From Chloroflexota bacterium (GTDB lineage: Bacteria; Chloroflexota; UBA11872; UBA12225): a stretch of DNA of 59,790 nucleotides. The stretch is taken from positions 1 through 59,790 of the forward strand of contig CANFGH010000006.1 in the NCBI GenBank assembly GCA_947446285.1. Direction: 5' to 3'. Made by a program: the position numbers and the translations under genes. Positions within the stretch are counted from its first letter, which is position 1. Every line of letters begins with the position of its first letter. Positions 1 to 59,790 of this stretch are shown here, one piece after another. The notes beneath the pieces were generated by a model, which worked only from the letters and a program-made list of their open reading frames with translations, ran no database searches and was not told the DNA's origin.

Positions 1-97
1 ATTCGCCTCGAACTGGTCGAGCCGGTATGGCCGCGCAGTGTGCCAGACCGGTCTGATCGGGCGTGTGGGACCGTCGCCTCCCCGGCTTTTACGTGGA

Positions 98-1321
98 TTA
101 GTCCAGGATGCCGATGTGGTGAATGGCGAACTCGTAATGGCCGATTGCCTCGGCGGCGGCGAGTTGACCGCTGCAGACGGCGATCATCAGCCGGTAGAGG
201 TCCTGACCCATCGCCTCTTTTGTCGCGAGACCGGAGATGATCGGTGCAGCCGAGAAATCGAAGTTATCCGACATTTTCGCGACCGTTGCGGCGTTGGCAC
301 AGACCTTCATGACGGGTTGGATTGCGTTACCAAGTGGTGATCCGCGTCCGGTCGTGAAGATATTGAGATGTGACCCTCCCGCAGCTTTCGCCGAGACGGA
401 CACCGCATCGTGGCCCGGTGTGTCCATCAACCACAGACCCTTGCCGGTAATGGGTTGCGCAAAGTCGAGGACGCCTTGAACAGGGCGGGTTCCGCCCTTG
501 AGGATGCACCCGAGGCTCTTCTCCTCGATCGTCGAAAGGCCGCCGGCCATGTTTCCGGGGGTCGGATTGCCTCCCGCGACGGTGGCGCCGACCGCGTTGG
601 CGGCCTTTTCAACATTCGCGACGATTTCGATGATCCGGCGGGCGACTTCCTCATTGCAGGCGCGTCGGGCGAGAATGTGTTCGGCGCCCATCATCTCCGT
701 TGTTTCCGAGAAGCAGACGGTTCCGCCAAAGTCGATCAGGATGTCGGCGCAAACGCCAACGACGGGGTTCGATGCCATGCCGGACGTCGCATCAGAACCA
801 CCGCATTCGGCGGCCATGATGAGTTCGCTGACCGGGAACTCCTCGCGTTCAGCATTGGCGATGGCTTCGGCGAGGGCACCCGCAAGCGTGGTCCCTTGGG
901 CGATGGCTTTCACCGATCCGCCGCATGCCTCAATGGACATGGTCGACACTGGCCGGCCTGGGGTTCTCAGGAGCGCTTCATGGGCAATATGGCTGTCACG
1001 GCCATCATTCGCCTGGTTCACGAGAAGCACCGCTGCGACGTTCGGTGCCGAGGCTGCGCCGATCAGGACGCGGTCGGTCATTGCCTCGTCTTCCTTGCCA
1101 CTTACTCCATCGTCGAGGTAAGGGACAGCGATCGCACCCGGGATGCGGGCAGCAATCCGCTGGGCAACGAGGTGTGCGCCGGCAACGACCGGAAGGATGA
1201 TCAGGTGATTGCGGATGCCGGGCCTCCCGTGAGACCGCCGGTAACCGAGGAAAGTTTGCGGAAGCGGGTCCGTTGCAAGATGAACTGCGATCCCGGTCGG
1301 TAGCGACAGCGCCTGCGTCAT
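98..1321 (-). CDS. UxaA/GarD/SuyB-family dehydratase/lyase, large domain only (no N-terminal SAF domain)
   Basis: FLGYRR..GRPGIRNH start, ECGGSDATSG, SETTE, GNMAGGLSTIEEKSLG and FTTGRG motifs. Confidence 0.85.
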   Translation of the reverse strand: MTQALSLPTGIAVHLATDPLPQTFLGYRRSHGRPGIRNHLIILPVVAGAHLVAQRIAARIPGAIAVPYLDDGVSGKEDEAMTDRVLIGAASAPNVAAVLLVNQANDGRDSHIAHEALLRTPGRPVSTMSIEACGGSVKAIAQGTTLAGALAEAIANAEREEFPVSELIMAAECGGSDATSGMASNPVVGVCADILIDFGGTVCFSETTEMMGAEHILARRACNEEVARRIIEIVANVEKAANAVGATVAGGNPTPGNMAGGLSTIEEKSLGCILKGGTRPVQGVLDFAQPITGKGLWLMDTPGHDAVSVSAKAAGGSHLNIFTTGRGSPLGNAIQPVMKVCANAATVAKMSDNFDFSAAPIISGLATKEAMGQDLYRLMIAVCSGQLAAAEAIGHYEFAIHHIGILD

Positions 1322-1416
1322 GGCAATCCCTGTACGTTGGTGTTGATGAACATGGAGTGGTGGCCACTCGGTTGGGGGTTAGCCTACCACCGCTACCGGG
1401 ACGGGAATGTACGACG

Positions 1417-2403
1417 CTAGAAGAATAGTCTTCGACGCGTCGGGGTAGGCAGGTCTGGCAGTACGGCGAGTTCGGGCGAAGACTTGCGGGTGGTCATCCA
1501 TTGACGCCGCCGGCTTGCAGTTGCGTCAATCCCGATCGGGGACGTGTCGCCGTCAAGGATCTTCTGGCGCGTCGCCTGAAGGTCAGCGATGACCTGTTCG
1601 ATCCACCTCACGGCATGGTCGGAAACGGTGGTCACATCACCTTCGATCCCTTGTTCCGGATCTTCCAGCGCGCGCGTCATCTCGGCGAAGGCAACGCCGC
1701 CGGCACGGTCGAAGTCATTTGGTGACGTAGTGGTTGGCGTCTCGCCGAGGACGACCCGCACGAGGGTCGCGGCGATCAGGGTCGGCAGGACTGATGCGGC
1801 GGTAGCCAGTGCATCGAATTCGCGCGGGTCGGCGAAGAACGCCGTAGCGCCACCGGCTTCGAGGATTGCCTGCACCACACCAACCGCGTCCGGATGTGCC
1901 GACGGTGACGGACTGATTCCGGCTACTGCATCAGCGAATGGGCGCACGGGTGATGTCCCCTTGGCGGATGACGCCCCGACCCCACCCGAGCGTGGTTCGG
2001 AACCGCTCCGCGTGGGTGGGGCTGTTCGGGTCCAGGCAATCGGGGTTGCGCAGATGACGCTTGCGTGTGAAGGCAGCATCCGGGCAGCATCGTCCAGGGC
2101 GCGCTCATGACCGGTTCCGGCGATGATGACGACCGTACCGGAAGCAAGATGGGTCGCAATGTCCCGCAGGACGCTTGGGCGTTCACTCGCGCCGGTCGTG
2201 ACAATCACAACGGTCGCACCTGAGACGGTCCCGGCCAAGTCGGCCGATACACGCCCGGCATTTCCTGACTTGCGGGCTGCCCGGCCAGTGTCGGGATCTG
2301 GTTCCCAGAGTTCGATGGGATCGAAGCGCGTTGCCAGAACTGCGCAGAAGGCGATGCCAATCTCACCCGCACCGAGAACCGCGGCTTTTGGTCGGTCAGC
2401 CAT
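1417..2403 (-). CDS. Prephenate/arogenate dehydrogenase-like protein (degenerate TyrA paralog)
   Basis: Rossmann GAGEIG; TyrA-like layout (…FFADPREFDALATAASVLP…), but the canonical HPMAG/EHD/SHLPH histidines are absent. Confidence 0.6.
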   Translation of the reverse strand: MADRPKAAVLGAGEIGIAFCAVLATRFDPIELWEPDPDTGRAARKSGNAGRVSADLAGTVSGATVVIVTTGASERPSVLRDIATHLASGTVVIIAGTGHERALDDAARMLPSHASVICATPIAWTRTAPPTRSGSEPRSGGVGASSAKGTSPVRPFADAVAGISPSPSAHPDAVGVVQAILEAGGATAFFADPREFDALATAASVLPTLIAATLVRVVLGETPTTTSPNDFDRAGGVAFAEMTRALEDPEQGIEGDVTTVSDHAVRWIEQVIADLQATRQKILDGDTSPIGIDATASRRRQWMTTRKSSPELAVLPDLPTPTRRRLFF

Positions 2404-2508
2404 GTGACGGATCGTAACAACCCATCCCCACCACGCCGTGGCTGCAACGTGCCTTGCTGCAAATGCCGAACTGATCAGGACAGCGTGATCACCGAAGTCA
2501 GATGACGG

Positions 2509-3144
2509 TCATCTTGCGATGAATGGCAGACGGGCAAGCGGCTCGTATCGGCTTCCTCCCACCCCCATCTCACTGCGCCAGAGTTCGATCCCGTCGGGGT
2601 TCCACGTTGCCGGAGTGCTGGTGTCGTACTCCGAAAGCGCCTTTTGCAACCAAGGCGTAGTGCATCGTCCGGAGCGGGCCCGACCGAGAGTTGCATGGGG
2701 CCGGAAGGATGAACGGTCCGGGATCGGGACGATTTCGGAGAGCGAGTCCCGTACTGCGTATGCGAGACGCGTGAGAGGCCCGATGCTTCCACCGACGCGG
2801 TACCAGATGACCTGTGGATGCTGTGGGGTCGGAAAGAGTTCGACGGCGTCAAGGCTCAGACTCAGATGGTGCGAACCGAGTGGATGACCATCCGGCGAGG
2901 TGTGATGGCGATCACGCCCGACCACCTCGGCGAGGGCTTCGATGACTTCAGCGACCGTGTCACGGGGTACGTGTCCGAGAAACGCCAAGGTCACGTGCAG
3001 ACCTTCCGGCCGGACCCAGCGGACATCGCGTCCCATGTCGGCCGTGCGTAATGCTTCGATGGTTGCCTGTGCACGCACCAAGGCCTCTTGGGCAAGGGGT
3101 ATTGCAACAAAGAGGCGAGGCTCGGTCGCGGGCTGTTCGGTCAT
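2509..3144 (-). CDS. thpR: RNA 2',3'-cyclic phosphodiesterase (2H phosphoesterase)
   Basis: RLFVAI start, two HxT motifs (LHVTLAFLG, FRPHATLGR), C-terminal SE…RYEPL. Confidence 0.92.
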   Translation of the reverse strand: MTEQPATEPRLFVAIPLAQEALVRAQATIEALRTADMGRDVRWVRPEGLHVTLAFLGHVPRDTVAEVIEALAEVVGRDRHHTSPDGHPLGSHHLSLSLDAVELFPTPQHPQVIWYRVGGSIGPLTRLAYAVRDSLSEIVPIPDRSSFRPHATLGRARSGRCTTPWLQKALSEYDTSTPATWNPDGIELWRSEMGVGGSRYEPLARLPFIAR

Positions 3145-3490
3145 TTCACGTTTTCGGCAGGGGTGATGACGGAATGTTTGGAGAAATCAATGTGGATCGG
3201 CACTGTCGTGCCCACGCTCGACCCTGCCATGATGTGCGCGCACGGTGTTTGAAGCATGGGATGGTTTTGGCGTGCGTCGAGAGTTGTCAGGTCCCGGGCG
3301 GCTGGTTGGCAGTGGCATCCTACTAGGTGCAGGTAATCCATGAGGGAGTGCCCGGTGGCTACACGAGTGGTGAGTGTCCCGTTTGAATTCGCACCGAGCG
3401 AAGTGCATTGATCACGTGATTCCGGCCGGGAAGCACGTGCGGCACCGTTCCTGATCAAGACAAGTGAACACAGACCCTAGGACATTCAGG

Positions 3491-4414
3491 ATGACGACGC
3501 GCCACCTTCCCACCGGAGCAGCCCCCGGAACCGGCACGTTTGGGCCAGTCCGAACAGCCGTCTTTCCGGCGGCAGGTTTCGGCACGCGCATGCTTCCGGC
3601 CACGAAAGCGGTCCCGAAGGAAATGCTTACCGTTGTCGACCGACCGGTCATCCAGTACGGCGTCGAAGAGGCCGTCGCCTCGGGAATCGGGAAGATCGTG
3701 GTGATCACGGCGGCGGGCAAGGGGTCTTTGGAGGACCACTTCGATGCAAGCCGTGAACTCGAACATGTCCTTGAGCGCAAGGGTGATGAGGCCAACCTGG
3801 CGGTAATCCGCGGGGTCGCTTCCATGGCGAGCATGTCGTACGTTCGGCAGGCCCATGCCCTCGGACTTGGCCACGCGGTCCTTTTGACAGAACCGCTTGT
3901 CGGGAATGAGCCGTTTGCAGTCTTCCTCCCCGACGACATCATGGACGGGGGTGATGACCCGGTCATGGCGCAACTGATGCGCGTCTACGACGAACACCGT
4001 TGCTCAGTCATCGCCGTCGAGCGGGTGCCGAGGGAGCATGTCTCACGCTACGGGGTGCTGGCCGTGGAGACCATTGGCCCCCGTCTGCACCGCATCACGG
4101 ACATGGTCGAGAAGCCTGCGGTGGGCGCCGCGCCATCCAATCTGGCCATCATGGGCCGCTACATCCTGACCCCGACCATCTTTGAAAAGCTGCGCGAGAC
4201 CACACCGGGCGCGGGTGGTGAGATCCAGTTGACCGACGGGATCCGTCGCCTCCTTGCTGAGGAAACCGTGCTTGCCTGCGAGTACGTGGGCACGCGGTAC
4301 GACTGCGGTTCAAAGCTTGGCTACCTACGAGCGAACGTCGAGATGGGTCTGCGCCACCCGGTCCTTGGCCCATCGGTGCGTGAACTCCTTGCAGAAATCC
4401 TCGGTCGTTCCTGA
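3491..4414 (+). CDS. galU: UTP--glucose-1-phosphate uridylyltransferase
   Basis: PAAGFGTRMLPATKAVPKEML, LGLGHAV, MVEKP, GEIQLTD; start codon uncertain (3464 or 3491). Confidence 0.95.
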   Translation: MTTRHLPTGAAPGTGTFGPVRTAVFPAAGFGTRMLPATKAVPKEMLTVVDRPVIQYGVEEAVASGIGKIVVITAAGKGSLEDHFDASRELEHVLERKGDEANLAVIRGVASMASMSYVRQAHALGLGHAVLLTEPLVGNEPFAVFLPDDIMDGGDDPVMAQLMRVYDEHRCSVIAVERVPREHVSRYGVLAVETIGPRLHRITDMVEKPAVGAAPSNLAIMGRYILTPTIFEKLRETTPGAGGEIQLTDGIRRLLAEETVLACEYVGTRYDCGSKLGYLRANVEMGLRHPVLGPSVRELLAEILGRS

Positions 4415-4607
4415 ACGCGCTGGTGTTTTGCACCCGGTCGGTGCCGATCGGTTGACCGTTAGGTTTGAATCCGAATGTCAGTAGGGTTCGGTGATGTAGG
4501 TGGCTTGCGGGTATCCATGCCCGCTTGTGCGGCGGGAATGCTCGTTGACGGGTGGTTATGCGCTTGAGACATCGGCTGGCGTGGATGGAACCCTGGGGGG
4601 TGATGCG

Positions 4608-5687
4608 ATGAGCAGTCTCGAGCGTGCACGCTCACGATGGACTGGGCGGATTGAGGCGGGAATGCGTGACGTCGTGGCGCGTCATGCGCCTGATGCGCGA
4701 ATCGCTCGTGTCGCCGAACCGACCGCGGACCTTAGTCCCGGAGCGCCGTCGCATTACGGCATGATGCGCTACCACCTCGGGTGGGTCGATGAAGCATTCG
4801 AACTTGCGCAATCACCGACCGGGAAGCGCCTTCGTCCCTTGCTCGCAATCCTGGGGGCCGAGGCGTGCGGGGCCGACGGTTCGCGGGCACTTCCGATCGC
4901 GGTGGCACTCGAACTTCTCCACAACTTCACCTTGATCCACGACGATATCGAAGATGGCGATACGCACCGCCATCACCGCCCCACGGTATGGAAGGTTTGG
5001 GGTGAAGCGCAGGGAATCAACGCCGGCGATGGCATGCACGTTCTTTCCACCCTTGCACTCCTTGAACTTGTGGACTCGGGCGTTTCCCCGGCACTTGTCA
5101 CCAACCTTGCGAGTCGGTTCGCGCGGACAAGCCTGATCGTCACCGAGGGTCAGCATCTGGACCTGGAGTTTGTTGGCCTCGCGGATGTGACGCCCGAGGC
5201 GTACCTCGACATGATTGCCAGGAAGTCGGCAGCGCTGATCTCGTGTGCGATGGCCATGGGGGCTCAAGTGGCGGATGCTTCGTCAGAGACGGTCGCGGCG
5301 ATGGCGGATTTCGGATTCGCGCTGGGGTTGGGATTCCAAGTCCGGGATGACATCCTCGGGATATGGGGAGATGCTGCTCGTACCGGGAAGCCGACCAGTG
5401 ATCTCGCGCGTCGCAAGAAGACCTTGCCAACGCTCGTGGCGCTCTCCGGGTTGGAAGGTGCCGACCGGCTGAGTATCGCCACTCTTCTGGCGTCTCCGGA
5501 CCCGTCGCCGAAAATGGTCGACAAGGCGCGTGACGCAATCGACCGCTCAGGCGCACGACAGCATTGCGAGTTGCTGGTTGCGAAATACTCCGAAAATGCA
5601 AGGCGTCATCTTGCGGTGCTTCCCGATGGGGAGGCCCGGAACGCCCTCGGTGATCTCGTGACCTACCTCGCTTCCCGGGACGCGTGA
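4608..5687 (+). CDS. Polyprenyl (geranylgeranyl) diphosphate synthase
   Basis: GKRLRP, first Asp-rich motif HDDIED, GQHLDL, second motif FQVRDDILG; GGGGTGA RBS before ATG 4608. Confidence 0.93.
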   Translation: MSSLERARSRWTGRIEAGMRDVVARHAPDARIARVAEPTADLSPGAPSHYGMMRYHLGWVDEAFELAQSPTGKRLRPLLAILGAEACGADGSRALPIAVALELLHNFTLIHDDIEDGDTHRHHRPTVWKVWGEAQGINAGDGMHVLSTLALLELVDSGVSPALVTNLASRFARTSLIVTEGQHLDLEFVGLADVTPEAYLDMIARKSAALISCAMAMGAQVADASSETVAAMADFGFALGLGFQVRDDILGIWGDAARTGKPTSDLARRKKTLPTLVALSGLEGADRLSIATLLASPDPSPKMVDKARDAIDRSGARQHCELLVAKYSENARRHLAVLPDGEARNALGDLVTYLASRDA

Positions 5688-5859
5688 GCGACCCGTCACA
5701 CGCGACCCCCACCCCTTTGCTCATCCCGTTGCGCGCCGGGCTTGGCTGGCGACCCAAGTCTCGCCAGATCAAGGTGGGGAGGCTGTGGCCACGAGACAGT
5801 TTTCCGTCACCAGCCTAGCGTTGCGGCGGGAGAGGGGCGTGATCTGAACCCCGTAGCGA

Positions 5860-7122
5860 TCAGAGGAACCGGGAGGCGATGTCATTGCTCGCCAGGAGGC
5901 CACGGTCGGTCAGGCAGGCACGACTGTCGTCAACGCGCAGGAACCCATGTGGGGCGACTTCGTCGAAGATTGTCCGCCACCGCTCACGAGGGTCAATGCC
6001 AAACCGTTCGATGAACCGGGCGAAGTCGATGCCCTCGTCGCGCATCCTCAACGCGAGCATTGCGGTCTCGCCGGGTGTGGCGTCCGGACCGAGGGTCTCA
6101 CTCCCTTCCTCAACCGGACGGCCAGACTGCATCGCAGCGAGGTAGTGATCGAGGCTTCGGACATTCCACGACCGGCGACCGTCGATGTACCGGTGTGCCC
6201 CGACGCCAAAGCCGTGATAAGCCTCGTTGCGCCAGTACGCAAGATTGTGGCGGGATTCATGCCCCGGTTTTGCCCAGTTCGAGACTTCATAGTGGCGGAA
6301 ACCGGCTTGGGTGAGTTCGGGCAGGGCAACGTCGTACATGTCGGCAACGAGATCGTCGTCCGGAACGGACCACTGGCCGCTTGAGACCTGGCTGGCAAGT
6401 GGCGTGCCCACCTCGATTGCCAGGGCGTAGAGGCTAACGTGATCCGGTTCTGTTTCGAGGGCACGCTTCAGGTGTTCCTGCCACATCTCCAGGGTCTGCC
6501 ATGGGAGGCCGTAGATCAGGTCAAGGTTCACCGAGATCGATCCGCATGCTTTCAATGCCTCAACGGCACGGATTGCCGTCTCCGCGTCGTGGGTCCGCCC
6601 GAGACGTTTCAGCGTCGGATCATCTAGGCTCTGGACCCCAAGGCTTACCCGGTTCACACCGAGGTTCACCCATGAACCGATCAGTGCCGGGTTGAAGCCA
6701 GGGTTCGCCTCAAGTGTCACTTCGGCGAGGTTCAAGCGCGCGCCAAACCGGGTGGCAATGGCCGTGATGATCGTTTCGAGTTGAGCAGGTTCCAGCAGCG
6801 ACGGCGTCCCCCCGCCCAGATACATCGTTTCGAGCGGAACATCGGGGTTGGCACCCGGTGATCCAATGCGGATCTCGTCGGCAAGCGAGGCAACATAGGC
6901 CGGGATATGCTGTTCCACCCCTGCGAAGGTGGCAAAGTCGCAATACGCGCACATCGTCCGACAGAAGGGGACGTGAATGTAGGCGCTCCGGGGCGTGTGC
7001 CACCGTGGAGGTGGTGCGCCTATTTTCCCGTCCAGCCTCACGCGATTTGCATACGCTGCGCTTGGCCCACCCGCCGTCATCGGGTCAATATGCTTGTCTC
7101 CTCCGCCCAATCTCAGAATCAT
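5860..7122 (-). CDS. hemW: Radical SAM heme chaperone HemW (HemN-like)
   Basis: YIHVPFCRTMCAYCDF (CxxxCxxC), GGGTPS, HYEVSNW, HNLAYW; start may be ATG 7080. Confidence 0.9.
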   Translation of the reverse strand: MILRLGGGDKHIDPMTAGGPSAAYANRVRLDGKIGAPPPRWHTPRSAYIHVPFCRTMCAYCDFATFAGVEQHIPAYVASLADEIRIGSPGANPDVPLETMYLGGGTPSLLEPAQLETIITAIATRFGARLNLAEVTLEANPGFNPALIGSWVNLGVNRVSLGVQSLDDPTLKRLGRTHDAETAIRAVEALKACGSISVNLDLIYGLPWQTLEMWQEHLKRALETEPDHVSLYALAIEVGTPLASQVSSGQWSVPDDDLVADMYDVALPELTQAGFRHYEVSNWAKPGHESRHNLAYWRNEAYHGFGVGAHRYIDGRRSWNVRSLDHYLAAMQSGRPVEEGSETLGPDATPGETAMLALRMRDEGIDFARFIERFGIDPRERWRTIFDEVAPHGFLRVDDSRACLTDRGLLASNDIASRFL

Positions 7123-7390
7123 TTCCCCGCGCTCCGCTTAGGCTGGGCCACGCGTGACATTGCCATGAGGGTACGCCCCTGGTCGCGCGAGAGAGACGTC
7201 CTCCCCCCCTCCCCCGCACCTGGCGGCGATTGCGATTGCAGAGGGGAGACAGCCGTAGTCCTTGGTGAGGGGACCCGGCTAGGAGCGCCGGCGCACTCGG
7301 CGGCAGGGGGTTGCTGGGTGGTGTGGTCGTGACGTGACTTCGCACGGAGTGCGCTGAAGCGTGGCCAGCCGGCAAAGGCGGTACGTTGGA

Positions 7391-8293
7391 GTGGTGGTGG
7401 CAAAGCAGAGACCAGGCCGGGACGCAGTTGTTGATGTGCATGCGCATGTTCATGACGTATCAGTTATTCGCAATCGGGCAGCCTTTGCTTCGCAGGATCC
7501 GTGGTTTGGGGTACAGAACCCGCCCGGGTCGCGTCGGTTGTCGACGGTTTCGCGCTTGGTCGCGCAGATGGATGCCGACGGCATCGATGTTTCGTGGGCC
7601 CTGGGATTTGGTTGGCGGGACCACGGCGTTGCGGTGGCTCAGAACGATCTCATTCGTGAAGCCGCTCTCGGGCATGAAACACGGCTCCGACTGTTCGGGT
7701 CGGTCAATCCGGCCTCGGGCCTCGGGGCCATTCGGGAAATTGAGCGGTTGGCGTCTCGTGGATTTTCCGGTATTGGAGAACTGTTCCCAGAAGGGCAAGG
7801 GTTTGATGTCACTGACCGCAAAGCGATGGCCCCGTTGCTTGAGGCGTGCGAGGCCACACGGATGGCGCTTGTCGTCCATGCGAGTGAGCCGGTCGGTCGT
7901 GACTATCCCGGTAGGGACCACACGACGCCTGATCGAGTGCTCAGCCTGATCGATCTCGCAGCCGAGGTTGCGCCAACGGTGACGCTCATCATCGGTCACC
8001 TTGGCGGTGGGCTCCCCTTGTACGCCCACATGCCGGATGTCCGGCGCAGTATCGAACGCGCCCGGGTCTGGTTTGACACGGCGGCATGCCGGTTCCTGTG
8101 GGACCCCTCAGTGCTTGCGCAAGCATCGAGGCTGTGCCCGGGGCGCATCCTGTTTGGTTCGGACCATCCGGTAGGAGGGATCAGTGCGATGCGCCGGTGG
8201 GTGGACGGTGCTGATCTCACACCGGAGGTCCGGGCCGGAGTGATGGGCCTGGATGCACCCGCTCTAAGGAGCATTGAGCGAGATAGCGGGTAG
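7391..8293 (+). CDS. Amidohydrolase_2 family metal-dependent hydrolase
   Basis: DVHAH, GIGEL, VVH, GHLGGG, FDTAA, ILFGSDHP motifs; start uncertain. Confidence 0.85.
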   Translation: MVVAKQRPGRDAVVDVHAHVHDVSVIRNRAAFASQDPWFGVQNPPGSRRLSTVSRLVAQMDADGIDVSWALGFGWRDHGVAVAQNDLIREAALGHETRLRLFGSVNPASGLGAIREIERLASRGFSGIGELFPEGQGFDVTDRKAMAPLLEACEATRMALVVHASEPVGRDYPGRDHTTPDRVLSLIDLAAEVAPTVTLIIGHLGGGLPLYAHMPDVRRSIERARVWFDTAACRFLWDPSVLAQASRLCPGRILFGSDHPVGGISAMRRWVDGADLTPEVRAGVMGLDAPALRSIERDSG

Positions 8294-8377
8294 CACAATC
8301 AGCGTTTCTTTTCGGTCACCGCGTATTTCACAGATGCAATATAATTCGCGTGGTAGTCTAGTTTGAGACGGAATCCA

Positions 8378-9119
8378 ATGCAATACCTTGATATTCTTGG
8401 CCACGAGACGTGGGTTTCGGTTCCAGACAAGGATCGAGAGCCTCTGCTGCTCCTTCACGGAGGCTTGACCAGTACCGCCCACATGTTGCAGGTGGGGAAC
8501 TTTTTGGACCCCAAGTACCGGGTAAGTGCGTTCGATCGACGTGGTCATGGACGCACGGCAGACTCGGCCGAGCCGTTTCACTACGACACCATGGCGGACG
8601 AAACGATTGCTGTCCTTGAGGCAATCGGAGGGCCGAGTCATATCGTTGGCTGGAGTGATGGTGGAAACATTGGACTAATTGTTGCTAGCAGGCGCCCTGA
8701 TCTGGTGAAGCGTCTTGTGGTAATCGGCTCAAATTTTTGGGTTTGATGGTTTAGATTTGTCACGTGGGGGAATTGATCTGTTAAGCATGACAATTAATGA
8801 TCAAGGCAAGCAGGGACTGTTTGGAGACTATGCTTCGAATTCCCCGGATGGTCCGAGTCATTAAGACATGTTTATAGAAAAAACTCTACAGATGTGGGCA
8901 TCTGATCCGAACCTGACTCTGGATAATTTATCGACGATTAAAGTACCGGTCTTAGTGCTTGTTGGTGACCATGACTGGGTTCATTGGCCACATACCATTG
9001 CGTTCTACGAGAATATTTCAGGTGCTCAACTTGCGGTCGTTCCGGGTGCTGGCCACGCAGTGCCGTTGCAGCTCCTTGATAAAGTTGCCCAAATTGTTGA
9101 CGACTTTCTAACGCAGTAG
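8378..9119 (+). pseudogene. Alpha/beta hydrolase pseudogene (frameshift near 8744, in-frame TAA at 8862-8864)
   Basis: LLLHGG, DRRGHGRT and nucleophile elbow GWSDG in the first ORF. A +1 shift continues DGLDLSRGG…YASNSPDGPSH*DMFIEK…GDHD…GAGHAV, in frame with ORF 8868-9119. Confidence 0.85.
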
Positions 9120-9463
9120 CAATTGGTGAGGTCCATAATCCTCTCGTGCCAAACTGTACATCCAAAATCAAATTGTGCATAATAATATATATTGTATATA
9201 AATAATATCTTCACTATTAATATTGCGTATAAAAATAATAGCGAGCGTGACTGGTGGTCAACTCTCCACCAAGCGGAGCGCGGCCATCTGATCTTCCCAA
9301 GTTCTCGCCGGGCACCTGATGATGGATTGATCAAGCTGGCACACCCCCGCCGTGGACCCGGGTTTTGCCACCCAATCCTCACGTTCGTCTCTGTCTCCCA
9401 TACCGTGTCTCAAGGTCCGTCTCCGCAATGGGCGTTACTATCTCTTCCGAGGAAGAGTGCCCG

Positions 9464-10114
9464 GTGCCACGTGTTCTGATCGCGACGACGAATGCCCATA
9501 AGATCGAGGAACTCGGGGCGCTGCTCGGGCAGGTAGGCTGTGAATTTGTCGTGCCTGGTGACGTCGGTCTCGATGACTTCGATGTCGATGAGACCGGATC
9601 AACGCTCCTTGAGAATGCGATCCTGAAGGCGGTCACCTTTGCGCGCAAGGCCGGTATGCCTGCGTTGGCAGATGATTCTGGCCTTGAGGTTGATGCGCTG
9701 GGTGGCGAACCCGGGGTGCGAAGCAAGCGCTATGCCGGACCCGATGCAACGGACGCCGACCGGGTAAACCTGATCGTGTCAAAGCTGGCGGGCGTTGCCA
9801 ACGGTGCCCGAACGGCACGGTTTAGGACTGTTCTGGCTTTGGCAACTCCGGATGAAGTGATCGGAACTGGTACCGGATCGGTTGAGGGGCGCATCGGGCT
9901 TGAACCGTTTGGTGCCCACGGGTTTGGCTACGACCCGATCTTCCTGGTTGGCGGACATCGACCAACGATGGCGGAACTGACTCCCGACGAAAAGAATGCG
10001 ATCAGCCACCGTAGTCGGGCGGTCCAGGCGATCCTTCCGGTCCTTGACGCGTGGGTTGCGACGCAACCACCAACCGTGGCAGCCGACGGTTCCGAAGCCT
10101 CGCAAGGTGGGTAA
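9464..10114 (+). CDS. rdgB: Non-canonical purine NTP pyrophosphatase (RdgB/HAM1)
   Basis: IATTNAHKIEE, ADDSGLEVDALGGEPGVRS, GFGYDPIF, KNAISHR. Confidence 0.95.
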   Translation: MPRVLIATTNAHKIEELGALLGQVGCEFVVPGDVGLDDFDVDETGSTLLENAILKAVTFARKAGMPALADDSGLEVDALGGEPGVRSKRYAGPDATDADRVNLIVSKLAGVANGARTARFRTVLALATPDEVIGTGTGSVEGRIGLEPFGAHGFGYDPIFLVGGHRPTMAELTPDEKNAISHRSRAVQAILPVLDAWVATQPPTVAADGSEASQGG

Positions 10115-10145
10115 CCGGGAAAGCGCCAACCGCGGAGGTGGCGCG

Positions 10146-12734
10146 GTGCGCAGGATCGGTGGTGGTCCGCCAGTGGTCGAGGACCGCTTGACCGCCGCGA
10201 TGCAACTCGCGTCGATTCTGGTCCTCGATGTCGGTGCAAATGACCGTCTCGGTCTGGGGCGACGCCTTGGGGTACCTGTGCCTTTGACAGAGCCTCGTCA
10301 TGCAAGTGGGCGCGTCCGTGAGTCCGAACTCTTCGAGAAGGCGTGTCGGGAACGCTTGGGGCGGCTCGACCTGACCTTGCTGCAGCAATTGCACCGGCTC
10401 TTGTCGAATGGGGCGACCCCCCTCGGGCCAGTGGTTGACGAGGCGATGCAGGATCGCGTTCGCCTTGGACTTAGTGGTGAGGAAAGTGACACTGCCGGGA
10501 GAGCGGTGTCGGGCGATACTTCCGATGCAGCACACTCGCCAATCCAACCCTTTGCGTCGTCGGGTGCCTTGCAGAAGTCGTCGGAACGCGTGCGCATCAG
10601 CGAGGATCAGGTCATCGCGGCTCTCGGTCCGGGCGGGTCGATCAATGACGCAATGGCGGGATACGAACCCCGGCCTGGTCAGGTTCGGATGGCGCGTGCC
10701 GTGACGCGGTCGCTCAACGATGGCTTGCGGTTGGTCATTGAGGCGGGTACCGGGACGGGGAAGAGCTTGGCGTATCTGGTGCCAGCGTCAATGTTCGCGG
10801 TCGCGAATGGCCGACGCGTCGTGATTTCCACGAACACGATTACGCTGCAGGAGCAGCTATTCAACAAGGACATCCCTGTCCTCCGCAAGGCGCTACCTCA
10901 CGACGTGCAAGTTGCGGTCCTCAAGGGACGCACGCACTACCTGTGCCTCAGGCGGTGGAGGCTCTTCCTTTCCAATGGGCTCGACGGTGCTCCCGAGCGA
11001 ATCCTGGCGGCGCGGATCGCGATCTGGGTGCGGAACACGGAGACTGGTGATCGCGGTGAACTCGCCGTTTCCGAGGCCGAGACGGCGATCTGGACGAACC
11101 ACCTCTCGGCGGATGTGATGCACTGCACGTCACGACTTTGCCGGGACAATCGCTCTGGTCGATGTTTTCTGGCCCGCGCCCGGCGCCGGGCCGAGGGCGC
11201 CCACCTGCTCGTCGTGAACCACGCCCTGCTGCTTACCGACCGCGCGATGGAAAACCCAGTCCTTCCCGAATATGACGATGTGATCCTGGATGAAGCGCAT
11301 CATCTTGAGGCGGTCGCAACCGATCAACTCGGAACCACGGTGAGTGCGCGCGAAATCGGGTTCGAACTGGCCACCCTGAGCCAACCGCAGGGCGGGACGC
11401 GTTTTGGAGGCACGGTTGCCCGGATCGCAACCGTATTTGTCGAAGCCGCCGGAGAACCCGGGCGCGAACAGATTGGGTCGATCACCGCGCCCATCCATGA
11501 GGCGTGCGAGGTGGCCCGCGTGGCGGTGTCAGCGCTTTTCGAGGCCGCGACAGGCCTGATGGACCGTGCCTCGCGAGGAGGCCGTGGGGATACGGTTGAC
11601 CGCGAGCTACGGTTGACGGAAAGCCATCGCGAAAGTGAATCGTGGGGCCCAGTGGCGATGGCGTGGGATGAAGCATCGGCGGCTCTCGCGTCGGTCGACC
11701 GTGGCTTGCAGGGCATGGTTGCGGCGTTTGACCCGTTCGTAGGGAGTTCGGAGACGGTTGATGATGCGGTAGCCGATCTGGCGGCAGCGAGACAGGCAAT
11801 CGGAGAGGCCCGTGAAAGCCTGACCCGCATCCTCGCGTCGCCTGATGACACGGAGGTCTACTGGATTGCCGGCGCTGGCCGCGAGATGACGATGCATGCC
11901 GCACCGCTTGCGGTTGACGTGCTGTTGCAGTCGAACCTGTACGAGCAGAAGTCGGCGATCATCATGACCTCGGCGACGATCCAGGTAGGCGGATCGTTCC
12001 GGCACTTCAGGCACCGCCTTGGATTGCCGCAGGACACCATGGTGCTTGAAGTCGCTTCGCCGTTCGACTACCCCAACCAGGCGCTATTGCTGGTACCTCG
12101 TGACTTGCCTGATCCGACGTCGCCGGCCCACGGCACGGTGATCCAGGACATCCTTGCTGGTGTGGCCAGTGCCATGAATGGCCGCACACTGGTGCTGTTC
12201 ACTTCGTATGCGTCACTCCGGGCGGCGCATGAGCACCTCCGCGAGATGACGCCACACCTGACAATCCTGGGGCAGGGAATTGACGGGCCACGAAGCGTGA
12301 TCCTTGACCGTTTCCGTGCCACGCCTAACGCAATCCTGCTTGGCACGAACAGTTTCTGGGAGGGCATCGATGTCGTCGGTGACGCACTGTCGTGCCTGGT
12401 GATCGTCAAACTGCCGTTTACGGTTCCGAGTGACCCGGTATTCGCCGCGCGGAGCGAGTTGCTTGAGGATTCATTCATGCAACTAGCGGTGCCCCAAGCG
12501 GTCCTTCGCCTGAAACAGGGGTTCGGCAGATTGATCCGGAGCGGCACCGATCGGGGGGTCGTGGCCATTCTCGATTCTCGTCTGGTGACGCGCCGCTACG
12601 GTCAGACATTCCTCGATTCGCTCCCTCCCGCGACCATCGTCAATTGTGGAGCGCGCGAGCTTGCTGGCTTGGTTGGTGACTGGATCACGAGGGTTCCTGA
12701 CAGTCAGGTGCCCGAGCCAGTTTCCGGATCCTGA
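10146..12734 (+). CDS. dinG: DinG-family Fe-S ATP-dependent DNA helicase
   Basis: EAGTGTGKS, four Fe-S cysteines (YLC…HC…LC…RCF), DEAHH, SAT, QGFGRLIR; GGAGGTG RBS before GTG 10146. Confidence 0.92.
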   Translation: MRRIGGGPPVVEDRLTAAMQLASILVLDVGANDRLGLGRRLGVPVPLTEPRHASGRVRESELFEKACRERLGRLDLTLLQQLHRLLSNGATPLGPVVDEAMQDRVRLGLSGEESDTAGRAVSGDTSDAAHSPIQPFASSGALQKSSERVRISEDQVIAALGPGGSINDAMAGYEPRPGQVRMARAVTRSLNDGLRLVIEAGTGTGKSLAYLVPASMFAVANGRRVVISTNTITLQEQLFNKDIPVLRKALPHDVQVAVLKGRTHYLCLRRWRLFLSNGLDGAPERILAARIAIWVRNTETGDRGELAVSEAETAIWTNHLSADVMHCTSRLCRDNRSGRCFLARARRRAEGAHLLVVNHALLLTDRAMENPVLPEYDDVILDEAHHLEAVATDQLGTTVSAREIGFELATLSQPQGGTRFGGTVARIATVFVEAAGEPGREQIGSITAPIHEACEVARVAVSALFEAATGLMDRASRGGRGDTVDRELRLTESHRESESWGPVAMAWDEASAALASVDRGLQGMVAAFDPFVGSSETVDDAVADLAAARQAIGEARESLTRILASPDDTEVYWIAGAGREMTMHAAPLAVDVLLQSNLYEQKSAIIMTSATIQVGGSFRHFRHRLGLPQDTMVLEVASPFDYPNQALLLVPRDLPDPTSPAHGTVIQDILAGVASAMNGRTLVLFTSYASLRAAHEHLREMTPHLTILGQGIDGPRSVILDRFRATPNAILLGTNSFWEGIDVVGDALSCLVIVKLPFTVPSDPVFAARSELLEDSFMQLAVPQAVLRLKQGFGRLIRSGTDRGVVAILDSRLVTRRYGQTFLDSLPPATIVNCGARELAGLVGDWITRVPDSQVPEPVSGS

Positions 12735-12806
12735 CCTGGAACCGAACGGGGGTGACGCGCGAAACGGGTGCCAGGGATGATCGCGCCAAGCCGGACCTGG
12801 AAGCGC

Positions 12807-12836
12807 TTGACAGTCGCAATGATGCCGACGTAGAGT
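12807..12836 (+). promoter_or_regulatory. Sigma70-type promoter of the aro leader/operon
   Basis: TTGACA (12807-12812), 18-nt spacer, TAGAGT (12831-12836). Confidence 0.65.
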
Positions 12837-12845
12837 CGGCTGGGT

Positions 12846-12947
12846 ATGAAGGTGATCACGCCGATTTGCGCTCCCGTTGGGACACTTGTCTTGGGCAGCG
12901 TTGTGCTTGGCGGGTTTTCCTTCTATTTTTTTAGTACCCCGGTGTGA
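12846..12947 (+). CDS. Putative Phe/Tyr attenuator leader peptide, 33 aa, MKVITPICAPVGTLVLGSVVLGGFSFYFFSTPV
   Basis: Short ORF below the ORF-track cutoff with an F-S-F-Y-F-F codon cluster, lying between a promoter and an intrinsic terminator upstream of aroF. Confidence 0.7.
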   Translation: MKVITPICAPVGTLVLGSVVLGGFSFYFFSTPV

Positions 12948-12984
12948 GTTGACGGCCACGATCAGGCCGGACGCGCACCGGGAG

Positions 12985-13013
12985 AGGCAGAGGGCAAATC
13001 CTCTGCCTTTTTT
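12985..13013 (+). terminator. Intrinsic terminator (attenuator) upstream of aroF
   Basis: AGGCAGAGG / CCTCTGCCT stem followed by a T run. Confidence 0.85.
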
Positions 13014-13114
13014 GTTGCCCGCCGGCATCCTTGACCGGCCCGGCTTGACACACGGGTGGGCGCAGGTGCCCGCGAACCACATGGGACGACCACGAAGAGG
13101 AGACTGGAACCGAA

Positions 13115-14188
13115 ATGATCATCAAGATGAAGCGTGGCGCGACCGATGCCCAGGTTGAGGAAGTCGAGAGGCGGATCATCGCGGAGGGGTATACGCCGAA
13201 CACGATCCGTGGCGTTGAGATGGCGGTGATCGCAGTGATCGGCAAGCGTCCCGAATGGATGATTGACACGGTGGAGTCGATGGCAGGCGTGGAGCAGGCT
13301 ATTCCGATCGAGAAGCCTTACAAGCTCGCCGCCCGGGATTTCCAGGCGGCGACCACCGAGATTCGTCTCGGTGCGGCGACGCTCGGGAGCAATGACGTTG
13401 TCATCATGGCCGGTCCTTGCACCGTTGAGACGCGTGACCAGTTGCTTGCTACCGCGCGGGGCGTGAAGGAACACGGTGGACACGTCCTGCGTGGTGGGGC
13501 TTACAAGCCGCGTTCGTCGCCATACAGTTTCCAAGGATTGGGCGAGGACGGCCTGAAGCTGCTTCAGGAGGCCCGTGAACTCTCCGGTCTGCCCATCATC
13601 ACCGAGGTGATGGAACCTGGCACGCTTGACACGGTGGTGCGCTACGCCGACGTCCTGCAGATTGGTGCGCGGAACTGCCAGAACTATCCACTGTTGCGCG
13701 AGGTGGGCCGTACCCGGACGCCGGTCATGCTGAAGCGCGGCCCGAGTGTGACGGTGGAAGAATGGATCATGGCTGCGGAGTACATCCTCCACGGCGGCAA
13801 CATGCAGGTGATGATGTGCGAGCGTGGGATCAAGACGTTCGAGAACTACACCCGGAACACGCTTGACATCTCCGCAATCCCAGTCATCAAGCGCCTCACC
13901 CACCTCCCAGTGATCGTTGACCCGAGCCATGGAACTGGCAAGTGGCACTTGGTCAAGTCGATGTGCCTGGCATCGGTGGCTGCGGGTGCCGACGGTGTCC
14001 TCATCGAAGTGCATCCAACCCCGGATACGGCGTTGTGCGATGGTGCACAGTCGCTGACGATCGAGAACTTTGCCGATGCCGCCCGGGCAATCGCCCAGGT
14101 TGCAGCGGCGGTCGGACGCTCAGTCCCCGGTTTCGAACCTGATGGGAGCCGCACTGGAGCTGCAGTCACGAGGGTTGCCGTGGCATGA
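13115..14188 (+). CDS. aroF: DAHP synthase, type I-beta, with N-terminal regulatory (ACT/ferredoxin-like) domain
   Basis: MAGPCTVE, RGGAYKPRSSPYSFQG, QIGARN, DPSHGTG, EVHPTPDTALCDG; GAGGAG RBS. Confidence 0.95.
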   Translation: MIIKMKRGATDAQVEEVERRIIAEGYTPNTIRGVEMAVIAVIGKRPEWMIDTVESMAGVEQAIPIEKPYKLAARDFQAATTEIRLGAATLGSNDVVIMAGPCTVETRDQLLATARGVKEHGGHVLRGGAYKPRSSPYSFQGLGEDGLKLLQEARELSGLPIITEVMEPGTLDTVVRYADVLQIGARNCQNYPLLREVGRTRTPVMLKRGPSVTVEEWIMAAEYILHGGNMQVMMCERGIKTFENYTRNTLDISAIPVIKRLTHLPVIVDPSHGTGKWHLVKSMCLASVAAGADGVLIEVHPTPDTALCDGAQSLTIENFADAARAIAQVAAAVGRSVPGFEPDGSRTGAAVTRVAVA

Positions 14189-15678
14189 GTGGCGAACGTG
14201 GTACCCAGCATCCCTGGACCGCTGAACCATCGTTCGTTCGCAATCCAAGCGACGCGGGGCTGCATGGCGGCATGCGGGTAGTGCGTGCCGTCGGGCACTT
14301 GTCGGGGGCACTGACCGTGCCCGGTGACAAGAGCATCACGCATCGGGCGGTGATGCTCAACGCCATCGCAACTGGAACCGCGACCGTCACCGGTGCCGGG
14401 CTCGGTGGCGATTGCCTGTCGACGGCTGGCGCGATGCGGATGCTGGGTGCGCGCGTGCGTCGTCGGTGGGCGTCGGGCGAACTGACTGACGACCTCCGCC
14501 GCGACCCCGTGACGGGAGTGGACACCCGGGACGACGCGGTGCTGCTGGTGGAAGGCGCGGGACTGCATGGGTTGCGGGAACCCGCGGATGTGATCGACGC
14601 CGGGAACTCGGGAACGACGGCCAGGCTGCTGACCGGCATTCTGTCGGGACAGCCATTCTTTAGCGTGCTGACTGGTGACGGTTCGCTTCGGGGACGACCG
14701 ATGGGCCGGGTGATCGCACCGCTTGCGGTCATGGGTGCCCAGGTTCGCGGACGCGCTGGTTCAACGCTTTTGCCGCTGTCGATCGCTCCCGCCCAATTGC
14801 AGGGGACGAGCATCGAGATTCCAGTGGCGAGTGCGCAACTCAAGTCGGCGCTGATCCTTGCCGGTCTGTACGCGTCTGGCGAGACGGTGGTCATTTCGCC
14901 CGAAGAGAGTCGTGATCACACCGAGCGGATGCTCACAGCGCAAGGGGCGGACGTGCGGACCCAGGGGATGGCGGTCCGGGTGCGCCGGCCGTCTGGTCTC
15001 CGGGCAATCGATGTTGATGTACCGGGAGATATCTCCAGTGCGGCCTTCTGGCTCGTGGCGGCCTGCATGCACCCGGATGCGACCGTGACGGTGCGGAATG
15101 TCGGGGTGAACCCGACCAGGACGGGCATCATCGATGCCTTGACCCTCATGGGCGCGACCATCACGGTGACGAACGAGAGGACGGTTGGAGGTGAGCCGGT
15201 CGCAGACCTGACGGCATCGTCGTGCCGGTTGCGTGGCGTGCACATCGGCGGACCGATCATCCCGCGGCTCATCGACGAGGTGCCAATCCTTGCGGTGGCG
15301 GCGTCGGTTGCTTCAGGCACCACGACGATCCGGGACGCGGCGGAATTGCGGGTGAAGGAAAGTGACCGGCTGCATGCCGTTGCGACCCACCTCGCAATGT
15401 TGGGAGTAGCGGTCTCGGAACATCCGGATGGGCTGACCATCACTGGTGGGCGCATCGCGGGTGGCGAGGTGGCAAGCGAAGGTGACCACCGCATTGCGAT
15501 GGCGCTCGCCATTGGTGCCCTCGTCGCAACCGGGCCGGTGCACATCAGCGGAGCGGCGGCCGTGGACATCTCCTACCCGGCGTTCTGGCCGACGCTGTCA
15601 AGAATCGCTCCGGGTTGCTTTGGCGATGCCCCAACGGGCCAGGGTGATCGTGGTGCGAAGGACGGGTCTGGGAAATGA
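14185..15678 (+). CDS. aroA: EPSP synthase
   Basis: PGDKSITHRA, GNSGTTARL, SAQLKSA, RDHTERML, ELRVKESDR, DHRIAM. Confidence 0.96.
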   Translation: MSGERGTQHPWTAEPSFVRNPSDAGLHGGMRVVRAVGHLSGALTVPGDKSITHRAVMLNAIATGTATVTGAGLGGDCLSTAGAMRMLGARVRRRWASGELTDDLRRDPVTGVDTRDDAVLLVEGAGLHGLREPADVIDAGNSGTTARLLTGILSGQPFFSVLTGDGSLRGRPMGRVIAPLAVMGAQVRGRAGSTLLPLSIAPAQLQGTSIEIPVASAQLKSALILAGLYASGETVVISPEESRDHTERMLTAQGADVRTQGMAVRVRRPSGLRAIDVDVPGDISSAAFWLVAACMHPDATVTVRNVGVNPTRTGIIDALTLMGATITVTNERTVGGEPVADLTASSCRLRGVHIGGPIIPRLIDEVPILAVAASVASGTTTIRDAAELRVKESDRLHAVATHLAMLGVAVSEHPDGLTITGGRIAGGEVASEGDHRIAMALAIGALVATGPVHISGAAAVDISYPAFWPTLSRIAPGCFGDAPTGQGDRGAKDGSGK

Positions 15679-16574
15679 GCATGGATGCGGTGCACGGCAC
15701 GCCGGGAAGGCTGGCAGGAGTAATCGGGTGGCCGCTGGGGCATTCGATCAGCCCGGCATTCCAGCAACCGGCGTTCGACGCGTGCGGTCTTGTGGTTTCC
15801 TACCGCGCAGTGCCCGTGCCGCCGGAAGACCTTGAGGAATTCATTGCCGGCTTGCGGACTTCGGATGCGCCCGTTTGGCTTGGCGTGAATGTGACGATCC
15901 CTCACAAGGAGGCCGTCGCGAAGCTGGTGGATGACGTCACTGAGGAGGCGAGACTCATCGGGGCCGTGAACACCGTGATCTGCAACGGTGGTCGGTTGAC
16001 AGGTCACAACACCGACGCCGAGGGGTTCCTTCGCGGCCTGACTGTCGATGGCAAGTTCGACCCGGCTGGGGCCAGGACGCTCGTGATCGGATCCGGAGGT
16101 GCGTCACGGGCGATCTGCGTCGCGCTGTTGCAAGCAGGTGTCCACAAGCTGTCCATTGCGAACCGGTCGCCAGAGCGTGCCGAGGCGCTGGTCTGGCACC
16201 TGCAAGGTGCGTTTCCGGGCCGGGAGATCGAACCATTGCCGTTTGACGCAGGGGTGTTCCGGGAACTGCTTCGGTCGACGGATCTGCTCGTGAACACGAC
16301 GAGCATCGGCATGGCCCACGGGCCGTCGCCGGAGACCTCACCGGTGCCAGTGGATGCGATTGGTCCGGGGTTGGTTGTCTACGACCTTGTCTACAATCCG
16401 GCGGAAACACCATTGCTCCGGGCGGCCCGGAAGGCTGGCGCGGTTCCGGTTGAGGGATTGCCGATGCTGATCTATCAGGGAGCGGCGAGTTTCAGGCGGT
16501 GGACGGGGGTTGTTGCGCCGGTGGATGTCATGTTCGCCCACGGTCGGCGTGCCTTGGCGGCAAGGAATTCGTAG
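15675..16574 (+). CDS. aroE: Shikimate dehydrogenase
   Basis: [44 protein letters not shown]. Confidence 0.95.
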
Positions 16575-16687
16575 TTCGCGGTTGGTCATCCCGAGAAGGG
16601 CACCGGCACTTCCACTCCACTCCGCCGTTTTGTATACGCGTCGCTTATGGCGCGATCAGGTCGTGGGCACCGGCGAGAGGGGTCCAG

Positions 16688-17851
16688 ATGGGCAATAGTT
16701 TCGGCACGATCTTCCGCGTCACGACGTGGGGCGAGTCGCATGGACGGGCGATTGGTGCGGTCATTGATGGATGTCCGTCACTGCTTCCACTTGATGAGAC
16801 GGACATCCAGCCTGACCTTGACCGGCGCGCGCCGGGGCAATCCCATCTGGTGACCCAGCGGAAGGAATCGGACACGGTCCAGATCCTTTCGGGAGTGTTC
16901 GAGGGACAGACCTTGGGTACCCCGATCAGTCTGCTGATCCCGAACGAGGATCAACGCAGCGGCGACTACCGTGAGGTCGAGCTGAAATACCGGCCGAGCC
17001 ATGCTGACTACACCTATGACGCCAAGTACGGAATCCGGGATTGGCGTGGGGGCGGCCGGACCAGTGCGCGTGAAACGGCTGCCCGTGTCGCGGCGGGTGC
17101 CGTTGCCCGCAAGGTTTTGGTACTCGGATTCGGTGTTGAGCTTGTTGCCTGGGTCTCGGCGGTTCACACCCATCAGGTGGAGTGTGATCCGCGGACCGTG
17201 ACACGCGAACTGGTTGACCAGACCCCGGTGCGCTGTCCAGATCTCGGGGTCGCTGCCGAGATGATTTCCGCCATTGAGCAGGCGCGGAAGAACGGTGATT
17301 CGCTCGGCGGTGTCGTGACGTGCGTGGTCCGCGGATGCCCTCCCGGTTGGGGCCAACCGGTATTCGATCGTCTCGAAGCCGATCTTGCCCGCGCCATGCT
17401 TAGTCTGCCGGCGACGAAGGGTTTCGAAATCGGGTCCGGTTTCGGGGGCACGATGTTGTCTGGATTAGTGCATAACGATCCGTTCTACATGGATGGCGCT
17501 CGTGTACGTACCCGAACGAACCGGAGTGGCGGTGTCCAAGGTGGCATCACCAATGGTGAAGATGTGCTGTTCCGGGTTGCGTTCAAGCCAACCGCGACGG
17601 TGATGCGTGAGCAGGAAACGGTGACGCGAACTCATGAGGCGTCGACGATTGCCGGTCGGGGACGTCACGACCCCTGTGTCCTTCCACGTGCGGTGGCATT
17701 GGTCGAGGCCATGACGGCTCTGGTGCTCGTCGATCACGCACTGCGACACGAGGCGACGCGTCCCCGTCATCCCGGTGAAGCCGGGTACTCGGTTCCCCCC
17801 GATGACTGGGGGGCAGTGTCTGACGATGATGGTGCGAGATACGGGCTGTGA
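16688..17851 (+). CDS. aroC: Chorismate synthase
   Basis: [40 protein letters not shown]. Confidence 0.97.
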
Positions 17852-18468
17852 ACTTTCACCATGTAGTGCTTGTCGGGTTGTCCGGGAGTGGAAAGTCGAC
17901 GATCGGACCACGACTGGCTCGTCGCCTTGATTTGTTGTTCATCGACACCGACAAGACGGTCGTCGCGCGCGCCGGATGTCCGATTGACGAAATCTTTGCC
18001 ACCCACGGTGAGACGACGTTTCGCACGTTCGAGCGTGAAGCGGTTCGCGAGGCCATCGCCGGTCCAAGATCGGTAATCGCCACCGGGGGAGGTGCGCCCG
18101 TCGACCCAGAGAACTTCCGTAAACTTTGGGAAGGCAATGTGGTGATCTGGTTGGACGCGCCGATGGAGGTCCTGATCTCGCGGATGGAGGGATCGCAGCG
18201 GGCAGGGCGGGAAAAGCGTCCGCTTCTGGCCCATGGTGGTGCGAGGCTTCGACTGCCGGCACTTCTCGAGGCACGTGCGCCGATCTACTTGCAGGCGCAC
18301 GTCAGGGTCGAGACCGGGGTTGTGCGTCCGGAAGTCGTGGTGACCGAGATCATCAGGCAGGTTCGTCCGGGTCAGGCACGCACGCGAAGTACTTCGCGCG
18401 TGATCGCATCCCCGTCTGCTTCACTGCGTCGAGGGAACGGTGGACAGGTCGGGAGGGCTCGCGATTGA
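17848..18468 (+). CDS. aroK: Shikimate kinase
   Basis: [32 protein letters not shown]. Confidence 0.93.
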
Positions 18469-19574
18469 TCACCGAATACCGCCCTCCGGCACCTGTCCCC
18501 GAGGCCTTCGTTGGCATCCCGACGCACCTTTCTTTCGGAAACGGTAACGTCGCTGGCCTTGGTGAGCGGATCACGGAACTCGGCTTCCGGGGCCGGGTGT
18601 TTGTGATTACCGATGACAAGGTCGGCCCTATGCACGGCCCCAAGGTTGTGGCGACCCTGGCGGATGCCGGGTTCGTACCGGAGATCCACGCGGTGCCGGC
18701 GGGTGAGGCGTCCAAGTCCCTGGACCGTGCCGCCGAACTGTACGCGTGGCTAGCTGCACACCGGGCAGAGCGCCGTGATGTGATCGTCGCGCTCGGTGGT
18801 GGGGTCGTTGGAGACCTGGGGGGGTTCGTGGCCGCGACGTTCCTGCGTGGCATGAGTTTTGTTCAAATTCCAACGACGGTCCTTTCGATGGTTGACAGTT
18901 CTGTCGGTGGGAAGACGGCGGTCAACCTTCCTGCGGGAAAGAACCTCGTCGGTGCATTCCACCCGCCAATCCTCACGCTTGTTGATGTCGGTCTCATCAC
19001 CGGGCTGCCGGTCCGCGAGGTGCGGGCAGGTTGGGCGGAGGTGATCAAGACGGCCTCACTCTTTGACCCAGCCCTTCTGGATGAGCTTGAATCGTTTCCC
19101 CTGGATGCAGTGCAGTCAGACCGGATGGCGGACATCCTTGAACGGACGGTGCGCTGGAAGGAACGGGTGGTTCACGAGGACCCACGCGAACGAGGCATCA
19201 GGGTTGTGCTGAACTTCGGCCACACAGTCGGGCATGCCATCGAGGCGACAACGGGGTACGGAACATACCTGCATGGTGAGGCGGTGGCGATCGGTCTGAT
19301 AGCGGCGTCACGGCTCAGCGTGCGTGCGGGGTTCCTGGACGCCGGTGTGGCCTCCCGTATCGAGGCCATGCTGGAACGGACGGGGCTCCCGACGCGATAT
19401 GACCCAACGTTCACCAATGCGGGCGCGGTTCTTGACCGCACGTTGACCGATAAGAAGGTCGAGTCGAACAAGGTTCGATGGGTCCTGTTGCGCGGCATCG
19501 GGCAGGTAGTGGTAACGGATGAGATCAGCGCTGACGTCATCAGGGACGTGGTCGAAGGATTGGTTCTTCGGTAG
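18465..19574 (+). CDS. aroB: 3-dehydroquinate synthase
   Basis: GGGVVGDLGGF, PTTVLSMVDSSVGGKT, LNFGHTVGHAIE, HGEAV; TTG start overlaps the aroK stop. Confidence 0.95.
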   Translation: MITEYRPPAPVPEAFVGIPTHLSFGNGNVAGLGERITELGFRGRVFVITDDKVGPMHGPKVVATLADAGFVPEIHAVPAGEASKSLDRAAELYAWLAAHRAERRDVIVALGGGVVGDLGGFVAATFLRGMSFVQIPTTVLSMVDSSVGGKTAVNLPAGKNLVGAFHPPILTLVDVGLITGLPVREVRAGWAEVIKTASLFDPALLDELESFPLDAVQSDRMADILERTVRWKERVVHEDPRERGIRVVLNFGHTVGHAIEATTGYGTYLHGEAVAIGLIAASRLSVRAGFLDAGVASRIEAMLERTGLPTRYDPTFTNAGAVLDRTLTDKKVESNKVRWVLLRGIGQVVVTDEISADVIRDVVEGLVLR

Positions 19575-19589
19575 GCAACGGGGTGCATC

Positions 19590-19618
19590 TTGACTGATCG
19601 GCAAATGGCGGCTACCTT
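19590..19618 (+). promoter_or_regulatory. Putative sigma70 promoter of the PilZ-domain gene
   Basis: TTGACT, 17-nt spacer, TACCTT. Confidence 0.5.
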
Positions 19619-19643
19619 CAAGTCAGACGGGAAGCAATGAACC

Positions 19644-20405
19644 ATGGTTGGAAATCTTCCGGGCATTCGCATCGGTGCAACGCTCAACATGGAGGCCGAT
19701 GACCCGACGTTGGGTGCGGATACGTACCGTTGTCGGATTGAGGACTTCACAGGCGACCGCCTGACGCTGACCTGGCCATCGAAGCGCGGTCAGAGCGTCA
19801 AGCTTGCGGTTGAGGACTCTGTCTCGCTTGCCCTGACGCAATCCGGGACGGACGGGCAACCGACGGCAACGATCTACCTTGAATGTGTTGTCGTGGACCG
19901 GTTGCCTCCGTCTCCGGGCAATCCCGTGGCATTGGTTGTTGTGCGTGTACTCGCTGCCGGCCGGCAGGCACCCCGGGGCTCGTACCGCCTTCCAGTGACT
20001 ATCCCGTTGACCGAGGCGGCTGTCCGCGAGAGTAGTTTTGGGGCCGCGACGTGGAAGCCAGTGTGCGGCTTCGTCCATGACATCAGTGGCGGTGGTCTCG
20101 GCCTCACGTTGGACGAGGAAGTGGCGCCGGGCCTGAAACTTCGGGTTCGTTTCCCGGTTCCCATGGGTTCGGGGGAGATGGCGGTAACTGTCGAAGTGAT
20201 GAACGTGATTGACGTGAACCCGGGCGAACGCTTGTCCAAGTTCAAGGTCGGTGTCAAGTTCGACGACGCGACAGGTCTCCAGAGGGAACGCATGGCCCGG
20301 GCAGTGCATCGGTCACAAGTGGAGAACCGGCGACGTGACCAAGCCGCGGGACGCCTGCACGTTGCAGCCATCGAAACCGCGGAGGATGAGGTCGCGGCCC
20401 CATAG
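19644..20405 (+). CDS. PilZ-domain c-di-GMP-binding protein with YcgR/flagellar-brake-like architecture
   Basis: RxxxR (RGSYR) and DxSxxG (DISGGG) motifs, an N-terminal beta-rich domain, and C-terminal GVKF. Confidence 0.8.
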   Translation: MVGNLPGIRIGATLNMEADDPTLGADTYRCRIEDFTGDRLTLTWPSKRGQSVKLAVEDSVSLALTQSGTDGQPTATIYLECVVVDRLPPSPGNPVALVVVRVLAAGRQAPRGSYRLPVTIPLTEAAVRESSFGAATWKPVCGFVHDISGGGLGLTLDEEVAPGLKLRVRFPVPMGSGEMAVTVEVMNVIDVNPGERLSKFKVGVKFDDATGLQRERMARAVHRSQVENRRRDQAAGRLHVAAIETAEDEVAAP

Positions 20406-20468
20406 GGTTGCTTCTTGGAGTACCATACTTTCAGTTTAGACGGCTAGGTGCCGTGAGGAGGGCGTAGC

Positions 20469-20693
20469 ATGGCGGGTAAGCCCCAGATGGTGTCCCTTGA
20501 GGATTTTGGCAAGCCACCACCACCACCACCGAAGACCCCGACTAACTGGCCACAGATCATCGGTGGGGTTGGGTTCCTCCTTTTCATCGTGGTGGGATTT
20601 GCGCTCCTGATGCCGTGGATGGAAAAGGTCGGCATGGGGTATTGGTCAGCGTCAAGCGAACTTGCTGACGCGGGACGTTTTGCCTCCAAGTAA
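20469..20693 (+). CDS. Small proline-rich single-pass membrane protein, unknown function
   Basis: GAGGAGG RBS; PPPPPP followed by one hydrophobic helix; fills the intergenic gap. Confidence 0.7.
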   Translation: MAGKPQMVSLEDFGKPPPPPPKTPTNWPQIIGGVGFLLFIVVGFALLMPWMEKVGMGYWSASSELADAGRFASK

Positions 20694-20837
20694 TCCTCTG
20701 GCTTCGTTGCGCGTTGTTGACGGCCGGATCAAGGGCAACCTTGCTTCCGGCCGTGACTGTTTTTGTGGCCCTGGCAACAAAGCACTCGCCGGGAACTTGC
20801 ATCCGGTGCACCCGGGAGTGGCCGGTACAATGTCTCC

Positions 20838-21722
20838 ATGACGGCATCTGTACCAACCGCACCAACCGCACCAACACGGCTTGGCCAGGCTTTGGATGAT
20901 TACCGAGCCCGGATCTCTCCTGATGATCATGCGCGTCTACGCAAGTTTGTGACCTGGCTTGGGGTTAGCGTAACCGTGGAAGCCGTACAGGCGTACAAGA
21001 TCGAGGAGTTCCTTGCCCAACAGATCAAGACTTCGATGTCTCCCCGTGCGTACCTTGCCCCACTGAAGACGTTTTTCGCGTACGTCTTGGAACAGCGCGT
21101 TATTCCAAGTGACCCGATGAAGAATGTCCGGTTACCGAGGACTGGGGTCGCTGCGGTCAAGAAGAGCGCGGCGGCGGCTGCCGCAGCAGCGGCGGCGACT
21201 GGTTCACCAACCCACGTGGCAACGACATCCGGGACGTCACGCATCGAAGATGTGGAATACGTCAGCCGTGCCCGACACGAAGAGATGAAGAAGGAACTCG
21301 ACCGGCTTCAAGTCGACGAGAGGCAGCGCATCAGCGCACTCCTCGAGGAGGCGATCAAGGACGGCGATCTTTCCGAGAATGCCGGATACGAAGACGCCAA
21401 GATGCGCCAAGGGTTGCTTGAGGCCAGAATTCGCGACCTCGAGAACAAACTCAGGCACGTGGCATTGATCGAGGATCTGGACAACGACGGCGCCACAATT
21501 GGTGTTGGAAGCCGGGTCAAGTTGCGTGAGGTTGCCACGGATGACGAAGTGGAATACCAAGTCGTAGGGCCGGAGGAGACCGACCCGCGGCTTGGAAAGA
21601 TTTCCCATCGCTCACCGGTTGGCAAGGCCCTCATCGGCAAGACCGCCGGCGAGGAGACCGACGTGGTCACCCCTGGTGGCACCACCCGTTACCTGATCAT
21701 TTCGGTTGAACGGGGGGCGTGA
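20838..21722 (+). CDS. greA: Transcription elongation factor GreA with N-terminal integrase SAM-like domain
   Basis: GDLSENAGYEDAK, IGVGSRV, ISHRSPVGKALIG; about 130-aa N-terminal extension ending LKTFFAY…DPMKNVRLPR plus an Ala-rich linker. Confidence 0.9.
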   Translation: MTASVPTAPTAPTRLGQALDDYRARISPDDHARLRKFVTWLGVSVTVEAVQAYKIEEFLAQQIKTSMSPRAYLAPLKTFFAYVLEQRVIPSDPMKNVRLPRTGVAAVKKSAAAAAAAAAATGSPTHVATTSGTSRIEDVEYVSRARHEEMKKELDRLQVDERQRISALLEEAIKDGDLSENAGYEDAKMRQGLLEARIRDLENKLRHVALIEDLDNDGATIGVGSRVKLREVATDDEVEYQVVGPEETDPRLGKISHRSPVGKALIGKTAGEETDVVTPGGTTRYLIISVERGA

Positions 21723-21818
21723 CCTCGGTGGCGGATGGTCGGGTTGAGAGGGTTCCGGCGCGCCCGGCGCAGCACTTGATAATGGACGCGCGACAGATCG
21801 GGGCGTGGGAGTAATCTG

Positions 21819-22379
21819 GTGCCACCTCTCAGCACCTTGGTTCAGGTTTTCGTTGCCTTTGGCGGGGCGTATCTCGTGGCATTGTGGTTCAGCATGATTG
21901 TCTGGACCTACTACGATATTCGTGCCCGGTCAGCAGACCTATACGTCCACATCTTTGCCACGGCGTTGGTGCTTATTTTCAACGTCTTCGGGCTTCTGCT
22001 CTTTTTCATCCTTCGGCCACGCGAGACACTCGCCGAGGCGTATGAAAGATCTCTTGAAGAGGAAAGCCTGCTTCAGGAACTCGAGGACAGGTTGTACTGC
22101 CCGAGTTGTCGACAACGGATCCATGCTGACTACGTCGTCTGTCCGAGTTGTCACGTGATCCTCAAGAACCGGTGCGGGGCATGCGATCGCCTGGTCAATC
22201 CACGTTGGGAACTCTGTGCATACTGTGGTGCGCTGCAGGGCGTCGGTCATGACCATGCCGGTGGCGAGCACCAACATGGTGACCCTGCCACTGGGTCGCC
22301 GACGGTTGTTGCCATGACGGTGGAAACATATGGCGTGGACGCGCCCGGGCCGGGTGGCAGTGTCGGCAGCGTCGAATGA
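21819..22379 (+). CDS. Membrane protein with double zinc ribbon
   Basis: Two hydrophobic helices, LRPRETL, and four CxxC motifs (CPSC, CPSC, CGAC, CAYC). Confidence 0.8.
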   Translation: MPPLSTLVQVFVAFGGAYLVALWFSMIVWTYYDIRARSADLYVHIFATALVLIFNVFGLLLFFILRPRETLAEAYERSLEEESLLQELEDRLYCPSCRQRIHADYVVCPSCHVILKNRCGACDRLVNPRWELCAYCGALQGVGHDHAGGEHQHGDPATGSPTVVAMTVETYGVDAPGPGGSVGSVE

Positions 22380-22409
22380 CCGGGTGGGCCACTCTTTGAG
22401 GGTGCCCCA

Positions 22410-23120
22410 GTGACCAGGAACGCTGACCCGGCTCGCGTCTCAATCTGTCTTGCATCAAGGTCACCGCGTCGCCAGGATGCATTGCGCGCCTTGGGTGTCG
22501 CGTTCCAAGTCCGGGTCTCGGACGTCGAGGATCGTCTCGACCCAGGACCAGACCCGATTGACCCGGTTCCGATTGCCATCGCAAAGGCACGCGACATCGT
22601 TGCCATCGGTGGCAACGGCTTGCCTGAGGTGGTGCTTGCAGCAGACACCATTGTCGCGCTCGGTGTGGAACCGTTGGGTAAGCCACTGACACCGGATGTC
22701 GCCGTCCGGATGTTGCAGCGGTTGCGCGGACAGCCTCATGCCGTTCGGACGGGTGTGGCGCTTGTCGCCGGAAACCGGCTTTTGAGTGGTGAGGTGTCCA
22801 CACCGCTCGAGATGCGGGACTATTCCGACGACGACATCGCTGCCTATGTCGCGACTGGTGAGGCACTCGATTGCGCTGGCAGTTATGACGCGCGTGGCGT
22901 TGGCGGAACACTCATTGCGTCAATCTCGGGTTGCATCAGTTCGGTCGTTGGATTCCCGATCCATGCGATCGCTGGAATGCTTGTTGATGCCGGAGTGGAC
23001 GTGCCAGTGAACCCGATCGAGGCGTGCACTTCCCTTTACGGGCGCCCATGCGTGGGTGCGGTCAACCCGGAGGCATGTGCCCTCTCCCGGGTTCGGCATG
23101 GAACCGCCACCGACGCGTGA
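22410..23120 (+). CDS. maf: Maf-family nucleoside triphosphate pyrophosphatase
   Basis: LASRSPRR, AADTIV, LGKP, CAGSY, VVGFP. Confidence 0.88.
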   Translation: MTRNADPARVSICLASRSPRRQDALRALGVAFQVRVSDVEDRLDPGPDPIDPVPIAIAKARDIVAIGGNGLPEVVLAADTIVALGVEPLGKPLTPDVAVRMLQRLRGQPHAVRTGVALVAGNRLLSGEVSTPLEMRDYSDDDIAAYVATGEALDCAGSYDARGVGGTLIASISGCISSVVGFPIHAIAGMLVDAGVDVPVNPIEACTSLYGRPCVGAVNPEACALSRVRHGTATDA

Positions 23121-23166
23121 ACCGGTGCGGCGTCGCACCGATGGCGTGAGGTTTCCGGCAATGGTC

Positions 23167-23994
23167 CTAGGACACTCCGTCGGCGGCGTTCCGCAGGGAC
23201 TTGGCGAAGGATCGCAGTTCCTGGACGTGTGTCTCTGGTCGCGTGTGTTCCATCCGGTCGATAATGGCGCTGGCCACGATAGCGGCGTCGGCGATCCCGC
23301 GAAGGCTAGCCACGTGCTCCGGGCGGGATACCCCGAACCCGACCGCCAACGGCAGGTTGGTGAAGCTGCGCACGCGCGCAAGGTATTCGGGCAGGTCGGT
23401 CGGCAGCTCCTGCCTTGCGCCGGTGACACCAGTCAGGCTGACGCAATAGATGAAACCCCGCGCCCGGGCGGCGATTGCGCGGAGACGCGGTTCTGGCGTG
23501 GTGGGGGCAACGAGGAAGATCGTGTCGATTCCCACCCGGTCCAAGGCGTCAATGAGGTCGTCAGACTCTTCCGCGGGCAGGTCGGGAACGATCAGGCCAT
23601 CTACCCCGGCTGCGCTTGCGTCGATCGCAAAGCGTTCCAGCCCCCGGGATAGGATTGGGTTGTAGTAACTCATGAAGATCAGCGGTGCGGTGACGCCGTC
23701 GCTGCGAAGTGTTCGAACGGTATCGAGGGCGATCGAAAGTGTTGCGCCTTGGCGGAGGGCCTCGAATGAGGCCCTCTGGATGGTTGTGCCATCGGCTTGA
23801 GGATCAGAGAAGGGCACACCGAGCTCGATGAGGTCGAATCCTCCGTCGATGAGGGCCGGGACGAGGGTCCGGGATGACTCGATAGTTGGAAACCCGATGG
23901 TTTGCCAACCAACCAAGGCCATCGTGCCGGCTTCGCGGTGACGGGCCAGCGTTGCGCCAATTCGTGACTGATGTTGCGCGGGTTGTTTGTTCAC
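23167..23994 (-). CDS. trpA: Tryptophan synthase alpha subunit
   Basis: [36 protein letters not shown]. Confidence 0.97.
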
Positions 23995-25217
23995 AGGGTC
24001 ACTCCCAACCGGGTCGCGACTGTACTCAGGTCCTTGTCACCACGCCCCGAACAGTTGACCACGATGATTTCCGATGACGGCCGTGACGCGGCATACTCGG
24101 CGGCGTATGCGATGGCGTGAGCGGTTTCCAGGGCGGGAATGATCCCCTCGGTCTGGCAGAGGAGTTCGAACCCGGCTAGCGCACTCGCATCATCGACGGC
24201 AACGTACGTGGCGCGACCCGAATCCTTGTACCAGGAGTGTTCCGGACCGACGCCGGGATAGTCGAGACCCGCTGAGATGCTGTGGGTTTCAATGACTTGA
24301 CCGTCCCCGTCCTGCATCAGGTACGAGAGTGCACCGTGCAGGACGCCGGGGCGACCCGCCGAAAGCGGTGCTGCATGGCGACCGGTGGAGACGCCATCGC
24401 CTCCGGCCTCGACACCGATCAGGCGCACCGACGGATCATCGTGGAAGGGATGGAAGATGCCCATGGCATTGCTTCCTCCACCGACGCACGCGATCACGGC
24501 ATCCGGCAGGCGACCAATCTGCGCGAGGGACTGTTCGCGGGTCTCACGGCCGATGACACTTTGGAAATCACGCACCATGGTGGGGTACGGATGGGGCCCG
24601 ACGACCGATCCGATAATGTAGAAGGTTTCGTTGACGTTGGTGACCCAGTCGCGGATTGCCTCGTTGATCGCATCCTTCAGGGTGCGCGATCCCGACTTGA
24701 CTGGCCGGACTTCGGCGCCGAGAAGTTTCATGCGGAATACATTTGGCGCCTGGCGGTGTACATCCTCCTCGCCCATGTAGACGATGCACTCGAGGCCGAG
24801 CATCGCGCAGACGGTGGCAGTAGCAACCCCATGCTGTCCGGCGCCGGTTTCCGCAATGATGCGATCCTTGCCCATCCGCCGAGCAAGGAGCCCCTGACCA
24901 AGGGCATTGTTGATCTTGTGCGCACCAGTGTGTGCGAGGTCCTCACGCTTGAAGTACACCTGCGCGCCACCCGCGTGGGCGGTCAGCTTGGTTGCATGGT
25001 AGAGGGGGGTGGGACGCCCGATGAAGTCGCGGGCGAGGGTGTCATAGGTCGCGGTGAAGGCCGGATCGTGACGGGCGACGTCGTATGCGTCGATGAGTTC
25101 CGCAAGGGCGGGCATGAGCGTCTCGGGCACGAACTGGCCACCGTACGGTCCAAACCGACCGGTACGCGTGGCTTCGGCAGGCGTGGTCGCTCCGGTGGAT
25201 GGGCTGACGGTTGCCAT
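23991..25217 (-). CDS. trpB: Tryptophan synthase beta subunit
   Basis: [48 protein letters not shown]. Confidence 0.98.
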
Positions 25218-25314
25218 CTGTTTCGATTTCCTTTCAAGTTGGCCCTCACCCCGATCCCCTCATCCGTTTGCGAACGGATAGAAGATGGCGTGGTGACCGT
25301 GATTATTCGCGGGT

Positions 25315-26322
25315 TTAGCGCAGTCCCATTGCGGTGCAGACCCGGTTGAAGGTGCGGTCCGCAATCACTCGCGCGCGGTCGGCGCCGTCTCGGAGAAGGT
25401 CGTCGAGGTCTGAAGAGTTCAGGAGGGAATTGCAACGCGCCTGGATCGGGGAGAGTGTGTCCAGAACCGCGTCAGCAAGGGTTCGCTTGAGGTCACCGTA
25501 TCCCTTCCCTTCGAATCGTGTCTCAATCTGTTCCCGCGTCTCGCCGCTGAGCACCTGATAGATCGTGAGCAAGTTGTAGAGGCCCGGCCGATTGGTGTCG
25601 AAGACGATAGTGCGCTCACTATCGGTCGTGGCACGCATGATCGCCTTGCGGATGTCCTCGGGTTTGTCGAAGATGCCTATTGCCTGTCCGGGCAGGTTGT
25701 CCGACTTGCTCATCTTCTTGAAAGGGTCGGCGAGACCCATGATCCGCGCGCCAGTCTCGGCGATCAGCGGCTTCGGGACGACGAGGATGTCACCGTAGAG
25801 GCGGTTTACCCGCTCGGCGATGTCCCGTGTCAGTTCCACGTGTTGCTTCTGATCGTCCCCAACAGGGACGAGGTTTGCGTCGTACAAAAGGATGTCGGAT
25901 GCCATCAGGACGGGATAGTCGAACAGGCCGGTCGAGATGCGTTCCCGATTATCGCCTTCCCGGGCCGCCTTGTCCTTGAACTGGGTCATGCGCTCAAGCC
26001 ATCCCATGGGGGTGATGCAGTTGAGCACCCACCCGAGTTCGGCATGTGCGCTGACGTGGCTCTGGACGAAGACGATGGTCCTGGCAGGGTTGAGACCGGC
26101 CGCGATGTAGAAGGCCGCGACCTCGCGGGTCTGTTGGCGGAGGGCGACCGGATCCTGGGGCACGGTGATGGCGTGCAGATCCACGATGCAGAAGACGTTT
26201 TCGTACACGTCCTGATCATCGACCCATCGTTTGATCGCTCCGAGGTAGTTGCCCAGATGGAGCCCACCACTCGGCTTGACGCCTGAGAAGGTCTTCAGCC
26301 GCTTGGTCGTCGTGTCTGTCAT
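25315..26322 (-). CDS. trpS: Tryptophan--tRNA ligase
   Basis: HLGN (HIGH motif), VPVGDDQKQH, KMSKS. Confidence 0.97.
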   Translation of the reverse strand: MTDTTTKRLKTFSGVKPSGGLHLGNYLGAIKRWVDDQDVYENVFCIVDLHAITVPQDPVALRQQTREVAAFYIAAGLNPARTIVFVQSHVSAHAELGWVLNCITPMGWLERMTQFKDKAAREGDNRERISTGLFDYPVLMASDILLYDANLVPVGDDQKQHVELTRDIAERVNRLYGDILVVPKPLIAETGARIMGLADPFKKMSKSDNLPGQAIGIFDKPEDIRKAIMRATTDSERTIVFDTNRPGLYNLLTIYQVLSGETREQIETRFEGKGYGDLKRTLADAVLDTLSPIQARCNSLLNSSDLDDLLRDGADRARVIADRTFNRVCTAMGLR

Positions 26323-26387
26323 GGTGAGTTCTCCTGATCGGGATATGCAGGATGAAAATCGTCTGTTCGAGATGGGGAACCCATCCG

Positions 26388-27143
26388 CTACGCCTCCCCT
26401 GACGTAATGGGAGCAAGAAGGACGGTTCGGACATTCCTGATGAAAGACTGCACACGGGCCGTGTCGGTCATGCCGTTGGTTTCAACACCACTGGCGACAT
26501 CGACACCCCATGGACGCGCATGGTCGATCGCTTGTGCCACGGTTTCTGGGGTGAGGCCCCCGGCAACGAACAGGTGCGGTCTTGTTCGAGCGGCAAGGTT
26601 CCGGACGGTTGCGTAGTCCCATGGTTCGCCAGTCCCCCCCCATGTGCCGGGTGTGTCGGCGAGGAATGCGAAGAGGTTTGGCACGGACTCATAGGAGTTG
26701 ATGGGCTCATGCTCGGACGCGGACGTGAGTCTGACGGCTTTGATGATGGGAAGGCCGGTGATCGCCGCGATCGCCGCGCATTCGTCTGGCGTTTCGGTCC
26801 CACTCAATTGCACGATGTCGAGTCCGCATTCGCGTGCGATGTCGTCGATTTCTCGGGCTGTCTGGTTCACGAATATGCCGACAGCGGCGGGCGACACGAT
26901 GCCGTCGGGTCTAGCCCATTGCCCCTGAGCGAGAGCCGCTTCGCTTGCCAATCCACGCGCGACGCCGGCCTTGAGTGCCTCGATGGCGCGGGATGCGGTT
27001 GCCGTATCAGTCCGTCGTCGGCTGATGGGGGCAAAGTTGTACCCGAGGAAATCCGCACCGGCCCCGGCGCAGGCAACGGCCACGTCGACGGTCCGGATCC
27101 CGCAGATTTTTACTCGCATGTGGACGGCAGCGGTTGCGATCAC
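26388..27143 (-). CDS. trpF: Phosphoribosylanthranilate isomerase
   Basis: VKICGI, VQLSG, GGTGEPWD, AGGLTPE, GVDVASGVE. Confidence 0.93.
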   Translation of the reverse strand: MIATAAVHMRVKICGIRTVDVAVACAGAGADFLGYNFAPISRRRTDTATASRAIEALKAGVARGLASEAALAQGQWARPDGIVSPAAVGIFVNQTAREIDDIARECGLDIVQLSGTETPDECAAIAAITGLPIIKAVRLTSASEHEPINSYESVPNLFAFLADTPGTWGGTGEPWDYATVRNLAARTRPHLFVAGGLTPETVAQAIDHARPWGVDVASGVETNGMTDTARVQSFIRNVRTVLLAPITSGEA

Positions 27144-28081
27144 GCTGGTTTCCCCCGAGCCGCCTCTCCGGAGTGATCTCCGCTTCGCGTGCCTGTCGCC
27201 CCGGGTGCCAAGACGGTTCCGCTCATCTCACGCACTTTGACACCGATGTCTGGTGCACGTACCAGGGCTTCGCCGACGAGGATGGCGTGGGCACCGGCGG
27301 CGCGAACCCGATCCACGGTGGCACGGTCGTGAAGTCCACTCTCACTGACGATCACGGGGCCGTGGGTGCCTCGTGGGAGGTGCAGGGCCACACGTTCGGT
27401 TGCGTCGAGCGTGGTGATGAAGGTGCGGAGGTCACGGTTGTTGATGCCGATCACCGCGGCGTTGACAGAAAGCGCGACGGCGGCTTCGGCCTCATCGTGC
27501 ACCTCTACCAGAATTTCCAGTCCTGCGGAACGGGCAACGCCAAGAAGGTGGGCAAGACGTTCTCGGGCAACCTCGAGGTCTGGATTGCCGAATTCGAGAG
27601 GTTGGTCAAGTTCATCGGCGTTGCCGGGAGTTGCGAGAGGCGACGCGAGGGCCGCGACGATCAAGAGGGCGGCGTCAGCACCGGCGGCGCGCGCTTCCCA
27701 CAGTTGGTAGTCAGTGAACAGGAAGTCCTTGCGCAAAACCGGGATGGAGACGGCCTGGCTGACTGCACTGAGGTCTTCCAGGCTGCCCCCGAAGAAGTGC
27801 CCGTCGGTCAGGGTGGAAATCGCACTCGCGCCATTCGCCTGGTAGGTCAGGGCAAGCACGACCGGGTCTGGCACCTCGGCCATCGCTCCGGCGGACGGTG
27901 ACCGGCGCTTTATTTCCGCGATCAGTCGCGCAGGGGTGTCGGCGGGGGCGCGGAGATTGGCGCCGAAAGGCCGTGGGGTCGGCTGGCGCAATGCCTCGGA
28001 GCGGACCGAATCGAGGGAGCGCCGGCGCATCGACGCGGCGACTTCGAGGCGCTTATGGGCGAGGATGTCATCAAGGATCAT
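27140..28081 (-). CDS. trpC: Indole-3-glycerol phosphate synthase
   Basis: IAEIKRRSPS, LRKDF, LVEVH, GINNRDL, SESG, LVGEAL. Confidence 0.95.
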   Translation of the reverse strand: MILDDILAHKRLEVAASMRRRSLDSVRSEALRQPTPRPFGANLRAPADTPARLIAEIKRRSPSAGAMAEVPDPVVLALTYQANGASAISTLTDGHFFGGSLEDLSAVSQAVSIPVLRKDFLFTDYQLWEARAAGADAALLIVAALASPLATPGNADELDQPLEFGNPDLEVARERLAHLLGVARSAGLEILVEVHDEAEAAVALSVNAAVIGINNRDLRTFITTLDATERVALHLPRGTHGPVIVSESGLHDRATVDRVRAAGAHAILVGEALVRAPDIGVKVREMSGTVLAPGATGTRSGDHSGEAARGKPA

Positions 28082-28105
28082 CGTCTTGCTACTTTCCCGC
28101 AAATC

Positions 28106-29140
28106 TCAGGCGAGGGCCTGGCTGACGCGGATGAGGGTCTCCAAGCGTTGACGCGCTGCTCCTGACGCGATCAGGTCGCGTGCACGTGCGACGCCGTCTG
28201 CGAGCGACGTGACCCTTCCTGAGGCGACGAGTGCGGCGGCGGCATTGAGGCATACGATGTCGTGACGCGCGCGCGACGCATCGTCCACCGCGGGCGTGCT
28301 AAACAGCGCGGTGATCAGTTGGGCATTCTCAGGTGCCGTCCCGCCAGCGATGGCCGAACGTGGCGCCGTCGCGATGTCGTGGTCGGAGGGATGGATTGAG
28401 TAGGTTGACGATGTTGCGCCGTCGACGTCGTGAACGACTGTCGCGCCGCTGATGCTGATCTCATCAAGATTTCCGTCACCGTGAACGACCAGGGTCCGCA
28501 CGGCGCCGAGGATGATGAGTGCGCCGGCGATCACTGGCATGACCGTCGGTGACGCGACACCGATGACTTGCCTCGTCGCACCCGCGGGGTTCGTGAGTGG
28601 ACCCAAGATATTGAAAATGGTGCGGATGCCGAGTTCGCGGCGCAACGGCGCCGCGAACTTCATTGCGGGGTGGTAGGCGGGGGCGAACATGAAGGCCAGA
28701 CCGGCTTGATCGATGCATCGGGAGACAGCATCGGGTCCGAGGGAGATCGAGACACCCAAGGCTTCTAGGACGTCCGCTGATCCACATTTGCTGGTCATGC
28801 CTCGGTTGCCATGCTTGGCGACGGGAACTCCGGCCGCGGCGACCACGAAAGCCGATGCCGTTGAGACATTGAAACTGCCGCTGGCATCGCCTCCGGTGCC
28901 ACAGGTGTCGACGAGCTCGCCTTGGCGGTCAGAGGTGACGCGAACGGCTTTCTCGCGCATTACCTGTGCCATGCCGGCCAGTTCGGCGGATGTTTCGCCT
29001 TTTAAGCGCAATGCCGTCACGAACGCACCGAACTGGGCGGGCGACGCGCGATCCTCCATGATGTCCGCCATCACGGCGGTGGCTTCGGCGACGGTAAGGT
29101 CATGTCCATCGACAACCTTGGCGAGAGCTTCGACGATCAT
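28106..29140 (-). CDS. trpD: Anthranilate phosphoribosyltransferase
   Basis: DTCGTGGD, NVST, KHGNR, GSADVLEALG, RTIFNILGPLTNP. Confidence 0.97.
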   Translation of the reverse strand: MIVEALAKVVDGHDLTVAEATAVMADIMEDRASPAQFGAFVTALRLKGETSAELAGMAQVMREKAVRVTSDRQGELVDTCGTGGDASGSFNVSTASAFVVAAAGVPVAKHGNRGMTSKCGSADVLEALGVSISLGPDAVSRCIDQAGLAFMFAPAYHPAMKFAAPLRRELGIRTIFNILGPLTNPAGATRQVIGVASPTVMPVIAGALIILGAVRTLVVHGDGNLDEISISGATVVHDVDGATSSTYSIHPSDHDIATAPRSAIAGGTAPENAQLITALFSTPAVDDASRARHDIVCLNAAAALVASGRVTSLADGVARARDLIASGAARQRLETLIRVSQALA

Positions 29141-29225
29141 CTTGGTAGTTTTCCTCCGACTTCCTCGAGACGCGGAACGCGCCCCCTACCCCATTGCGAC
29201 GGCCGTGCGCACTGTGGCCACATCA

Positions 29226-29837
29226 TCAGGAGGCAGTCCCCGGTCGGCGTTCATGCGACGCGTTCCAGGCGTCGGCAAGATTGAGGAAGTTCCTGAGAAG
29301 GTCCTTTCCCGACTCGGTCTTGATGGACTCGGGGTGGAACTGCACGCCTTCGATCGGATGAACGCGGTGGCGGAGTCCCATGATGAGCCCGGTGTCCGTC
29401 TGTGCGGTCGGGACAAGAGTGTCTGGCAGGCCCTGCCGATCCACGATCAGTGAGTGGTAGCGGATAGCTTGGAAGTCCTGGGGCAGGCCCGCGAAGACGC
29501 CGTGGCCATCGTGATGGATGCGCGAGGTCTTGCCGTGGACGATTTCTGGCGCGCGGATGACCCGGCCCCCAAATGCTTCACCCATCGACTGGTGACCCAG
29601 GCACACACCCAACGTCGGGATCAGTGGTCCGAGGGTGCGGATGATCTCGACGGAAATGCCTGCTTCTCCAGGCGTGCACGGACCAGGAGACACGACGATC
29701 GCGCTAGGTGCCATTTCCCGCACATGCTCGATGGTGACGGCATCGTTGCGGAAGATCTCCAGCTCGGCGCCGAGTTCGGCCAAGTACTGGGCGAGGTTAT
29801 ATGTGAACGAGTCGTAGTTGTCGATCATCACGATCAT
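29226..29837 (-). CDS. trpG: Anthranilate synthase component II (glutamine amidotransferase)
   Basis: IDNYDSFTYN, SPGPC, GVCLGHQ, RYHSL, QFHPES. Confidence 0.96.
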   Translation of the reverse strand: MIVMIDNYDSFTYNLAQYLAELGAELEIFRNDAVTIEHVREMAPSAIVVSPGPCTPGEAGISVEIIRTLGPLIPTLGVCLGHQSMGEAFGGRVIRAPEIVHGKTSRIHHDGHGVFAGLPQDFQAIRYHSLIVDRQGLPDTLVPTAQTDTGLIMGLRHRVHPIEGVQFHPESIKTESGKDLLRNFLNLADAWNASHERRPGTAS

Positions 29838-31456
29838 CGGTGGTTCCTCTCCCCGATTGACCCCTCGCCATCATGGCCCGCACCTGCAAAGGCATCACTA
29901 TCGGTAATGGTGTCGGCCTCGACGGTCTCGGCGAGGTCAAGGGCGCGCAACAGGGCAGCAGCCTTGTTGAGGGTCTCCTGGAACTCAGCCTCCGGTGAAG
30001 AGTCGTAGACGACACCTCCGCCGGCTTGCACGTGGGCAGCACCGTCCTTGATGACGAGAGTCCGGATCGTGATGGCGGTGTCCAGGTTGCCATCGAACGA
30101 GAAATAGCCGACTGCGCCCGCGTACGTGCCACGTCGGCAGGGTTCCATTTCGGCGATGATCTCCATCGCGCGGATTTTCGGGGCGCCAGAGACGGTTCCG
30201 GCGGGGAAGCACGAACGCAGCGCATCGAAGGCATCCGCGCCGTCCTTCAGGCGACCCTCGACCTGACTGACAATATGCATGACGTGCGAATACCGTTCGA
30301 CGATCATGAGATCGGTCACCTGCACGGATCCGGGCTTTGCGACGCGTCCGACATCGTTCCGTCCTAGATCGACGAGCATGATGTGTTCGGCGCGTTCTTT
30401 CTCGTCAGCGAGGAGGTCGGCGGCGTTCGCGTCGTCGGCCTCGGGGTCTGCGCCACGCGGACGGGTCCCAGCAATTGGCCGGGTGCGGATCACACCGTCC
30501 TCGACCTGGACAAGCATCTCGGGAGATGCCCCGGCAATTTGCATGTCGTCGAGATTCAGGTAGTACATGTACGGCGAAGGATTGACGGCCCGAAGCGCAC
30601 GGTAGATCGTAAATGGCCGGGCAGCCACTTCCCGACTGAGCCGTTGGCTGGGAACGACCTGGATGATGTCACCCCTTGCCACGTACTCGCGTGCCTTGCG
30701 CACTGCATCCTGGTAGGCGTTCCGGGTGAAGGTGCTAGCGACGTTTGCCGGGACGTCGTCGACACGCCCGCGAGGGACGGTCAGCGGGGCGCGTCCGGGG
30801 GTCAGTGTTCCCGGAGACCCGAGGCGCTTGCTGATGGCCTCGATCCGGTGCAGGGCGTCGCGGTAGGCCTCGTCGACGTCGCCGCCGTGTGCGGACAGGT
30901 CGGCGTGGGCGAGGACACGCATGCGGTGCTTGACGTGATCGAAGACGACCAGCGTGTCCGTAAGCATCATGACCGCATCCGGGAGTTGGAGGTCGTCACG
31001 CGCGGGGACAGGCAGGTTCTCGAAGTAGCGGGCGCATTCGTACGCGAGGTAGCCAACAACACCACCGACAAACCGTGGCATGTCTGGCAGGGCGACGGGT
31101 TTGTATGGCGCGATCAGGTCCCTGATGAAGGCAAGGGGGTCACTGAATGGTTCGGTTCTTGTCGGACACCCGGCGGCGTGGATGGTTGCGATCCCGTCAC
31201 GGAGGCGAGCGACGATGCGTGGTTCAGTGCCGATGAATGAGTAGCGCGCCAGGCGTTCGCCACCCTCCACGCTTTCAAGCAGAAAACTGTACGGACCGGT
31301 GGTTACCTTGTCGTACACCGAGACGGGGGTCTCCATGTCCGCGAGGAAATCGCGATACACAGGGATCAGGTTTCCGTGACGCGCGAGTTCCCGGGCGTCC
31401 TCGAGTGTTGGCGTGATGCCGGAGGCACTTGTTCGAGGCTGCAGCAGAACGGTCAT
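29834..31456 (-). CDS. trpE: Anthranilate synthase component I
   Basis: LLES, NPSPYM, PIAGTRPRG, EHIMLVDLGRND, FPAGTVSGAPK, QAGGG. Confidence 0.97.
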   Translation of the reverse strand: MTVLLQPRTSASGITPTLEDARELARHGNLIPVYRDFLADMETPVSVYDKVTTGPYSFLLESVEGGERLARYSFIGTEPRIVARLRDGIATIHAAGCPTRTEPFSDPLAFIRDLIAPYKPVALPDMPRFVGGVVGYLAYECARYFENLPVPARDDLQLPDAVMMLTDTLVVFDHVKHRMRVLAHADLSAHGGDVDEAYRDALHRIEAISKRLGSPGTLTPGRAPLTVPRGRVDDVPANVASTFTRNAYQDAVRKAREYVARGDIIQVVPSQRLSREVAARPFTIYRALRAVNPSPYMYYLNLDDMQIAGASPEMLVQVEDGVIRTRPIAGTRPRGADPEADDANAADLLADEKERAEHIMLVDLGRNDVGRVAKPGSVQVTDLMIVERYSHVMHIVSQVEGRLKDGADAFDALRSCFPAGTVSGAPKIRAMEIIAEMEPCRRGTYAGAVGYFSFDGNLDTAITIRTLVIKDGAAHVQAGGGVVYDSSPEAEFQETLNKAAALLRALDLAETVEADTITDSDAFAGAGHDGEGSIGERNHR

Positions 31457-31538
31457 GGCCGCACCCCGGTGCGGAGTTCCTGAAGCAGGACTGTCTGGGT
31501 GGCTTCCATCACGTGCACTCTCCGGTCGTCAGTGGGCA

Positions 31539-31885
31539 ACAAAAAACCTCGCGTCCCCTGGGGACGAGAGGTTGCTTCCAACGACCCGCGGTGCCACCCC
31601 GCTTAGTGTCACTCATGTACCCCGCACCCGGAAGCGCGCGATGGACCGGTGTCACTCGCTCTTGCCAAACACAGGTGAACGGTTTCGAGAAACCCGCACA
31701 GATGCCTGCCACCTGGATAACGGGTGTGGTTCCCGGATTGGCTACTCACCGCGTGACTACCACGCAGGTTCACCGTTCAGCTCACCGGTCCATTCCGTCG
31801 CGCGAACCCCGACAGGCTTTCACCGTTGCCTGTCTCTCTGGGGAGGTGCGTCCTGCGACGTACTTGTCCTGATCGTTGCTGGTCA
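31539..31885 (-). promoter_or_regulatory. Trp-specific T-box riboswitch with terminator
   Basis: The minus strand shows the stem I GA/AGTA, CAGAGAG and GGTGAAA motifs, specifier loop GAAUGGACC (UGG at 31790-31792), AGTAG, CCGTTA, T-box AAGCGGGGTGGCACCGCG (31587-31604), antiterminator partner CGTCCC, and a terminator hairpin with U run (31539-31573). Confidence 0.95.
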
Positions 31886-32031
31886 CTATGGCGTCCCGGC
31901 GCATGGCGACGAGACGAAACTGAAACGAGTATGGGGTCGGGCAATCCGAACTGTCAAGCGATGCGCACGCCGCTGGGTCGAGGTGCACCGCGCACACTCG
32001 CCCTCTCCGGTGCGTGTTCGTTGAGACCGTC

Positions 32032-33444
32032 ATGGTGACCGACGGTCCTCCCGAACGGGACACATCACAGCGCGTGCGCCCGCCTGCGAAGGGAAGTCGG
32101 ACACTCGCCGTCCTCCGGGGAGAGGCACCGGACGGCGCGCCCCACCGGACGCCTGCGTTTCCGGCATCGGATCGAATGGCGCTGCAACCCACGGGAGATG
32201 AGTGGGAGAAGCGCCCCCACCCCCGGCGGGAGGCGGGCCCGAACCTTGCGGTGCGTAGCCTGCGCGTAGTCATCGGTTCACTGGCCTTGATCGTCTTCCT
32301 GTTCGGGGTCTGGGTCACTTCTCCTGCTTTCGGGATCCCGACACGTAGCTCCATGCCGGATGAACCAGTCTTTGAAGCGTGCGAAGGGGTGATCGAAACA
32401 TCGGTACAGAATCCACCCGGACTACCTGGAGGATCGCGCCACACGATCCGCGTTATCACCGGTTCGCAATCCGGGCGCGTGGCGATGGTCACCCTCGGCG
32501 CGCCAAGCATCGTTGTTCGGGCGGGCACCGTCCCCGTGTACGCGCCTGGCGACCGGGTTGTCCTCCAGTACCGCTCGACCCTGCCGGATCGCGCTGGTGC
32601 GCTGAACGGTTCACCGGGTATTGCAAACGGGGATGCCGTCGATGCGCAGAGTGAAAGTTTCCAGATCACTGACCGCGTCCGCCGTCCGTGGCTCTACGCC
32701 GGGATTGGGCTGATTGCGGTGGCATCCGCGGCCGTGGCCGGATGGCGAGGCCTGCGCGCGATGGTCGGGCTTGGCGCCGCGGCGTGGATTATCTGGTGGT
32801 TTGTCGTTGCCCGTCTGCTTGCAGGCCAGTCGCCGGTTCCCGTGGCGATCGTGGGTTGTGCCCTCATCGCCGTGACTGCACTTGTCCTGACCCATGGGTT
32901 CACGCGCGAGGCTGGGGTGCCGCTGGCCGGCATGGCGGTAAGCCTTGCGGTCGCAGGCGTCGTGTCAGTGGTTGCGGTCCGGTCTGCCAGCCTATCTGGG
33001 CTTGGTTCAAATGAGGAGATCCATCTCGTCCACGCAGCGCTTCGGGGGGAGATCGACACCCAGGGACTGCTCCTGGCCGGGATGTTGCTCGGGGCGGTCG
33101 GAGGGCTCATCGATGTCACTGTCGCGCAGACCGCGGCCGTGTTCGAATTCGCGGCCACGTCACCGCTCATGTCGCGCGCGGAATTGTTCTGGCGCGGGAT
33201 GAGTGTTGGACGGGCGCATGTGGTCGCGGCGGTTCACACCCTCGTACTGGCTTATGCCGGGGCGTCATTGCCAATCCTGCTGCTGTTCGCCCTCTATGCC
33301 GCCGACCTGGGCGACATCTGGAACCGCGAACTAATCGCCGCCGAGCTGCTTCGGGCCGTTACCGGAATCGTCAGCTTGAGTATCGCAATGCCGCTCACGA
33401 CCTGGATCGCTGCCCGAGCGGTGCCCCGGTTGGGCAGTGCGTGA
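32032..33444 (+). CDS. YibE/F family membrane protein
   Basis: DRVRR…GWRGLRA, LLLAGMLLGAVGGLIDVTVAQ, GMSVGR, TLVLAYAGASLP, PLTT; start uncertain. Confidence 0.85.
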   Translation: MVTDGPPERDTSQRVRPPAKGSRTLAVLRGEAPDGAPHRTPAFPASDRMALQPTGDEWEKRPHPRREAGPNLAVRSLRVVIGSLALIVFLFGVWVTSPAFGIPTRSSMPDEPVFEACEGVIETSVQNPPGLPGGSRHTIRVITGSQSGRVAMVTLGAPSIVVRAGTVPVYAPGDRVVLQYRSTLPDRAGALNGSPGIANGDAVDAQSESFQITDRVRRPWLYAGIGLIAVASAAVAGWRGLRAMVGLGAAAWIIWWFVVARLLAGQSPVPVAIVGCALIAVTALVLTHGFTREAGVPLAGMAVSLAVAGVVSVVAVRSASLSGLGSNEEIHLVHAALRGEIDTQGLLLAGMLLGAVGGLIDVTVAQTAAVFEFAATSPLMSRAELFWRGMSVGRAHVVAAVHTLVLAYAGASLPILLLFALYAADLGDIWNRELIAAELLRAVTGIVSLSIAMPLTTWIAARAVPRLGSA

Positions 33445-33474
33445 TCGGTCGCCTCGGACCGACACCCAGCTCGC

Positions 33475-33783
33475 TCAGGATTTCGCGGCGACATCGCCCT
33501 CAGCGTTAGGTACCGAAGGAGTCTGAGCCGGGGCTTTTGGTGTGCGATCAAGTGGCGGCGCGACCGGTGCCGGTTCGTCCTCGTCGTTGACAAGGCGGTA
33601 CAGGGCATACCCGGCGATGCCGAGCGTGGCAAACGTCAGAAGTCGTCCGATTCCGAAAAAGGAAAGGATGCTCCAAACGATTCGGAAGGGCAGGGCTACG
33701 ATCCAAAGGGCCAAGCCGACCATCCAGACGATAAGCCTGAACGGCAAAGAGACAATCCACAGGAGACCATTCAACACGAACAT
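33475..33783 (-). CDS. Small membrane protein with an internal tandem repeat, probably leaderless
   Basis: LWIVSLPFRLIVW / LWIVALPFRIVW repeat and hydrophobic helices; TACACT lies 7 nt before the ATG. Confidence 0.7.
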   Translation of the reverse strand: MFVLNGLLWIVSLPFRLIVWMVGLALWIVALPFRIVWSILSFFGIGRLLTFATLGIAGYALYRLVNDEDEPAPVAPPLDRTPKAPAQTPSVPNAEGDVAAKS

Positions 33784-33913
33784 CGCAGAGAGTGTAGCGC
33801 GTCCGTCAGTCGGTGAGACCTGTGTGCGGAACTGCTGGGTATCGTCCCAGTGGCGATTATCCGTTTTCCCCAGTGCCAGGCTTCGCCTTGGATCTTCCGC
33901 AATCAATAGGTGG

Positions 33914-34636
33914 TCAGGACGTGAGTGGGATCTTGTTTGCGAATACGTAGCCGCTGCCATGACGGGACACGATGAGTATTGGGGCAGCCGGATCATTCTC
34001 GACTTTCTGTCTCAATCGCCGGACATAGATTTTTACATATGGCCCAAGTCTCGCACCGTCAGTGGCCCACTGGTGGGTGATAAGGTCGTTGTGTGGCGCG
34101 ATCCGCCCGCGGTTCGCGGCCAGATATGAAAGTAATCGGAACTCTATAACACTCAGACGAATAGCTGTTCTACAGCGAGTGAACATGCGTGCGTCAAGAT
34201 CAATTGGCAGGCCATTGGTGTCAATATGCACTCGTTGCCATTTCTCATTGTACCGCTGGACCCGTCGCAATTGCGCGCTGACCCGTGCGATGAGTTCGCT
34301 AAGGTTGAATGGCTTGGTGCCATAGTCATCAGCGCCCGCATCGAGACCTTGGACGATTTCGGTCTCGTTACGAAGGGCGAAAAGCATGATGATCGGCACA
34401 TCGGAGATGTCGCGGATGCGCGCGCAGACCTCGTAGCCGTCCATTTCCGGCATAAGGACGTCGAGAATGACCGCGTCGGTGTTGCTTTCGAGGAACATCG
34501 TAATCGCCGAAGCACTGGATGTCGCGACAAGGGTCGCGAACCCGCCGGTTTAGAGGGCATCGGCAACCATCCGCGCGTGTGAGGCGGTGTCGTCCACAAG
34601 CAGCCCAACGGGCCGGGGCTTATCGACTGATCCCAT
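33914..34636 (-). pseudogene. OmpR-family response regulator pseudogene (in-frame TAA at 34550-34552)
   Basis: MGSVDKPRPVGLLVDD…ADAL*TGGF…ILDVLMPEMDG…KPF followed by a winged helix (YVRRLRQKVE…GSGY); no sensor kinase adjacent. Confidence 0.8.
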
Positions 34637-34692
34637 TACGCGCGCGCCAGGACGCCGACCCATCTCGGTTTCTCCCGAAGATCGGTCAGCGG

Positions 34693-35235
34693 TCATGCAG
34701 TAGATGCGATGGGTGCAGTCTCTACCTCGACGGGTGCTTCAGGTCGCACATAGTCGCGTCGGCCCCGGATCAGGCCTCGCAGGCTCAGCAAGTGTGATAG
34801 CCACCACACGATTACCTCGACCTTGATAGCGCCTTCCGTAAGCACGCCTGGAACGCCTCCCCAACCTTCCTGAAGTCCCATTGCGTGGCTGGCGGGAATG
34901 ATGACCCACTGCCAGATCACGAGTGATGCTGGCGCGAAAATCAGGACCGCCCAACTGCTCCACGAAGAGAGCGTGAACGCATCATCCCAAGATGCCTGGC
35001 CGAGAAGGATTGCAAGGCGCGTGGTGTACGCAAGCCAGCAACCGATTCCCGCGACCACGGCAAAAAACAGGAGGCCGAGGGGTGGCACGAGGGCGCGGAA
35101 CGTGTCCTGGCCCGAGTAGAGGAAGATGGCCCAGTAAAGGACCGTAGTCATCAGGAACAGGGCCGCCCACAGGCCGTGGTACATCAAGGTGTAGGTAAGG
35201 GGCTTCGGCACCTGATCGTTCGAGAGAGATGGCAT
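34693..35235 (-). CDS. Hypothetical multi-pass membrane protein
   Basis: About four hydrophobic segments; co-oriented directly downstream of the glycosyltransferase. Confidence 0.7.
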   Translation of the reverse strand: MPSLSNDQVPKPLTYTLMYHGLWAALFLMTTVLYWAIFLYSGQDTFRALVPPLGLLFFAVVAGIGCWLAYTTRLAILLGQASWDDAFTLSSWSSWAVLIFAPASLVIWQWVIIPASHAMGLQEGWGGVPGVLTEGAIKVEVIVWWLSHLLSLRGLIRGRRDYVRPEAPVEVETAPIASTA

Positions 35236-35250
35236 GTCAGTTGAGTAAGT

Positions 35251-36465
35251 CTACCCCGAGGCTAGCCGGTCAGTGCGTGACCGGACGCCCCTTGTCAAGA
35301 CCGACTCGTAGGTGCGTTCCAGGACTCCGGCAGCATCGTCCCATGAGAACTGGGTGCGGACGTGTGCCTGCAATGCCGGACCGAGGACTGCACGACGGCT
35401 GGCGTCGTCCAGAAGGTTGATGATTGAACCTGCCAGCGCGCTGATGTCGCCCATCGGGACATACACCCCCAGGTCGCCGAGAAGCTCGCGCGAAACCGGG
35501 CTGTCGTAGACGACGGTTGGCAGGCCCACCTGCATGTAGTTGAGCAGCTTCCCGTTTGCCTCGGTTGTTGAGCGCTTGGCAGACACGCCGATATCGGCCA
35601 GGCTCAGGTGCAGGGGGGCATCTTCGTACGGCACGCGCCCGGTAAAGGTGACATTGTCCAGGATCTGAAGGTCATGGGCCTGACGCCGGTACTGTTCCAA
35701 ACCCGGATATCCCATGATGAGGAAATGCGTGTCAGGCCGACGTTCGATGACCTGTCGCGCCGCGTAGAGAAGGTGGTCGACGCCTTGGTAGTCAACCAGG
35801 AGACCCAAATAGGCGACGATCTGTCGGCCCGGAGGCAATCCGAGGCGTTGGCGAAGGTCAGCGGCCGTGGCGGAGTTGATGACTGGCGCGGTGGTGGCAA
35901 TGCCGTCCGGTACAACCGCGACGTTCTGCAGGGGTGTCCGGTGCCCGCTCGCAAGGTGAGTCGCGCCGTGCGTGGAACTGGTCACGATTGCATCGGCGTT
36001 CCGCTCGATTGTTCGCTCAAGCCATTCCAGTGGGCGAAGCAACGCACTTTTTGGTGTCAGGAACCGATGGTCAAGCATTTCCCGGGTCATGCTGCCCTGG
36101 TAGTCGAAGACAAGGGGGACGCCGCGAAGGCGCGCGACGGCGAGACCGATTGCCGCACCCTCATGGAGGTGGGCGTGAACGAGGTCTACGCGCCCTACCG
36201 ATGAAACAAGCGCCCGGGCGCCGAGAAGAAGGTCAAAGTACAGTTTGTGCAGGTGTGATCCCACGCGGACCGTCGAAGCCCAAGGCACACGGGGCATCCG
36301 GACGACTTCGATACCCTGCGGGGTACGTCCGGAGTGATAGGTGCACAGGGTGATCCGGTGGCCTCGATCTTGAAGGGCGCGAATTTCCTCAAGGATCCGG
36401 ACATGGCATCCGTAGTCCGCAAAGAAACTTGTCGGCGCGATCGCGAGGATCCGAAGGCCCATCAA
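35251..36465 (-). CDS. Glycosyltransferase family 4 (GT-B)
   Basis: LVHAH, YLGLLVDYQG, FTGRVPY, E-x7-like region EANGKLLNYMQVGLPTV, FSWD. Confidence 0.88.
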   Translation of the reverse strand: MMGLRILAIAPTSFFADYGCHVRILEEIRALQDRGHRITLCTYHSGRTPQGIEVVRMPRVPWASTVRVGSHLHKLYFDLLLGARALVSSVGRVDLVHAHLHEGAAIGLAVARLRGVPLVFDYQGSMTREMLDHRFLTPKSALLRPLEWLERTIERNADAIVTSSTHGATHLASGHRTPLQNVAVVPDGIATTAPVINSATAADLRQRLGLPPGRQIVAYLGLLVDYQGVDHLLYAARQVIERRPDTHFLIMGYPGLEQYRRQAHDLQILDNVTFTGRVPYEDAPLHLSLADIGVSAKRSTTEANGKLLNYMQVGLPTVVYDSPVSRELLGDLGVYVPMGDISALAGSIINLLDDASRRAVLGPALQAHVRTQFSWDDAAGVLERTYESVLTRGVRSRTDRLASG

Positions 36466-36688
36466 CTCAGTCCAGAGTTCTTGTCAGGTGTACGCGAAGT
36501 GTCTCGCCATCCGAGGCGGTGGGGTGCAACCGGCTAGCAATTGGCGCACGACAACGCAATACGCCACAAGCATCGTCGCCACGTTCACAACGGACGAACC
36601 GGTGGCGAGGCGAGAGTCGTGCGCTCCGACTGAGCATTGCACGTGGTGAGAGACTGGCGACGTGACGATAGTTCCCCAAGGAGAGACG

Positions 36689-37186
36689 ATGCCATCGATG
36701 ACAAGTGCCAATGGCGAACTGGACATCGTCAGCCACAGTGCGGCTCAGACCCACCGGATCGGCCTGCGGATGGGTTCGATGTTTACCGGGGGCGAGATCG
36801 TCCTGCTTGACGGGGCTTTGGGGGCCGGGAAGACGGTCCTCGCGCGTGGCATTGCTGAGGGCCTTGGTGTGACTGACCCGGTGACGAGTCCGACGTTCAC
36901 GATCATTCACGAGTACGAGGGCAGATTGCCGCTGGCGCACATCGACCTGTATCGCCTCTCTGGTGACGGGGATATTTCACCAACCGGCATCGACGACTAT
37001 CTTCGGGGCGATGGTGTCACGGTCGTTGAGTGGCCCGGGCGGGCATCGGACTACTTTCCCGAGGATCACTTGCTCATTGCCATGCGGCCTCTTACTGAAA
37101 GCAAGCGGGGCCTTCGGTTTGTCCCTCGCGGGCAGAAGTGGCGCGACTACGTTGGGAGGCTTGCCCGGGAGGCGTTTGGCGGATGA
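36689..37186 (+). CDS. tsaE: tRNA t6A biosynthesis ATPase TsaE
   Basis: GALGAGKT, VTSPTF, HIDLYRL, VVEW; AAGGAG RBS. Confidence 0.95.
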   Translation: MPSMTSANGELDIVSHSAAQTHRIGLRMGSMFTGGEIVLLDGALGAGKTVLARGIAEGLGVTDPVTSPTFTIIHEYEGRLPLAHIDLYRLSGDGDISPTGIDDYLRGDGVTVVEWPGRASDYFPEDHLLIAMRPLTESKRGLRFVPRGQKWRDYVGRLAREAFGG

Positions 37187-37316
37187 CCGTCGGTTGCGCC
37201 GAGGGGAATGGTCGGTGGGCACCCGTACGGATCGTTGAGGTGGACCTCGATGGTTTGGCGCTTGCGTGGTCTGTGGGGCCATGTTGCCAGGGGATGGACG
37301 TACCATCTCCCCGAAA

Positions 37317-38177
37317 ATGTCCACCTCAAATGACGGTCCGTCGAATCCTGAACAGCTAGCCATGGACAGTGATTTTGGTGCGGATTCTTTGGGCGACGGG
37401 TCGATCCGTGAACGTGCTTCAGCGTGGTGGGATGACGAACCGGGGACCGAACTGTTACTCGCAATAGATTCCTCCTCGCGGACCGGAAGCGTCGCGGTAC
37501 TCAGGGGACAATATGTCCTGGCTGAGGCATCGTGGACCGCGACAGGTCCAGGGGGTGCGCTTCACCTTGGCTACGCGGAACTCCTCTTACAGAACCACGG
37601 CTATCGGCTGGCAGATTTGAAGGCAGTTGTCGTGGCCGTTGGTCCGGGTTCATTCACTGGGATCCGGGCGGGATTGAGCCTTGGGCAGGGTCTAGCAAGC
37701 GCCCTTGACGTGCCTATCGTCGGGGTTTCCACTCTCGAGGCGCTTGCCTTGCAATTGGGGTGCACTGCCAGGACTGGGGACCTCATTTGCGCAGTGGTAG
37801 GTGCCGGGCGAGGCCTGGTACATCTCGGAATATCCGAGGTTGTTGGATCCGGATCACTCGTCCACGGTCCTCCAATGACGGTGACCGCCGATGAGTTGTG
37901 CGTCGCAGTCGCAGCCACGTCGAACCGTTGTTTGATCGTCGGGGGCGAGATTGACCGGGACCTTGCCCGCCAACTCGTGAGTTCCCGTCCCGGAGTGACC
38001 GTCGCAAACCCGGTGACCGGGCAACGGCGGGCAGCGTACGTGGCCATGGCTGGATTGGTCTCGTTGCGGTCTCGCGTTGGAACCGAAAATCCCCGCCCAG
38101 AGACGGTGCAGCCAGTCTACCTGAACCGTGAGAATCAAGTCCGGGGGTCGTCTTCCGGGTGGTCTGGCGAACGGTGA
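37317..38177 (+). CDS. tsaB: tRNA t6A biosynthesis protein TsaB (N-terminal extension, start uncertain)
   Basis: LLAIDSS, GPGSFTGIRAG, GVSTLEALA, QPVYL. Confidence 0.9.
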   Translation: MSTSNDGPSNPEQLAMDSDFGADSLGDGSIRERASAWWDDEPGTELLLAIDSSSRTGSVAVLRGQYVLAEASWTATGPGGALHLGYAELLLQNHGYRLADLKAVVVAVGPGSFTGIRAGLSLGQGLASALDVPIVGVSTLEALALQLGCTARTGDLICAVVGAGRGLVHLGISEVVGSGSLVHGPPMTVTADELCVAVAATSNRCLIVGGEIDRDLARQLVSSRPGVTVANPVTGQRRAAYVAMAGLVSLRSRVGTENPRPETVQPVYLNRENQVRGSSSGWSGER

Positions 38178-38284
38178 TGGGGCCACTCATCCAGACATGC
38201 TTGCGGGCTGTCTATCCCTTTCCCGCTGGATGACCCGAGCAAAAGAAGACTTGAATGGTCCGTAAGTGTGTGGAGGGTAGAGGG

Positions 38285-38629
38285 ATGGAGACCGTGCTCT
38301 GAGGCGTTCAGGGCTTGCTTACCTGTGTCTTTCTCATCGCAGGCATCGCCTCGGCCTCAGGGATCCTTAAGCGACGCGCTCACGCACAGGGGATCGTCAT
38401 GCCGATCAAAGGCGTTGCGTTCCGGTTGATCGGGATTGCCCAGGTTGCCGGGTCGATTGGGTTCGTCGCGCCGGTCGCAACCGGAATAGTTCTGGTTCTT
38501 GCCCCATAGTTCGTGTTCATGGCTGGGGCAACAATCCTGAACCTGCGAGAGGGCAGGCGGATCACTGCCTTCGTGCACCTCGGACTGATGGCCATGTGCG
38601 CCGTGGCGTTCAACGCGTACTGGTACTGA
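38285..38629 (+). pseudogene. DoxX-family membrane protein pseudogene (TGA 38300-38302, TAG 38507-38509)
   Basis: METVL*GVQGLLTCVFLIAG…FRLIGIAQVAGSIGFVAPVATGI…AP*FVFMAGATILNLREG… matches the DoxX pattern as I recall it; GGAGGG RBS. Confidence 0.7.
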
Positions 38630-38812
38630 TGCCCGGAAACACGATGCCCAGTCCAGCATTGTTCCTTGCGTATCGGCATCCGGGCTAACGTTTCTTCGAG
38701 CATAAATGGACGCCGGTGGTTCCGGTATCAGGGTTTTTGGTGTTGGGGGTTGCAATTTCGAATCATCCGCCGGGCACCAACTTTTTCGTACGTGACAGAT
38801 TGTGGTGTAGGA

Positions 38813-39511
38813 ATGACCGTCAACGCGAGAGGCATTGACGTACCATCACGCTTCACCCCGGCAACTGACCGGGACCGGAGCGTGACATCCGTGCAGTACC
38901 GCCTCGACCCCATGCAAGTGCGGGATATCCCGGCGGTCATCGAGGTGGAACGGTCGTCATTCTCGGTTCCGTGGCCAGCCGGTGCCTATCGCCGCGAACT
39001 TGAGGACAACGTCCTCGCTCGGTATCTGGTTCTGCGGGGAACTCCAGACATCGACCGAGGATCAACCGATGTCGAGGGGGCAAGTGCGCGTCCCTTTCCC
39101 TTTTCGCTATTTGGCCGTCCCGCCCCGGTCAAGGTTGAGTCTGAAATGGTTGGGTACGCCGGGTTGTGGCTGATGATCGATGAAGCGCACGTCACCTCTG
39201 TCGCGGTTCGCCCGAGTTACCGGGGGAGGGGTCTGGGACGTCTCCTGATGTGGGGGATGTTTGAGATCGCAAGCAATCTCGGGGCAAGGTGGGTGACCCT
39301 TGAGGTGCGCATGTCGAATACGGTCGCGCGCCGGATGTATGAGGCCCTTGGGTTCAAGGACGCCGGGGTAAGGCCTCGGTACTACACAGACAATAATGAG
39401 GACGCCCTCATCATGTGGAGTGAGGACCTCCAGACTGAGTCGTTCCAGGATCGAATGGACGCTCTGAAGGCCGATCTCGACCGCCGGTTTGCTTGGCAGA
39501 GTTCGGGCTGA
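38813..39511 (+). CDS. rimI: Ribosomal protein alanine N-acetyltransferase RimI
   Basis: SFSVPW, GYAGLW..DEAHVTSVAV, RGRGLG, LEVRMSN, RPRYYTDNNEDALIM; start uncertain. Confidence 0.92.
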   Translation: MTVNARGIDVPSRFTPATDRDRSVTSVQYRLDPMQVRDIPAVIEVERSSFSVPWPAGAYRRELEDNVLARYLVLRGTPDIDRGSTDVEGASARPFPFSLFGRPAPVKVESEMVGYAGLWLMIDEAHVTSVAVRPSYRGRGLGRLLMWGMFEIASNLGARWVTLEVRMSNTVARRMYEALGFKDAGVRPRYYTDNNEDALIMWSEDLQTESFQDRMDALKADLDRRFAWQSSG

Positions 39512-39637
39512 GCCTTCGGGTCGGTAAGGCAGAGGGTCAAGTCGATTGTCAGGGTTGGCATCACGAACCCCCGATGAACGCTTCGGTTCACGTCGGTCCG
39601 ATCTTCCGCGAGAGAAAGCCGCTTCGCTGCCGAAAGG

Positions 39638-40771
39638 TTGCCCGCATTGACGACGATTCTTGCAATCGAGACCAGTTGTGACGAGACCGCTGCCGCGGTC
39701 GTCGAGAACGGCATGACGGTTCGGAGTTCGATTGTTGTCAGCCAAGAGGCCTTGCACCGGCGATGGGGCGGCGTGGTGCCCGAGTTGGCGTCGCGTGAGC
39801 ACTCGCTGCACATTGCACCGGCGGTGCGTCAGGCACTGGAGGTTGCAGGGATCTCGTGGGCGGGGATTGATGCCGTCGCAGTGACCCACGGGCCTGGACT
39901 GGCAGGTGCGCTGGTCGTTGGCGTGAACTTCGCCAAGGCCGTCGCGGCCGCGCGGTCGGTTCCGCTCGTGCCAGTGAACCACCTGGAGGGCCACTTGTAT
40001 GCCAACTGGCTCGGAATCCCCGGCGCACCCGATACTGGCTGGGATCATCGCGGGCCTGAGTTCCCGGTTCTCTGCCTCGTCGTTTCTGGAGGACATACCG
40101 AGTTGGTTGTCGTCCGCGGGCATGGTGATCTTTCGGTTGTCGGGCGAACGAGGGATGATGCCGCCGGCGAGGCGTTCGACAAGGTCGCCCGGATCCTTGG
40201 TCTTGGGTATCCCGGCGGTCCGGCAATCCAAGCCGCTGCCATGCTGGCGCCTGGTGAAGCGGCCACTGACGCAGCGGATGCATTGACCCGCCCGTGGATG
40301 CGAGGAACGCTTGACTTCAGTTTCAGTGGTTTGAAGACCGCGATGCTCCGTCAGGTTGAAGGAGATGCCACAAACGGCGGGCGCCCAGTGGGCAACCCCT
40401 CGAGGATGGCAGGCGTTGCCAGGTCAATCGCTGGCCAGTCGGGTGAAGTTCCAGAACGCACAGCCCGTCTGGCCCGGGCGTTCCAGGAGGCCGTTGTCGA
40501 TGTCCTTGTCTCGAAGACCTGTGACGCCGCTGAACGCTTTGACGCAAGGGAGGTGGTGATCGCCGGCGGCGTTGCCGCAAACCTTCGGCTGCGTGAAGCC
40601 TTAGTTGCGCGGTCAAAGGTGCCTGTGCGGGTACCACCGCTTGTGTATTGCACAGACAATGCCGCGATGATCGGCGCGGCCGGGTACTTTCGTCTGCAAC
40701 ACGGCCACGTCGCCACGTCGTCCCTGGATATTCGTCCGGGGCTACGTCTTGACGACGCTAACGGGGCGTAG
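39638..40771 (+). CDS. tsaD: tRNA t6A transferase TsaD
   Basis: AIETSCDET, GGVVPELASREH, NHLEGH, VSGGHT, DDAAGEAFDK, FSFSGLKT, CTDNAAMI. Confidence 0.97.
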   Translation: MPALTTILAIETSCDETAAAVVENGMTVRSSIVVSQEALHRRWGGVVPELASREHSLHIAPAVRQALEVAGISWAGIDAVAVTHGPGLAGALVVGVNFAKAVAAARSVPLVPVNHLEGHLYANWLGIPGAPDTGWDHRGPEFPVLCLVVSGGHTELVVVRGHGDLSVVGRTRDDAAGEAFDKVARILGLGYPGGPAIQAAAMLAPGEAATDAADALTRPWMRGTLDFSFSGLKTAMLRQVEGDATNGGRPVGNPSRMAGVARSIAGQSGEVPERTARLARAFQEAVVDVLVSKTCDAAERFDAREVVIAGGVAANLRLREALVARSKVPVRVPPLVYCTDNAAMIGAAGYFRLQHGHVATSSLDIRPGLRLDDANGA

Positions 40772-40783
40772 CGTCTCGGCAGG

Positions 40784-41392
40784 TCAGCGGGGCGCTCGTT
40801 CCATCAATCGGTCAAGCCGTGCCCGCATGGCCTTCGGCTTCAGGCCTCCGATCGCGAAGTCCTTGAGATGCCCATCCGGTCCGATGAAGAAGTGGGTTGG
40901 CAGGCCCGAAACCCGGTAATTCTCGGTGATGCGGTATTCCTGGTCGACGATTACCGGCAATTGGATCTTGGTGGTCTCCGCATACTTGCGCACCGTCTCT
41001 GCGGCCTCACCGATGCTGATCAGGATGATCGCGAGGCCGGAATTTGCGGCGGTTTCGGCGGGGGGCACGTATTCGCGCGACACCGCCACGATGTCTGGCA
41101 TTTCAGCGCGACAGGGTGGGCACCACGACGCCCAGACGTTGATCCATACCGGGCGTCCAAGGTAGTCGGACAACTTCATTGTCGATCCATCAAGGGACGG
41201 AAGGTTGAAATCCGGCGCAGTCGAACCGGCGGCAAGGGACTTGCCCCCGCGTCCGGCGTACGTGATTGGCACTGGCGCATCGATGTCTTCAACACGCGAT
41301 GCCATGACCGCCGCGTATCCGGCCGTGCCTGCGATTGTCAGGACACTGATCCCAGTCAGCGCGGCGCGGCGTGTTCGCAACCCGCCAGCCAT
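40784..41392 (-). CDS. resA: TlpA/ResA-family thiol-disulfide oxidoreductase
   Basis: APDFNL, WASWCPPCRAEMP, GLPT; N-terminal membrane anchor; ATG 41392 lies just after the ccsA stop. Confidence 0.88.
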   Translation of the reverse strand: MAGGLRTRRAALTGISVLTIAGTAGYAAVMASRVEDIDAPVPITYAGRGGKSLAAGSTAPDFNLPSLDGSTMKLSDYLGRPVWINVWASWCPPCRAEMPDIVAVSREYVPPAETAANSGLAIILISIGEAAETVRKYAETTKIQLPVIVDQEYRITENYRVSGLPTHFFIGPDGHLKDFAIGGLKPKAMRARLDRLMERAPR

Positions 41393-41399
41393 GTTGGGA

Positions 41400-42206
41400 T
41401 CAGAATCCGGAGTAGGTGTGGAGGCCACCAAGGAAGTAGTTTCCAAAGAAGGTAAACATGACTGCGCCGAACCCAACGATCAGGAGTGAAGCCGCCCTGA
41501 CGCCACGCCAATGGCGCTGGGCACGGGCGTGCAGGTACACACCGTAGATGAGCCATGTGAAGAGCGCTGCGGTCTCCTTTGGATCCCAACTCCAATAGGC
41601 ACCCCAGGCAACGTTGGCCCAGAGTGCGCCGAGGATCAGCAGCATCGCCTGTGCCGGAAATCCGATCATCACCGCTTTGTGACCGATCTCGTCTAGGACC
41701 TCAGGGGCGGGCAGGAAACTCACGGTGCCCTTCCGGTTTACGAGGTAGAGGACCCCGGCAGCGAACCCGCACGCGAATGTCCCATACGAGATGATCGCCA
41801 TCGCGACGTGTGTCGTCAGCATGGCGTTGTTCTGCAACGCGGAGATCAAAGGGTCAATTCGGGACGGCAACGTGCTGGCGTAGGCAAGCAAGCCGAACGC
41901 AACCGTGACCGCAATGAACCCAAGACTTCGCAGACGGAAACGATGTTCGAGGTAGAGGTAACTGGCGATCGTGCCCCAAGCGAAACTCAAGGAGAACTCG
42001 AACTGGTTCGAGTAGGGTGCGTGCCCGGACGCAACCCATCGCAAGCCGAGGGAGGTGGTCAGGAGCAATGCGCCGTTAACGGTGAAGAAGGTCCCGTAGC
42101 GCCCAGCGCCGCGTCGTTGGCCAATCGTGTACCAGAGGTACGCAAGAAGGGCGATGCCGAGCGTGATGAACGAGGCAGTGAAGGTGTAGTACGACGCCTT
42201 TGCCAT
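41400..42206 (-). CDS. ccsA: Cytochrome c biogenesis protein CcsA/ResC
   Basis: WWD motif WGAYWSWDPKET; conserved His in THV, YLH and GLHTY. Confidence 0.95.
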   Translation of the reverse strand: MAKASYYTFTASFITLGIALLAYLWYTIGQRRGAGRYGTFFTVNGALLLTTSLGLRWVASGHAPYSNQFEFSLSFAWGTIASYLYLEHRFRLRSLGFIAVTVAFGLLAYASTLPSRIDPLISALQNNAMLTTHVAMAIISYGTFACGFAAGVLYLVNRKGTVSFLPAPEVLDEIGHKAVMIGFPAQAMLLILGALWANVAWGAYWSWDPKETAALFTWLIYGVYLHARAQRHWRGVRAASLLIVGFGAVMFTFFGNYFLGGLHTYSGF

Positions 42207-42356
42207 TGCTGTCTCACCTCACTGTCTGAACGGGCATCCGGGCAAGCCTCAGCAACGTCGCTTTGGCACGCACTCACCCAAGTGTAGGGGTTTGAAAAAC
42301 ATGCCCGAGGACCGTGCCGGCGTGAGGGTCCGCTTGTACGCGAAATGTACGCCGTT

Positions 42357-43916
42357 TCACATTCCGGCCTCAATCCGGTCTCCCATCGCGCTTGGTTGAA
42401 CGGACGCCACAACGGTCCCGCCAACTTGTCTCGCAAGGTGTGCACCCAAGTCGGTGAATTCGTGCGCGAAAAGGACTTCATTCACGTGGGCCGACGCAAA
42501 CGTCACCAGCGAACCACCGTGGGGTGCATCTTCGATCCGGGCCCAGATACGACGCAGAGGCAGGTGAAAGACCGTCATTGAACCGAGCACCATGAGGGCG
42601 GCGCCGATCCAGATGACATTCACGACTGGGTTATACACGACCTGCAACCCTGAGAACTGGGTCTCGCGGACAAACTCGAAGGTGAAACCGACAATCTCGC
42701 GCTTTTCACCTTGCGCAAGAGTCTCGACCGCGACGGGTCGAGGCTGCTTCGGGGCAAAGATTTCCAACCGGACACTTCCCGCGGGGATTACCGGATCCGG
42801 GGCTTGCAACGAGGCAGACGGAACGAGGACGAAGACGGCAAATTGACGGTTCCCTAAGACGAAGTTCCCGCCATTTCTTGTCACGCCATCGCCGTCATAT
42901 TTGAAACCAAGTGCGGTGCTGTCTTCATAGATGATGGCACCTTCGGCAGTTCTCACGCGCATTGCCACGGCCGGACCGAAGAAGGCCTGGTGGAAGCGGA
43001 CGGTCCCCACGTCCAAGGGTTCATTCACCCTGATGGTTCCGCGGGAGGCTTCCTTGCCGTCCTTGAGGACCACTACTTCGGACCGGAAGTCGGAGGCAGT
43101 CCCATTCGGGAAGTATTCCTCGACGAACGCCTCATTACGGAGCACGAGACCGGTGTCGTGACCGACCGCTCGGGTGGTGCCTTCAGGGACCATGAAGGCG
43201 TCTTCGCGCCAACCGGTTACGTTTCCAAGCACCCCGGCACCGAGAATGATGATGAGGCCGAGGTGGTTGGCAAAGGTGCCGTACTTCCCGTAACGGTTCC
43301 GATCGGCATAGATTGCGGGGGTAGCGCCGTCATTCCAATCGATTGTCCTGTAGCCGCGTCGACGCATGACCGTCGAAAGGCGTGGGCGGAGTTCGGCTGG
43401 CTGATCGTTGACGAAGATCCTGATTTGCAGCGGCGCTCTACTGAAGAAGCGTGTGGGTACCTTGACGGGCGGTCGCCTGACAACCGCGATGATCCCGGGG
43501 GTGCGCGACGCCACATTGACCATGATGGCGAGCGAGAGGAGCGCGAGGAGCCCGCGGAACCAGAGGCTCTGGAACACGCGGTAGAACTCCAATGCCTCGA
43601 AGATGGACGCCCAAGGTTCGCCGTACCGCCCGCGTGGACCCAGGAGCCATGCGTCGAACAGTTCTGGGGATGCCTGAACGTCCCCTGGCGCCTGCATGAT
43701 GACCGTGCCAATGAACACGCTGATGGCAGTCAGTGCGATCAGGACCACCCCGAAGCGGATCGAGCCGAGCACATTCCATATGTGGTCGAACCAGTCGCGG
43801 CCGTGCCTCGCCGCGCGCGGCGAGGGTGACTTACCGTCCGCCGTTGGTTTCGGAGCCAATGGTTCAGCCTCGGTGTCGGCCCGTTTGTCCGGCGTGAGCG
43901 TTCCCGTCGCGATCAT
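42357..43916 (-). CDS. resB: Cytochrome c biogenesis protein ResB/Ccs1
   Basis: GTVIMQ, FQSLWF, NHLG, FRSEV, IRVNEPL, SGLQVVYNP; adjacent to ccsA. Confidence 0.9.
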   Translation of the reverse strand: MIATGTLTPDKRADTEAEPLAPKPTADGKSPSPRAARHGRDWFDHIWNVLGSIRFGVVLIALTAISVFIGTVIMQAPGDVQASPELFDAWLLGPRGRYGEPWASIFEALEFYRVFQSLWFRGLLALLSLAIMVNVASRTPGIIAVVRRPPVKVPTRFFSRAPLQIRIFVNDQPAELRPRLSTVMRRRGYRTIDWNDGATPAIYADRNRYGKYGTFANHLGLIIILGAGVLGNVTGWREDAFMVPEGTTRAVGHDTGLVLRNEAFVEEYFPNGTASDFRSEVVVLKDGKEASRGTIRVNEPLDVGTVRFHQAFFGPAVAMRVRTAEGAIIYEDSTALGFKYDGDGVTRNGGNFVLGNRQFAVFVLVPSASLQAPDPVIPAGSVRLEIFAPKQPRPVAVETLAQGEKREIVGFTFEFVRETQFSGLQVVYNPVVNVIWIGAALMVLGSMTVFHLPLRRIWARIEDAPHGGSLVTFASAHVNEVLFAHEFTDLGAHLARQVGGTVVASVQPSAMGDRIEAGM

Positions 43917-43976
43917 CTCGGTATCCGCTCCTAGTCTACCGATGACACCGTCACCCACGGTTGTCTCGCGGGACGA

Positions 43977-44003
43977 TTAGCAGTCTTCCGCGGAGAGTGC
44001 TAG
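43977..44003. promoter_or_regulatory. CIRCE element (HrcA operator)
   Basis: TTAGCAGTC-N9-GAGTGCTAG versus consensus TTAGCACTC-N9-GAGTGCTAA; upstream of groES. Confidence 0.9.
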
Positions 44004-44209
44004 ACTTGCCATGCCAACGTTCCGCACAGGTCATGTCGTTCGGATGCGCCACCTCGATCGCAGCAGATGATTGGATTGGGGTGTCCTGCGGTGATTGCCT
44101 GAGCCTTGTCCGATTCCGTGGCTGCGATCATGCGTAAGCATGTGCGACCGCGAATGATTCCGATGCGAGCCGGGTGACCCGGCGTGACCGATTAGGGAGG
44201 TCAGACCAC

Positions 44210-44518
44210 ATGTCTACGGCAACCGCGACTCGGCTTAAGCCACTGGGTGACAAAGTGGTAGTGCGGCCGACGCAGCGCGAAGAAACGACCAAGAGCGGAA
44301 TCGTCCTGCCGGACACCGCAAAAGAGAAGCCCCAGGAAGGCGTGATCATTGCTGTTGGCACCGGACGCGTGCTTGACAATGGTGAGCGGATCGCTCTCGA
44401 GGTCCATGAGGGCCAGAAGGTTCTCTACGCGAAGTACGCCGGGACCGAGATCAAGCTCGACGGCGAGGAACTCCTGATCCTGTCCGAGAAGGACGTGCTC
44501 GCCGTCGTCGAGGACTAA
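44210..44518 (+). CDS. groES: Co-chaperonin GroES
   Basis: [34 protein letters not shown]; AGGGAGG RBS. Confidence 0.98.
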
Positions 44519-44561
44519 ACTTCAGCGATGCGCTGCACGCCTAACCGGCTGCGGTACACGT

Positions 44562-44597
44562 AAGGCGGGGACGCTCTAGGGCGTTCCCGCTTTGTTT
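44562..44597 (+). terminator. Intrinsic terminator after groES
   Basis: AAGGCGGGGACGC…GCGTTCCCGCTTT hairpin followed by a T-rich tail. Confidence 0.75.
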
Positions 44598-44612
44598 GTA
44601 CCGCGGAGCAAA

Positions 44613-45728
<1,116 letters not shown>

Positions 45729-45733
45729 TCAAC

Positions 45734-46747
45734 ATGACGGAACTCGAGCTACCTAAGAGACATTCACCATCCGACCAACCAGGGTTGCTGGCTCCGCGAG
45801 CGCAGGCAGCCAGACCCAGAAGCCGGGTGCGTCAGGTATTCAATCCCCGGTTGCTTGGTGATGCTGTGCGCGAGGCTCGCACGTCGCGACGGCCAACCTT
45901 GACCCTTGCTTCCCTTGCATCGGTTGTCGGATGCTCGGTTGCGCTCCTGAGCAAGGTAGAAAACGGGGTGGTGGTTCCCTCGCTTCCCATGTTGTCGGCG
46001 ATTGCGACTGCAGTCGGCGTGCCAGTCGGGAACCTGATAGGTGGTGCATCTCGTGCAGCCCCGACCGGTCATTTGGAATCCCAAATCCAGCGGGTCCATG
46101 CCGCACGCCTGCTAGGTTGGCGCCCGGACCTTGGGCCACTGCTTGAGGCAGAGCGCCTTGGAACGGGTGATGTCGAGATGCGCGCACGCATTCTGGCACT
46201 CCTTGCAGCTTTCGATGCGGATGCCGTGTCTGGAGGCGTCCGCATTGCCGATGCCATCGCCTTAGTCGCGCCGGGGAGGATGGATACAAACCCCGTTTCG
46301 CGTGCGCCAGATGCTCGCGCCGAGGTGCTCATGACTGCTGGCGAATTGGCCCTGGCGCGCAGTGATGCAGCCGAGGCAACGGCGTTTTGGGGCCGAGGTC
46401 TCGCCTGCGCGACTGGCGCAGGCATGTGGCAAACCATGGTTCGCGCTCGCCTTGCCCTGAACCTCGCGCGCCTCATCGAAGGATCGAACGCCTCAATTAC
46501 CGCATTCACGCTGGCAAGGGAGTCACTCGAACTCGTCTTGGATCCCGCAATGGTTGCAAGACGTGAGGCGAACCTCGACGGGGATGGCCCCGCGACTGGG
46601 ACCGTTCTCGCACTTGCGATCATCGCGACGGTCCGGGGGTTGCTTGCGGAGGTCGTCGGGAGAATCGCGGTCTCATCGGTGAGGCGTGACGCCCGCACGG
46701 AGCAAGTGGTCAAGCCTGATGTCTCGCATAGCCGTCACTTGCGATAG
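45734..46747 (+). CDS. XRE-family HTH regulator with helical (degenerate TPR-like) C-terminal region
   Basis: LGDAVREAR…TLASLASVVGCSVALLSKVENG…PSLPMLSAIATAVGV. Confidence 0.7.
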   Translation: MTELELPKRHSPSDQPGLLAPRAQAARPRSRVRQVFNPRLLGDAVREARTSRRPTLTLASLASVVGCSVALLSKVENGVVVPSLPMLSAIATAVGVPVGNLIGGASRAAPTGHLESQIQRVHAARLLGWRPDLGPLLEAERLGTGDVEMRARILALLAAFDADAVSGGVRIADAIALVAPGRMDTNPVSRAPDARAEVLMTAGELALARSDAAEATAFWGRGLACATGAGMWQTMVRARLALNLARLIEGSNASITAFTLARESLELVLDPAMVARREANLDGDGPATGTVLALAIIATVRGLLAEVVGRIAVSSVRRDARTEQVVKPDVSHSRHLR

Positions 46748-46764
46748 GTTGCAGCGAGGGGAAC

Positions 46765-46784
46765 CTACCCCAGCGCTGGGGTAG
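46765..46784. terminator. Perfect 20-bp palindrome between convergent genes (probable terminator hairpin)
   Basis: CTACCCCAGCGCTGGGGTAG. Confidence 0.5.
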
Positions 46785-46824
46785 CCCCGCTATCCAGTCG
46801 CGGCGTGGAACTCCCGGGGGTTCC

Positions 46825-47946
46825 TCAGGGAGCCGCTGTAGGTATCACGGGCGCTGGTTCATCGTCCAGGCCAATCGCAGTGCGCGTGACGTCGACCGAT
46901 TGCAGGTCGAGCGCGGTGGCTACGTCATCGGGCCGACCGGCGCCAGTTGCGTCGTGTCTCACCACCAACCAGAGACGCGCAACCGCTCCCGAGGAATGCC
47001 GATCGTCTTCAAGTGGGGACGACGCGTCCCATATCCACGATGCATCGATAAGTAACGGCCGGATGTCGACGTTGCTGGACTTGCCATCGCGAGTGCGAGT
47101 GACGAGTGCTTGTGGACTGTCCAGAAGGGTTCTCAGCCTCGTGTCCAGTTCGGCGCGCGATGGCAAGGGCGGGGCTGGGGTCAACGGTGCGAGCCACTCG
47201 GCAGGAGGACGTAACGGTTCCTCATCGTTCAGTAGGTGCGGGTTCGCCACCAGTGGCGCGCCAGTCTGGGTGGGAGTGCCCGGGTCGCGTTCTGTCGGGA
47301 ACGACCCGTCGTCGTTTGGGGTTTGGTCCGACACGGTTGATGGATCGCTTCTGCGCCGGTCGTTCGCGGATCCGGAACGTGGAGGTGTTGCAATGACCGC
47401 CGGGTCCGGGACGCGCCGTGCCCATCTGGTGCCGGTCTCGCTGGCAAGCGACATCTCGGTTTCTGACGGATTGGACAGTGTAATGATGAACGATGCCCAC
47501 TTCATGACCGCGGTCATTGAAGGCGCGTCGAGGTCGACCCGGGAGGCATCGCAAATCTCGCAGCCAGGTGGCAACTGTGATCTGAGCGCCGTGATGACGT
47601 CCTCGGGCGAAATGCTTTCCGCAAGGTGGATGTCCACGCGTTCGCGCAGGCCGACGGCGCCAAGGGAGAGCGGCGCCGCAAACGCGATGCGCGGGCGGGG
47701 TGTGAAACCATGTGTGTAGGCGACTGGTAGTCGGGCGCGACGCACGGCTCGTTCCCAAACCCTGGCGAGGTCGAGATGCCCGATGAACCGGAGTGGACCG
47801 AGCTTGGTGAAAGTCAGCCGGATACGCACGACGGCGGGGCGCATTGTCCGTTCGGTCACCAGTCGTCCGGTCGGGATTCCGTCCGGTGGTTCATCTAGGA
47901 TTGGTGGACCCATCGCGCCGATGAGGTCTGCGGGTTCGGTGGTCAT
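46825..47946 (-). CDS. TIGR03936/DUF2344 radical-SAM-associated protein
   Basis: FTKLGPLRFIGHLDL..WERAVRRA.LPVAYTHGFTPRPRIAFA.PL.LG, VDIRPL, GRPDDV. Confidence 0.85.
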   Translation of the reverse strand: MTTEPADLIGAMGPPILDEPPDGIPTGRLVTERTMRPAVVRIRLTFTKLGPLRFIGHLDLARVWERAVRRARLPVAYTHGFTPRPRIAFAAPLSLGAVGLRERVDIHLAESISPEDVITALRSQLPPGCEICDASRVDLDAPSMTAVMKWASFIITLSNPSETEMSLASETGTRWARRVPDPAVIATPPRSGSANDRRRSDPSTVSDQTPNDDGSFPTERDPGTPTQTGAPLVANPHLLNDEEPLRPPAEWLAPLTPAPPLPSRAELDTRLRTLLDSPQALVTRTRDGKSSNVDIRPLLIDASWIWDASSPLEDDRHSSGAVARLWLVVRHDATGAGRPDDVATALDLQSVDVTRTAIGLDDEPAPVIPTAAP

Positions 47947-48141
47947 TGCCGTTGGTCATACCATGCCGGCGCATATCGTCACGCCGGAGGCACCGGTACG
48001 TTCAGTAGAGGCGGCGGCGTAGTGGACAGACCCGGGGAGTAGTGTGAGAAGGATCGGCCCGAACCCGAACGGGAGAGATGGCGTGCTGGTTGTTTCGATG
48101 AGACATGCCGGGGCACGTTTGATGGGCAGTAGGCGAGCACA

Positions 48142-50181
48142 TTGGCACGAATGCTGATCCGTCGCCGGTCGTTCCGGGAAGAGGCGCCTGGGCCACGGAC
48201 GCTTCTCATCGTCCTGCTTTCTGGGCTTCTGTTGCTCGGAGGGTGCGGGATCGGGGTCGCCGGTGGGGCGGGCTTTGCCTACACGGCGGTCATGCGTGAC
48301 CTTCCAAAGGCGGCCGACCTGAAATCACGCCCGATGGCCCAAGTCACGAGTCTTTACGACCGCACTGGGACCCAACTTCTTTACGAGTTCTACGAGGAAC
48401 GCCGGTTCTGGGTCGACCTACGCGATGTCAACCCGGTCATGATCAAGGCCACCCTTGCCGCCGAGGATGTCAGTTTCTATTCCCATCCCGGTTTTGACGT
48501 CCGCGGGATCATTCGGGCAGTCGTGAATGACTTGACCCGGCGCCGGGGCGGGACGCAGGGTGGATCAACCATCACGCAGCAGTTGGTGAAGCGGCTGCTG
48601 CTTTCCAGCGAGCAGACCTACATCCGCAAGATACGTGAACTCGTGCTTGCGGTTCAAGTTGAACAGGTCTACTCAAAGGATGAGGTACTTGAGCTCTACC
48701 TCAACCAAGTCTTTTATGGGAACCAGTCCTACGGAATTGAGGCAGCCGCGCTGTCGTACTTCGGCAAGCACGCCAATGAACTCAACCTCGCCGAGGCGAC
48801 GATCCTCGCTGGGCTTGTGCAAGCCCCATCCGATTACGATCCCGTCATCAACCCCAAGGCGGCGCTTGACCGTCAGGACGATGTCCTTTCCGTGATGGTG
48901 CGATACCAGATGGCCACGCAAGCGGAGGCTGATGAGGCTCGGCTCGAAGCTGAGGCATTTAGCTACAAGCAGTTGCGCACAGACATAAAAGTTCCCCACT
49001 TCGCCTTCTACGCGCGCGAGCAACTCTCCCGCAGGGTAGACCCGGAGGCATTGCGTGGAGGCCTAGCCGTCATCACGACAATCGACCTGGCTCAGCAGCA
49101 GATGGCGCAGGACATCGTGGCGAAGCGGGTCGCCGGACTGAAGTCACAGCGGGTCAACAACGGTGCCCTCGTCTCCGTCAATCCCCGAACCGGCGAAATC
49201 CTCGCGATGGTCGGCAGCGTCGATTTCAAAAACGTCGAGATCGACGGGCAGGTGAATGTGGCGACATCGCTGCGACAGCCCGGGTCCTCATTCAAGCCTC
49301 TGGCATTCGCGGCGCTCTTCGCGACCCGGAAGTGGGTTCCGGCAACAACGGTCGTTGACGAGCCGATGACCCGTCCGGACACGAGTGCACCGTCAGGCAT
49401 CTACCGCCCTGTCAATTACGACGGAAAGTTCCATGGAACCGTCACGCTGAGGTCCGCGCTTGCGAATTCGTACAACATCCCGGCACTGCTCGTGCAGGAG
49501 ACGCTTGGCACCAAGGAATTGGTCCGGATTGCCCGGGCCCTGGGGATTGCGACCCCGCTGCCAGAGGTGCAGAGCCTGACACTTGGGGCTGGCACGGTGC
49601 GCCTCCTTGATATGGTGGGGGCCTACAGTGCGTTCGCAAATGATGGGATGCGCGTTGATCCGACACCATTCCTACGGATCTCATACAAATCTGGAGCCGT
49701 GATCTGGGACGCTACCGAAGTCCGGGGGGAACGGGTCTTGCCGTCCGAATCCGCGTACATGGTTACGTCGATCCTTTCGGAAAATCGGGCACGTTACCCG
49801 ATGTTCGGTACCGTTCTGGATCTCGCGGGAGGTCGGATTGCGGCTGTTAAAACCGGAACAACCAACGACTACAAGGACTCACTGACGATTGGGTACACGC
49901 CGAGCCTGGTGGTCGGTGTATGGGTTGGCAACACCGACTCGAAGCCGATGATGCAGGTTGCGGGCAGCCTTGGTGCGGGTGGGATCTGGAAGGAGTTCAT
50001 GGACACGTGGCTCAAGGGTCGCCCCCTAGAGACGTTCCCGATGCCTGCCACGGTCAAGACGGGGACGGTGTGTGGCGTGCCGGAACTTCTGTACGTCGGT
50101 GCGCCGCCGCCGCAGTGCGGCATTGCCGGGGCTGGCCCGGTTCGCACTCCCCGGCCGACGCCTGACCTGCCTCCTGCTTGA
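48142..50181 (+). CDS. Class A penicillin-binding protein (PBP1A family)
   Basis: Transglycosylase motifs AAED..FY.H.G and GGSTITQQL; transpeptidase motifs SSFK, SYN, KTG. Confidence 0.95.
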   Translation: MARMLIRRRSFREEAPGPRTLLIVLLSGLLLLGGCGIGVAGGAGFAYTAVMRDLPKAADLKSRPMAQVTSLYDRTGTQLLYEFYEERRFWVDLRDVNPVMIKATLAAEDVSFYSHPGFDVRGIIRAVVNDLTRRRGGTQGGSTITQQLVKRLLLSSEQTYIRKIRELVLAVQVEQVYSKDEVLELYLNQVFYGNQSYGIEAAALSYFGKHANELNLAEATILAGLVQAPSDYDPVINPKAALDRQDDVLSVMVRYQMATQAEADEARLEAEAFSYKQLRTDIKVPHFAFYAREQLSRRVDPEALRGGLAVITTIDLAQQQMAQDIVAKRVAGLKSQRVNNGALVSVNPRTGEILAMVGSVDFKNVEIDGQVNVATSLRQPGSSFKPLAFAALFATRKWVPATTVVDEPMTRPDTSAPSGIYRPVNYDGKFHGTVTLRSALANSYNIPALLVQETLGTKELVRIARALGIATPLPEVQSLTLGAGTVRLLDMVGAYSAFANDGMRVDPTPFLRISYKSGAVIWDATEVRGERVLPSESAYMVTSILSENRARYPMFGTVLDLAGGRIAAVKTGTTNDYKDSLTIGYTPSLVVGVWVGNTDSKPMMQVAGSLGAGGIWKEFMDTWLKGRPLETFPMPATVKTGTVCGVPELLYVGAPPPQCGIAGAGPVRTPRPTPDLPPA

Positions 50182-50241
50182 CCGCTTGGGCCGTCCGATG
50201 TCCTCGTCAGTCGGTATCGTGACAACGTGACATGTCGCTCC

Positions 50242-50271
50242 CTTGACAACAAGGCACTCAAGTATTATGCT
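50242..50271 (+). promoter_or_regulatory. Sigma70 promoter overlapped by a HAIR-like (HspR) operator
   Basis: TTGACA-N17-TATGCT; CTTGACA-N7-ACTCAAG (50242-50262) versus HAIR consensus CTTGAGT-N7-ACTCAAG. Confidence 0.8.
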
Positions 50272-50320
50272 GACACCAGTACCAGCGTGGTCGTGACCGG
50301 CCACCGCCCGAGGTGAAAGA

Positions 50321-52909
50321 TTGTCTGACCTGGTGGCCCCGGAACGTGCCAAGCCCCGGCGTCGCCGTGGGTCCCGTGATCTGCCCGCATCCCTGCCGGT
50401 CCTGCCACTGATCAACACCGTCGTTTTCCCGAGAATGACGGTGCCTCTTCTCGTCGAGATGCCTGCATCGATAAGCGCGGTCCTCTCGGCGAACACGGAC
50501 CGTCCCGTCGTGATGCTTGTCGCGCAGCGACGCGAGGACTTGGGCATCGTAAGCCCTGAGGATCTCTATCAGGTTGGCACGGTCGCCCAGGTGGTGCAGT
50601 CCATTCGTGTGCCAAGTGGTGGACTGCAAGTGGTGGTGCAGGGCCTGACGCGGGCAAAAGTGATCGCGTGCACGAGTGTCGACTACGCGACCGGCGAACC
50701 GCGTGTTCCGGAAATGCCGACGGTGGAAGGTGCCGAACGAGTAGGGACAGCCGTGGAAGCGGAGACTGGCGGCGGGTCCGACGGTGACGGCGCTGGTGAA
50801 GACGCGGTGACGCCTACGACCGGACCCGGACCGACATTCCTGAGGACGACCTACGAAGCGCTTTCAGAAGGTGATACCCGCACGCTGACCACCGAGGCGC
50901 TCATGCGGTCGGTGATGAACCAACTTGAGCAACTGATCGAGAAGGGTCGTTCAGGCCATCCAGAAGTGCTCACCACGGCGCGTAGCACCGAGGAACCCGG
51001 TTGGCTGGCGGATATCGCGGCATTCGCACCGGACCTGACGGTTCCCCAGAGGCAACAGATCCTTGAGATCACTGACCCTACTAACCGCTTGCGTGCCGTC
51101 TCTGGGTTCCTTTCGCATCACTTGGACATTGTTGATCTGAAGAACAAGATCCAGGGTGAAATCCACAAGGGCATGGAGAAGACGCAGAGGGAATATTTCC
51201 TCCGCGAACAGATCAAGGCTATCCACAGGGAACTCGGTGACGGCGATCCACAGCAAACGGAAATCGAAGGCTTGCGTCAACGGGTTGTCCAGGCCGGAAT
51301 GCCCGAGGCTGTCCGCGAACGCGCGACGCGTGAGATTGACCGGTTGCCAATGATTCCGCCCGGGTCGCCCGAGACGGGAATCGTCCGCACCTATGTCGAT
51401 TGGCTTGTCAGCCTCCCGTGGTCAAAAGAGACGCCCGACTCGCTTCACCTTCGTGACGCGGAACGGATTCTTGACGAGGATCATTTCGGTCTCGAGAAGG
51501 TGAAGGAGCGGATCATCGAGTTCCTCGCGGTTCGGCGCCTGTCCGGGAAACTGCGTAGCCCGATCCTGTGCCTCGCCGGACCTCCGGGTGTCGGGAAGAC
51601 CAGTCTGGGTCGGAGCATCGCCCGCGCCATGGGGAGGACGTTTGTCCGCATCAGTCTCGGTGGCGTACGGGATGAGGCGGAGATCCGCGGGCACCGGCGC
51701 ACGTATGTCGGCGCGATGCCAGGTAGGATCCTCCGCGGGATGCGCGACGCGGGTGCTCGCAACCCGATCTTCATGCTCGATGAAATCGACAAGATCGGTC
51801 GCGACTTCCGTGGTGATCCGTCGAGTGCGTTGCTTGAAGTGCTTGACCCGGAGCAGAATGCCACCTTCTCCGATCACTACCTCGAAGCGCCCTTTGACTT
51901 GTCGCGGGTGCTCTTCATCACGACCGCCAACTTGTTGGACCCAATCCCGCCGGCGCTTCGGGATCGGATGGAGGTGATCTCCATTCCCGGATACACCGAG
52001 GAGGAGAAGGTCCAGATCGCAGCCCGGTTCGTGGTTCCGCGGCAGCTCGAGCAGCATGGGGTCACGACTTCTCACGTGCAGATCGACGATGAGGCACTAC
52101 GCCTGATCATCCGGGGGCATACCCGCGAAGCGGGCGTGAGAAACCTTGATCGGCAGATTGCTCAGGTTTGCCGCAAGGTGGCGCGTACGGTCGCAGAGGC
52201 GGCAGATGACGCAGCTGCGCAGGCGGTCACGGTTCACGTGACGGCAGAAACGATCGACGGGTTCCTAGGGCCTGTCAGGTTCGAAACTGGTGAGGGTGCA
52301 CGTCGGGATGAAGCTGGTGTGGCGTTTGGCCTGGCAGTGACCGAGACGGGTGGTGACCTGATCGAAGTGGAGGCCACGTGGGTTCCGGGCCGGACCGATG
52401 CCCAGGCTCCTCTGGTGTTGACCGGCCAACTTGGCGACGTCATGCAGGAATCGGTGCGTGCAGCGTTCAGTTACGTGCGGGGACGCGCGGCTGACTTCGG
52501 TGTTACGCCCAATTTCTTCGAGACGCACGGGGTCCACGTGCATGTTCCGGCCGGGGCGCAGCCAAAGGATGGGCCGTCAGCGGGGATCACGATGACCACC
52601 GCGATTGCTTCGGCCCTTTCCGGTCGTGCCGTCCGGTCCGATGTTGCGATGACCGGGGAAGTCACTTTGCGGGGCAAGGTATTGGCAATCGGTGGCGTCA
52701 AGCAGAAGGCGCTCGCGGCGCATCGCGCCGGGATGAAGGTGCTGATCCTGCCCGCTGAGAACCGCAAGGACCTGCCGGACATCCCGCCTGATATCCGGAA
52801 GGCTCTAAGAATCGTCTGGGTCGAGGAGGTTGATGAAGTGTTGCGACTGGCATTGCGTCCGACACCGAATGGTTCGGCTCGCATTCCGGCCCCACCATCC
52901 ACACCATAG
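50321..52909 (+). CDS. lon: ATP-dependent protease La
   Basis: GPPGVGKTS, RGHRRTYVGAMPG, LDEIDK, PKDGPSAG, IGGVKQK. Confidence 0.97.
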   Translation: MSDLVAPERAKPRRRRGSRDLPASLPVLPLINTVVFPRMTVPLLVEMPASISAVLSANTDRPVVMLVAQRREDLGIVSPEDLYQVGTVAQVVQSIRVPSGGLQVVVQGLTRAKVIACTSVDYATGEPRVPEMPTVEGAERVGTAVEAETGGGSDGDGAGEDAVTPTTGPGPTFLRTTYEALSEGDTRTLTTEALMRSVMNQLEQLIEKGRSGHPEVLTTARSTEEPGWLADIAAFAPDLTVPQRQQILEITDPTNRLRAVSGFLSHHLDIVDLKNKIQGEIHKGMEKTQREYFLREQIKAIHRELGDGDPQQTEIEGLRQRVVQAGMPEAVRERATREIDRLPMIPPGSPETGIVRTYVDWLVSLPWSKETPDSLHLRDAERILDEDHFGLEKVKERIIEFLAVRRLSGKLRSPILCLAGPPGVGKTSLGRSIARAMGRTFVRISLGGVRDEAEIRGHRRTYVGAMPGRILRGMRDAGARNPIFMLDEIDKIGRDFRGDPSSALLEVLDPEQNATFSDHYLEAPFDLSRVLFITTANLLDPIPPALRDRMEVISIPGYTEEEKVQIAARFVVPRQLEQHGVTTSHVQIDDEALRLIIRGHTREAGVRNLDRQIAQVCRKVARTVAEAADDAAAQAVTVHVTAETIDGFLGPVRFETGEGARRDEAGVAFGLAVTETGGDLIEVEATWVPGRTDAQAPLVLTGQLGDVMQESVRAAFSYVRGRAADFGVTPNFFETHGVHVHVPAGAQPKDGPSAGITMTTAIASALSGRAVRSDVAMTGEVTLRGKVLAIGGVKQKALAAHRAGMKVLILPAENRKDLPDIPPDIRKALRIVWVEEVDEVLRLALRPTPNGSARIPAPPSTP

Positions 52910-53024
52910 GGAAGCCCGTCAATGTTTCCAACACTGCCCCGATGGGGCGTGAACTCACAGGAATTGGCGCGGGGTGGCAACCACCAACGCGTACGAACCC
53001 GATAACGTCGGAGGGAAAGCAGTC

Positions 53025-54947
53025 ATGGCAAAGGTAGTAGGCATCGATCTCGGGACCACCAATTCGGTCATCGCGGTCATGGAGGCCGGTGACCCGGTCG
53101 TCATCCCCAATGCGGAAGGTGGGCGACTGACGCCGTCAGTGGTCGCATTCACGAAGACCGGTGAGCGCCTGGTCGGGCAGCTTGCCCGCCGGCAGTCGGT
53201 CCTGAACTCTGAGAACACGGTTGCGTCGATCAAGCGGTTCATGGGAATGGGCTTGGCGCAACGTCAGTCCGAGGCTTCTAGCACGGCGTATAAGATGGTC
53301 GCGGGCCCAAAGGGTGAGGCGCGGGTAAACCTGCCGAACGGCGGGAAGGATTTCTCGCCCGAGGAGGTTTCGGCCTTCATCTTGCAGAAGCTCAAGACCG
53401 ACGCCGAGAAGTACCTCGGTGAGAAGGTCACCCAGGCGGTAATCACCGTCCCGGCGTACTTCAACGATGCACAACGTCAGGCAACCAAGAATGCCGGACA
53501 GATTGCGGGTCTCGAAGTCCTCCGGATCATCAACGAGCCCACGGCCGCGGCCCTTGCGTACGGACTAGACAAGAAGAAGGCCGAGACCATCCTTGTGTGG
53601 GACCTTGGTGGTGGAACCTTCGATGTCTCGATCCTCGAAGTAGGTGACGGGGTGTTCGAGGTCAAGAGTACTGCCGGTGACACGCACCTCGGCGGTGATG
53701 ACTACGACCAGCGAATACTGCAATTCGTCGCCGAGCAGTACCTGCGCGAGGAAGGGATTGACCTTCGCAAGGACAAGCAGGCCTTGCAGCGCCTGATTGA
53801 AGCATCAGAGAAGGCGAAGATCGAATTGTCTGGCGTGATGCAGACCGAGATCAACCTTCCCTTCATCACTGCCGACCAGAATGGTCCGAAGCATCTCGCG
53901 GTCACGCTATCCCGGGCGAAGTTCGAGGAGATTACCTCCGAGATCACTGAGCGGTGTGTCGCTCCGTTCCGGCAGGCGCTGAACGATGCACGCCTCGATG
54001 CGAGCAAGATCGATGAGATTGTCCTTGTGGGCGGATCGACCCGTATGCCGGTCATCCAGCAACTAGTAAAGCGCCTGACGGGCAAGGAGCCAAACCTCGG
54101 CGTCAACCCCGATGAGGTCGTGGCCGTGGGTGCTGCCATCCAGGCGGCGGTGCTGACCGGCGAGGTCAAGGATGTCGTTCTTCTCGACGTCACGCCACTG
54201 TCGCTCGGTGTCGAGACCCTTGGTAGCGTGATGCAGCGGATGATCGAGCGCAACACGACCATCCCAACGCGCAAGGCTGAGACGTTCTCGACCGCCGAGG
54301 ACAGCCAGACCGCAGTGGATATCCACGTCCTGCAGGGCGAACGTCCACTGGCACGCGACAACATGACTCTTGGTCGGTTCCGCCTGGAGGGAATCCCGGC
54401 GGCGCCTCGCGGGGTGCCTCAAGTTGAGGTCACGTTTGACATCGATGCGAACGGCATCCTGAATGTGTCGGCGAAGGACCTTGGCACCGGGCGTGAACAG
54501 CGGGTCACCATTACCGCAAGCACTCACCTCGACAAGTCCCAGGTGGACCGCATGGTGCGCGAGTCGGAGCAGTACGCTGCCGAGGACGCCAAGCGTCGCG
54601 AGGAGATCGAGACGCGGAATCGTGCGGACAGTCTGGTCTACCAGACTGAGAAGACCCTCAAGGACTATGGCGACAAGGTCAGTGAGGCCGAGCGTACCGA
54701 GATCGAAACGTCGGTAACTAGCCTCAAGGAAGCCCTGAAGGGTGAGGACGCAGATCGGATCAAGTCACTGACCGAGGAGGTCGAGCGGGTCTCGTTCAAG
54801 CTGGCTGAGGCGATGTACAAGCAGACCGGCCCAGGTGGCGCCGACGATGCCGGCGGTGAACCAGGTGCGCCGAATGCCGCGAAGCCTGGACCGGATGACG
54901 ACATCGTGGACGCCGAGTTCAAGGCATCTGACGACAAGCGCAAGTAG
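53025..54947 (+). CDS. dnaK: Chaperone DnaK
   Basis: [39 protein letters not shown]. Confidence 0.99.
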
Positions 54948-55101
54948 GCAGTCCCGTGCGTGGCCCGACCGTCCCACCTAGGCTTCGTCGACACGTCACA
55001 CGTGTGTCGGCGGTCAGTGGTGGGGCGTGTCCCCACTCCGCTGCACTGCCAAAGTGCGGATGACAGTGTTCGGGTGCATGCCGGCCATGGGAGCGTGACC
55101 G

Positions 55102-55644
55102 ATGGAAACAACAATCGACGGAAATGGTGCTGATGGGGCTGAGGTGGTCGTGCCTGCGACGCCTGAGGAACACATCGCGCATTTGGAAGCAGAACTCGCG
55201 GCGGCCAGGGATTTGGCGGCGAAGGCCGAGAAGGATGTCCTGTACGTCCGAGCGGACTTTGAGAACAGCCGGAAGCGGCTACAGCAATCGTACTCCGACC
55301 AGGCGCGCCGACAGCAGAAGGGGTTGCTTGGCAAGATGCTGGCTGTCCTTGACAACCTCGATCGCGCCGTTGCGTACGGCGAGAGTTCGGCAGTGGATGC
55401 CGAGCGCATGATGCAGGGGGTTCGCCTGACCCACTCGTTACTTCGCGATGCCTTGGTTGCCGAGGGGGTCAAGGAGATTGCGGCCACTGGCGAGATGTTC
55501 GATCCGGCGGTTCATGAGGCAATCGCAAGCGAAGTTGCACCTGACCGTCCCGACGGTCAGATCATTGCGGAACTCCAACGGGGATACAGGTTCGGCGACG
55601 AACTGCTGCGCCCGTCGCTGGTGCGCGTTGCGACACGGGAATGA
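55102..55644 (+). CDS. grpE: Nucleotide exchange factor GrpE
   Basis: RADFENSRKR, VLDNLDRA, FDPAVHEA, GY…LLRPSLV. Confidence 0.95.
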   Translation: METTIDGNGADGAEVVVPATPEEHIAHLEAELAAARDLAAKAEKDVLYVRADFENSRKRLQQSYSDQARRQQKGLLGKMLAVLDNLDRAVAYGESSAVDAERMMQGVRLTHSLLRDALVAEGVKEIAATGEMFDPAVHEAIASEVAPDRPDGQIIAELQRGYRFGDELLRPSLVRVATRE

Positions 55645-55786
55645 CGCAACCTCGCCCCGGGATTTCCATATGCGTCGGTTGGCTCGCCCATCGCACATGA
55701 GTGCGATGCGATTTGCTTTGGGCAACGGGACTGGTGTGTGCGACATGTTCGACGCACGCCTGGCGGGGAAGGCGCCTTGAGGCCAG

Positions 55787-56737
55787 ATGAACAAGGATTA
55801 CTACAAGGTTCTCGGGGTCCCGCGGACGGCGACCGAACGTGACATCAAGACGGCGTATCGGAAGCTGGCGCGCCAGTACCACCCGGATGTGAATCCTGGG
55901 AACGCCCAGGCTGAGGAACGGTTCAAAGAGATTGCCGAGGCGCACGACGTGTTGTCGGATCCGGAGAAGCGTCGTCGCTTTGACCAGTTCGGATCCGGTG
56001 GCCCTCGGGCCGGTGCAGGGCCCGGAAGGGGCAGCGCGGTCAATTGGGCGGACGTGTTGCGTCAGTCCCAAGGGCAGCAACGCGGCGGCCGGAGGCGGGT
56101 GCCGGAGGCGGAACCAGACATGTCCGACCTCCTAAAGGACCTGTTCGGTCGGGCAGGGGCGGGACGTGCCGGCGGCGGAGCGGGCCGTCCGCGCGTTGGC
56201 GAAAACCTTGAACAGGAGCTCTCTGTGTCACTTGAGGACGCGTTCCGCGGCGCCGTGCGGGAGTTTCAAGTAGAGGTTCCCGATGAGACCGGCACGGCGG
56301 TTCGCGAACGGATCGAACTCAAGATCCCGATCGGGGTGCGGGAAGGCGTGAAACTGCGTGTCGCCGGCAAGGGCTATTTCGGGCCAGGCGGCGGACCTCG
56401 AGGCGACCTGCTGTTCAAGGTGGTTATTGCGCCCCATGCGACGATCGAACGGCGCGGTGACGACCTTCACACCGAAGTTCCGGTGGCGGTGTGGGATGCA
56501 ATGCTGGGGGGCGAAGTAGAGTTGCGGACCTTGGGTGGTTCGGGAACGTTTCGCCTACCCGCCGAGACGCAGAATGGACGTACTTTTCGCTTGACCGGGC
56601 AGGGGATGCCACGCATCGAGGGGGGCAAGGGAGACCTGTATGCCAAGGTCAAGGTCGTCCTTCCACAGGAACTTACAGCCCGGGAGAAGGAACTGATCGA
56701 AGATCTCCGGCGGGGCCGCTCCGGACCGGACGGCTAG
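55787..56737 (+). CDS. Class B J-domain protein (CbpA/DnaJ-like, no zinc finger)
   Basis: [12 protein letters not shown]-rich linker, DnaJ C-terminal domain; no CxxCxGxG repeats. Confidence 0.9.
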
Positions 56738-56760
56738 GTAGGCTGAGGAGGTGACGCGTC

Positions 56761-57126
56761 ATGCCAATCCTTGATGATGAACCGTGTCTGACCATCGGCG
56801 TGGTCCACACGAAACTGGGCCTGCATCCGCAGACGATCCGACACTGGGAGAAACTGGGCTTGGTGCGACCGCACCGCGTTCAGAACGGAACCCGGGTGCG
56901 CATGTTCTCGGCAAAGGACCTTGAACGGATTTCACTCATCAAGCGGTGGATGGATGAACTCGGGGTCAACCTCGCAGGGGTCGAGATCATGCTGCGCATG
57001 CATGAACAGATCGAGCAACTTGCCGAACAGTCTGCCCGGGAACGTCAGGCACTGGTCGACCAGTACGAAACCGAGATACGTCGTCTCAAGGACATGTTGT
57101 TGCGTGTCCAAGCGGAGCGACGGTAG
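56761..57126 (+). CDS. hspR: MerR-family heat-shock repressor HspR
   Basis: TIGVV…LHPQTIRHWEKLGLVRP.R, ELGVNLAGVEI; directly after the J-protein gene. Confidence 0.88.
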   Translation: MPILDDEPCLTIGVVHTKLGLHPQTIRHWEKLGLVRPHRVQNGTRVRMFSAKDLERISLIKRWMDELGVNLAGVEIMLRMHEQIEQLAEQSARERQALVDQYETEIRRLKDMLLRVQAERR

Positions 57127-57306
57127 GGCGGACGGCCTCAATCAACTGCCCCTCGCCTATCGGGCGGATTATTCCGATGTCCTCCCTGATAGCGGTTGCG
57201 ACAGACATGCGTGGGACCGGCAGTGGAACGCCATACAATGGCGTTTGACGGGATATGCCAGCCACGCAAACCCGGTAGTGATGCGGACCGCGCCGAAGGC
57301 CCGACG

Positions 57307-59790
57307 ATGAACACCCAGAGGTACACCCAGAAGGCAAGGGAGGCCCTCCTAGAGGCTGATCAGTACGCCCGCCTCCGCCAAGCGCCCGAGGTGGAGGTCG
57401 AGGATCTGCTGATGGCGATGCTTGACCAGAAGGACGGCATCGTTCCACGCTTGCTTTCGCGCCTCGACGTGAACCCGGTGACCGTCGCCGAAGGGTTGGA
57501 CGAGGCGCTGTTCAGTGCGCCACGGGTCACTGGGTCGGCGCAGATCGGCACGGGACCACGCCTCTACCGTGCCATCCAGAACGGGTACCTCGAGGCGAAC
57601 CGACTTTCGGACCAGTACGTCAGTACTGAACACTTCCTATTGGCAATCCTCAGGGAAGACCGCTCCGGGATTGCGCCGACAGTACTGGAGCGGTGCGGTG
57701 TCACTCTCGACCGGGTTCTTGAGATTTTGACCGCGTTGCGTGGTGGCAGGCGCGTCATGGATGAGAGCCCCGAGACCAAGTACGAGGCACTCCTGCTGTA
57801 CGGCACTGATCTGACCGCCGAGGCATCTCTCGGGCGGCTTGACCCGGTGATCGGACGGGATGAAGAGATCCGGAGGGTGATCCAGGTCCTGGCACGGCGA
57901 ACCAAGAACAACCCGGTACTCATCGGAGAACCGGGCGTTGGGAAGACGGCCATCGTCGAGGGTCTCGCCCAACGGATTGTTCGCGGAGATGTGCCGGAAA
58001 CGTTGCGAAACCGAAAGGTCATCGCGATTGACCTTGGTCGTCTGGTTGCCGGGACCAAGTTTCGGGGCGAGTTCGAGGAACGCCTGAAGGCTGTTCTGTC
58101 GGATATCCAAGGATCGGCCGGTGAGGTCATCCCATTCATCGATGAATTACATATGATTGTCGGCGCCGGAGGTGCGGACGGGGCGATCGATGCAGCGAAC
58201 CTCCTGAAGCCTCTCCTCGCGCGGGGTGCGTTGCATTGCATTGGCGCGACGACCTTGGACGAGTACCGGAAACATGTCGAGAAGGATGCGGCACTTGAGC
58301 GGCGGTTCCAGCCGATCACCGTGCATGAACCCACGGTTCCGGACACGGTAAGCGTCCTACGCGGGCTCAGGGAGCGGTTCGAGACGCACCACCGGATCCG
58401 CATCCGCGATGCGGCACTCGTGGCGGCGGCGACGATGGCGCAGAGGTACATCCCTGATCGTTTTCTTCCGGACAAGGCGATTGACCTTGTCGATGAGGCG
58501 TCGTCGCGTCTTCGTATGGAAGCCGAATCGCTTCCGGCCGAACTTGATGCACGTCGGCGTCGCATCCAGCAACTTGAGATCGAACGGGTCTCCCTCGTCA
58601 AGGAAGATGACCCGGATTCGCGTGCAAGGCTGGTGCGGATCGAGGACGAACTCTCCCAGATCCGCCTTGAAGCAGGCGCACTGGACGAACAATGGTCTGA
58701 AGAGCGGGATGCCGTTGCCCGGCGGGGGCAACTGCGCCAACGGATTGACGAGGCGAGGCTGGCCCTTGAGCGCGCCAAGCGAGACCAGAACTGGGAAGAA
58801 GCCGCCAAATACGAAAATGGCGTGATACCCGAGCGGGAAAAGGAACTTGCTCGGGTAGACGCGTCGCTGGCAGGGGGTGCCGGCACGCGCCTCTTCCGCG
58901 AGATCCTTGAGGCATCGGATATCGCAGCCGTCGTGGCGGCATGGACAGGTATTCCGGTGACCCGCCTGGTTCAAACTGAAATCGAGAAGCTGCTGACGCT
59001 TGAGGACACGTTGCGCCGACGAGTCGTAGGGCAGGAACGTGCGATTGCAGTGGTGGCCGATGCGGTAAGGAGAAGCCGCGCCGGCCTGGCCGATCCGCGC
59101 CGGCCAATGGGTTCTTTTCTTTTCCTTGGACCGACCGGCGTGGGCAAGACACTGCTTGCACGGGCGCTTGCGGAGGCGTTGTTCGACAATGAGGATGCCC
59201 TGACCCGTATCGACATGTCCGAATATACGGAGAAGTCGGCTGTTTCTCGCCTCGTTGGCGCGCCACCCGGATACATCGGTCATGACCAAGGTGGGCAACT
59301 GACCGAGTCGCTGCGAAGGCGGCCGTATCAGGTGGTCCTTTTTGATGAACTGGAGAAGGCTCACCCGGAGGTCGTGAATGTCCTCCTTCAACTTATCGAG
59401 GATGGACGACTTACCGACAGTCAGGGCCGAACTGTGGATGCCCGGCAATCCTTGATTGTGTTGACCTCGAACATTGGCGCCGAGGCAGTCACTGCTTCCG
59501 GCATTGGCGACCAGGACGGTCAGGAATCGGAGTATGCGGTGGATTGGGAGGCTGTTGAGAGTCTCGTCCGAGGTCACCTTCGCGATTTTTTCCGGCCCGA
59601 GTTCATCAACCGCATCGACGATGTTGTCGTTTTTCGCCCACTGACCAAGGCGACTCTGCGTCGCATCGTTTCCCTTGAAATTGGCCGTGTGCAAGAACGG
59701 TTGGAACCGCGGCAGATTGTCTTGGATGTAACCGAGGAAGCGACTGAATATCTTGCGGGGGCGGGAGATGACCGCGCCTATGGGGCGAGA
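57307..59790 (+). CDS. clpB: Disaggregase ClpB (runs off the window end)
   Basis: Read directly from the sequence: [14 protein letters not shown]…, [34 protein letters not shown], coiled-coil middle domain, [23 protein letters not shown]. Confidence 0.96.

Follow-up and report, generated by a model that had tools for sequence, protein, structure and literature searches.

A predicted Phe/Tyr leader-peptide attenuator before the shikimate genes of uncultured Chloroflexota, with a related leader before tyrS

Known attenuators and the aroF leader

Leader-peptide attenuation is known mainly from the Proteobacteria and from a few Actinobacteria. The pheL-pheA, trpL, hisL and thrL leaders of E. coli have a short ORF with a run of codons for the amino acid of the pathway, a stop codon before an intrinsic terminator, and the position of the ribosome as their signal – when the ribosome stalls, a segment is released for pairing with the 5’ arm of the terminator. 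The pyrBI leader of E. coli needs no antiterminator hairpin, since a ribosome near the polymerase keeps its terminator from folding.

Among described systems, aroR-aroF of Corynebacterium glutamicum comes closest in gene context to the locus presented here. A leader peptide with the residues Phe-Tyr-Phe, AroR, is predicted before aroF (cg1129) by Mentz et al. 2013 (PMC4046766), and according to a review (PMC11802643) that summarises Neshat et al. 2014, read-through is reported to rise on limitation for Phe and not for Tyr. Leaders without a Shine-Dalgarno sequence are also on record from Actinobacteria. The polycysteine leaderless ORFs of mycobacteria are treated as short-ORF attenuators in a preprint (bioRxiv 10.1101/834739), and the ilvB leader of C. 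glutamicum is made without a ribosome-binding site according to Morbach et al. 2000, as cited in PMC4046766.

The window analyzed here is a stretch of 59,790 nt from the genome of a Chloroflexota bacterium. Upstream of aroF, which encodes a DAHP synthase, it has a 33-codon leader ORF with a cluster of Phe and Tyr codons, a hairpin (B) over the stop codon of that ORF, and an intrinsic terminator (T). It is probable, at roughly 85%, that this leader is a ribosome-mediated transcription attenuator of aroF-aroA-aroE, and perhaps of aroC-aroK-aroB behind them; that figure excludes the steric step discussed below. Such an attenuator would stand at the entry to the shikimate pathway, and in two genera also before tyrS, in uncultured freshwater Chloroflexota.

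The locus resembles the described systems in different respects. With aroR-aroF it shares a short ORF with Phe and Tyr codons before a DAHP synthase operon, a likeness of gene context and Phe/Tyr codon content. It differs in belonging to another phylum, in being near-leaderless, in having aromatic residues at five of six successive codons, in the absence of any antiterminator that could be found, and in having a Tyr-only paralog before tyrS. The leaderless attenuators of Actinobacteria likewise have a sensing ORF at or near the 5’ end of the transcript with no Shine-Dalgarno sequence, but they respond to other amino acids and precede other genes. The run of pathway codons, the stop codon before an intrinsic terminator and the ribosome position as signal are common to this leader and the enterobacterial ones. 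In those, however, the pairing of a freed segment with the 5’ arm of the terminator was recovered by folding, while in the aroF leader it was not found; here, moreover, the hairpin before T ends 1–5 nt from T, and there is no Rfam match. With pyrBI the common point is that no antiterminator would be needed, but the pyrBI ORF runs through its terminator, whereas the aroF leader ORF stops 38 nt before the core of T, and a pyrBI-like closeness would here need hairpin B to take up the spacer. The element is of a kind already known, in a variant that falls outside the classical family in its lack of a detectable antiterminator. A literature search, with subscription journals mostly outside its reach, turned up neither a leader of this type from Chloroflexota nor any leader-peptide attenuator before tyrS.

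Layout of the leader and the shikimate genes

The features of the locus are as follows.

12807..12836, + strand: sigma-70-type promoter, TTGACA / 18-nt spacer / TAGAGT, with 10 of 12 consensus matches
12846..12947, + strand: leader ORF of 33 codons, near-leaderless, without a Shine-Dalgarno sequence; the frame is kept with the aromatic cluster in relatives
12848..12923, + strand: hairpin A (predicted from the minimum free energy fold only), in which the start of the ORF pairs with sequence that reaches the first Phe codons
12915..12932, + strand: putative regulatory codon cluster TTT TCC TTC TAT TTT TTT (F S F Y F F), the feature of the ORF that is conserved across lineages
12938..12982, + strand: hairpin B, outer stem 12938–46 / 12974–82, inner stem about 12953–57 / 12965–69, from fold and alignment
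12983..13013, + strand: intrinsic terminator T, core stem 12986–93 / 13000–07, loop GCAAAT, U6 at 13008–13, from folds, a scan and compensatory changes
13115..14188, + strand: aroF, DAHP synthase type I-beta with an N-terminal ferredoxin-like domain (PF00793 at 3.3e-76, PF18152 at 1.1e-15)
14185..15678, + strand: aroA, EPSP synthase (Pfam); its start overlaps the aroF stop (ATGA)
15675..16574, + strand: aroE, shikimate dehydrogenase (Pfam); its start overlaps the aroA stop
16688..17851, + strand: aroC, chorismate synthase, with 16688 as the likely ATG; the frame itself opens at GTG 16499, and its Pfam match starts at residue 72
17848..18468, + strand: aroK, shikimate kinase (Pfam); its GTG overlaps the aroC stop
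18465..19574, + strand: aroB, 3-dehydroquinate synthase (Pfam); its start, likely the TTG at 18465, overlaps the stop of aroK

A preliminary description of this DNA had proposed the promoter, an ATG 9 nt downstream with no ribosome-binding site, and a 33-codon ORF whose aromatic codons are confined to one FSFYFF cluster, and all of these were found. The promoter boxes are at 12807–12812 (TTGACA) and 12831–12836 (TAGAGT), and a promoter scan of the region 12400–13400 gave this promoter-like site and no other, where shuffled sequence is expected to give 0.2. The leader ATG is at 12846, 9 nt 3’ of the -10 hexamer; given the usual distance from the -10 box to the start of transcription, the predicted 5’ untranslated region is therefore only about 3 nt long, with no Shine-Dalgarno sequence. 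The ORF encodes 33 residues and ends in a TGA at 12945–47. The peptide is hydrophobic, and its only aromatic residues are F24, F26, Y27, F28 and F29, with S25 among them, so that five of the six codons of the cluster are aromatic. Throughout the genome (3.42 Mb in 217 contigs, GC 62.2%) there are 181 reading frames that end no more than 110 nt upstream of a strong terminator-like hairpin, and just one of these, the aroF leader, has at least four F, Y or W residues within a 7-residue window.

The pairing of 12938–46 with 12974–82 that had been described over the stop codon is confirmed by the fold: the outer arms of hairpin B are CCCGGTGTG and CGCACCGGG, and the stop codon at 12945–47 overlaps the 5’ arm. 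The core arms of T are GGCAGAGG (12986–93) and CCTCTGCC (13000–07), which form a GC-rich stem of 8 bp that can be extended to 12983–13010. For the 178-nt leader the predicted folding energy is -85.7 kcal/mol (z = -5.9), a value that none of 200 shuffled sequences reached. The strong, U-tailed terminator of the preliminary description is supported by the fold, by a separate genome-wide hairpin scan and by the fold of the alignment, but a simple terminator scan of 12400–13400 listed no terminator-like site and so missed it.

The strict motif of hairpin B occurs twice in the 3.42 Mb genome. Its outer stem is invariant in all ten family sequences that were aligned. Compensatory changes are found at 5 of the 16 pairs of hairpin B, among the inner pairs, and in T at the alignment column pairs 63/84, 68/79 and 71/76, which makes 8 of 27 pairs in the two hairpins together. 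A covariance search of 12000–14000 against Rfam gave six matches, with E values of up to 10, all to unrelated families and all far below the gathering score; neither Phe_leader, Trp_leader nor any other Rfam leader family reached its gathering score in that region.

The identities of the six downstream genes, aroF-aroA-aroE-aroC-aroK-aroB, agree with those first proposed. Four of the five junctions between them are 4-nt overlaps, and the fifth, from the aroE stop to the likely aroC start, is a gap of 113 nt. From the overlaps, we infer that a single leader would control all six genes, the gap between aroE and aroC being the weak point of that reading. Upstream of the leader, a gene for a DinG-like helicase ends at 12734.

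Contigs assembled from metatranscriptomes of three studies bridge T into aroF or its 5’ region (12809–13313, 12859–13084 and 12872–13150), and another RNA-library contig (12607–12859) spans the promoter from the upstream helicase gene. These contigs, from four runs in the three studies, record presence only, without ends, strand or level; DNA carry-over is possible, and the parts that they do not cover are uninformative.

Conservation of the leader and its copies

The preliminary description had set a test for itself, namely that relatives should keep a short ORF, a Phe/Tyr cluster and a terminator before aroF, and they do. A DAHP synthase is present in 40 of the 41 relatives sampled. In 27 of 30 loci from relatives, the DNA before the DAHP synthase gene met the rules of a script for a short ORF that carries an aromatic cluster and has a terminator behind it. 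The other three, missed as an artefact of an extrapolated gene start in DAHP synthases that lack the N-terminal domain, have a match to a covariance model of B and T directly upstream of their DAHP synthase. The covariance model has matches in 31 of the 41 relatives and in all 13 genomes of the family, and about half of the matches outside the family could be paired with a mapped DAHP synthase position.

A further 80 loci were taken from named public genomes. The same layout is found among them in Limnocylindria, in other Chloroflexota groups and in two Rokubacteria records, which brings the total to 58 of 110 DAHP synthase loci, a count that includes duplicates and has several false negatives among its misses. 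According to the script, many DAHP synthase loci of Ardenticatenaceae, Promineifilaceae, Leptofilum and other Chloroflexota within the 110 have no such leader.

What persists among the leaders is the C-terminal aromatic cluster, the last residues, and the RNA behind the cluster. The tails of the peptides vary with lineage (...FSFYFFSTPV, ...FFYAFRNPV, ...WYYYFSRPV, ...AYYFSRFGVTPG, ...YYYLFIEPEGPA, and the 11-residue M..YFYFRCPA), and in Limnocylindria the whole leader ORF has only 11 codons. The N-terminal two-thirds of the peptide diverge even within the genus, where close relatives have N-terminal parts that are not hydrophobic, and a conserved nucleotide motif of the leader lands in differing frames. 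The 100 nt between T and aroF show no conservation even within the genus, while the motif GCAG(A/G)(A/G)G in the stem of T is kept across classes. The architecture recurs across lineages with almost no leader sequence in common, yet no alternative hairpin of the kind that defines the classical family was found. For annotation, it accounts for a conserved “intergenic” stretch of 270 nt and for a missing small gene.

Of the 43 rows of the comparison, 41 have a predicted promoter of comparable type before the leader ORF. In 24 of the 43, the start of transcription derived from it falls 2–10 nt before the start codon picked by the script, so that ORFs with little or no 5’ untranslated region would be common among these loci. 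One genus instead has a GTG led by a Shine-Dalgarno sequence about 50 nt into the transcript.

The second copy of the strict hairpin B arms in the genome lies on another contig, before tyrS. Its leader begins with TTGACG, an 18-nt spacer, TATAGT, 9 nt and an ATG; the ORF has 32 codons and ends in ...DLYSYRIPV; the arms of hairpin B are the same as in the aroF leader and the terminator is almost the same. The gene about 40 nt past this leader encodes a class-I W/Y synthetase with a TyrRS C-terminal domain (Pfam). The covariance model found this copy in all five genomes of the genus and in two of a sister genus. In all seven tyrS leaders, the only aromatic residues conserved throughout are a pair of Tyr at positions -7 and -5 relative to the stop, which match the positions of Y27 and F29 in the aroF leader. 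Fourteen other tyrS loci that were examined have no such leader. With its occurrence limited to two genera (7 of the examined loci), the tyrS leader therefore looks like a lineage-specific duplication, and it looks like a copy of the aroF module in which the codons have been re-specified. The two leaders would form a natural specificity swap.

One relative has a second DAHP synthase, behind a leader that ends in ...WYRYAYFRRPV. Across the 41 genomes, every match of the B and T model was a leader of DAHP synthase or tyrS, apart from a handful of plain terminators; leaders for other amino acids were not among them. That the identity of the codons tracks the gene downstream is the strongest in silico argument for a ribosome that reads the charging of tRNA.

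From hairpin B to the terminator

In the window, the distance from the first base of the last aromatic codon to the start of hairpin B is 8 nt, and a spacer of 3 nt separates B from the core of T, which begins at 12986. Among 39 distinct leaders, the stop codon is inside hairpin B in 38, and B ends 1–5 nt before the GC core of T in 37. In 18 of the 39, B lies 8 nt past the start of the last aromatic codon, and in 37 this distance is 3–10 nt, the value of 3 nt coming from leaders in which B as drawn by the script is extended or takes in a further Phe codon. A ribosome whose A site is at an aromatic codon would thus stand at the foot of B, and B would stay closed when the ribosome stalls. Since the gap between B and T is so short, a 2:3 hairpin of the trp type, in which the 3’ arm of B would pair with the 5’ arm of T, is geometrically impossible.

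From this arrangement the following sequence of events can be proposed. The transcript would start some 3 nt 5’ of the ATG. A ribosome would translate the 33-codon leader. With ample charged Phe- and Tyr-tRNA, it would enter and unwind B and come to rest on the stop codon inside it; meanwhile RNA polymerase would make T, T would fold, and the transcript would end at about 13013. With charged tRNA scarce, the ribosome would wait on the Phe and Tyr codons at the foot of B, B would remain closed, and more polymerases would read through into aroF. Sequence and comparison establish the parts, the geometry that they keep, and the agreement of the codons with the gene behind them; the direction of regulation, and the link from a closed B to a T that does not work, are the interpretive part of this proposal. 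The proposal predicts that a leader with a wholly untranslated ORF gives read-through, the opposite of the superattenuation of trp-type leaders.

The two Rokubacteria loci offer an analogy for that direction. They have the same front half, with an aromatic cluster, a stop codon inside B, and B about 9 nt past the last aromatic codon, but 20–38 nt lie between B and T. The segments of these leaders can be read as complementary in a chain, 1:2, 2:3, 3:4 and 4:5, in which a ribosome on segment 1 would free 2 to pair with 3, so that T (4:5) would form, while a closed B would leave 3:4 as an antiterminator and would mean read-through. By analogy, a closed B would be expected to mean read-through in the lineage of the window as well. 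In folds of the Rokubacteria leaders, 3:4 is paired in every ribosome state and no switch is seen.

How a closed B would act on T can be pictured in more than one way. In intrinsic termination the stem of the hairpin zips to its base in the exit channel of the polymerase, drawing in upstream RNA. A tentative model, which we would not rate as probable, is steric: a closed B, 3 nt from the stem of T and held against the stalled ribosome, would hinder completion of the terminator at the polymerase. It would then be a rigid 45-nt hairpin on a 3-nt tether, pressed to the ribosome, whereas a B melted by the ribosome would leave about 28 nt of single strand free for termination. It is possible, at similarly low odds, that an antiterminator pairing exists and is so weak or so long-range that folding missed it. 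The remaining probability goes to some other link between B and T. Should hairpin B suffice for the switch, ribosomes would have a second physical means of controlling an intrinsic terminator. The broadest version of the proposal, an attenuator without an antiterminator, widespread in Chloroflexota and forming a portable module that was copied before tyrS with a change from Phe/Tyr to Tyr alone, is unlikely to hold in all its parts.

The preliminary description had likened the leader to those of pheL and trpL. The logic of that likeness stands, in the codon cluster, the ORF, the terminator and their conservation; the structure does not, as an ORF with cognate codons and an intrinsic terminator are present but no antiterminator helix was found. 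When the full-length leader is folded with the footprint of the ribosome masked, T is predicted (P of at least 0.94) wherever the ribosome stands in 37 of 43 rows, a result that says little, because the E. coli trp leader would behave likewise at equilibrium. The informative folds are those in which the transcript ends short of the 3’ arm of T, and in these the sequestration of the 5’ arm of T was scored with two sizes of footprint. The mean pairing probability of that arm in the window was 0.54 without a ribosome, 0.43–0.62 with a stalled ribosome and 0.61 with a ribosome at the stop codon; across 39 leaders the corresponding values were 0.59, 0.51 and 0.57. Pairing was higher by more than 0.1 in the stalled state than at the stop in 9 of the 39 leaders, and the reverse was true in 12, so that neither the window nor the set as a whole gave evidence that the 5’ arm of T pairs specifically on stalling. 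The same pipeline gave 0.42–1.00 stalled and 0.07–0.49 at the stop for thrL, trpL, hisL and pheL of E. coli. As it finds the antiterminator in those four leaders, the negative result here is meaningful, within the scope of nearest-neighbor equilibrium folding, which is blind to kinetic or tertiary solutions.

These folds bear directly on the alternative that survives best, a classical attenuator whose base-paired antiterminator is weak, long-range or kinetic. It has two candidate pairings. One, an “extended B”, would pair the pyrimidine-rich Phe/Tyr codon tract, which adjoins B on its 5’ side, with the purine-rich 5’ arm of T, and in the cut folds of the window without a ribosome 12927–35 does pair with 12987–94. 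The other would pair 12860–69 with 12987–95, the former being freed once the 3’ arm of hairpin A lies under a stalled ribosome; it appears in the cut folds with the wide ribosome mask when the ribosome is stalled at F24, Y27, F28 or F29. Further indications come from the closest relative, in which a segment early in the ORF is complementary to the 5’ arm of T (-17.7 kcal/mol, z = -2.1), and from Limnocylindria, in which a long but imperfect helix, made up of the codon tract, the spacer and the 5’ arm of T, appears in folds without a ribosome. The retention of GCAG(A/G)(A/G)G across classes also hints at a second constraint on the stem of T.

Extended B was nevertheless rejected as a starvation antiterminator. 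The bases that it needs are covered by the stalled ribosome, and it would therefore give read-through in the absence of translation and not on stalling; the tyrS paralogs, moreover, lack the pyrimidine tract and yet keep B and T. Early-ORF complementarity to the 5’ arm of T was not above that of dinucleotide shuffles (mean z -0.17, n = 29; in ten other leaders the 5’ part was too short for the comparison, and the ORFs of Limnocylindria have just 11 codons). An RNAduplex search for partners of the 5’ arm returned different ones in different lineages. In consensus folds cut before the 3’ arm of T (six aroF and seven tyrS leaders) this arm pairs only weakly; the partner, also rejected, lies just upstream of the regulatory codons, a region that a stalled ribosome would cover. 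With no consistent contrast between the stalled and stop states in the 39 leaders, by a method that works on four E. coli leaders, a classical attenuator is rather doubtful, and an attenuator governed by the state of B is preferred.

It is very unlikely that B is instead bound by a protein or another trans-acting factor, or that the main target of the switch is how well the aroF mRNA is translated or how stable it is, with the ORF in a modulating role. The invariance of the outer stem of B in all ten family sequences, although covariation would be possible there, favors such a factor, and the failure to find an antiterminator made of RNA only points the same way. The invariant 5’ arm, however, also encodes the conserved Pro-Val-stop and is doubly constrained, and other lineages have a B of different sequence in the same position. 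The unconserved 100 nt between T and aroF count against this reading too, and a trans-acting factor would leave the match between codon identity and gene unexplained.

That the ORF encodes a real small hydrophobic protein or is a chance frame, with T as the terminator of the helicase gene or a constitutive stop and no sensing, can be dismissed as extremely improbable: the peptide of the window is indeed hydrophobic and an RNA contig does run from the helicase gene across the promoter to 12859, but the peptide is unconserved beyond the aromatic cluster and last residues and is reduced to 11 residues elsewhere, the module recurs with differing upstream genes and before tyrS and a second DAHP synthase, the identity of its aromatic codons tracks the downstream gene, and the frame is the single one of its kind among 181.

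The nearest public records come from freshwater metagenome-assembled Chloroflexota. They include a “TK10” hypolimnion bin and a bin from deep Lake Baikal, and a metagenome-assembled genome labeled Thermoflexus hugenholtzii has a DAHP synthase that is 100% identical.

Leaders at other loci

The leader upstream of aroF has a paralog in the same genome, on a contig outside the window:

G000 contig C21, about 3160–3365 (L111:260–465): paralogous leader 5' of tyrS

Its promoter (TTGACG, an 18-nt spacer and TATAGT) is followed by an ATG 9 nt downstream, and the ORF of 32 codons ends in ...DLYSYRIPV. The arms of the hairpin over the stop codon (hairpin B) are identical between the tyrS and aroF leaders, and the terminators are nearly so. 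One relative encodes an additional DAHP synthase:

L148 (G008:C34:119100–121170), minus strand: additional DAHP synthase gene (PF00793, 4.1e-91)

This gene is preceded by its own leader, in which the peptide ends in ...WYRYAYFRRPV and the module of hairpin B and terminator is present. Two tyrS loci from one genus of the same class (L169 and L171) have a near-leaderless 22-codon frame 5' of tyrS, which carries Trp and one Tyr (...RMRWAYRRPAVDA) and is followed by a GC-rich hairpin with no U-tract. This upstream element may represent a different kind of control, possibly a translational one.

Sequence flanking the aroF leader

The terminator is separated from aroF by 100 nt (13014–13114), which include the hexamers TTGACC (13032–13037) and TTGACA (13046–13051), as well as GC-rich inverted repeats, and are not conserved, even among members of the genus. 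No second promoter between the terminator and aroF passed the promoter scan of 12400–13400. The positions directly 3' of the U-tract (13014–13021) are conserved across the family, in the leaders of both aroF and tyrS. The motif here is (G/C)TTGCC, or GTTTG in other leaders, and in read-through transcripts, pairing would be possible between the UUGCC and the GGCAG in the terminator 5' arm.

A contig from a metatranscriptome run (X2) corresponds to 12607–12859, extending from the 3' end of the DinG-like helicase gene through the leader promoter and into the leader ORF. Because it spans the promoter, part of the transcription may reach the leader from upstream.

The aroE–aroC junction and genes beyond aroB

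Within the shikimate cluster, only the aroE–aroC junction has a gap – all others are 4-nt overlaps. This gap of 113 nt (16575–16687) runs from the aroE stop to the likely aroC start (ATG at 16688), which is preceded by GAGAGGGG, and an internal promoter or other signal within it is possible. Two features lie 3' of aroB:

19644–20405: gene for a PilZ-domain protein with a YcgR-like N-domain
20763–21722: open frame of 319 residues with GreA/GreB domains

The GreA/GreB domains cover only residues 166–316 of the second frame, and Pfam (E ≤ 0.001) matches nothing in its N-terminal part – either the true start is further in, or the protein has an N-terminal extension.
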